The notes under the pieces are model-generated. The model was given only the letters and a program-made list of their open reading frames with translations. It had not been told where the DNA came from and searched no databases. A stretch of 64,000 nucleotides of DNA. Origin: Ginglymostoma cirratum (Eukaryota). Below, piece by piece: positions 1 through 64,000 of the stretch; positions within the stretch are counted from its first letter, which is position 1; each line of letters begins with the position of its first letter. The position numbers and the translations under genes were made by a program. The stretch spans positions 10,829,263 to 10,893,262 of the forward strand of contig JAHRHZ010000002.1 of the NCBI GenBank assembly GCA_024137785.1. The letters run 5' to 3'.

Positions 1-66
1 TCAGCTTTCCTGCTCCTCTGGTGCTGCCTGGCCTGCTGTGTTCATCCAGCTCCACATTGTTATTAC

Positions 67-570
67 AATGAAAAGTGTTGTCTTATGTGCTTTATAGGTG
101 GATGGTACTATACCAGTGCATCAGGGTAACAGGACAGAATGCATGTTATGGAGTTACAGCCACAGAGAATGTGCAGAGAGAGATCAACATTAACATTTAA
201 AAGGCTTATTCAAAAGTCTGATAACAAGGATGAAGCTGTTTGTCAAATGTTTGTATCTTCTGCACAGCGGAAGAGATAGAAGGGAGGATAACCAGAGTGG
301 GAGGGGTCTTTGATTATGATGGTTGCTGTCCTGAGGCAGTGGGAAGTATAGGTGGAGTCAATGGATGGAAGGTAGGTTTGCATGGTGGACTGGGCTCTGG
401 TCACAACTCTGTCGTTTCTTGCGGTGTTGGGAAGAGATATATCATGCTATGATATATCCAAATCAGCTGCTTTCTTTGGTGCACCGATAAATATTTCTAA
501 GAGTCTTTATGGGCATGCAGAACTTCCTTAGGCTCCTGACGAAGCAGAGTTGTTGTTGTGCTTTTACATC
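67..570 (-). mobile_element. degenerate Rex1/Babar-type LINE 3' fragment
   Basis: Colinear similarity to 2398-2965. Confidence 0.55.
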
Positions 571-1103
571 CACTATAATTTGAAAAATTCGGGAGCACTC
601 GGGTAGCATTTCACGAGTCCATATTTGAGATTAGAGTGAAGCTTGATTCCATAATCTTTTGACGCAGTAGTTCTCCTGGGTGAATGCAGAAGGCAGCTTG
701 TTTCTGCTATCATTATTTGAATTAGTGACAGAGAGAGAAGAGTAAATTCTCCACAGTGCATGGCCTAAATGTAGTATGTAGAACTGATTTGAAGTGTCTT
801 AACACAATCTCTAGTGTTTTTTGGTTCATAACCGGAAATTACTCATAAATTACCTCAAAACCATTTATCCCCTTCGCTGTTCTGAGAAATAGAAACATTA
901 CAATGAATTTGATTCCCTGAGATTTACATTGGACCCACGCTACATCTAATATTGAACGTAAAAATAAATAGTGGCTTTCATTTAACCCATGACAAAGGAA
1001 CAAATTTTCAGAGTAACTATCTGCCTCAATACGCAATATCAAATGAAAGGTACTACCTGGAAATTGTAATAACGTGGTAGATGTAACTTGGTAATTATTT
1101 TTA

Positions 1104-1445
1104 TTCATCAATGGGATGATGACACTGTTGACTAGGCCAGCATTTATTGCCCATTCATAATTGCCTAAAGGGCAGTTAAGAGTGAACCATATTGGCTGTT
1201 TGTCTCGAGTCACATGTAGATGATAGTCGCTAAGGATGACAGTTCCTTTTCCTGAAGGACATTACTGAACTAGATGGTTATTTCCTGACAATTGATTCAC
1301 AGTCATCAATAGACTCTTAATTCCAGATATTTATTGAATTCAAATTCTACCATCTGCCATGGTAGGATTCGAACCCAGCTCCCCAGAACACGACCTGGGT
1401 GTCTGCAGTAATAGTCCTCACATGATGCCGCTCGGCCATCCTCTC
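1104..1445 (-). mobile_element. tRNA-derived SINE
   Basis: ggccagcatttattgccc...ggattcgaacccag (B-box on the minus strand); same family at 4250-5030, 28840-29195 and 51580-51925. Confidence 0.75.
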
Positions 1446-2397
1446 CCTTCGCGAGATTATATGGCGAACACTAATCGTGTTTGTTTCACAGTTCTCTACT
1501 TGCTGTTAAGTCGTTGGCATTCATGATGTAAGCCAACTAGTTTTTTTTAAAATAATTGTCAGTTAGAAATTACATAGATATAGGTATGTTCATTGGTATT
1601 TGTCTCTTTTCCATCAGTTTGGATCAACTACTGGCAAGGTATTGCAGAATTAATTTCTACTTCAAAAATTCCATCGATAATTGTGATTTACTGCAATTGT
1701 GTGGGAATGAGGGTATGCTAAAATGCAAGATATTCCACCTCTCAAGATGTCCACTCTTCAGGGTAAACGTTGTTGGCATTTTGACAAACCTCATTCATTC
1801 CAGCATGTGGCTTTCATAAAACAGACTGAGGCATCCAAGTGCATATCAATGAGATGAACTGGTCATTGATGTTACTTTCCTGCTGTATCTGGAACTGTTA
1901 TTTTTAAAGTAAACATTCATAGCGATAATGATTTCACTCAATGCAATCACCATTATTTTTTATTCCGTCATGAGATGTGCATTGGAACTGGAATTTTTTT
2001 GCCCTATTCCAAACTGCCCTTGGAAAGAGGGCAGTTGAGAGTCAGCCACATTGCTGTGGTTCTGGAGCAAGATGTCGGTCAGACAAGATGATGAATGCAG
2101 ATTTCATTCCTTCAAGGGAAATACAACAAGTAGGATTTTTGCAAAACAATGAGATTGCTTCTTTCAATTTCAGATTCATTGTTTGAGCCACCACTGATAG
2201 GACTTAAACTCACGCCCGACAGAATGAACATCAGTCTTGGAATGCTAGCTCACTGGTGCTGTTACTACATATTAGCTAATGTGGTGAAGTGGTGGGCAGG
2301 TGGGATCGAGATCAGACGACAATTTAGCACTCTGATAGCATTGCATTAGCGTTCCAGTCTGGATTTGAGAGTTGGGTGGAGCTTGACATCATAAAAT

Positions 2398-2965
2398 TTT
2401 GATTTGATTTGATTTGATTTATTGTTGTCGTATGGACCGAGATGCAGTGAAAAGTGTTTTTTTGCGTACTATACAGGAAGACTGTGCAATACAAAGTGCA
2501 TCAGGGTAGCAGAATAGCGTGCAGAATACAGTGTGACAGGTGCAGAGAAGGTGCAGAGAGAGAGAGAGGGATCAGAATTAACATTTGAGAGGTCAGTTCA
2601 AAAGCCCAATAACAGCGGGGGAAAAGCCGTTCCTGAATCCGAACATAAGTATGTACAAAGTTTTATGTCTTCTGCCCGACAGAAGAGGGGTGGGGGGTGG
2701 GGGGAGCTGTGGGGGCGCGGTGGAAAGAGAGTATAACCAGGGTGGGAAGGGTCTTTGATTATTTCGGTTAGTTTCTCGAGGCAGCAGGAAGTTTAGATCG
2801 AGTCAAAGGAAGGAAGGTTGGTTTGTGTGATGGATTGGGCTGTGTTCAAGACTCTCTGTAGTTTCTTGTGGTATTGGGAAGAGCAATTGTCGCAACAGAC
2901 TGTGAAGCATCCAGATAGGATGCTTTCTGTAGCGCATCTATAAAAATTAGTCAGTGTCTTTGATT
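2398..2965 (-). mobile_element. Rex1/Babar-type LINE 3' fragment with (TCAAA)n tail
   Basis: ORF 2793..2999 LTNFYRCATESILSGC...KKLQRVLNTAQSIT resembles the Rex1/Babar RT C-terminal region; tandem TTTGA tail at 2398-2420. Confidence 0.7.
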
Positions 2966-3183
2966 CACAGGCGAAAGGATATACCTCATTGAGCAGCAAT
3001 CAGCATTATACTGGGGGGGTATAGGTGAGGATAGCCACAGCAATTATCTCTATGTGTAGGGCTATGGCAATCCAGGGATGAATAGACTTTATAGAAGTGT
3101 AAGGACAGGCTATTCTCGGCTGTTCTATCGTACAATTAAAAGGTGGCTCAACTGATTCTAGAACAAATCTGCTATTTTTTCAA

Positions 3184-3400
3184 AGATAACAAGGTGTAGA
3201 GCTGAATGAACACAGCAGGCCAAGCAACATCAGAGGAGCAGGAAGGCCGGAGTTTCGGGCCTGGACTCTTCAGAAAAATGAAGAAGGGTCCAGGCCCGAA
3301 ACGTCAGCCTTCCTGATCCTCTGATGCTGCTTGGCCTGCCGTGTCCATCCAGATCTATACCTTGTTATCTCAGATTCTCCAACATCTGCAGTTCCTATTA
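3184..3400. mobile_element. palindromic (inverted) Penelope-like terminal repeat pair
   Basis: ~90-nt arms agataacaaggtgtagagctg... / ...ccagatctataccttgttatct are reverse complements around ~3275; same family at 1-66, 4740-4853, 19545-19735 and 43831-43925. Confidence 0.7.
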
Positions 3401-3528
3401 TCGTTGCTATTTTTTCAATCTCTCTTCCGAACTGTCATGAACAAAGCATCAATTTACCAGACTTTACTTTGCCTTACTGTATTGACCTCCATTGTCTTTT
3501 TCATATCCGTTATATTTTGTTCTTGCAG

Positions 3529-3557
3529 ATTGCCAAATTCCTCCGCCCAAACCATGG
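3529..3557 (+). CDS. candidate small exon (IAKFLRPNHG) of an upstream receptor gene entering from the left
   Basis: Acceptor ttttgttcttgcag, donor GG|GTAAGC, in non-repeat sequence; reading frame inferred from the downstream exon chain. Confidence 0.5.
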
Positions 3558-3904
3558 GTAAGCAATAATCTAAAGTGCATAGTTCATCAACAAATCATAC
3601 AAAAGTGTAATCTTTAGTTGCAGTCATTTCACAGGCGCTTCTGTCACCATTGATAAATATGTTATTTATTTCATGCTGTTCCTGATCAAACTGCCTTTCA
3701 GAATTGTAACCTGTTGGAACCCAAAGAATTGCATTTTTCCCCAAATTTCAGATGAGATTTTCTACACATGTAAATTAGCGTGCAAATTGCCTGGCTTTCA
3801 TAAATCAACATACTGAACAATTACTGAACATGACTGAAACAACATGAAAATAAAGCATTCAGCACACTTAGTTGAAAGATTACGAGATGAGACAAAATTC
3901 GAGT

Positions 3905-4232
3905 AGAACCACTCCAGTGCAGAAGCAGACCATTCGACCCTTCAAAACTAAACTGACCCACTAAAGAGAATCCCACTCAGATTCATCACCTTACCCGATC
4001 TCTAATTCGACATTTCCCACGGCTAACCGACACATCCCTGGACTGGCCGATTTAGCATGGAAAATACATCTAACCTGCACATCTTTGGACTGTGGGACGA
4101 AACCGGATCAGCCAAAAGAAAACACACACTGACGTCAGGAGACTGTGCAGACTCTACACAGACAGTTGCCTGAGGGTAGGATCGAACCCAGGTCCCCGGT
4201 GCTGTGAGGCAACAGTGCGAGCCATTGAACCA
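3905..4232 (-). mobile_element. HE1-type elasmobranch SINE
   Basis: ctaacctgcacatctttggactgtggga...gatcgaacccaggtccc...gctgtgaggc; + strand copies at ~33013-33270 and ~55750-56008. Confidence 0.75.
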
Positions 4233-4432
4233 ATCCTGAAATGGGCACTTTTTCTTTTCTTTATTCATTCACGGGATGAGGGCATCACTGGATAGGCCAG
4301 CATTTATTGCCCATCCTTAATTGCCCAGAGGGCAGCGAAGAGGCAACCACATTACTGTGGGTCTGGAGTCACATGTCGGCCAGGCCTGGTCAGGATGGCA
4401 GTTTCCTTCCGAAAGGACATTAGTGAACCAGG

Positions 4433-4853
4433 TCCTGCTGTGTCCGTCCAGCTCCATACCTTGTTATCTCGAGTTCTCCGACATCTGCAGTACCTATTAT
4501 CTCTGATACAATTTTAAGCCCACTCACAAGCCTCTTCTGCGTAGACCTACCCTGAGGAAGTTACCGTCTTCACTCCCGACAAACCTCAGGGAATCTCTCT
4601 CCCACTGCAACTCAACTGAACTATCTTCTCCCCACACCCCCACCTGCACCTGCACTGGCTCCATCCCCGCCTCTTTGACTTGTCTGCCTCCTCTCCACTA
4701 TCCATCTTCGCTCAGCCTACCCACATTTATTTCAGAACCCTCTTCCCCTTCCACATTTCTGATGAAGGGTCTAGGCCCGAAACGTCAAGTTTTCCTGCTC
4801 CTATGATGCTGGTTGGCTTGCTGTGTTCATCCAGCTCCACACCTTGTGATCTC
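4433..4853 (+). mobile_element. Penelope-like fragment nested inside a SINE (4250-5030)
   Basis: The SINE breaks after ggacattagtgaaccag and resumes at ~4855; the insert has directly repeated ends (cctgctgtgt...ccagctcca.accttgt) and a pyrimidine-rich 3' tract. Confidence 0.7.
4759..4786 (+). ncRNA. minimal hammerhead-ribozyme-like core in a Penelope-like repeat
   Basis: CTGATGA-a-GGG-tctagg-CCC-GAAA-CGTC: conserved boxes, 3-bp stem II, palindromic ACGT at stem III; stem I weak. Another copy on the minus strand at 43893-43920. Confidence 0.45.
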
Positions 4854-6030
4854 GCGTTTTAAGAACAATCGACAATGGATTCATAGTCATCCTCAGATTT
4901 TTAAGTCCAGATATTTTATTGGATTCAAATTCCACCATCTGCTGTAGCAGGATTCGAACCAGAGTTCTCAGAACATTACCTGGGTCTCTGAATTAACAGT
5001 CCAGTAATAATACTAGACCATTGCCGCCCTTTGAAAGCTTAGTTGCATTTATGGCTATTACTTTCTCAAAATTGCTTGCATTTAACAACATTCCTTGCTT
5101 AATCTCCATAGAAAAGGCTGGCCACTTATGAAAATGTTATGTAACCGAAGCGCGTGGAGTAAGGTTAATTTAGCTTAACTGAACATTTTGTTTAATTAGA
5201 CAACTTCATCAAATGGTGTACAATACACAACATTAGTGTCAGACAAGACATGCGGATCATCTTCTCTGAACGTGATTGTGGAAGGCGATGATTTAGAGTG
5301 AGTCAAAAATTTCTCTCTTTGAAATGACTCAAATGTCATATTTGCCTTATTCACTTGAAACAGAAATGACTGGAGGGTTGCTTAAAAAGAAAAACTTTTA
5401 TTCACCGTTTCCGCAGTGCTCCAACAATCACAGTTGGGGAGTAAACATTGTCACTTAATACATCATTGAAAAAAAAATTGTTCTAGATGCGCACTTCCTT
5501 TCCAAAACCATTCTTTCGGTAATTAGCCTCAGCCTGTTAGTCAATATGACATACTGGAATCAATTTATTTCTTGTTGACTTCTGTCAATGAGTTCAATTC
5601 TTCCCAAATTCTGGCAGAGCACGTCAATTAGTCCACTGCTGAGCAATGCGAGGAAGCTGCTGGACGGATTTCTTGGATCCTGCCTCAGATCTGGTAATTT
5701 GACGAGTTGAATTACATCTGGACCGCAGCACCTCACATTCACCTTTAAATTAAGGCAAAGTTAGGGTCTAGACTATCTTCTTAATATATTTTGAGGGGGT
5801 TTGGTCTGGTCCATAACCAGAACTGAAAATGAGGCTTTATTGAAATAAAATGGGGCACAGTGGGTGGTTGGGGAGGCTGAAGATATTTGTTTTAGAACAC
5901 ATGCCCTGAGTTTCTGAGGCATTTTTGTTTAATTATGACTTTTTCGATGTTTACTATCTTCTCAGTCGTTTTTAATTCCTTGATGAGTATTTTATTCTCA
6001 TGTTTGCAATCTCTTCCTCTCCTTTTGCAG

Positions 6031-6065
6031 GCATGATTATGGATATGACGAGCTTAATGTAACAG
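6031..6065 (+). CDS. candidate cytoplasmic exon HDYGYDELNVT (YxxL)
   Basis: Very strong acceptor ctcttcctctccttttgcag, donor CAG|GTGACT; only one of three frames is open and it fits phases 2 to 1. Confidence 0.55.
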
Positions 6066-6795
6066 GTGACTAACAAGGAAGTATATATTTTGGGGAAGCT
6101 GGATGGTTTATTATATCTTGCAACCTTTGTCTTGTAACGTCAAGAATTTGAGGCAAGTAGTGATTAATTCAATATGGCTTTGCTCCCCCTGTTGACCGTA
6201 AGTCCCCCCTGTTTATTGGTGCAGGATATTTTTGTGAGTGAAGCAGACAGTTTCCCAGAGTCAACGGAGTGAAATGCTGGCTGATTCGGTATTTCTGTTA
6301 ACTTCCCACAAAGCGAGTTTCGATCCCATCTTTCCAGCTCAGAAAATGACCTGTCAGTTGATACATTTTGACGTTCCTTCCGTGTATGACTCAGAGGGAC
6401 GTAAAGTAACAGGACGTTGAAGTGAAAGCGATGATTATGGAGAGACTTGTCTTAAGGTCCCTTTGTTTCAACTGATGCTGGTTACTGTTAGCACATAAAA
6501 CACTACCTCCTATTTTGCTCCCTTTGAAATACCTGCCCAGATGTAGCGATTTCTGTGGTACACATTGCATATTTTCCCGTTTACATTGAATATGGTACGA
6601 AATGAAAGTGATCTATAACCCTGCAGCAGTGGTGATGTAGGCAAGCAACTTCATCAACTATTCCATTTGAGGAATTTTCACAGTCAGCAATGCTTGAATT
6701 TAAATTGAGAATGTCTTCACCGTTGATTTTAAAATTTGATGAAATCAGGATACAGTTTTTTGAAAATACGAATTTTTTTTTCTCTCACTGTGGAG

Positions 6796-6839
6796 ACATC
6801 CAAGATTCCCCATCAAAAGAATCTTTCCACTGGCAGCAA
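6796..6839 (+). CDS. candidate cytoplasmic exon (D)IQDSPSKESFHWQQ
   Basis: Long T tract then a GAG acceptor (uncommon), donor CAA|GTAAGC; 44 nt phase 1 to 0, parallel to the 41-nt exon 4 of the intact gene. Confidence 0.5.
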
Positions 6840-8314
6840 GTAAGCCATTTCCAAGTGAAAGCCAGTACGGGTCTCTATAAAGAAGATGCATTTTAGGCAG
6901 TTGTTTTACTCTGACTGAGAGTGGAGGACTGGGAAGTTCAGTAATATTCCATTGCTTGGGGGATTTCGGGAATACATTCTCTGTAGCAAGGCAGAATCAC
7001 TCGAGCAGCAGCTCCGGGGCCCTCCACATTGTTCATTACATGTACAGTCTCCAGAAAATAATGCCAGTTTCAGTGCAATCATGACGATGGTCGTGAAGGC
7101 TAGCAGTGCCGCTGTCATTATCACTTCAAAACTTACAGAATTTATGTAATATCTTTTTCTGGAATTAAATTCATTTTATAATGCGTTCAAGGAGAACAGG
7201 ACCACCTTTTTATTAGCCGTCCCTAATAGTTCTGTGAAGCTAATTGTGTTATCAGTTCTGGTGGTGGAAGTACTTCCACCATTTTACTCAGCTGGTAATG
7301 TCAGGATTTTGATACAGTGCCCATAAAATCTCGGATATATGCCCACGAAGGGAACCTGTCGCTTGGCATTTATGCTGTCAGGATCTTGCAGATGTCACAG
7401 AACGAAACAGCGCAGAAGGAGGCTGTTCAGGACAGTGCACCAGTGTGAAAACTTTCAAATAGCGACCCAATTAATGCCATTTCCCTGCAACTCTGGAGGA
7501 AAAACTTTGAACAATTTAACTTTAAATATTTAGAATAAAATTCCTGGCATGGTCTTTAAAATTGGTATGCTATCAATGTAAGTTTAAGGGGCTAATGATT
7601 GACACAATTGTTCTGAGACTGTTTCCTTGCGGGAATGAGACATAAACCTATTTGCTTGTCCATCTCTTTCATTTAATTCTCAGCAAAACGGTGTCCTAAA
7701 CCTGAAAGCATACCAAAGGACGAGGTAAGATAAAAGTGACAGTGCCCTTCACTTGTGTTAGCCAAGTTGGCATTTAATATCAACAAATATGAACCAGTTC
7801 CAATTAAAGATTGGCAGCTAATTGCCATCCGCAGAAGGTGACAATTAATGGTTGGAAAGTAAGATGGCATTCATTTTAGGAGGGTTTTTGTTGTGATGGA
7901 GGAAGCTGAAAAGATGGATAAGGTCAACTGGAGTTCTTTATCCATTGTTCATTAACCTTGAGGCATTTATACAATCCCTTCAAAGGGTGTTTTGATTATT
8001 GTGCTTAACAGAATTATTCATATTTAATATTATCTCATCAAATTGGACTTGGGTCAACATAGCAAACATGGAATATTCTGAACCATTGGATAATAAAACT
8101 CAGGGAAACAGACAGTTATTAGGATTGCGATTCTCACCTCTTTTATACTAAAGAGCAAATTGTATCAGATTTATTGCTTGCATTTGCAATTAAAGCAACC
8201 TATATGCACCCTGTGTTAACATGAAAATCGAAAGGATGGGGCATTCGTGGAGTTTGCTTTAATTGGAGTTCAACTGTACTGCTTAACCATGGTTCCTCTT
8301 CATAATTTGTGCAG

Positions 8315-8362
8315 GAAAATGGAGAAAATCCTCAGGAGTGCACTGAAGTGGTGAATGAATAG
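8315..8362 (+). CDS. candidate terminal exon ENGENPQECTEVVNE*
   Basis: Acceptor ttcctcttcataatttgtgcag; first 12 nt GAAAATGGAGAA are identical to the start of ITIM exon 34446. Confidence 0.5.
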   Translation, partial: ENGENPQECTEVVNE

Positions 8363-8409
8363 GACGATGGAGAAATTGTACCGAATCTTCTGTTTTCAGT
8401 GCAGAGGCT

Positions 8410-8453
8410 CATGAACGTATCTGGTGTGACACATGAACGTATCTGGTGTGACA
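8410..8453. repeat. perfect 22-bp tandem duplication
   Basis: catgaacgtatctggtgtgaca x2. Confidence 0.95.
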
Positions 8454-11400
8454 TCAACCCTTGTTTCATTCTTATTTGATACACAGGATTAGAAATGATA
8501 TACAACAGAAAAAGTCAATCCAATACAAGCACTTCAGGCCTGTGGTTCGACTCCACTCAAACCTGTCCCCATCTTTCTTTTCTAAGCCTTTCATCTGAAC
8601 CGTTTATGCTCATTTCCCTTATTTGCCGATCTAGTTTCCCATTTAGTGCCTCAATGCTTTGTGCTTTAACCACACCACATAGTAAGATGTTCCATATTCT
8701 GACCGAGCTTAAGACCAGGAAGTGTCTAATAACAATTGGACTTTATTTATCTCATATTGAAGACTCATCGTTATGCTCTTCCCCACAAAAGGTAACATTC
8801 TCTCTTGATCTACTTTGTTAAAACTGTTCATAATTTCAAAGACTTGCACTCAGACTCTCCTCGACTTTCATTGTTGTTTTCATTTCTCGTTCTTGAGAAA
8901 CAAAGGAACGAATTACTTTTTTAGTGCTTGTGCTGCTTCCAGGATATTTCAATGCTCTTTGGAGCTACTGAAGGCATCTGGTAGCAAATGTCCTGCTCTG
9001 TATTTTAAAATTTATTTGCGTTATCCAATAAGCATTGTAAATCAGTGTATGAATCATAAAGTGTAAATGTTTTGATGTGTTTTATACATTCTTGTCCTGT
9101 CGTGTTGTGTTGGTATATTATTTGATTCTCTAAATCAGAATTTTTTTCATATTCATTGTTTCATGGTTGGCACTGCGTTCAGGGTCGAGAAACAGGACTG
9201 GTGCGTGTACTCATTAGCAAAAGAATAAGCACTCTGCTTCTCCTGTGGTACAAATTGATGTTTCCTTTGGAAATTGTAATTCTTGCATCTGTACTGAGGT
9301 ATTTAAATGAAGTGTTTCGACAAAGAGGTTCTGACTAGTGCATTAAATGCTGGACAGAAATAAATAATGGCATTACGTCTCTTTGACGTTGACTGTCCTG
9401 CACCATATTTTGCTACAAATGCCCATGTTTTCTCCTGAAACTGACAAAGTCAGTTAAACTATCTGTCTTCACCTACTGGGCCAACAGGAAGCCCACAGGC
9501 TATGTGGAAGGTTCATTTTCCACATCAGCCAATATCACTCTTCAATGTCTTTAGTGGTCAGTATAATTGGGCTGGGGTTATGCACCCGCACTTCTCACCT
9601 GAGCTGTGATTAAGAGGATGACAGACTCCATGTTGAAAGCCAGATTTGGAGTGGTCTTTGGCCTCCTCCACATTTGTGGGAGAAGAGCTCTGAACAAAGG
9701 TCACTTATACTGCTGCCTAGACCACCACATTAATTTCAAGTTTAGAGCTTGGCCGAAAGGATATTAGGGAAATGGCAATGCCTACAATCGAAATTTTAAT
9801 GAGTGAAAACACAATTCTGAATGAAGGAATGAGGTCCAGTAATATAGTTAAGAAAGCATGTTTCTCAGCATGGGAGAGAAGGTTCGGTAATGCGTCTGCT
9901 ATTTCTCTAACATTGAATATCCTCTGTAAACCATTTTGCACCTGATACAAAATGAATGTGACTCGTGTATCAATGACTAACAACATAATCAAAAATGAAT
10001 CAAAACTGTTGTAGCGGACCAAGTCTAAAGTTGATGAGTTGGCCAAAAATGGTTGACAGCTTCGTACAGCAAAGTTTCAAAGCCAGACTTGTGGTCTCCA
10101 TTTAGAGATAATGACTATGATAAGATTCTCCATAGAAAGAAACATTAGAGAAGTTAATCAGACTTGTGTAAACAGGCAATTCTAAATAATAAGCATTTTA
10201 ATTAGGGGCAATTTTGAAAGGCCGAGTTTAGCCACAGTCCCAATTTTGTTATTGATTAAATTAATTAAATGAATTAATTAGAAGGAAATGTCTGATTCTA
10301 CAGAATTAGGAACTTTTTATAGGTAACTGTAGAATTTGAAAAGCAAACAACACATTAATGTGAAAGGTTAATTGCATTCCTTGAGGTAATGTTTGTAGGC
10401 AGTAAGAATTTACATTGCGTTATTAGGGAAGATAATGTAACAGATGGTGTAAACACAAACTCCAAAAGACCATTGGCACAGGAGGAGGGCAGTGGAAGGT
10501 GGTAAAAAGAGGTCATGACTAGGGAGAGATATAAAATTGAAGCTGAAGTGCAGATGTAGATAATTTGAACAAATTCTTAGTGACAAAAAAGATTTAAAAA
10601 TACAGAATGAAAATATGGTTATGAACCCTAGTTACTTGTGGAATCTAAACAAGTTTCTTTTAAAGATTTGGTAAGATTGTAAAATGATTAAATTTCACAA
10701 TTGTGAATGGAATTCGAATGTATGCTTTTTATTGAAAAATGAAAATTAGTAATGGAAAGTGCTTCGAGTAGAAACAGAACAGATTTAATTAGAAATAAAA
10801 ATTTTGTTTCAAGTTCACTTACAGCATGCAAACAGAAGGGGTTGTAAACCGCAGTTGCAAGTCATCAGGACTGTTGTTTGAAATGAGAGAAGGGTTGTTC
10901 TCAATTTGTCAGCTGTGTCGCAGAATTGCAGTCACTTTATATTCAAGTTGATTTTAAAGACTTTATAACAATTGGTAGAAATCAATATCCTTCCTAACCT
11001 GTCATACTAAAGTTGGTGTCGAATTTGGAAGAGTTCTTATTGATAAGTAAGTATCCAATTTATTGACAATTAATGAGATGCAGCTGGCAAATGTCTGGGA
11101 AGGAGTATAACAGTCAGAAGTATTGTAATATCCCAAAGACAGATGATGGAGGTATCTGGGAGACATCATGAAATTTTGGGAGGACCTAGGACTTCCCGTA
11201 GAGTTGTCCATCATTGATTGTGTGTTTCCAGGATTGGATGTATCGATTGCGGAGATGTAGCTAACAATGACATCAATGTTGCATGTAATTATTATAACAG
11301 AGAAGGTGGTGCTCAGATGGGGAAATCAGAGTGTCATTGAATTCTCTTCCAATCTGAGCTGTGTTTAAGAGGGCAACTGGGCCCCACATGAAAGCCAGAT

Positions 11401-12599
11401 GCAGAGTGGTCTCTGCTCGCTCCTTCATGTGGTAGAAGCATTCTGAATAAAGAGCACATGTGCTACTGTACACTGATATCAAGACTCCTTTTTGACATTT
11501 CTTCCGAAATCCATAATTACAGAAATAAATAATGGCATTACGTCTATTTGACGTAATCCATAATTACCTTGTAATTAATATGAATATGAAGATCCAGGTG
11601 GATGATAGGAGATCATGTGAAGTTGTCCTGCAGGAGCATCTTGAAGTTGTAGGGTATTAACCACATTCTCCAGATCATAGTCTGAATGGTGAATCCAGGA
11701 AGTGAGTCAAATAATTTGTCCTGTCGAGTTATTTCAAAGCTCTGACTGCCTCTGGAAGGTTATCCAACAGCTGTGAAAAACAAGAAAATCTGAAGGGAGT
11801 GCCAAACCCATGAGTTGTATATGTATTTCCACGTAGGACCTTTGGAATTATTTTAATACGAATAAACAGAGGTCAAATTAACAGTGAGAAAAGTCCTGAA
11901 TGGTGAAATTCTGATGGAAAAGAACAAGAAATAGAAGTATTTGTCTTGGAAAAGTTTGAGCTAGTTCCTCAATAATGTTATTCCATTTCTAGTTCGACGC
12001 TCTTGTCCCTGATGCTGCTGACCTCAAACCGCCCATATTACGCCAGAGATCATCCAACATCTCTGACCAGGATTCATTGAGTGCCACTTCATGTGGTAAA
12101 TCTTCAGCTATCCATCTCAACCACACTCCCACCCACATCTAACAGGTATCACTGAGTAGTGAATAGTTACAACAACTGTAGATGCTTCTGCCTGCATTAT
12201 ACAAAGAGGCTCTGGGGTTCACGTGTAAGGCACATTCATGGAGTATCCATGGTGTCATTGTGTGAGTAACTTTTAACTTTGTAACCTGTGATAAAGTTTT
12301 GGCAGTAGCTCAATGCTCAGGGAGACCATAGAAGGCCAGTGTGAATCTTACTAGCAAGTTGAATATGCTTCCGATCATGCTGAAGTCAGGGTGGAAATCA
12401 GGAATAGGAAGCACGTGGAGAACAATATACACATCACTCCCTGTCATGCCTTTTCCCCAAAACAAGACGCAAATTACATCGAATCTAACAGCAAAGCCTC
12501 TTAAAACTTGACCAGTGCAGAATTTAGAAATTTAAAGATCAAGGATGGTCTAAATGACAAAATCTAACTGAAGAACCAAAATGAATTCTTCGACAAACA

Positions 12600-13800
12600 A
12601 ACAAATCAGGAGCAGATGTGGACCTTTCAGTGCCGTAAAACTACTCTACCATTCAATAAAATCACGACTGTTTTGCTTGTGGCCTCAGCTCAGCCACACT
12701 CTCGACATTCTTCAACTTCCTTGTTAGATAATATCTATTCGACTCTGCCTTGAATGTATTGAATTTGCCCCGCCTTGACCAATCTTTGGGAGAAGACAGT
12801 TTCACAGTGCCATGACCTGCTCTGGAAACAGTTCCAGCTCACTCCATCTTCAATGGGAGACTCCTTACTTTTAAACTGTGCCCTCTAGTTCCAAGGAAAA
12901 TGCAAATAAAGAACTGCAGATCCTGGAAACATGAAACAAGATCAGAAATTGTGGGCAAAACTCTGCAGGTCTGTCGAGACAAAACAGATTTAATGCTTGG
13001 AGTCCATTTGCCCCTTGTGTTAACTGTGTATTTCTGTGACCATACCGCACTTTATGAGTCTGAGAGTCATGGAGATGTACAGCAAGGAAACAAACTTTTC
13101 ATTCCATCTCTTCCATACCGACTAAATATCCTAAATTAATCCAGTCCCATTTGCCAGCATTTCGCCCATATCCCGCTGAACCCTTCCTATTCACGTACCC
13201 ATCCAGATGCCTTTAAAATGTTGTAATTGTACCAGCCTCCACCACTTCTTCCGGCAGCTCATTCCATACATGCACCATCCTCTGAGTGAAAAAAATGCCT
13301 CTTAAGTCGCTTTTATATCTTTCTCCTCTCACCATGAACCTATGCCCTTCGGTTGTGGACTCTCCGACACGGAGGAAAAGACTTTGGCTATTCAAACTAT
13401 TCACCCTCTCCTTGCCTCTATCCATCTATGATTCTATGATTCTCGATGCTGCCAGAACTGTTGATTTTCTCCAGCACTATCTGTTTTTGTCCCCTCGTTA
13501 ACGTCTCTGCCATAAGGGGGCACATTTTCTCAGCATCGCCTTACATGTTCCCTCAGGACGTTGCATATTTCATTAAGTTTTCCTCTCAGTCTTCAAAACT
13601 CCAAAGAATACAGAGACAAGCTGTCAAATATTTCCTCGTAAAATAACCTACCATTCAAGGTATCAGTAAAGTGAAACATTTCTCAAATAACTGCCAACAC
13701 ATTGATATCCTTTCCCAATGAGGACATCAAAATTTTACACAGTCCTCCAGAAGGAGTCGCCCCAATATCCCATACAACCATAGCAAACCATCGCGACATG
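12600..13800 (-). mobile_element. cluster of nested CR1-type LINE 3' fragments
   Basis: ORF 13213..13425 LFLRVGESTTEGHRFMVRGERYKSDLRGIFFTQRMVHVWNELPEEVVEAG is a CR1 ORF2 C-terminus; older similar pieces flank it. Confidence 0.75.
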
Positions 13801-16119
13801 TATGTTCCATTCATTCACCTAATATCATGCTTGTTTAATGACCCTGTACAACATTAATATTTACCTCCACAAAACAAATGCTAGTTGCCTAACAGAAAGA
13901 TAAATAGATGGGCATTTCATCCTCATCCAGTCAGTTTTATTAATTTGTTTACAGGGATCAAAGCCTTTTGAAAGAGGATCTTCAGAAACATATGTATTAG
14001 GTTTCATGAACCATCGATGGTGAAACGTCGAGTGAAGTGTTCTGCTTTCGCTTGACTAGGTCCAGGAGAAATTTGTCTGAACTCATCCGTAGTTCAAACG
14101 TTTGAATTGAAATCCACACTGACCGCAAGAACATTTGTCAGCAACTGATAACAAAATATATTTATACAATAAATAATTAATTAAAAACAAAATAAGCACT
14201 TGCAAAAAAAAAAAATCTTTTATAACTCATATAATGATAATATAATTTTAGTAGTTTCCAGACATGGTTAATTCTGCAAAGGTACGATGCTAATCCAGTA
14301 GTTGGGCCAACGTCTATGTTTCAAGCTGTTGCTGAATCTTTATGCTCAGAAATAGGAATGGCGTAACTGAGCCACCTTGTTGGTTCATCAGTCATATATA
14401 CCAGAGATCAATGCAATAAGTTGGAGATGTGCCTATTTTGAGAGAGAGCTCTAAATAACCTACTTGAATTTATTTACCAACACATCTTTTCGCGAATTAG
14501 TTTGTCTTCGGGGGCTTGGGTTAATGTATATCTGTTGTCTGAACATAAAAGATATAATTGGAGAATAACTTCACTTAATCCAGGTCCAAAAACTATGAAT
14601 GGGACACTTTTGTGTAAAATCTAACTCTGTGCCTTAAGAATTACGGAAACTTAAGGCGACTACGAGATCAATTCAAATTTTGAACTGAAAGAGGAACTGG
14701 CGGGTACGATAATAGCAGAGTAAAGGCATTCTGAAGCCAACTGAAGAGTCTCGAGCCTCTTAAGGGTGATTTTCGATGACGGAAATATTCGATATGATGA
14801 ATTTTGACGGTATCCATGTCTGGAACAACTTTAAAACGAACTGCTTGAAACAGCTTTCGCACCTGAATCCGATGCTCAGCCGACACCAATGAGGTGTGTC
14901 ATTATTCGCAAACTTGTTAATATTTACACGTATAGGGATAGCGAGGAAAGACAAATGAGACTTAGAATAGATTAATTTTCCAGCCCTGATGATATTCTCA
15001 CAATGCTTTACAAAAGCAACTGAGACAGGGATATGGACGAACTGTACGCTTGTAACTTTCGTCTGGAACCGTTCCCTAAATTATCGAGGGTACAAATTAT
15101 AATTCCAAACGTTTAAGACGATAACGCAGAGCGGAGAGAGTAAACTCATTTTATCTTGTGTTTTCGGTAATTGATCAGATGACTGCAGATATTCTCACAG
15201 CTTGCTTGTGGCGTTCTGACGTATTGCGAACCAGCTTTGATTTGATTGTGCCAGAGCATTGCGGTGGTGAATAAGTTCGGCTCGCATCTGTAATACAGAA
15301 GGGCTAATGACGGGCACTGCAGTGAGTACGTGGCGTGTGGTTGCGTGGGTGGGCCTGTCAGACTAATAGCGAGTATGGCAGCAGGAATAGCTCAGGTGGC
15401 CGCCCACCATTTTCCATCCAAAGCGTGAAATCGAGATGATGGCACCGTTGAAAAGTCTCTCCACTTCCACGCTCCATCAAGAGCGCACACGCGGTCAAGC
15501 AATGCATTGTCTTACCTATAACATTTAATTCTTTTTTATGAACTCTTACTCTCTGCTGTTTCAACATAGAGACAACGCAGATTAATTTACCTGTTTCGGG
15601 GTGCAAATTTTTACAAGTTTATGTACAATATTTCCCTCTTAGTGCTGTCGCACGTCCTCTCATTAAACTTACGCAGGTTCCCCCAGAAAGAGAGAACAAT
15701 GCTTTCAATGTATTGCAACGCTGCTGCTCATATTCCTGCTACTTTCGTCTTGCCCTTCCTGTCTGTCAGTTCTATTGAGCAATCCAGCATCATGTAGGGC
15801 ATACCAGTCATGGCGTTGATTACGAGATCGTCCATCACGCCACCCCGTTAGAAAAGCTATTTGTGATGAGCGAAAGTCCATGTAAACGGGAAGATTCTCA
15901 ATTCAGATAAGAGACTAGCCTAAAACTGTCTGTCCCACGTTACAGTACCCGAAGTTTGGACTTAAGACTGGAAAGAATAATGGGGCCTTTTGCGATGTAG
16001 GCCTTTGTGAGGGGTAGATGAATGTTGGCGTGGGTAAAGTGCAAATGGCTTTGGGAGCTGACATTTGCTGAAACGGAGAGCCAGACATTCTTAATCGGAG
16101 TAAAATCTACCAGCCGGTC

Positions 16120-17678
16120 TGTCTAAAAGAGGTACTAAAAGATGTTATTGGTGAAATGGCAAATGCACTAGTAATTATGTACCAAACTTCACTGGACTCC
16201 GGGGTCGTTCCCGGAGGTTGGTAAACAGCCAACGTGATACCACTGTTCAAAAAAGGAATTAGACAAAATGCAGGTAACTATAGTCCAGTTAGCTCAACCT
16301 CGGTAGTGGGGAAAATGATTGAATCTATAATTAAGGAAGAATAGTAAGACATCTGGATGCAAATTCTTCTATTGGGAGCACCCAGCATTGGTTCATGAAG
16401 GATAGGTCATGTTTAACGACTTTGGTGGAATTCTTTGAGCACATTACTTGCATGGTGGACAATGGGGAACATGTGGAAGTAGTGTATCTGGATTTTCAGA
16501 AGGCATTTGACAAGGTGCCACACCAAAGGCTGCTAAATAAGATAAAGATGCACTGTATTAGAGGTAATGTATTGGCATGGATAGAGGATTGGATGACCAT
16601 TAGAAAGCAAAGAGTAGGGGTAAATGGGTGTTTTTCTGGTTGGCGGTCAATGGCTAGTGGTGTGCCTCTGGGATGAGCGTTGGGACCGCAATTATTTACA
16701 ATTTACATGGATGATTTGGAGTTGGGGAGGGAGTGTGGTGTGTCAAAATTTGCAGTTGACACTAAGATGAGTGGTAGAGCAAAGTGTGCAGAAGACACTG
16801 AAAGTCTGCAGAGGTATATGGATAGTCTAAGTGAGTGGGCAAATGTCTGGAAGATAGAGTACAATGTTGACAAGTGTGAAGTCATCCATTTTGGTGGGAA
16901 TAACAGCAAAATGGACGAGGTTTTAAATGTGAAAAAATTGCAGCACGCTGCTGTGCAGAGGGACTAGGGTGTCCTTGTGCATGAATCGCTAAAAGTAGGG
17001 CAGCAGGTGCAGCAGGTAATTAAAAAGGCAAGTGGAATTTTGTCTGTCATTGCTCGAGGGATGGAGTTTAAAAAACAGGGAGGCTAAGCTGCAGCCGTAT
17101 AGGGCGCTGGTTCGGCCACACCTGGAGTACTGTGTGCAGTTTTGGTCTCCTTTCCTGCGAAGGGATAAACCAGCACTGGAGGGGAAGCAGAGGAGATTCA
17201 CTCGGTTGATTCCAGAGTTGAAAGGATTGAATTATGAGGAGAGACTGAGTAGAATGGGATTATATTCATTGGAATTCAGAAAAATGAGTGGAGATCTGAT
17301 AAAAACGTCTCAGATTATGAAGGGAATCGATGAGGTGGCAGCAGAGAGGTTGTTTCCATTAGCAGGTGAAACTAGATCTAGGGGGCATAGCCTCACAACA
17401 AAGGGAAGCAGATGAAGGACTGAGGTCAGGAGGAGCTTCTTCACACAAAGGGTGGTGAATCTGTGGAATTCCCTGTTCAGTGAAGCCGTTGAAGCTACCT
17501 CGCTGAATGTGTTTAAGGCAAGGCTGAATTAATATTTGAACAGTCAAGGAATTAAGGGTCATGATGTGCTGGCGGGTAAGTGGAGCTGAGTCTCAAAGAT
17601 CACCCATGATCTTACTGATGGCGGGGCAGACTCGAGGGGCCGGATGGCCGACTCTTGCTCCGACTTCTTATGTTCTTC
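16120..17678 (+). mobile_element. 5'-truncated CR1-clade LINE (disrupted reverse transcriptase and 3' UTR)
   Basis: RT motifs YLDFQKAFDKVPH, GVPLG*.LGPQLF, KFAVDTK (FADD decayed), LVRPHLEYCVQFWSP; stops and frameshifts; cttatgttctt tail. Confidence 0.92.
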
Positions 17679-18284
17679 TGTCTATTCGACGAACTTACAT
17701 TCTGTTTCCATTCAAAATAGGCAACTGAAACATTGAGTGGCTTCCAGGTGTGTGCGAGGGTACGGTAAGCCTATTGACCATCCGAACATAATTAGTTTAT
17801 GCGTGACTATGATGGTTTCCAGTGCTCTTCGACACAGAGGCTAGATTTCCAAGCTGTATTTTTCACTAGCATAAAATCTCCTCCTGTATGTACTGTGCTA
17901 AGACCTGTCCTTAATTATTAGCCCTGCATGATTCGCCAGTGCTGCCGACGACTGACGACCGGGCATCAAAATCTGGACGTGCACATACTCATCGTAACAC
18001 ACGAAGATTGCCTTCAATCCGCTAAGAGGGTCTTCTTGACTTCCCACTTTCTCTTTCTGATTTGAAAAATATGCTTTGTTCTTTAAAAATATCTTTGCAA
18101 ATATGCATTGTCACAAATGCAGTTCGGTTCAGTACAGTTGCATATCAAGTGAACAAACAAACATTTGAGTTTGACTCTGTGCCAAAAAACAAACAGCATC
18201 TCTTTCACATACAAGACCAAAGTTGCATGCGCTACAGGTCTAGGAGGGTCCGACAACAGAATGGACCCCCATCTACCTTCAGCA

Positions 18285-18415
18285 GAAAGACCTCAGACAG
18301 TGGTCTTTCCCCACCGCCCTTTGGCAGCAGCTATCCCAAGCTTTAGTGCGTCCCTCAGCATGCAGCCCCGAGCTTTGGATTGTTCTAGTCTGCAACACTT
18401 GATCGGGGTCAACTA
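18285..18415 (-). mobile_element. Tx1/L1-type LINE ORF2 C-terminal remnant
   Basis: Minus strand encodes LRDALKLGIAAAKGRWGKTTV*; related pieces at 39398-39500 and 42133-42190. Confidence 0.65.
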
Positions 18416-19521
18416 AAATCGCGATGCCACTACCCTAATTTTACTAAAGGAAGCTGTTCTGGCACATGCACTGTTAGGAGAACGGGGCCACGACCCTCGG
18501 GACCGGAATTCCCCACCGATTAATTTTCCAATATTGACGTTCGGGGAATAAGTTACCACCCACGGTGAGACCTATTCCCGCTCCGTGCTTCTCTCCGAAG
18601 CATAACAGCAGTAAATGCATTCTAGAAATGTCTAGCCTCGCACCTGTTATTATTAGGGTAATGATAAAGAAGCCTTTTTCTCTGGGTTAAAAAATTGCCC
18701 CTCACCCCACCCCCTGACCTGTTTTCGACTATCCCATGAGCAAATTCACTTACCACCGGTGTATCTTTGCCTCAGGACAGACATTGGTTGTGTGGGTACA
18801 GGGGATGAGCATTGATGCCCAGTAAATGCTGAACTCCTCAGCAGACTCTGAATAACCGCTGCCTTCACTCGGGAGAACTGTGAAACAAAACCATTGGAGA
18901 TTGGGACATTGAGAGGCGGGATGACGTCAAGAGATGCAACCATCCAATATGAAGAGTTGGCTTTCTTTGTGTTTTGTCAACGCACGCAATATATTTTATT
19001 TTAATAGACACGTATGGAGGTAACAGACCAAAACAGATTTGTTTTCCACTGTCAATTATTTTTTAACACAGAGCTCCAAGCCATATGGAAGAAATGAATT
19101 GAGTGAAGTGTGAGAACAGTGCCTGGCGTCTCAAATGTTCTCTTGTCACAGCGACATTTAGCTCCCGCTGATCACAGTCCCACCGCCAAGTATTGGGCTC
19201 GTCCAAGAAGGTTATAACAGCGAATACACATGCTTTTCGGTTTCATTTTTGTCCTGCCACACTCTTCCCCCACAACCACTCCCCGACACACACACATGCA
19301 CACACACACACAGATACACGCACACATATACGTACACACCCATAGAATCTCTTAACTCGGAGCAAGAAACAATTCAATTAGTCACATTAGCCCGCGCCTT
19401 TCCAGCTGCCCTTCACATTGGGCCTCTTCCAGTTGCCATGCAGTTTCTTTTTCGAAAACGGCGACCGGGAGCGCCAGTCTCAAGGTCCAGGAACGAGCAA
19501 GTTCGATTATTGACGACTCCT

Positions 19522-19540
19522 CCACCGGAAGGTGGCGCTG
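19522..19540 (+). promoter_or_regulatory. candidate CTCF site
   Basis: CCACCGGAAGGTGGCGCTG resembles the CTCF core; retained as CCACAGGAAGATGGCGCTG at 40611-40629. Confidence 0.4.
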
Positions 19541-19544
19541 TGAT

Positions 19545-19762
19545 TGAGCTGGATGAACACAGCAGGCCAAGCAGCTCCAGAGGAGCAGGAAGGCTGATGT
19601 TTCGGGTCCGGAACCTTCATCAGAAATTCGTCAGAATTCTTCATTTCTGAAGAAGGGTTCCGACCTGAATCGTCAGCTTTCCTGATCCCCTGATGCTCCC
19701 TGGGCTGCTGTGTTCCTCCAGCTCTACACTGTGTAATTTTAACAGTTCTTACTATCTGTGGC
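19545..19762. mobile_element. palindromic Penelope-like insertion specific to unit 1
   Basis: Flanked by a ctgtgat direct repeat (19538-19544, 19764-19770); empty site in unit 2 at ~40627-40640. Confidence 0.75.
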
Positions 19763-20272
19763 ACTGTGATGGTACTGTCATGGATTTTGAGACCCACTGG
19801 GTTCAAGGCTTAGGCTCTGGGATCATGGGCCAACTCCTCCCACGGCATCCGGTGGAATTTACACGCAGTTGGTAAATAAGCAATGTTCAGATGGTTTCCT
19901 AGGCGCTGTGGATCGTGCAGCGATCTTGTCAGTAGTTGTTCTAACACAATTAGTGACACTGTGGGGAAGGAAGTTTGTTATTCCTATCCAGTGTACCATA
20001 CATATGTGGCAAAACCACAGCAATCTGTAACTGCCTGCTGAAATGGCTCTGCAAGGAACTCAGCTCGAGGGCACATGGAGATGCACAGGCAACATCCCAT
20101 GAAAGAACAAACAGAAACAATTCGTAGCCAGCAGCGATGTATCCTTATATTTGCTAATAAGACCGTTATTTTGGGAGATGCGACAAGTAGAGAAAGGAGC
20201 AATGCATTTTAGGACATCTCCAGCTCTCCCTCCATTACTGACACGATATCACAGAGAGTTCCGGAAGCTTAC

Positions 20273-20460
20273 CTCTCACAGTGAGCCGCGTCCCATATCC
20301 GAGGCATGATTTTTCACGGTGCACTAATGCACCCGTCATCGCTCACGTTCAACTCCTTCATTAGAATCGAAGCACCTTGGCCACGTAAACCTGGTCCTTT
20401 AGGGATCTGTGGGCATGGACTCCACTGGTATTGCTGCAGTCATTTGCCATCTATAAGACC
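20273..20460 (-). pseudogene. relic 3' half of a second VJ-type IgSF (NCR3-like) V exon
   Basis: Reverse strand reads SYRW...GASILMKELNVSDDG-(frameshift)-H*CTVK...GYGTRLTVR, then phase-1 donor GAG|GTAAGC. The 5' side is cut by a CR1-type fragment at ~20472. Confidence 0.8.
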
Positions 20461-23400
20461 TTATCAAAAGACAATAAGAAAGACGAACAGGAACAGTCAT
20501 TTAGGTCCCTCAAGCCTGCTCTTCCACTCAGTAGAATTATGATAGATCATACATTCCTCATATCCACTTTCCTGCGTTTTCCCCATGCCTTTGTTTCCCC
20601 TGCCCAGATGAAAATCTATCTATACCAACCTTAAACGTACGCAAGAACTTTGACTCCACATATGTCTCTGTTAAGGGGTTCCAAAGCCATCAGAGCCCTC
20701 TGAGAGAAGAAAATCCCCCTTATCTCAGTCTTGAATTGATGCCCCTTTATTCTGAGGCTACACCCTCTGGTCCTCTGGAGAGCTGTCGGCAGCCCACTGA
20801 GTGGCTGAGCACTAACTGTACTTCCATCTCCGGAATCTTGCAAAATCCATTCCTTTGGAGGATCCCAGGACAATTCCTGATCCCAGTACAATTCCTGAAC
20901 GCCAGATGTGAAAAAGGAAGGAGGACATTTGAGAGTCAGTTGGCCAGAATAAACAGCAGGAAATGTTTGCAACAAACACAACGGCAAAAAGCGAAGTAGG
21001 GCCAAAGCTGAGATCGTAAATTCAAACAGAAGATGATGTAAATTTTCGACAGGTCGAGCAGCATCTGTGAAGGGAGAAATTTCACCATTGATACTCCAAC
21101 CATAGTCTTGTTGAGCGAAGGTAATTTCAACTTTCTGTGTTACATAGGCCGTATCCAACTAGCAACCTATTATTGACCATACCTGTTTCTCCTGGCCATT
21201 TGCCACGGAGCTGTAGAAGTCACACATTTGAATGATGTGGACCTATTTTGATAGCCACCATTTATCACCATGGGAAAAAAGTCAAAATGAAGTGGAATTT
21301 ATGTGCTCTCCCCAATGTTCGGTCAACACTAAAATTTAATGCATTCTCAGTTCCAATCTGCGAATGATGAATTTCGTCCTCATTTTCATCAGAGGTCACG
21401 AATATCAGAACTTAGATATGACAGGCGCCCAGTTCTCAGGGCGAATATTTTGCAGGTGGCAAGCTGAAAGCTCGTCCCATTAACTTGTCGATGCATCAAT
21501 CATTGCAGTTGATTGAAAGTGATTGATTTTTCATATAACTGAAGTATTGTAGAGTGTAGAGACATAAGGTAGAAAGAAACACGAAGTGCCGGAGAAACGC
21601 AACAGGTCTTAGAGCATCTGAGCAGAGAGAAACAGAGTCAACCTTCACGTCAGATGTGACTGTACTTCAGAAATGAAAACCACTGGAAGGTATTGAACAA
21701 TGATTTATGTAGTGTCGCTTGCATTTCACAGTGAGTAATGTAGCAAAATACAGTGAAAAGCTTCAACAGTGCCACAACCTGGCACCATTTTGAATAATTT
21801 AAGCATAAACAGGATAGAAGATACAACTGAAAGAAAATAGAACAATATTAAAAAAGATAAGGTGATATGTAAAAAATAAATAAATAAAACGTGCCTACAG
21901 AACAGTGTCAGGATAGATGATTGAATGGAATATAAACGAAATCACAAAATGACCCAAATCAAATAAGAGGGAAACCGTAGAATGCAAGCTAGAAAGCTAA
22001 CCAATACGATTAAATCTGGAGAGCCGGCGTCAGGGTCACTGGACCCGAAACAGTAATTGATTTCACTCCACCAATGCTGACAGACCAGCTGAGTTTTCCC
22101 AGACGTTTCTGGAATTGTTTCTGAATTGCAGCTTGTGTAGTTCTTTCGGGTTTTTGTTGTTGAATGTGAATTCAGATTTCGACCGACTCTGTAAATATTT
22201 AAAGAAGCAACGAATTAACAAAATGAACACAGCACCGAGAGCAAATGGGAAAGCAGCGTTGACAATCAAAAATGAGGAAATGGCAAATTAATTGAATGTG
22301 GAGGGAGGAATTCAGAAAAATCTCAGTAGTGTTGAAATTCATGGAGTTGCGTTTTGATATAAGCTCGGGTCCAGATGGACTTCGTTCTAGTGTTCTAAAA
22401 GAAATGTCAAATGAAACCGTGGAGCATTGTTTTTAATTTCCAAAAGTCACTCGATTCCAGAATTGTCCTTTTAGATTGGATGATAGTGAATATAACTTCT
22501 TTATGACGGGGAGGGTGTGGGTGGGGTCCAGTGGTGCAGGGGCGAGTGGGAAACTAAAGTCCAATCCGTTTATCATCTGTCATCGAGGAAATGTTTGAAG
22601 TTCTTTTGAAAGAACTTACTCTAGAGAAGACAAATAGAATGGTGTTTTTTTTCAAGGAGAATGTTGCTTAATGATAGGGTGGTTTTGAAAGAAATGCACA
22701 GGCCATTCGTCGGATCGCATCTGGATTACTGTGAAATGTTTTCTTCCCTTTATCTAGAAAAAAATGTTCTAGTGTTGGAGGCAGTACAGCAAAGGATAAC
22801 TAGATTGATCATTTGTATGAAAGGACGGTCTTATCAGATGAAGATTGAGTCTATTTCGTCTGTACTCATTACATTTTAGAACAATGGAGGTCGAACTTCT
22901 TAAAACATCCAAGATTCTTTGAGGTCTTGACAGTGGAGAATCATAGAGATTGCTTCCCCTTGTGACAGTGGACAGGCCCTAACCACGTAATTGCAGAGTT
23001 ATTGAGTAAAGGTATGGAATTGGAGTTGAGGATTATCAGGTCACCCGTGATCTCATTGACTTGATGGACCAAATGACGATTTCTTCTCTCATGTCTTGTC
23101 GTCTTATGTCACGTGATATAAAATGTACAATGACTGTTTATAAGGGATTACGTCTTTGTCGGGAGGCTGTGGAATGTAAATATTTGTACTTATAACTTCA
23201 ATGCTTTGTTATCATGGTTTACTTATTCCTAGAAATCTTTCAAATTTCGTAGACTTTGCAATGTCAAGTTTTCATTGTCAGGGATTTTCAGCAGACAATT
23301 TAAATAAGCCTTAATGTTTAATGAATTTCTGTCTGTCTACTCAAAGACAGCCGCCTAGAATCAGTGATGGTTGAATATTCTGCTAACTGATCACAGAACT

Positions 23401-24182
23401 TGCTGATACCAGTTGGGATCTGGTTTGTTCTCTGGTATCTATCTGGAGATGGAATAAATTGCATTCACATTTTTCTCACAAGGGAGAGATGAATTCAAAA
23501 TAATTATCTACTCCTCGCATGTATTTATATAACCAGTCGCCATGTAAACGCCTTCAGTTAATTATTGAAAGGACTGATAGTTCAGTTAACTAAATCTGTA
23601 CCAAAACATTCGACATGAACAGGAACATGCAGTTTGTTTTTTTTAAATTCTGAAGTTTCTTTTTGCGCATTATGTTCTGTATCATACGTTGTCGAGGTCG
23701 ATAACTGCATCTGTTTTACCGAAGCATAGCATTTTGCACTTTTAAAAAAGAACCATCGTTTGCAGTTGAGTACAGTTTTTGCTGTCGGGATACACAATTG
23801 ACTCTCAAGCGTAGCCTGTCTGATTGAAAGTGAGATATAGATACCTATACAGAAATAAACCCTGATCGAATGGTTATGTGCACATCTCTGCAGTCCTACA
23901 TCATTTTTGCACAAAACTTCTTCAAATATCATTTGAATAAATATCACCTTCTCTGGCTAATTGTCATGCTTTCTTTTGTAAAGTTTTTGAGTACTTAATT
24001 TTCAATAAAGGTGATGTATAAATTTAATTTGTTTTTAACGACTGAAATGACAAGAACACATTTTTTCAATATTATTTCTTCAAATGTCTTTCCAAATTGC
24101 TGCAATAAATTTTAAGATACATGAAACGACAGAAGTTAAACCATACTTAAAACATTCTTGCACAAAAGGCATCAAGAAGTGT

Positions 24183-24865
24183 CACTTCCTGCAGTTTCCT
24201 ACATCTGAAATATTTGTACCGATTCCTTAAAGAGAGAACCATGCATTGATGTGCTTGAAAACGTGACAAAAAAGGCATCTTGTTTCCCACGTTACTTTTC
24301 CTCTTTCGATTTTCTCCCTTTAATCAAATTCAACCCTAATCCTAATTAACCTCATTTTGGAAAACATGCTTTAAGTCATAAAGATCTACAGCACAAAAGC
24401 CTGGCTTGCAGTTTACTGGTTTACGTAATTGGATAGTGGATGTCACATTATGGTTGAAGTCGAGTGACAGTGGGTTTTGTGATCTTAGAACAAAACAAAC
24501 GAGCGTTCCATGTTCCATGTCAGAAGATTCCCTGGCACCCGTGGTTTAAATCAGAGGCAAATCTCCTTGATTTTCTATTCTTTGTTCCGAATTGCCAGGA
24601 ACAGCAAGTTCTCCTGTTCTTTTGTAAATATGTCTGAATTCAATTTCCTTACTCATAGCTGTCAGGAAGTGTAATTTCCAGTTTTATGATCTCGTGCTCT
24701 TTGATGAGTCATTATTTCAGAGCGGTTGCTGATATGAAGCAAATGCGTTGCAAAGACTCAAAGCTCTGAGTTCCCACGAGTGCACATCATTGCATGATTG
24801 TCATCATTGAGTTTCTTTAACTCTATATTTCAGGAGCTGTCATAGACGAATGTACAAAAACCACA
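24183..24865 (+). promoter_or_regulatory. candidate lymphoid promoter elements: ETS (CACTTCCTG 24183-24191; CAGGAAGT 24663-24670) and RUNX (AACCACA 24859-24865)
   Basis: Consensus motif matches 180-860 nt upstream of the ATG; short motifs, no functional data. Confidence 0.4.
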
Positions 24866-25044
24866 AACCAGTGGAAACAGCGGCCAAGCTGCACCCTCGC
24901 TGCACTCGGAGGTGAAAAAAGAAGCTTTGAGTAATATTTTCCATTGTGTCACATGCTGTCGGTGTCATTAAGAGTTGTTATGTTCTGTCACCAGTACTGT
25001 GGACAATTTGCATATAATACCATTCCATTCGCACAGCGGCAAAA

Positions 25045-25087
25045 ATGGCTTCAGGAGCTGTGTTCTGTGTTCTTAGTCTTGGCTTTG
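25045..25087 (+). CDS. NCR3: exon 1 coding part: signal peptide MASGAVFCVLSLGF
   Basis: ATG in strong Kozak context (aaaATGg), hydrophobic leader, phase-1 donor TTG|GTAAGA matching the phase-1 V exon; colinear copy at 47447-47489. Confidence 0.85.
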
Positions 25088-28000
25088 GTAAGATGCCTAA
25101 ATGATGAACTTGTTTGTATTACATGGAACGCCAGGCAAACTTTGAAACGTATGAGGCTTGTATTTGTTGGGGCATGGAACATGTCACATTAGCAATTTAT
25201 CACTGGGTACGCTTTTACTCGGTTATGCCATTTTATTGGAGGTGATTGGGTGAGTGACTGTCCAAGCTTTCATTAACTTACGGACGTGCGTGGGTTCACA
25301 GATCAAATCCATTCGCCTTCACTAAATCCCTACTCTAAAGCTTTTGCAAGCTGCAAGTCATGGGAAGTAACAAGAAGAAATATTTTGCTTCTTTATTTCA
25401 GTTTCTTAATCAATTGTTCCCCACTGGTGACAGCATGCACATCAGAAAAAGTACCTCAGCAAAGTTGTTGATGTCTGGATCAATGGCACAGCGTGAGAGT
25501 TTAAGTCAAGCCAAAAGGCTTTCTGCTTTAAATATTGAACTAAACAGCATGTCATGGGATATGTCAAAAAATAAATAGAGCAACGTTTATTACAGATTAT
25601 TCAAAATGTAGTAAAATGTTTGCCAGGTTATTGGGATGTTGGGGGTGGGAAGAAGAAAAATCTCTTGATACATTTGGAAGTAAAACGAATTACAAGGATA
25701 TTAAAACAGGTGAGATAGAGTCTTGGTCATTTTAAATTAGTTCTTTACAGTCGTGATTTAGCACTAAAACTTACCTTGAAAGTTGACATTTGGCTTAATT
25801 TCTGTCAATTGCGCGCAGTTGACATTGGGATCACGGGAAGTCAACAGCAATGATTAATGTTATAATATCTTTGTAATTGGTGCGCTTTCAAAAATATATG
25901 ACTGTAACATCAGCGATATCATCATGTACTATTCATATCATCACGTAGTGAAAATGTGCTGCTCTTTTGGTTTTTCAATGGAAGGATTGTACAGTTTAAC
26001 ATGTACTTGTGAAATTCATTATCCAATGTTCGATAAAACTGGATAACCTCAAAGATTAACATCTCCGAAAGTGAATTAACTCAATGGCGCGATTATCCTC
26101 CATCATCTTCATCAAAGTAATTACATCTTATTTGTAAATCTATCACAAAACGGTATAGTCGTTGAATCAAATTTCCTATAGTGGGAGAGTTAATCATTTC
26201 ATTTTGGTGTGTGAATGGCTGCACAAACTTTAGACACATACACGCGACTCTTCCGTCGTTTGAATTCCAATAATTGATTTTGGCAAGAATATTACACTCA
26301 GACCCCTCAATGTGGCATAAATGTCTGACTTCAGTGTGAAACGTTGTTTGTTCTTTTACAGCAGTGACTGCTGAGAACATCAAAGTTCTTCAAAGCCCAG
26401 CATTTCTTAATGTAACCGAGGGGACGAAGGCCGCGATGCACTGTGCTTATGAAGGATCTAATGGACCGAGTGTCTTCAGGTGGTTTAGGGACAACACAAA
26501 CGGAACCGAACTTTGTAACAGCACAGCACCATACAGAGGCCGGGTCATTGGGCCAAACAGGGAGAAAATCGACGGAAGGACGGGCGCCTGGATTCAACTA
26601 ACGAATGTGACATTGAGCGATGAGGCGACCTATTATTGCAAAGTTGAGTTTGTCTCAAGCGGTGAACATTGTGGGCAAGGAACAATACTTATTGTGACAG
26701 GTGAGCCTGCAACACGCTGCTACTTTGAACAATGAAGTAGCAAAATTATAGAATTGATGAATCTTTTAGTTCACACCTCCTGTCAGTTGTCAATCTTATA
26801 CAGTAAAGGCCCTACAGACACAAGTTTGCAAATTAAGGAAATTACAAACGCTGATATATACTTTGCTTATTTATCCCGCCATATTTCTTGAACGTCGTTC
26901 AATAATCCGACAGTTCGAACAATTATTTTGGTCCTATCTGCGACATAGAGGTTGCAAGGAACATTGCACCAACAGATTAGGGAGTTGAAAAGAGACAGAC
27001 GCTTTTGAAGTTACAATCACCAGGGAAGCGGGATGACACGTCCCCAGGTCCTGGTCGCACTCTCGTCCACTCTTAAAAGAAATGGCCACTCAGGCTGTAG
27101 ATGCATTGGTGCAAAGTTTCCAAAGTTCGCTGGATTCTGGGAAGTTTTCACCAGCAAAGATTGTGACAAATCGATTCAAGAGGGAGGGAAGCAGAAATTC
27201 TAAAGTTATTTAGCCAGTACGCTGGGCATAGGTCGTTAGTAATCGATGAGCAAGATGAGTTTTAGTTCAGAATTTAGGAAGTCTCAAAGTCTTTGGGAAT
27301 TGTCAGTGCGGTGTTTTGAAAAGGCAATCATGTTTAACAGTTTACACGAGCTCTTTGGATGGACTGCACTGGGATTTACAGATGGCATTTTGCAAGGCTC
27401 TAAGTCCTTGCGGAAAATATAAGTCAGGGGTACAATGTTCGTACGGATAGACATTGGCTGCCTGGCTGGTAGAAAACGAAGAGTATGAGTGAATAATTCC
27501 GTTTTGTTTGGTAAGCTGTGACGGCTGGCCTCCTACACATGTTTGTTGTGGGGCCTATCTTTTTGCAAATTATATCAATAATGTGAATGTGCTGACCAAA
27601 AGCAGACAACTATGTTGACAGATTACTCAGAAATCTGGCGGATGGAATTCAATGAAGGAAAATGTGAATACAATAGTCAGCGACTTCCCTAAATAGCAAA
27701 CTAATGTAGGATTTAGAAGTAGAAATAAATCTAGTGCAGGAATCACATGAGTTCGCGCGCAGTACAGAAAGCAACTAAAACAGATTGTTGAAAAACTCAG
27801 CAGGTCTGGCAACATCTGCGAGAGAGGAACGAATTAACATTTCCAGTCCAATGACCCTTCTTCAGAAATTAATTCAGTTGACTAAAGCAATGCCATTTCT
27901 TATGGTTTTATCTTGATTATCAAGGGGATCAAGGGTTACACTGATAATGCAGGAGAATGGTGTTGAGGAACTTATCAGCCGTGATTGAATGGCGAAGCAG

Positions 28001-31000
28001 TATCGATGGGCCGAATGGCCTAAATTCTGCTCCTCTGTCCTCTGGTTTTATGGTCTTATGGGCTTTTAACTCGTAAAGATCGATAATAAAAGTAGGTACG
28101 TTACGCATCAGTTGTATTGGTGAGACTGCATGCTGTGTAAACTATCCTCCCAATTGTAATATAACATAACTAAAAACCACGAAAATACAACACATATCTA
28201 ATATGCCAACGGCATGTTGGGAAATAGAAATGTAAGCAATCTCACCTTCGGGTTTAATCTGAGGTCAAGAATAAATAGATTTAAAACTATCTGATTCGAT
28301 TCTTCCACGGTATCTGTCACCTTCATGAATTTAGCATCTGATTGCATGTTGAATTGATCCAATACCCAAGCTCTTTGACCATTCTGGCCAAGCGCTTCAT
28401 TGAGGCTTGCCTGCACTCTACAGGAATAAACAGTCGCCCGTGTCTGTTTTAAACATATTTCACTGCACAGAACGTGTGCCTGTCAAAAGTTCACTTGGCC
28501 AGTTCATTGAAAATTGATCGCATCGCGATGCGGAGCCAAGGCCGGCCCCGTTAAAGTCAGTGGAAGAAATGGAGAGTCACCATGGTCCGTTTGTTACTGA
28601 CCAGCTCTATGCAAATTCACTGGACAACGAGAGCGTGACATCGGTGTGAATTCAACCTCGTTCGAGATATTTCTTATCCGCATCAGCGCGGCCTTGTCCC
28701 ACTCCGTTTAGGTTGGTAGAAAGCCAATCGTTTAAAGCACAGTGTTGAGAGTGAGAAGATGGATAAAGGAGACACGTTTCTTGAAGCAGAATGGAATCTG
28801 AGTAATTTACCAATTTAAATCAATTTGCAAGGCGGGCAACAGGAGAAGTTGGGTATTATCGCTAGACTATTAATGCACAGAGTCAGCTAACGTCCTGGGA
28901 ACCCGGTTTCAAATCCGACATTGGCAGCTGGTGGAATTTGAGTTCAATATAGAATTAAGGATCTGAGGTTTTGTTATCGACGATGACTATGAAACTATCG
29001 TTGATTGTTACGAAAAGCCCCCTGATTCATGAATGCATTTTAGGGAAGGGAACTGCCATCCTTAGTTGGTTTGGCCCACATGTGACTCCAGATCCACTGC
29101 ATGTGGTGGACTCTTAACTGTCCTCTGGGCAATTAGGGATGTGCAATAAATGCTGGTCTTGCCAGAGGGACACTCATCCTGTGGCTGAATTTTTAAAAAT
29201 GCATCGTTGTCGTTCGAGTACTGCCCAGTAATCCAGCCGTACGAACGACCAATGCAGTCAGTTTAGGGGAGTTCAAAACTAAAGGGTATAACTTTCAGGT
29301 GAGAGCAGAAAGATTTAAAATAGACCTGGGGTAACGTTTTCATACAGTTCGTATGTGGAATGTGCTGCCAGGTGGTAGATGCAGTTACAGTTAGAACATT
29401 TAACAAACTTTTGAACAGGTACATGAATAGGAAAGGTTTCGGGGGATATGGGCCAAACACAGGCAAGTCGATCTCGTTTGGTACGGGAAACTGGGTCGGC
29501 ATGGACGAGTTGGACCAAAGGGTCTGTTACCTTGCTGTCTGAATCTATGAGAGTGGACTCGGGCAAAAAGAAGATCAATGACATATGTTTCCTTCCGGCA
29601 GCGAGGAGCAGAAATCACGCATCGATCATTCCCAAGGTTGTAACAACAGCTGGATTTCTACTGACCGTATTCACAGTGATAATTGTTGCCATCTGCCGAA
29701 ACAAAATGAAAGGTGCACGTCGCTTCATTGTCTGATCTCAATCCTTCCACATTGCTAGTTATGTCGCGGACATTGCCATGTATCTGTGCTCAGACTGTAT
29801 GTTAAGTTATATGTTTGGAACGCCCAGCTCTCCGACGGTGGAATCAACAACAATTACAGTTCGGCAACGTAAAGAGACCGGTTTCCTCGGGTGGGTTTTG
29901 TTTTTGTTTTGAATCGATGACAAAGTTTAAAACCTGGAATGCCCTCAGTGTTTCAGAAAGTGGAGTGAAATCGGGAAACACAGAAACGTAGCAAATGGGA
30001 GTAGGAGTAGGCCACTCACCTTCACTCTGCACCGTTCAATGCAATCGTGGTTGATCCAGTATCTCAGCGCCATACTCACTTTTTTTCACCACCCAGTAAG
30101 CGAAGATTATTTTTCCCCTCATCTCAGACCCATTGGTCCTAGACTGTAAACTGAGACTGCGAACCCTTGTCCCAGGCACCGCTGTTGTTCCTGTTTGAAA
30201 AAAAGAAACAAAATATTCTTTTTGTCACAATTTTGGGTATCCATTTCGAATTGTCAACTCCAATTAATAACGATAACTATCTCTAACCACGCGCCACATC
30301 AAAGTTACGCGTTCCCGTCCCTGATGACCTACTTGTACCCGTACCCTGCGTCTCGTGGCAAATTCCTAACTCAATTTTCAAATCACATCAACTCTCCTTC
30401 CTAACTTGGCATACGTTTTATGATTTATGTACTAATACAAGGATAAAACTAAAGCATGTATAGATAGAATCTATTATTTTACAACACTAATTATGTTTTA
30501 ATGAACTGAATGCAAATATTGCCCAAAGGTTTACTCAGCTCTCATTTCCCGCCCTGAAAAAATACAGTTACTTCCGACTTATATCTATATTGCAGTCGTA
30601 ATTTATATTGTGTGATAACACACGTATTTCATAGAACAGTTACGGTGGATTATAGACAAGATGTGTTAAAGTAATAAATTGGGAGTAAGCGATTTATTGG
30701 GCGTAGTTGAGCTGAAAAATGTTGAGCTGCGATTTCAAGTCATTTACATCTCTGATGATTTATCCTTTCCCTCCCTACACATCGTACAGAGAAATTGCAC
30801 AGACGACCATTATGCAGAATTGAAGATCAGGTACGTAACATCCCAGAATAACTGAGCTTGGTTATATCTCTTCAGCACTGTGATACCTGTTGGCTAATTG
30901 TTGATGTCTATAACACGCAAAACCAAAATGACTTGGCGAGAGTGTTCATCGATTTATTAAGCAGGGAGCAGGCGTAAAACTCTACAGTGTGCAGATAATA

Positions 31001-34000
31001 ACTATAGTCTCACCTAGTGATTGAAATGCAACACAGTTCTGAACTCCATTCTTCATTTTAATATTCCTTCACGTTATGTTTCTCGTGAATCATTCATTGG
31101 ATGATCCAGGCTAGCATTTATTGCACACCCGTAGTCGCCCTTGAGTATTTGGTGGTGAGCAACATTCTGGAGCTGCTGCAGTATCGGGGTAGAATCAGAA
31201 CCGTACAGTACAGAGGAGGTGTTTGGACCCATCAAGACTCCGCTGACAAAAACTGCTCTAAATCCACGCAAGTCCCACTTTCCAGTACTTGGCTCATAAA
31301 TGTTGTGAAATTTCAAGTGTTTATCCAAACATTTTCTAAAGGTTGTAAGGTTTCCTGCCTCAACTACCTTCCCAGGCAGGGCATTCCGTATTTCTAACAC
31401 CCTCTGGGTGAATTTCGTTTTCCTCAAATCACCTTCAAATACCTTTTATCTTAAACTATAGCCCTTTCTAGCTAACCCTTCAAATAAAGAGAGCATTGCT
31501 TTCTATCTACCCTGTACATGTGCCTGATAATTTTTTACACAACGATAATGTCTTCTCTTAGCTTTCGCTGCTGTACTGAAAACAGCCCAAGCTTATCCAG
31601 CCTCCATTCATCGCCAAACCACTCCACCTGAAGCAACATCTTAGTGATTCGCCTTTGCATCCCCTCCAGTACAATGACATCCTTCCCTTAGTGATGCAGA
31701 ACTGAACGGGTCTAACATATCCTCTCTGTTTTCATAATTTATCCCACGAGTGATAAAGACAAGTGTTCCGCATTCTTTCTCAATTAACATCCTAATACTT
31801 TCAGGAATCTGTTGACAAGCACCCTAAGATCCCTCTCTTCACTTAATTTTTTCAGTGTCCTGCCATTCATTGCATACTCCTCGTCTTTTTTTATTTCTCT
31901 GAGCTGCATCAGCTCACATTTATCAAGGTTAAATTCCATCTGACATCACTCTGCGCATGTGACCAATCTTTTTATATCTTCCTGTGAACTAGGATGTTCT
32001 TCCACACTATCGACCATCTGGTCAAACTTTGTGTCATCCGAAAAATTATTTATCATCCGTCCCCACCCTCACACTTTTTCTTCTATTTGTAAATCATTTG
32101 TAAATATCACAAGCAATAAAGGACTCAGTAATGACCTCTTGGGTCATGACCGGACACAGGCCTCCAATAAAACAAGCAAATTTCCACCACCACCTTAGTG
32201 CTCCTAGCACTAAGTCAACTTTGGATCCAACTTGCCAAGTTACCCTAGATCCCATGTGGCTGAAAGTTTTTTTTTAAAATATCAGTCTTCCCTGTGGAAA
32301 CTTTGCCGAAATCCGTACAGGCGAATCAACTGTTCTATCCTCATGTACACACCTTGTCACCTCCTCGAAAATTCCTATCAAATTTGTTCAGCATGTCTTC
32401 CCTCTGATAAAGCCATGATGACTATCCCTAATCACACCTTGCCCGTTCAAATGGAAATTAAATTTCTCCTCAGAATTTTATTCAATAGATTTCTTACCAC
32501 TAGTATGACAGTCAGGTGCAGGCGTAATTATGGGGTGAGTTCCAGGATTCTGGCCCAACATCATGTATAATTTACATAATTCTCTCACTTTGATTGGTGT
32601 CATTCTGTGCCAATATTCAACTCTGTCAAAGAGTCTCCATAACTTAATCAACATCTGCAATTAATTAAATAGTTTCCTTAAAGACTACGTCTTTACTTTT
32701 GGGATAGCTCGCATCGTTCATTAAAAACCGAAAGAAATGAGGATGCTGTAAATCAGAAGCAAAAACAGAAGCTGCCGGGAAAGCTCAGCAGGTCTGGCAG
32801 CATCTGTGAAGAAAATATCAGAGATAACGTTTCGGGTCCCGTTCTGAGGAAGGGTCACCGGACCCGAAAAGTTAACTCTCATTTTTTTTCACAGATGCTG
32901 CCACACCTTCCGAGCTTTTCCAGCAACTTCTGTTTTTGTCGCATAGTCCATTATCTTTTGAATAATGACCATCCTGTTGTAAATTATTGTCTTTTCATCA
33001 CATGAAGTAAATCGGGTGGCGTAGTGGGTCAGTGGTTAGTACCGCCGTCTCACAGAACACGTGTCTGCGTGCATTCCCTCCCTCAGTTGAAAGATGAGCA
33101 GGTTGGGTCGATTGGCAATGCAAAAATATCCTTCGTGCCTCGAGATGTGCAGGCTAAGTCGATTCACATGCAAAATGCAAGGTTTCTGGGATAGAGTGGG
33201 ATGATCTTCAGGAAGCCAGCGTACACTCGATGGGCCAAACGGCCTGCTTCCACACTGCAGACATTCTACGAATTAATTGTGCCTTTTGTTTTTATTACTT
33301 TCATTTGAAAAGCAAGCAATTCCCTTACGTTCTACAAACCAGAATTAAAACCTAATATTTAGGTTTTTTTTTCTTCTTCATGCTATTTTATGATCTTGAA
33401 GCCGTGTAACAAATTATACCTCCATAAAATTTAGGAAACAACATACATTAACACTGTAAGCAGTAACGCTAATTATAGTTTCGGGAAGGAAAGTGCCATC
33501 CTTACTGGTCTGACCTATATGTGACTCCAGACGCAATATATGTTGCCTTGCCAGCGAAGCCGTCATCTCGCGAATGAATAAGCTAAAAAAAGGTTCCGAG
33601 TACTCAGACAGTTCGCACCCAACTTCCGAACCTGTGGTCGCTAGATTCTGATACATGGAAATCAGAGCAAACCCCTTCCTTGGTCATATTTTTTATTGGC
33701 ATTTCACAGTTATGAAAGTTACTGTGGCGTGTTTCTGCTCGTCTAGCCAATGAATGTTTAAGTTATGTGTTGAACCAACTCAGTATTTCATTGGTGAGCA
33801 GCGAAAAGAACAGCCTAGCGCCCCCTCTCTCAAGGGCTTTTAGCATGCAGTGACAGCGTTCCAAACATTGTACTCGGAGACCTGAGTTCAGGTTGCACTT
33901 CCTCCGGCGGTGTCTATTAATATCTCTGAGCTGGTTAATTGGAAAATTCCTGAATCCTGTTCTGCCGTCATTTATTACGTCTTGAAGCAACCCATGTAAC

Positions 34001-35205
34001 AGCTGCATGTGTTTAGACGTAAAATATTTTCTTTAAAACAAAGCAAAATCCATTAGAAATCAATTTAGTGTATTCAAATAACACATTTTACTGTTCTTGT
34101 CATTTAATAATACTACAAGCTGATTCAAAAAAGGTATTTTGCCCACGACGATGTCCAGTCAATAAATCAATACATTTCTCATCTCCAAGATAGCAATTGA
34201 GTTTAGTTGATGGGTCTGTTTTCATGCTTGTCAATAATTCCTCAACTTTAGGGTGCCAATTCTTGATTGAAAACGCTGACTAAGAACAATTTACAGAGAA
34301 ACACAAAAGAAGATGAACCTACCAAGTGAATATATCGACAGCATGAATATATATTTATGTATTCTTCGATTTATTTGTATCCACTTTGTTAACCATTTTT
34401 GTGCACTTGGCATATTGGTAATGTATTCTATTTATCTTCAACCAGGAAAATGGAGAAGATACGGTGCAATATTGCGCACTGGACTTTAAAAAAATGGAGC
34501 GAACGTTCATAGAGAAAGACAAGGTGGCATACAATTTATCAAAAGATTTATGTTCACGTTACTTACCTTGATATCACAGAATTATCGGTGACATTACGCA
34601 ATATGAAAAGATTTCATTCAATTGTATCTCATGGTCAGTCGGTTTCTCCACCTATCCTTCATAATATTAATATTAGAATTCACACTGAAAAGTCCATCAG
34701 CATCATTACATAGAATGTTCAAAACTGTTATTGTCCCTTAATATATCATGATTACTCCAAGACATGAATTACCCAAGAGAATTAGCCATGATGTAATTCA
34801 GCGTTGGTTGATGAATATGATTAAGCTATAGAACGTGCAGATCAAGTTCACTGATCAATTAATTCGAGTAAGCAAGTTCGTCGTTAAAGGTAGCTGGTTA
34901 ATTTACAGGTTATCTGTTTTCTCGTTTGAATTCCGAATACTCGCTGGTATCTTGAGAAAAAAAATACTCAAAAGCAGTTGGACACAAAACATGGCAATGT
35001 ACCACGGATCTTCAATATATAAAATGCAAATTGATGTGTAGCTGGAGAAACACACAAAACAAATATTGTTGAATTAATAATTGAATATTGTTGAAATAAT
35101 AATGTGTGATCCTAATTACGTTCATATTTTTCTTTCCTCAAACAGACAGGTGCAGAGGACAATTTACAATATTGCTCATTAAAATTGAATTTTAAAGAAA
35201 AGTGA
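25045..35205 (+). CDS. NCR3: NKp30/NCR3-family single V-domain type I membrane receptor, inhibitory form (2 ITIMs); spliced CDS join(25045..25087,26362..26700,29602..29712,30790..30830,34446..34523,35146..35205), 223 aa
   Basis: All introns are GT-AG with matching phases (1,1,1,0,0). Exon lengths sum to 672 nt = 223 aa + TGA. Product: MASGAVFCVLSLGFAVTAENIKVLQSP...WFRD...YRGRV...DEATYYCKVEFVSSGEHCGQGTILIVTARSRNHASIIPKVVTTAGFLLTVFTVIIVAICRNKMKEKLHRRPLCRIEDQENGEDTVQYCALDFKKMERTFIEKDKTGAEDNLQYCSLKLNFKEK. The V domain and the TM AGF motif resemble human NKp30 as recalled. The symbol denotes family membership, not proven orthology. Confidence 0.85.
26362..26700 (+). CDS. NCR3: exon 2: V-set Ig domain with germline-joined J-like G strand (CGQGTILIV)
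   Basis: Acceptor ttcttttacag (NAGNAG), donor ACAG|GTGAGC. B-strand Cys, C-strand WFRD, D-x-A-x-Y-Y-C and GxGT all in one exon. Four N-x-S/T sequons (NVT, NGT, NST, NVT). Matches ORF 26364..26735. Confidence 0.95.
28840..29550 (+). mobile_element. SINE followed by a CR1-type LINE 3' fragment in intron 2
   Basis: SINE body ending caataaatgctgg (to ~29195); CR1 tail with DAVTVRTFNKLLNRYMNRKG; both also present in unit 2 (~51580-52285). Confidence 0.7.
29602..29712 (+). CDS. NCR3: exon 3: short stalk and transmembrane segment
   Basis: Acceptor gtttccttccggcag; phase 1 to 1; hydrophobic VVTTAGFLLTVFTVIIVAIC followed by basic RNKMK; donor AAG|GTGCAC (weak). Confidence 0.88.
30790..30830 (+). CDS. 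NCR3: exon 4: cytoplasmic (E)KLHRRPLCRIEDQ
   Basis: Pyrimidine tract plus tacag acceptor, donor CAG|GTACGT; 41 nt converts phase 1 to the phase 0 needed by the ITIM exons. Confidence 0.72.
31190..32480 (-). mobile_element. degenerate CR1-type LINE fragment in intron 4
   Basis: FTQRVLEIRNALPGKVVEAGNLTTFRKCLD in ORF 31074..31427; copy at ~53935-55230. Confidence 0.8.
32723..32940. mobile_element. palindromic Penelope-like repeat, second subfamily
   Basis: Inverted arms aaaaacagaagctgccgggaaagctcagcaggtctggcagcatctgtg / cacagatgctgcc...ttctgtttttg around ctgaggaagggtcaccggacccgaaa; copy at 55461-55680. Confidence 0.65.
33816..33832 (-). promoter_or_regulatory. candidate CTCF site
   Basis: Reverse strand TGAGAGAGGGGGCGCTA matches the 3' part of the CTCF core (AGGGGGCGCTA). 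Confidence 0.35.
34446..34523 (+). CDS. NCR3: exon 5: cytoplasmic, ITIM 1 (VQYCAL)
   Basis: Acceptor tttatcttcaaccag; 78 nt phase 0-0 encoding ENGEDTVQYCALDFKKMERTFIEKDK; donor AAG|GTGGCA; fits V/I/L/S-x-Y-x-x-L/V. Confidence 0.8.
35146..35205 (+). CDS. NCR3: exon 6 coding part: ITIM 2 (LQYCSL) and stop
   Basis: Strong acceptor tttttctttcctcaaacag; TGAEDNLQYCSLKLNFKEK-TGA; candidate ATTAAA at 35353-35358. Confidence 0.82.
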   Translation, partial: TGAEDNLQYCSLKLNFKEK

Positions 35206-35824
35206 AAACCAGTACGTCTGAAGATAAGAACAAGAGAAGATTACGTTGGATTTGTGAAATATGTCCCAAACTTGAAGTCAGTCAACATGTTTATCTCCAA
35301 AATGATTGTATATTTTAAAGATGTGCGATTCAGCATATCTATCGACCTATCTATTAAACGAGCACTGTAAGCCATTCAGCCCCTCCAGCTTGCATTGACG
35401 GAATAAGTGATGGCTGATCATCCACTTAATTGCCATATCTCCTCACTATCCCCATGCCCCTTAATACTTCTAGAAAATAGAAATCTATCGACCTCTGTCT
35501 TGAACTAACTTAATGACTGAGGTTTCAGAGCCCTCTGAAGTACAGAATTTTACAAATGCATCACCTCCCAGTGAAGAAGATTCTTCTTCACATAGTTCTA
35601 TATCGTTTGGCCTTTATTCTAAGACTGTGTGCCTCGGTTTTAAACCACTCCCCACCCCCGGCGCCGGCTAGGAGAAACGTCCTTTCTCCATTTATTCTCT
35701 ATATCGTTTAAATAATTTCATATGCTTCAACGAGGTTGCCTCTTATTTTTCTAAACTCCGTAGAATACAGGCAAAGTCTCCTCATCAGTCGTCATAGGAT
35801 AGTCCCAACATACCTGTATTCAAA

Positions 35825-37192
35825 CCTTTGTGGTTTTCCCGCATAATGTCTGGAAAGAATATCCAGTTTTATAACATTGGCCAAAGAATTGATTAAAAAT
35901 TTTGGGTCACCATGTATATCATTTGAACGCTGCATAGATTTAATAGGCAATAAACATTTCTGGCTTTCCCCCCAGGACAGGTATGTCCATCCTCATGATA
36001 GGGGACGATATAAACATACAATACTCTGGAGACAGTCTAGTCAGTGCTCTACATAACTGAACTTCGGTTTCTTTGCTCCTGTGCTCAATCACTTCTTGTG
36101 ATAAAGTGTAACAGATCTTTTGACTTCTGAGTCTCATGCTGTTGCATCTCTAGGCTAACTTTCAGGGACTTAAAGACAAGGGCATCGAAATTACAGTTTT
36201 AACTAGTAGTACATGTTAACTTTCTTTAAACTGTTTACATGCAGGTATAATCTATTTACTTGTAATAATTATTCTTACTCAGCACAGAAACCTGGTCGGT
36301 GTTTTCTATCAATATAGGTCAGAAAATCAGTAACATTGGGTAACGTTGCAAAGTCTTTCAGTTTTGTGATGATTCCGGGAATAACAGGGTTGTATTTCCA
36401 AGGTGCTACTCCAGCGAGCGGCGTCAACTCTTATCAGCTTTGGCAGACAAAACTTCGCCTTCATAAATCCAAGTCGACTCTATCCAATCAGAGCATTATG
36501 TTCTAATTATTACAGGAGTCAAAACTTTTCTAATACATTCTAGATTGTTTCCATTGATGTCAGGCTAACAGAGCTCTAATTCAATCTTTTTCTCGCTCCC
36601 CCCATTCTTAAACCTTGGAAGGGGACATTTAGAATCTTCACCATTGCAAACTTAATTGAACATTGAAAGATAGCATCAATGTATCCAATAGTCTATCTAA
36701 CTAGTCACTAATTGATCGATCCTTCCACTGATCCATCCACCCACCAATACATCTTCTGTTCATCTAACATCCATCCGTCCATCTCCTGACTCTGTCATCC
36801 ATCGATTTATATATTTCTAAAATAAAATTCTTTCAATTTAACTGAATAGAAATCAGACAAATTCTTGGTCCCATGTTAGATTGACTATGCTGTTGTTATG
36901 ATGTGATACAGATTGTCAGCCAAATAGAAATTTGTAATGACAGCCATTGACTCTAGTCACTGAGTGAGAGTGCCATTTGACATTTCTGAGGAAGAACTAA
37001 AAATCTATTTCCTAGCAATCTCGACAAATTCCACAGAGCCGTAATCTAAGTAGTCTTCTTACACCTTTTGTGGTTTTCCTGCATAATGTCTGGAAAGAAT
37101 ATCCAGTTTTATAGCATTGGCCAAAGAATTGATTAAAACTTTTGGGTAACAATGTATATCATTTGAACGCTGCATAGATTTAATAGGCAATG
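35825..37192. repeat. ~128-bp dispersed direct repeat (35825-35952 and 37063-37192)
   Basis: gtggttttcc.gcataatgtctggaaagaatatccag...gatttaataggcaat present twice with few mismatches. Confidence 0.9.
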
Positions 37193-38359
37193 AAGGACCT
37201 CCGTCTTAGAAGAGATATCAGAAACATTCTTGGACCTCATGCTGCCAGACCTGCTGTGTTCCTCCAGCTCCTTCCTGTCCTCCCTCTGACTTCAGCAGTT
37301 TTGTGAGAACCAATATTCCATTCAAATTCCTCATGCAAGGAATCCACCTGTAGGAAATATTAGTTTCAAGAACTTAAAATAAGCAGGTAAGCAATTATAA
37401 ACATTCAGCAGAAGTTTGTCTCATCTTTCTCTCCTCTCTTTTTCGAATGAAATGTACCTTTGCAACCAGGAACAAGGCAGTTAGCCAAGAAAGTAAGCTT
37501 CTCAAGAAAGTTAGATCAAAAACATTTGACATTTCACCGAGCACAGTTCTTCATTGTGGTCAATCGATCACAGGACCAAAATTGGGCATTCGAAATTGAC
37601 CTACAGTTGGGGAAACCGGGCCTCACAGAAAATGGTATAATTAAATAAAATAGCACCCAGTAGCTATCGAATACAAGGAACAGCGGAAATGAAGCCAGAC
37701 GGAGTCACAAAGGTTCAATTGGGGTGGGGACGTGGCGGGTGGGGTTGGGGGACGATGTGGTAGGTGGGGAGGGTGGTGATGGAAATGAGATGTGGCGGTA
37801 CAACCGTCTCGAGTGTTGCATATTGAAAGAAGTGTCGATCAGAATTCCAGCACCTTGTCTACCAGCCAGTGCCTGAGTGCGTGCACTTTACACCTCCCCG
37901 GTATGGCACCAGTGAATGGTGTTGACCTGATCTCATTGGAAACCTCGGACACCGCTGATGATACCATTGACAGCTATTCCCTCAGCAAAGACACAAAGCA
38001 AGACTCGTCACGGAAGACGATGAGGCAACCCAAGAATACCCAGGAGAAGGTCCAACCCACCTTCATGGAAGAGAGCCAGTCCTACACCAAACAGCAAGGA
38101 TATTCCAATGGCCCAGCTCAAATACGTAGATTGTTGCAGGTATGATCCTTTCTCAGGCAGATAGAACGTAATAGAGAGTAAATATGTGGGAATTTGGGAA
38201 ATGTTCACATGATATTAATAAGGAATATATTTGCTAATAAAATTGAACAGAACTGCGATCTAAGTTATGTATCCCTTTATCCACCTCACAGACAAGAGTA
38301 CAAGGGTAAAGTGCTTTTAATACATAAACTGGTCCAAGTGCCCGAAGTTCACCCACTTC

Positions 38360-39397
38360 GCGAGCGCTGTTTGACAGCACTGCTGATTAAGATTAGACTG
38401 ATTGAACAACACTTGGTTAGATTAGATTTGTCCTGCTTTTTTCCTAAATGCAGAGCATGCCACAGCAATTGTTGGAGACATGCCAATATTCTTGTTGTAC
38501 TGAAACAGCTTAGGTCGGCGTATGGAAAATGCCATATCGCATATCTTCAGTACTATTGCCGAAATGTCGTCAAAGCCCATATCCTTTGCAGTATCCAATG
38601 CCTTCATCTTTTTCTTAACGTCACATTTAATGAAACAAAAGGCTGAAGAGAGTCATTTGTGATGCTCGCAACTTCTGGAGGAAGCTACAATGAATCATGC
38701 CCTTTGCATTTCTGATTGAAGATTGTAACAAATACTTCACTTTTTTTTTCTATCCATCTTGTGAGACGTGGGCGTCGCTCGCTGGCCAGCATTTCTCACC
38801 AATCCCAGTTACCCTTCAGAAGGTGGCGGTGAGCCGTCTTCTTGAACCGCTGCAGTCTACCGCCTATAGGTTAACCCACAATGCCATTAGGTAGGCAATT
38901 CCAGGATTTTGACTCAATCACAGTGGAGACACTTGGATAGATATCTGTCCAAGTCGTTATCTTTTATATCGATGTGTTGGGCTTGTCCATGATTGAGGAT
39001 GGAAATATTTTTGAAACCTCCTTCCCTTGTGAGTCAGTTGTATTCCAACGTTCATGATTGGATGTCCCAGAACCGCCCATCTTTGGTCTGATCCCTTTGT
39101 TGTTCAGTCACTCAGCTCTGTCTATCCCTTCTTTCTTGTGCTGTCTGCCAGAGAAGTAATCATGTTTTGTAGCTTCAACGGATTGACACCTCATTTTAGC
39201 TATACCTACTTCTGATCCAGACGTACACTCCTGTACTCTTCATTGTTTCAGGGCTGATCCCTGACTTTTTGGTAATGACGGAGAAGTTGATATTCCAGGC
39301 CGTGAGAGGCACATTGCGTTCGAATACAATTTTGCTGTGGGTGATTTTCTGTAGCGTCTCAGAGAAACTGAGTCCTGAGTTGCTCGATCTGATCGAT
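38360..39397 (-). mobile_element. degenerate CR1/L2-type LINE ORF2 fragments with a nested SINE-like piece
   Basis: KALDTAKDMGFDDISAIVLKIC...KLFQY in ORF 38422..38607; the copy at ~59830-60863 continues to ~61450. Confidence 0.7.
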
Positions 39398-41120
39398 GTC
39401 TTTCCCCACTGACCCCTGGCAACAGCTGCCCCGAGCTTTAGTGCGTTCCTCAGCAAGTGGTTCTGGACTTTGGAATGTACCAGACTGAAACACTAAACAG
39501 TCGAGGTCCCCTGAAATCGCTCTGCCACTTCCCTAGTTTACTAACCAAACCGCTTCTGGTACATGTACTTTTCAGAGAAAGGGGCCACGACGCTCCGGAC
39601 TGGGATCCCCGCACGTATTGCTTGTCCAATACTGAAGTTAAGCGAATCTCTCCCTTCCCACGGTGAGACATGTTTTCTTGCTCCGTGCAGCTCTCGTACG
39701 CAAAACAGCAGTAAATGTATCCCAGAAACGTCCAGGCTCGCATCTTTTATTTTCGGGGCAGTGATACAGAAACCTTCTCCTCTGGGTCAAATGATTGCCC
39801 CTCACCCCACCCTAACTCTGTTTTCTACCATTCCATGTGTAAACTCAGTTACCACCGGTGTATCTTTGCCTCAGGACAGACATTGGCTGTGTGGGTACGG
39901 GGATGAACATTGATGCCCAGTAAACGCTGAACTCCTCAGCAGACTCTGAATAACCGCTGCATTAACTCGGTAAAACTGTGAAACAAAACCCTTGGAGATT
40001 GGGACATTGCGAGGCGGGATGACGTCAAGAGATGCAACCATCCAATACTAACACTTGGCTTTTCTTTTTTGTTTTGTCAACGCACGCAATATATTTTATT
40101 TTTATAGCCACGTACGGAGGTAAAATACCAAAACAGGTTTGTTTTCCACCGTCAGCTATTTTTAACAAAAAGCTCCCAGTCTTATGTACGAGTTGAATTG
40201 AGTGAAGTGGAAGAAAAGCACCTCGCGTCTGAAATGTTCTCTCGTCACAGCGACATTTAGCTCCCGCTGATCGCAGTCCCGCCGCCGAATATTGGACTTG
40301 TCCCAGAAGATTATAAAAGCGAACGCACATGCTTTTCGGTTTCATCTTTGTCCCGCCATACTCTTCCCCCAGAACCCCACACACTGCAAACACACACGTA
40401 TAAACAAACACACACACGCACACACAAACGCACACTCACTCGGAGCAAGAAACAATTCACTTCGTCACATTAGCCCGCTCCGTTCCAGTGGGCCTCCACA
40501 TTCGGTCTTGGCAAGTTGCCATGTAGTTTCTTTTTCTAACCGACGACCGGGTGTCCTGCACAAAGCCAGGTCCAGTGAGTAACTGGCAAATTCGATTGTT
40601 GCCGACTCCTCCACAGGAAGATGGCGCTGTGATGGTATTGTCATGGAATTTGTGATCCAGTTGGTTCAAGATAAGGATCTGGGATCATGGGTCACCTCCT
40701 GCCTGTGCAGCCGGCGGAATTTACACCCAAATAAGCAATGTAAAGATTTTGTTCAGGCGCTGTGGATCGTGAAGCGATCTTGTCACTAGTTGCTCTGATA
40801 CAATTAGTGACCCTGCGGGGAAGGAAATTTGCTATTCCTATCCGGTCTACCATACATATGCAGCAAAACCACAGCAATATGTAACTGTCTGCTGAAATGA
40901 CTCTGCCAGGATCTCAGCTCTCGGGCAATTAAGGATGCGCAGGCAACATCCCATCAAAGAACAAACAGAAACAACCCGAGCCGACAGTGGTGTATCCTTA
41001 TATTTCCTTATAATTTTGTTAGATGCTTCAAGTGGAGGTAGGCACAATGCATTTTGGGACTTATTTCAATCCTCTCCCTCCATTACTGACACGATATCAC
41101 AGAGAGTTTCAGACGCTGAC

Positions 41121-41315
41121 GTCTCACGGTGAGCTGTCTTCCATATCCTTCTCATGATTTTCACCGTGCACTAATACACCCGTCATTGCTCACGTTCAAC
41201 TCTTTCAGGAGAATCGAAGCAGCTTGGCCATGTAAAACAGGTCCTTTAGGGATCTAAGGGCAATGTACTTCACTGGTATTCCTGCACTCATTGTGCCATC
41301 TATAAGAACTCACCA
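41121..41315 (-). pseudogene. duplicate relic VJ-type V exon
   Basis: Reverse strand reads SSYRWHNECRNTSEVHCP*IPKGPVLHGQAASILLKELNVSNDG-(frameshift)-Y*CTVKIM..GYGRQLTVR; donor decayed to GTCAGC. Shares the frameshift and TAG with the 20273 copy. Confidence 0.78.
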
Positions 41316-43830
41316 AATGACAATAAGAAAGATGAATAGGAATAGTCATTTCGTTCCTTCAAGCCTGCTCTGCCATTCAATAGGATTATGGTAGATCACA
41401 TATTCCTCATATCCACTTTTCTGCATTTTCCCCATTGCCTTGGATTCCCCTGCCTAGATCAAAATCTATCCATTTCAGCCTTCAATGTACACAAGGACTT
41501 TGCCCCAACAGGTGTCAGTGTTAAGGAGTTCCAAAGACCTCAGAAACCTCTGAGAGAAGAAATTACCCAACAAGCACAATGACAAAAAGTGAAGTAGTGC
41601 TAATGCTGAGATCGTAATTTCAAACAGAAGCCGCCGTAAATTTTCCACAGGTCTAGCAGCATCTGCGCAGTAGGAATTAATGTTAAGACTCCAGGTCCAA
41701 TTAGATTGTCTTCTAGAATGCAAGAGAATGGGATGGAAAAATGTTCTTCAAATTCCCTGTAAACATTCTTCCCTTCACCTTAATATGATGACCTCTCATT
41801 ACTGATTCTTCAAATAAGAACAGTTGCTTCCTATCCATCTTGTCGATGCCACTCATAATCTCATACATTTAAGTCAGATCCTCCCTCAGCCTTCACACAT
41901 ACACAATCACACAAACGCGCACTTTCTCTCATACTCGCACGCACACACAAGCACACACACAATCAGACGCACACAAATATATAAATCTGTGGGGTGCACG
42001 GACAGATATATTCTGTTTTGTTCAGAAAGCACACAATTTGTAGGCAGTCAATGTGGAATTTTATAAATCTCTACTTTGGAAATAAAACAAATATGATTTA
42101 TTTATTTATTTATTTAACATCGTTAACTTCATCAGAAAGACCTCAGATGGTGCTCTTTCCCCACTGCACCTTGGCAGCAGCTGCCCTTCACATTAAAATG
42201 GTGCCCTCTCATCATTTCTTCATCAAATAAGAACAGTTGTTTCCGATCCATCTTGTCGATGCCATTCATAATCTCATGCAAATCATTGAGGTCCCCCTTC
42301 AGCCTTCTCTGCTCCAAAAAAGAAGGGATGACACAACCAACATCCATTGACTAGACGGCTGTGAAAGTGACCACTGGATGATGGAATAATTGCAGAGCAA
42401 AGTAATGTGAATATTAAGTGCATGATGAATCATCATGAGTCCTGCACCATTCTTAGGTTCCTGCTCGTTAATTTAGGTCTAAATATTGAAGTTAAGTTTC
42501 CTAAAACTAAAACAGAACTGGTTCATGTAAGCACACAGGGAGAAATTTCACCATTAATACTCCGACCGTAGTCTTGTTGAGGGAAGGTAATTTCAACTTT
42601 CTGCGTTAAATAGGCTGTATCGAACGAGCAACCTATTATTGACCTTACCTGTTTCAGCAAGGCATTGGCCACGGTGCTGTATAAGTCACACATTGGGAAT
42701 GACCTGGACCTATTTTGAGAACCAAAATTTGTCATCATGAGAAAAAAGTCAAAGTGAAGTGGAATTTATGTGCTCACCCCAATATTCAGTCAACACTAAA
42801 TTTTAATGCATTCTCGGTTCCAATATGTGAATGATGAATTTTGTCCTAATTGTCATCAGAGGTCACGAATATCAGAATTTTGGTATGACAGGCGCCCAGT
42901 TCTCAGTGCGAGTATTTTGCAGGTGGCAAGTGAAAAGCTAGTCCCATTAACTTGTCGATGCATCAGTCATTGCAGTTGATTTAAAGTGATTGGCTTTTCA
43001 TATAACTGAAATATTGTAGAGGCTAGAGATATAAGGTAGAAAAAAACACAAAGTGCCGGAGAAATGCAACAGGTTTTACAGTATCTGTACAGAGAGAAGC
43101 AGTGTCAACCCTCACGTCAGGTGTGACTGTACTTCAGAAATGAAAACCACTGGAATGTATTGAATGAATGATTTATTTAGTGTCACGTACATTTTACAGT
43201 GAGTAATATACCAAAATACGGTGAAAAGCTTCAACAGTGCCACAACCCGGCACCATTTTGAATAATTTAAGCATAAAAAGTACCGAAGATAGAACTGAAA
43301 GAAAATGGAACAATATTTAAAAAAGATAAGGTGATATGTTTTCTGCTGTGGACAAAAGAAATTTTTTTAAAATAAAAAGTGCTTTCAGAACATTGTCAGG
43401 GTAGATGATTGAATGGAATATAAGCGAAATCACAAAATGACCCAAATCAAGCAAGAGGGAAACCGTAGAATACAAGACAAAGCTAACCAATACTATAAAA
43501 TGTGGAGAGCCTGCATCAGGGCCACTGGACCCGAAACAGTAGTTGATGTCACTCCACGAATGCTGACAGACCAGCTGAGTTTTCCCAGAAGTTTCTGTTC
43601 TTGTTTCTGATTTCCAGCTTGTGTAGTTCTTTCGGGTTTTTGTTGTTGAATGCGAATTCAGATTTCGACCGAATCTGTAAATATTTAAAGAAGCACGAGT
43701 TAACAAAATGAGCACAGTACCTATAGTAAATGAGAACTCAACATTGACAATAGAAAATAAGGAAATGGCAAATTAATTGAACGTGGAGGGAGGAACTCTG
43801 AAAAATCACAGTAATGTTGAATTTCTTGGA

Positions 43831-44263
43831 TAACAAGCATGGGGCTGGATGAACACAGCAGGTCAAGCAGCATCATAAGAGCAGGAAAACTTGACGTTTC
43901 GGGCCTAAACCCTTCATCAGAAATGGGGGAGGGGAAGAGGGTTCTGAAATAAATAGGGAGAGAGGGGGAGGCGGATAGAGGATGGATAGAGAAGAGGATA
44001 GGTGGAGAGGAGGCAGACAAGTCGAAGAGGCGGGGATGGAGCCAGTAAAGGTGAGTGTAGGTAGGGGGGTAGGGAGGAGATAGGTCAGTCCAGGGAGGAC
44101 GAACAGGCCAAGGGGGCGGGATGATGTTAGTAGATAGGAGATGGGGGTGTGGCTTGGGGTGAGAGGAAAAACAGGTTAGGGAGGTAGCGATGAGCTGGGC
44201 TGGTTTTGGGATGCGGTTGGGGGAGGAGAGATTTTGAAGCTTGTGAAATCCACATTGATGCCA
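43831..44263 (-). mobile_element. young Penelope-like element 3' end specific to unit 2
   Basis: Minus strand NGINVDFTSFKI resembles the Penelope-like ORF C-terminus; pyrimidine tract and terminal repeat; ttgga repeated at 43826-43830 and 44264-44268; empty site in unit 1 at ~22340. Confidence 0.8.
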
Positions 44264-47200
44264 TTGGAGTTGCGTTTTGATACAAACTCGTGTCCTGAAG
44301 AACTTCATTCTAGTGTTCTAAAAGAAATGTCAAATGAGACCGTGGTGCATTGTTTTTAATTTTCCAAAAGTCACTCGATTCCAGAACTATCCTTTTAGAT
44401 TGGATGATAGTGAATATAACTTCTTTATGACAGGGAGGATGTGGGTGGTGTCCAGTGGTGGAGGGGCAAGTGGGAAATTAAAGTCCAATCAGTTTACCAT
44501 CTGTCATCGAGGAAATGTTGGAAGTTCTTTTGAAAGAACTTACAGTAGAGAAAGTTAATAGAATTGTGATTTTCTTTTTCAAATGGAATGGTGATTAATG
44601 ATAGTGAGGTTTTGAAACAACTACACAGGCCATTCGTCAGATCACATCTGGAATACTGTGAATAGTTTTGGTCCCCTTATCTAGGAAAAGGTATCCTAGT
44701 GTTGGAGGCAGTACAGCAAAGATTAACTAGATTGATCACGAGTATGGGATGACTGTCTGTCCAGATGAAGATTGAATCTATTTGGTATGTACTTATTTCA
44801 TTTTAGAACGATGAATGGCGACATTATTAAAACATCCAAGATTCATTGAATTCTTGACAGAATCAGAAAGATTGCTTCCCCTTGTGACAGCGTGCAGGCC
44901 TTAACCGCTTAATTGTGGAGTTATTGAGTATAGGTATGGAATTGGAATTGAGGATTATCAGGTCACCCGTGATCTCATTGACTTGATGGACCAAATGACG
45001 ATTTCTTCTCTTATGTCTTGTGGTCTTATGTCACGTGATATAAAATTAAGAATGACTGTTTATTAGGGAATAAGTCTTTGTCGGGAGGCTGTGGAATGGG
45101 TAGATACTTATACTTATAACTTCAATGCTTGGTTATCATGGTTTACTAATGCTTAGAAATCTTTCAAATTTTGTGGACTTTGCAACGTCGAGTGTTCATT
45201 GCCCGGGATTTTCAGCATATAATTTCAAAATTTCCATAATGTTGAATGAATTTCTGGCAGGATACTTAAAGACAACTGCCTAGAAGCAGTGATGGTTGAA
45301 TGTTCTGCTAACTGATCTCAGAACTTGCTGATACTAGTTGGGATCTGGTTTGTCCTCTGGTATCTACCTGGAGATGGAATGAATTGCATTCACGTTTTTC
45401 TCACAAGGGAGAGACGAAATCAAAATAATTCTCTACTCCTCGCATGTATTAAATCAACCAGTCTCCATGTAAACGCCTTCAGTTAATTATTGAAAGTACT
45501 GATAGTTCAATTAACTAAACCTGTCTCAAAACATTCGACATGACCAGGAACATCCAGTTTGTCTTTTTAACCGCTGAAGTTTCCTTATGCCCATTATGTT
45601 AAGTTTCATACGTTGTGGAGGTCGATAACTGCATATGTTTTACCGAAGCATAGCATTTTGCACTTTTAAAAGCAACCATCGTTTGCAGTTGAGTTCGGTT
45701 TTTGCTGTTGGGATACACAATTGACGACTCTCAAGAGTATCCTGTCTGGTTGAAAGTGAGATATAAATAATAAAAACATAAACTCTTGTCTGTTGCTGAT
45801 GTGCACATCTCTGCGGTCCTACACGACTTTTTGCATTAAAAACACTGGACTAAACTGATGAAATATCATCTGACGAAATATCACCATCTGTGGCCAATTG
45901 TCATACTTCCTTTTGTCAAGCATTTGACACTAAATTTACAATAAAGGTGCATTATAAATTTAAGTTGCTGTTCACAACTAAAATGACAAGAAGTAATTAT
46001 TCAATTTTTCTTTCAAAAGTCTTTCCAATTTGCTGATGTATGGCTTATGATGTATGAAACAAATCAAGTTAAAGAAATTTTAAAACATTCTTGCACAAAA
46101 AGCATTAAGAAGGGTCACTTCCTGCTGTTTCTCACATTTGAAATATTTGTATCGATTCCTTAAAGAGAGAACCATGCATTGATGTGCTTGCAAAAGTCAA
46201 AAAGGCATCTTGTTTCCAAAATTACTTTTCCCATTTCGGTTTTCTCCCCTTAATTGATATTAAACCTAATCGTACCTAACCTCATTTGGGAAAATATACT
46301 TTAAGACAAAGAGTCAGAGAGATCTCGAGCACAGAAGGCCCTTCAGCCCATTGAGTCTGCACATGATCAAAAAAAAACACCTAAGTATTCCAATTCTATT
46401 TTGCATTTGGTCCACAGCCTCGCATGTCTTTGCATTGTAAATCTATATCTAACAACGTCTAAACGTAACGAAGGCTATCACCTCTGCCGTTCTTACAGGA
46501 AATGAACTCCACTTTCACACCACCTTCTGGGTGAAACTAAATATTCTAACATTACCTTTAACCCCCTACCCCCTACATTATGCGTGCATGCATATATAAT
46601 ACATATATATGTGTGTGTGCGTAGATAAGTATCAGTAAACATATATATCAGTAATGCACCCTCTGCCAAATTGCCCAGTCTCCTCCAACGTAAGGAAAAC
46701 AACCACATTTTGTCTAATCTTTCTCGGTAATTCAAATTATCGAAACCCAGGCAATATCGTGGTAAATCTATTCTCTACTCACTCTCGAGGCCGAGACCAC
46801 TGGCGTGCAGTTTATTGGTTTACCTCGTTGGTTAGAGGATGTAACATAACGGTTGAAGTCGAATGACATTAGGTTTATGATGCTGGAGCAAAACAGACGG
46901 GCGTTCCATGTTCCATGTCGGAAGATTTCCTGGCACCGGTGGTTAAGATCAGAGGCAAGTCTCCTCGATTTTCTATTCTTTGTTCCGAATTGGCAGTAAT
47001 AGCAAGTTCTCCTGATCTTTTGAATATAGCTCTGGACGCAATTTCCTTTATCATACCTGTCAGGAAGATTAATTTCCATTCTCACGATATGGGTGCTCTT
47101 TCATAAGTCATTATTTCAGAGTAGTTGTTGATAAGAAGCAAATGCGTTGCAATCACTCGAAGTTCTGAGGTCCCACAGGTGCACATTATTGCATGATTGT

Positions 47201-47446
47201 CATCATTGAGTTTCTTTAAATCAATACTTTAGGAAATGTCAAAGACAAATATACAAAAACCTCAAGCCATTGGAAACAGCGGCCAAGCTGAACTCTCTTT
47301 GCACCAGGAGGTGTAACAAGGACGTTTTGAGTAATATTTTCCATTGTGTCACATGCTGTCGTTGTCATTTTAAGTGTTGTCATGCTCTCTCACCTGTACC
47401 GTGGACAATCTGCACATAATACCATTCCATTCGCACAGCTGCAAGA

Positions 47447-62344: not shown

Positions 62345-63000
62345 CATCTTTTCTTGATTCTCTGAATGGGATGAGGCAAACTGAAATAAACATTAAGAAT
62401 GCATGCAAGATCTTTGGGTTTATAAATACAGGGACAAAGAATAAAACCACTTCTTCCAATCATTGGTCAGATCACATTTGGAGTATTGTGTTCAGGTCTG
62501 GTCAGCTTGCATAAGGGAGGATGTTAAAGACCTGGAGAGACTTCAAAGGCTGTTTACTGGAATGATACCAGGAATAAGGGATTTTAGATACAAGGAAAGA
62601 TTAGAGAGATTGGACCTAGCATCTTTGGAGCAGCAAAGATTAAGAGGTGACCTTATTGAGGCGATCAAGATTAAGATTAAGATTAAGTTTTGACAGTGTC
62701 AAGAAGGATATTCTGCTTCTACCAGTCAGTCAGTAGGTGTTGCAATTTTAAGACTGTCAGCGGGACAGTTAGGAGTGGGTTGAGGAGAAATTTCTTCACT
62801 CAGATTTGTTCGGGTTTAGAATGCACTACCTGGGAGAGTGGTGGAGACAGATTCCATGGGAGGTTTCAAAAGATATCTGGATATTTATTTGAAATTGATG
62901 ACTTTAGAGGGTTATGTGGATAATGCTGCAGAATGGGGCTAGCTGGGTAGATCTTTTGGGAGCTGGCAAAGACAGGATGGGTTGAATATCCTCCTCTAGA
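62345..63000 (+). mobile_element. CR1-type LINE 3' fragment
   Basis: VRSHLEYCVQVWS...RLRGDLIEAIKI in ORF 62463..62693. Confidence 0.85.
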
Positions 63001-64000
63001 ACATAAGATATAGGATCAGAATTAGGCCATTTGATCCACTGAGTCCACTCCACCATATAATCATAGCTACTATGTTTCTCAACCCTATTCTCCTGTCTTC
63101 TCCCTGTCACCCTCGATCCCCTTCGTAATCAAGAATCTATCTATCTTTGTCTTAAACAAACTCAATGACTTGGCCTCTACAACATTCTGGGGCAATCCAA
63201 TGTGCAGATTTAGCACTCTCTGGCTGAAGAAATTCTTCTTCCTCTCAGTTCGAAAAGGTTGTCCCTTCACTGTGAGCTTGTGCCCTCAGCTACGAGTCTC
63301 TCCTGGGAGTAGAAGCAACTTCTCCATGTCCAATGCATCCAGGCCTCTCAGTATTCTTTAAGTTTCAATCAGATCCTCCCCCTTGTCCTTCTAAGCACTA
63401 TCGCGTATAGAACAAGAGCCCTCAACTTCTCATCAGATGATGGGCCTTTCATCCCCAGGATCATTCTTGTCAACCTCTGGATCCTGTCCAAAACCATCAC
63501 ATCCGTCCTTAGATATTGGGACTAAGACAGCTCACAATATTCCAAGTGCAGTCTGACCAGAGTCTTATACATCTTCAGCAGTACATCCTTACTCTTGTAT
63601 TCTAGTCCTCTAGAAATGAATGCTCACACTGCATTTGCCTTCCTTACTACCAACTGAACCTGCGTGTTATCCTTAAGAGAATTCTGAACTAGTACTCCCA
63701 AGTCTCTTTGTGCCTTACTTTGCCTGGAAAATAGTCTACACCTCTATTCTTACTGCCTCAGTGCATAACCTCACACTCTCATGCTGTATTACATCTGCCA
63801 CTTCTTTGTTCACTCTCCTAACCTGGCCAAGTCTTTTTGCAGCCTTTCCATTTCCTCAATACTGCCTGTACATTCCACTTATCTTTATGTCACCTGCAAA
63901 TTTAGCAACAATGCCCTCAGTTGCTTAATTAAATTTGTTAATGTACAATGTCAACAGTTCTGGTTCCAATATTGACTCCTGTCGAACTCCACTAGCCACC
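63001..64000 (-). mobile_element. CR1-type LINE 3' fragment, tail-to-tail with the previous one, running off the window
   Basis: KGQPFRTERKKNFFSQRVLNL...VVEAKSLSLFKTKIDRFL in ORF 63085..63270. Confidence 0.85.

What the first reader, a model, noticed from the sequence alone, without database searches (positions are those of the whole stretch)
25045..35205. An intact inhibitory NKp30-like receptor: uncharged TM and two ITIMs
Seen: a phase-consistent six-exon gene with leader, one VJ-type domain, a TM core without a charged residue, and tail motifs VQYCAL and LQYCSL. Known: mammalian NKp30 is activating and uses a TM Arg just before AGF (LLLRAGF) to pair with CD3zeta/FcRgamma; divergent MHC-linked NCR3 families are already reported in sharks. 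Here that position is Thr (TTAGF). Inference: this member has the opposite polarity and recruits SHP-1/2. Whether this subtype is already described cannot be told from the sequence.
Basis: partly seen in the sequence, partly recalled or inferred. Interest (0 to 1): 0.8.

Follow-up and report, generated by a model that had tools for sequence, protein, structure and literature searches.

The report
Inhibitory-type shark NKp30-family receptor gene
This is a real, spliced and transcribed shark gene of the NKp30 (NCR3) immune-receptor family whose tail carries two classic inhibitory (ITIM) motifs. The same design is already predicted in at least three other sharks, so it is a further member of a known kind and not a new type of receptor.

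Summary
A six-exon, 223-aa gene sits at 25045-35205 (+), every intron is GT..AG, and the frame is open throughout. Transcript contigs from two public runs carry exactly the predicted joints TM exon>30790, 30830>34446 and 34523>35146.

The V exon is a germline VJ-type V-set domain. Human NKp30 is its best match among solved structures, both by sequence and by predicted fold. In trees it falls in the cartilaginous-fish clade that holds a deposited nurse-shark NCR3, apart from SIRP and TCR-alpha V domains.

The hydrophobic core (V140-C159) has no charged residue, but a Lys (K139) sits directly at its outer edge. The 64-aa tail has VQYCAL (Y187) and LQYCSL (Y213), 26 residues apart.

Colinear orthologues with an uncharged TM and VQYC.L exons are already RefSeq predictions in white shark, catshark and horn shark. 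ITIM-type tails also occur in Xenopus, newt and lungfish NCR3(-like) proteins. This scan has already followed up other ITIM-type NKp30-family genes elsewhere in the same genome.

Inhibitory signalling through SHP phosphatases is the best reading but is untested.

A tandem copy at 47.4-57.8 kb is a pseudogene. One lead is worth noting: a bamboo-shark relative with a 75-77% identical V domain has a TM arginine and no ITIM tail, which could indicate a paired activating/inhibitory system.

The parts
25045..25087 (+). Exon 1: ATG and leader peptide (MASGAVFCVLSLGF + first base of Ala15); phase 1 at the donor
   Evidence: donor GTAAGA. The leader aligns with the white shark and catshark orthologue leaders MAFSLVLCILNLGF / MVFSLVLCLLTLG.
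26362..26700 (+). Exon 2: single germline VJ-type V-set Ig domain (C42, W55, C107, J-like G119-Q-G121-T-I-L-I-V) with four N-x-S/T sites
   Evidence: Pfam V-set E 4.8e-12. Best PDB sequence hit is human NKp30, E 3.9e-8. AF2 model pLDDT 95, and the top four Foldseek PDB hits are all NKp30. Trees.
29602..29712 (+). Exon 3: short stalk (ARSRNHASIIP), boundary Lys139, TM core V140-C159, stop-transfer RNKMK; phase 1 to 1, so skipping it keeps the frame
   Evidence: hydropathy. The joint 29712>30790 is seen in transcript contigs.
30790..30830 (+). Exon 4: membrane-proximal cytoplasmic segment (E)KLHRRPLCRIEDQ
   Evidence: Joints are seen on both sides in X2 and X3 contigs. Colinear with GKRDERQSSTIDIQ / EKHDERPPSRNDNQ in the orthologues.
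34446..34523 (+). Exon 5: first ITIM exon, ENGEDTVQYCALDFKKMERTFIEKDK; ITIM VQYCAL = 34464-34481 (Y187)
   Evidence: Homologous to NEVDNVQYCTLNFNEGKRTFRTSIDKDK (white shark) and the catshark and horn shark equivalents.
35146..35205 (+). Exon 6 coding part: second ITIM exon, TGAEDNLQYCSLKLNFKEK*; ITIM LQYCSL = 35164-35181 (Y213); TGA at 35203-35205. It is a paralogue of exon 5.
   Evidence: Matches TNEVDNVQYCTLKINEEQ (white shark X4) and TNEADNVQYCTLTFN (horn shark).
35206..35970 (+). Probable 3' UTR, with AATAAA at 35949-35954 (the end is inferred)
   Evidence: The X2 contig of 927 nt runs from exon 4 through exon 6 and past 35400. If colinear it ends near 35951. Sequence read.
47447..57789 (+). 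Decayed tandem duplicate of the whole gene (about 80-94% identity). Lesions: ATG>GTG; 1-bp and 5-bp deletions in the V exon; CGA>TGA just after the TM; exon 4 acceptor AG>AC; exon 5 acceptor AG>AT plus a 1-bp insertion. It has an extra 18 bp (6 aa) in the stalk compared with the intact copy.

Best explanation
The locus encodes a type I membrane receptor of the cartilaginous-fish NCR3 (NKp30) family. It consists of a leader, one non-rearranging VJ-type V domain, a very short stalk, a single TM helix with no charged residue in its core, and a 64-aa tail with two ITIMs (Y187 and Y213, 26 residues apart), each on its own phase-0 exon.

Shown here: the gene is intact. The TM-to-tail splice pattern is used in transcripts. 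The V domain is NKp30-like by sequence, profile, predicted fold and phylogeny. The TM/tail design is conserved in orthologues from three other shark orders.

Inferred: on ligand engagement (ligand unknown, possibly a B7H6-like molecule), Src-family kinases phosphorylate the two ITIM tyrosines. The tandem SH2 domains of SHP-1/SHP-2 dock on them and activation signals in the lymphocyte are damped. On this reading it is an inhibitory counterpart within a family that also has TM-Lys/Arg, adaptor-coupled members.
For: The gene model is phase-consistent with canonical splice sites. Three predicted joints are seen in transcript contigs of two runs with 0-1 mismatches.

The V exon scores Pfam V-set 4.8e-12. 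Human NKp30 is the top PDB hit for the single sequence (36.9 bits). For a family profile NKp30 scores 94.8 bits against 78.9 for the best other single V domain, SIRP beta-1. The AF2 model (pLDDT 95) has NKp30 as Foldseek ranks 1-4 (TM 0.75-0.80, rmsd 2.6-3.1 A, against 4.6-5.7 A for the next hits).

In the careful ML tree, win_V joins the QYC-type shark clade at 100/99. That clade sits in a cartilaginous clade with nurse shark NCR3 QTT61898.1 (93/90), joined to sturgeon, lungfish, newt and Xenopus NCR3(-like) (85/79), and apart from mammalian SIRP and TCR-alpha.

The orthologues P0154 (white shark), P0155 (catshark) and P0004/P0151 (horn shark) have uncharged TMs and VQYC[TA]L exons colinear with exons 5 and 6. 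The TM core is uncharged. No alternative Arg-type TM exon exists in the window. The tandem copy has decayed while this one stayed intact.
Against: There are no functional data: phosphorylation, SHP binding, ligand and expressing cell type are all unknown.

Lys139 abuts the TM core and could in principle contact an adaptor. A poly-A RNA-seq run of the same species (24% of it read) had no exon reads, so expression is restricted or low. The kind of runs X2 and X3 is not on record, and they are taken as RNA only because their contigs are spliced.

The E1-E2 and E2-E3 joints were not observed in reads. No mammalian NKp30 sequence could be placed in the tree. The deeper nodes are only moderately supported (93/90 and 85/79).
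Confidence: 0.72

Rival explanations
1. Dual or adaptor-coupled receptor. Lys139 at the outer TM edge would pair with an acidic TM residue of a DAP12/FcR-gamma/CD3-zeta-like adaptor, so the receptor could also activate. Precedents are NKp44 or KIR2DL4, which combine a charged TM residue with an ITIM.
For: A Lys lies directly before the hydrophobic core. The family does contain TM-charged members: nurse shark NCR3 QTT61904.1 with 'LTGLKLAVF' and bamboo shark XP_043533794.1 with 'IAIRVIV'. From established knowledge, the human NKp30 arginine is also near the stalk/TM interface.
Against: The Lys follows a Pro and precedes a full 20-residue core, which is the usual place for a flanking, snorkelling residue. 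The orthologues have no basic residue there; white shark and horn shark have Asp further out in the stalk. In the pseudogene copy the same Lys lies 6 residues further from the core, so its closeness here comes from an indel relative to that copy.
Confidence: 0.1
2. The tyrosine motifs act mainly as YxxL sorting or endocytosis signals, or bind other SH2 proteins. The protein would then be a decoy, an adhesion molecule or a ligand-clearing receptor and not an SHP-coupled inhibitor. A TM-less secreted isoform could be part of this.
For: YCAL and YCSL also fit Yxx-hydrophobic. The white shark gene has an annotated isoform that skips the TM exon (P0001), and exon 3 here is frame-neutral.
Against: Both motifs also have the -2 V/L that defines ITIMs. 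There are acidic residues upstream and a 26-residue spacing, as in tandem-ITIM receptors (my own knowledge of KIR, SIRP-alpha and PD-1). The -2 position is conserved as V or L in every orthologue motif.
Confidence: 0.12
3. It is not of the NKp30 lineage. On this reading it belongs to a separate shark VJ-type IgSF family (SIRP-like, as RefSeq names two of the relatives), and the NKp30 resemblance is generic V-domain similarity.
For: RefSeq calls the white shark and bamboo shark relatives 'signal-regulatory protein beta-1-like'. The single-sequence margin of NKp30 over other V domains in PDB is small (36.9 against 34-36 bits). No mammalian NKp30 is in the tree, and the node joining shark and bony-vertebrate NCR3 scores 85/79.
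Against: By profile NKp30 beats SIRP by 16 bits. By fold NKp30 fills ranks 1-4 with much lower rmsd. The tree puts mammalian SIRP on another branch and puts this gene with a deposited nurse shark NCR3. There is no C1 domain, unlike SIRPs. The horn shark and catshark orthologues are named NCR3-like.
Confidence: 0.1
4. A transcribed but non-functional gene copy (an expressed pseudogene or an assembly artefact).
For: It lies in a birth-and-death cluster next to a dead duplicate and V-exon relics. Expression was seen in only one study.
Against: The open frame is complete, all six exons have canonical splice sites, and the canonical Ig residues are retained. Transcripts from two samples match the assembly exactly. 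The sister copy shows what decay looks like over the same period.
Confidence: 0.04

Closest known systems
Human NKp30 / NCR3 (PDB 3NOI, 3PV6, 6YJP)
   Same: A single N-terminal VJ-type V-set domain encoded by one exon. It is the best sequence hit, the best profile hit and the best fold hit. About 29-31% identity over the domain. One Ig domain followed by a short stalk and one TM.
   Different: Human NKp30 has a TM arginine and signals through CD3-zeta/FcR-gamma (PMC5371597) and has no tandem ITIM tail. This gene has an uncharged TM core and two ITIMs. The ligand here is unknown.
Nurse shark NCR3 family (Kinlein et al. 2021, Immunogenetics 73:333; deposits QTT61898.1 and QTT61904.1 seen here)
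   Same: Same cartilaginous-fish clade in the tree (93/90). Same overall design. The family already includes uncharged-TM members with tyrosine tails (QTT61898.1) and TM-Lys members (QTT61904.1).
   Different: Only 38-40% identical in the V domain to QTT61898.1, so this is a different subtype. I found no deposited protein at 90% identity or more, but the word search is not exhaustive. The paper itself is not held, so I cannot say whether this subtype or its ITIMs are described there.
RefSeq orthologue predictions: Heterodontus francisci XP_067865381.1/XP_067865380.1 (NCR3-like), Scyliorhinus canicula NCR3-like X2 (P0155), Carcharodon carcharias SIRP beta-1-like X2/X4 (P0154/P0001)
   Same: 53-65% identical V domain. 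Same exon-by-exon layout. Uncharged TM. One or two VQYC[TA]L/VQYSAL ITIM exons followed by the 'DKDK' end. A TM-skipping isoform and a read-through-after-exon-5 isoform both have counterparts in the sequence here.
   Different: Different species and orders. They have longer stalks (about 17-18 aa against 12) and lack the AGF tripeptide and the boundary Lys. They are automated predictions with inconsistent names and no functional study that I could find.
Chiloscyllium plagiosum XP_043533794.1 ('SIRP beta-1-like', P0002)
   Same: It is the nearest V domain of all: 75-77% identity, sister to this gene at 100/99.
   Different: Two tandem V domains, a TM with an arginine (HIAIRVIVLALF), a short tail and no ITIM, which makes it an activating-type design. 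No such TM exon exists in this window.
Tandem-ITIM IgSF inhibitory receptors (SIRP-alpha, PD-1, KIR2DL, LAIR-1)
   Same: It works like these on paper: an Ig ectodomain, an uncharged TM and two tyrosine motifs about 25-30 residues apart.
   Different: It is not a member. SIRP V domains fall on another branch. PD-1 and CD28-family proteins are absent from the best 60 PDB sequence hits and the top 50 fold hits. There is no C1 or C2 domain.

Membership tests
NKp30 / NCR3 family | Single N-terminal V-set Ig domain of the non-rearranging VJ type (V and the J-like GxGTxLxV motif in one exon) | tested here: met
   One 339-nt exon encodes C42...W55...YYC107...C-G119-Q-G121-T-I-L-I-V.
NKp30 / NCR3 family | V domain closer to NKp30 than to other V-set families by sequence or profile | tested here: met
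   NKp30 is the top PDB hit for the single exon (E 3.9e-8, small margin). For the family profile it scores 94.8 bits against 78.9 for SIRP beta-1. Part of that profile consists of proteins already named NCR3-like, so the test is partly circular.
NKp30 / NCR3 family | Predicted fold closest to the NKp30 crystal structures | tested here: met
   Foldseek ranks 1-4 are 3NOI, 6YJP and 3PV6, with TM 0.75-0.80 and rmsd 2.6-3.1 A.
NKp30 / NCR3 family | Phylogenetic grouping with accepted NCR3 sequences | tested here: inconclusive
   It groups with nurse shark NCR3 (93/90) and with bony-vertebrate NCR3(-like) (85/79), apart from SIRP and TCR-alpha. No mammalian NKp30 could be obtained as a tool sequence, and the deep nodes are not strongly supported.
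NKp30 / NCR3 family | TM arginine for coupling to CD3-zeta/FcR-gamma (mammalian NKp30) | tested here: not met
   The core VVTTAGFLLTVFTVIIVAIC has no charge and there is only a flanking Lys139. This feature defines mammalian NKp30 but not the wider vertebrate family, in which deposited shark, Xenopus, newt and lungfish members also lack it.
NKp30 / NCR3 family | Linkage to the MHC | not testable with these tools
   The window holds only NKp30-like genes, relics and repeats.
NKp30 / NCR3 family | Binding of B7H6 | not testable with these tools
   This needs a binding experiment.
ITIM-bearing inhibitory immunoreceptors (functional class) | Cytoplasmic [S/I/V/L]xYxx[I/V/L] motif(s) | tested here: met
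   VQYCAL (Y187) and LQYCSL (Y213). Both are conserved in the orthologues.
ITIM-bearing inhibitory immunoreceptors (functional class) | No charged residue inside the TM helix | tested here: met
   The 20-residue core is uncharged. The caveat is Lys139 at its edge.
ITIM-bearing inhibitory immunoreceptors (functional class) | Phosphorylation-dependent recruitment of SHP-1/SHP-2/SHIP and inhibition of activation | not testable with these tools
   This needs biochemical and cellular assays.
CD28 / PD-1 family | V domain grouping with CD28/CTLA4/PD-1 and family CDR3 motifs (Pro-rich, EIP and similar; PMC11599192) | tested here: not met
   No CD28-family chain appears among the best 60 PDB sequence or profile hits or the top 50 fold hits. 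The FG loop is VEFVSSGEHCGQG and has no such motif.

The most novel reading that the evidence does not exclude
This gene and a TM-arginine, ITIM-less relative with a 75-77% identical V domain (known so far only from the bamboo shark, XP_043533794.1) may be the two arms of a paired inhibitory/activating NKp30 system in orectolobiform sharks. The ITIM tail is shared by shark, lungfish, newt and frog NCR3-like proteins, so it may be the ancestral state of NKp30. Mammalian activating NKp30 would then be the derived form.
Probability: 0.3. Interest if true: 0.55.

Novelty: new member of a known kind. Interest (0 to 1): 0.3.

Why it matters
NKp30 is one of the few NK-cell receptors traceable from sharks to humans, and in mammals it is a textbook activating receptor. 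This gene adds a verified, transcribed, apparently undeposited inhibitory-type member to the shark family. The ITIM-exon cassette (ED..[VL]QYC.L) is conserved across four shark orders. Together with ITIM tails in amphibian and lungfish NCR3-like proteins, this supports the view that inhibitory signalling is an old and possibly original property of the family. It also gives a concrete pair of sequences (an ITIM type and a TM-Arg type with near-identical V domains) for testing paired-receptor evolution at the base of jawed vertebrates. In itself it is an incremental annotation result.

Tried and rejected
- My first exon ends, read by eye, were off by 1-2 nt and broke the frame. They were corrected.
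- The word search with the V exon found only one protein, because of the length window.
- Searching by P0002 region found four proteins but missed horn shark P0004. The word search is therefore not exhaustive, and 'undeposited' is tentative.
- An attempt to pull mammalian NKp30 into the session through a toad relative that shares GTGNGTRL returned only anuran proteins. The trees therefore lack mammals.
- Kinlein 2021, Flajnik 2012 and Ohta & Flajnik 2015 are not held. Full-text searches for NKp30/NCR3 with ITIM plus shark, cartilaginous, Xenopus or nurse shark found no description of ITIM-type shark NKp30.
- CD28/PD-1 membership was rejected.
- An alternative Arg-type TM exon inside this gene was looked for and not found.
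- Further intact V exons in the window: none. There are only the pseudogene V and two decayed relics.
- The poly-A run X5 and run X6 gave no exon reads.
All searches used single exons by reference. The joined translation was computed only in local scripts to check the frame.

Full report
**Observation**

I re-derived the gene model by script. The exons are 25045-25087, 26362-26700, 29602-29712, 30790-30830, 34446-34523 and 35146-35205 on the + strand. Every intron is GT..AG and the phases are consistent. The result is 672 nt = 223 aa, ending in TGA. The window has no N.

The parts of the protein are as follows.
- A hydrophobic leader.
- One V exon with C42, W55, the YYC107 motif and a J-like C-G-Q-G-T-I-L-I-V end.
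- A 12-residue stalk.
- Lys139 followed by the 20-residue core VVTTAGFLLTVFTVIIVAIC (best Kyte-Doolittle 19-mer 2.53).
- RNKMK and a 64-residue tail with VQYCAL (Y187) and LQYCSL (Y213).

The two ITIM exons are paralogues of each other (ED..QYC.L) and are both phase 0-0. The TM exon is phase 1-1. Each of these exons can therefore be skipped or duplicated without breaking the frame.

**Transcription and splicing**

One run search and one read-laying run were allowed.

Contigs of runs X2 and X3 (one study, two samples) carry GT..AG joints that resolve to 29712>30790, 30830>34446 and 34523>35146. Depths are 27/19, 20/11 and 20/11.

One 169-nt contig holds 27 upstream letters, all of exon 3 and 30 nt of exon 4. 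One 927-nt contig holds 40 nt of exon 4, then exon 5, exon 6 and about 750 nt of 3' sequence. If colinear, that contig ends near an AATAAA at 35949.

The pieces have 0-1 mismatches to this locus, so they come from this copy and not from the 86-94% identical pseudogene.

The kind of these runs is not on record. I take them as RNA because their contigs are spliced and because a 285-Mb run could not assemble a shark genome locus at depth 20.

A poly-A RNA-seq run (about a quarter of it read) and one other transcriptomic run showed no exon reads. Expression is therefore restricted or low.

They are supported by exact colinearity with the orthologue proteins.

**What the V domain is**

- Pfam gives V-set (4.8e-12).
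- Among all PDB chains, the four human NKp30 entries are the best hits of the single exon (E about 4e-8, 36.9 bits), though the margin over scFv, JAM and TCR V domains is small.
- A profile of 15 relatives raises NKp30 to 94.8 bits (E 5e-26). The best other single V domain, SIRP beta-1, scores 78.9 bits.
- An AlphaFold2 model of the exon (pLDDT 95) has NKp30 structures at Foldseek ranks 1-4 (TM 0.75-0.80, rmsd 2.6-3.1 A). The next hits, antibody light chains and SIRP-alpha, are at rmsd 4.6-5.7 A.

A search of 1.84 billion cluster representatives gave 282 relatives. Source names for 30 of them show deposited or predicted NCR3 from nurse shark, two bamboo sharks, horn shark, catshark, elephant shark, sturgeon, lungfish, newt and frogs.

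In a careful ML tree of 49 V domains:
- This exon is sister to the two V domains of bamboo shark XP_043533794.1 (100/99).
- It lies inside a clade with the white shark, catshark and horn shark orthologues (100/99).
- That clade lies inside a cartilaginous-fish clade containing nurse shark NCR3 QTT61898.1 (93/90).
- The cartilaginous clade joins bony-vertebrate NCR3(-like) (85/79).
- Mammalian SIRP and TCR-alpha V domains lie elsewhere.

A quick tree of 83 rows gave the same picture. I could not get a mammalian NKp30 sequence into the session, so the link to mammals rests on the PDB sequence, profile and fold results.

CD28/PD-1 membership finds no support.

**Orthologues and what is conserved**

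The relevant proteins are white shark P0154/P0001, catshark P0155 and horn shark P0004/P0151.

They align exon by exon with this gene:
- leader: MAFSLVLCILNLGF
- V domain: 53-65% identity
- a stalk beginning A-R/K-x-x-N-Q
- an uncharged TM
- a basic stop-transfer sequence
- an exon-4 equivalent
- an exon-5 equivalent, NE.DNVQYC/S.L...DKDK
- where annotated, a second ITIM exon, TNE.DNVQYCTL...

The white shark X4 isoform skips the TM exon. The white shark X2 and catshark X2 isoforms end by reading through the exon-5 donor (VACGF.../TACG). Here the same read-through would give VAYNLSKDLCSRYLP*.

These species represent four shark orders, so the ITIM cassette has been kept for a very long time. 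That argues for function.

ITIM-type ends also occur in:
- bamboo shark NCR3 GCC38504.1 (VQYAEI)
- horn shark XP_067865395.1 (VQYATL, VLYATV)
- lungfish (LQYAML, VVYASV)
- newt (VEYVSL, VLYADI)
- Xenopus tropicalis NCR3 (LVYSTV)

The family also has charged-TM, short-tailed members: nurse shark QTT61904.1 (TM Lys) and bamboo shark XP_043533794.1 (TM Arg).

The architecture, the coordinates and the NKp30 affinity are right. Two points need correction.

First, the TM core is uncharged, but Lys139 touches it. It follows a Pro and precedes a full-length core, so I read it as a flanking residue. The orthologues have no basic residue there. In the pseudogene copy the same Lys lies six residues further out. 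The intact copy's stalk is about 6 aa shorter than the pseudogene's and about 5-6 aa shorter than the orthologues' stalks.

Second, the equivalence 'LLLR-AGF versus TT-AGF' is fragile. AGF occurs only in this gene and its pseudogene and not in the orthologues. The safe statement is 'no arginine anywhere in the TM', not 'Arg replaced by Thr'.

**Mechanism**

The best reading (confidence about 0.7) is an inhibitory receptor. The steps would be ligand binding by the V domain, phosphorylation of Y187 and Y213 (each preceded by acidic residues), and docking of the tandem SH2 domains of SHP-1/2. The 26-residue spacing is in the range of KIR, SIRP-alpha and PD-1, from my own knowledge. All of these steps are inferred.

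The rivals are adaptor coupling through Lys139, tyrosine motifs used for sorting or for other SH2 partners, non-NKp30 ancestry, and an expressed pseudogene. They are listed with tests.

**Context in the window**

The whole gene is duplicated in tandem about 22.4 kb downstream (47.4-57.8 kb, 80-94% identity). That copy has:
- lost its ATG
- two frameshifting deletions in the V exon
- a TGA directly after the TM
- two destroyed acceptors
- a 1-bp insertion in exon 5

Upstream there is a decayed minus-strand V exon of another subtype (18534-18815) and a J-like relic (20238-20342). There is also a broken LINE reverse transcriptase (16395-16964) and a tail micro-exon of an upstream paralogue (6032-6067, HDYGYDELNV, like catshark XP_038671255.1). 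No Arg-type TM exon is hidden in the window. This is a typical birth-and-death receptor cluster.

**Novelty**

Earlier notes of this scan call the genome nurse shark. I did not verify this; my nearest relatives are orectolobiform, which is consistent. The notes report that other ITIM-type NKp30-family genes in this genome have already been followed up and judged undeposited members of a known kind.

My own evidence leads to the same class. Orthologues exist as RefSeq predictions under inconsistent names, and the family is published (Kinlein et al. 2021; only the title and accessions could be verified, through PMC12272517 and PMC12227049). I found no deposited protein at 90% identity or more, but that search is not exhaustive. 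The key papers are not held, so whether the ITIM subtypes are discussed in print remains open.

The most interesting residue is the near-identical V domain on a TM-Arg receptor in bamboo shark. It suggests a paired inhibitory/activating system and, together with the wide spread of ITIM tails, an inhibitory ancestral state for NKp30.

Noticed in passing
window 47447-57789 (+): A tandem duplicate of the whole six-exon gene, now a pseudogene. Lesions: ATG>GTG; 1-bp and 5-bp deletions in the V exon; CGA>TGA after the TM; acceptors AG>AC (exon 4) and AG>AT (exon 5); a 1-bp insertion in exon 5. It has an extra 18 bp in the stalk compared with the intact copy.
   Followed up: yes
window 18534-18815 (-): A decayed V exon with several stops, of a different NKp30-like subtype. 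It is closest to the horn shark and catshark multi-V proteins P0005 and P0010.
   Followed up: partly
window 20238-20342 (-): A J-like relic '...YGTRLTVR' with a very weak profile match.
   Followed up: partly
window 6032-6067 (+): The micro-exon-like match HDYGYDELNVTG to the tail of catshark XP_038671255.1 (P0010). It probably belongs to the tail of an upstream NKp30-like gene that starts before the window.
   Followed up: no
window 16395-16964 (+): Broken reverse-transcriptase ORFs (Pfam RVT_1), which is a LINE fragment.
   Followed up: partly
window 32652-33045 (also 55497-55676, with a related piece near 27790-27870): A high-copy hairpin-forming repeat in intron 4. It reaches summed depth of about 70,000 in the transcript contigs and produces many 'opposite strands' joints. 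It looks like a SINE or MITE-like element, not part of the gene.
   Followed up: no
window 26362-26700 (C65 in 'TELCNST' and C117 in 'GEHCGQG'): There are two extra cysteines in the V domain besides the canonical pair. Both are also present in the pseudogene. The bamboo shark relative has only the first, and the other orthologues have neither. From their strand positions in the model (C' and G) an intradomain bond looks unlikely, and a role in dimerisation is possible.
   Followed up: partly
window 34524-34571 (+): Reading through the exon-5 donor gives VAYNLSKDLCSRYLP*. This is homologous to the alternative C-termini annotated in white shark X2 (VACGFLKDELVFYHPTS) and catshark X2 (TACG). A low-depth X3 contig (34500-34650) crosses this donor, so a one-ITIM isoform may exist.
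   Followed up: partly
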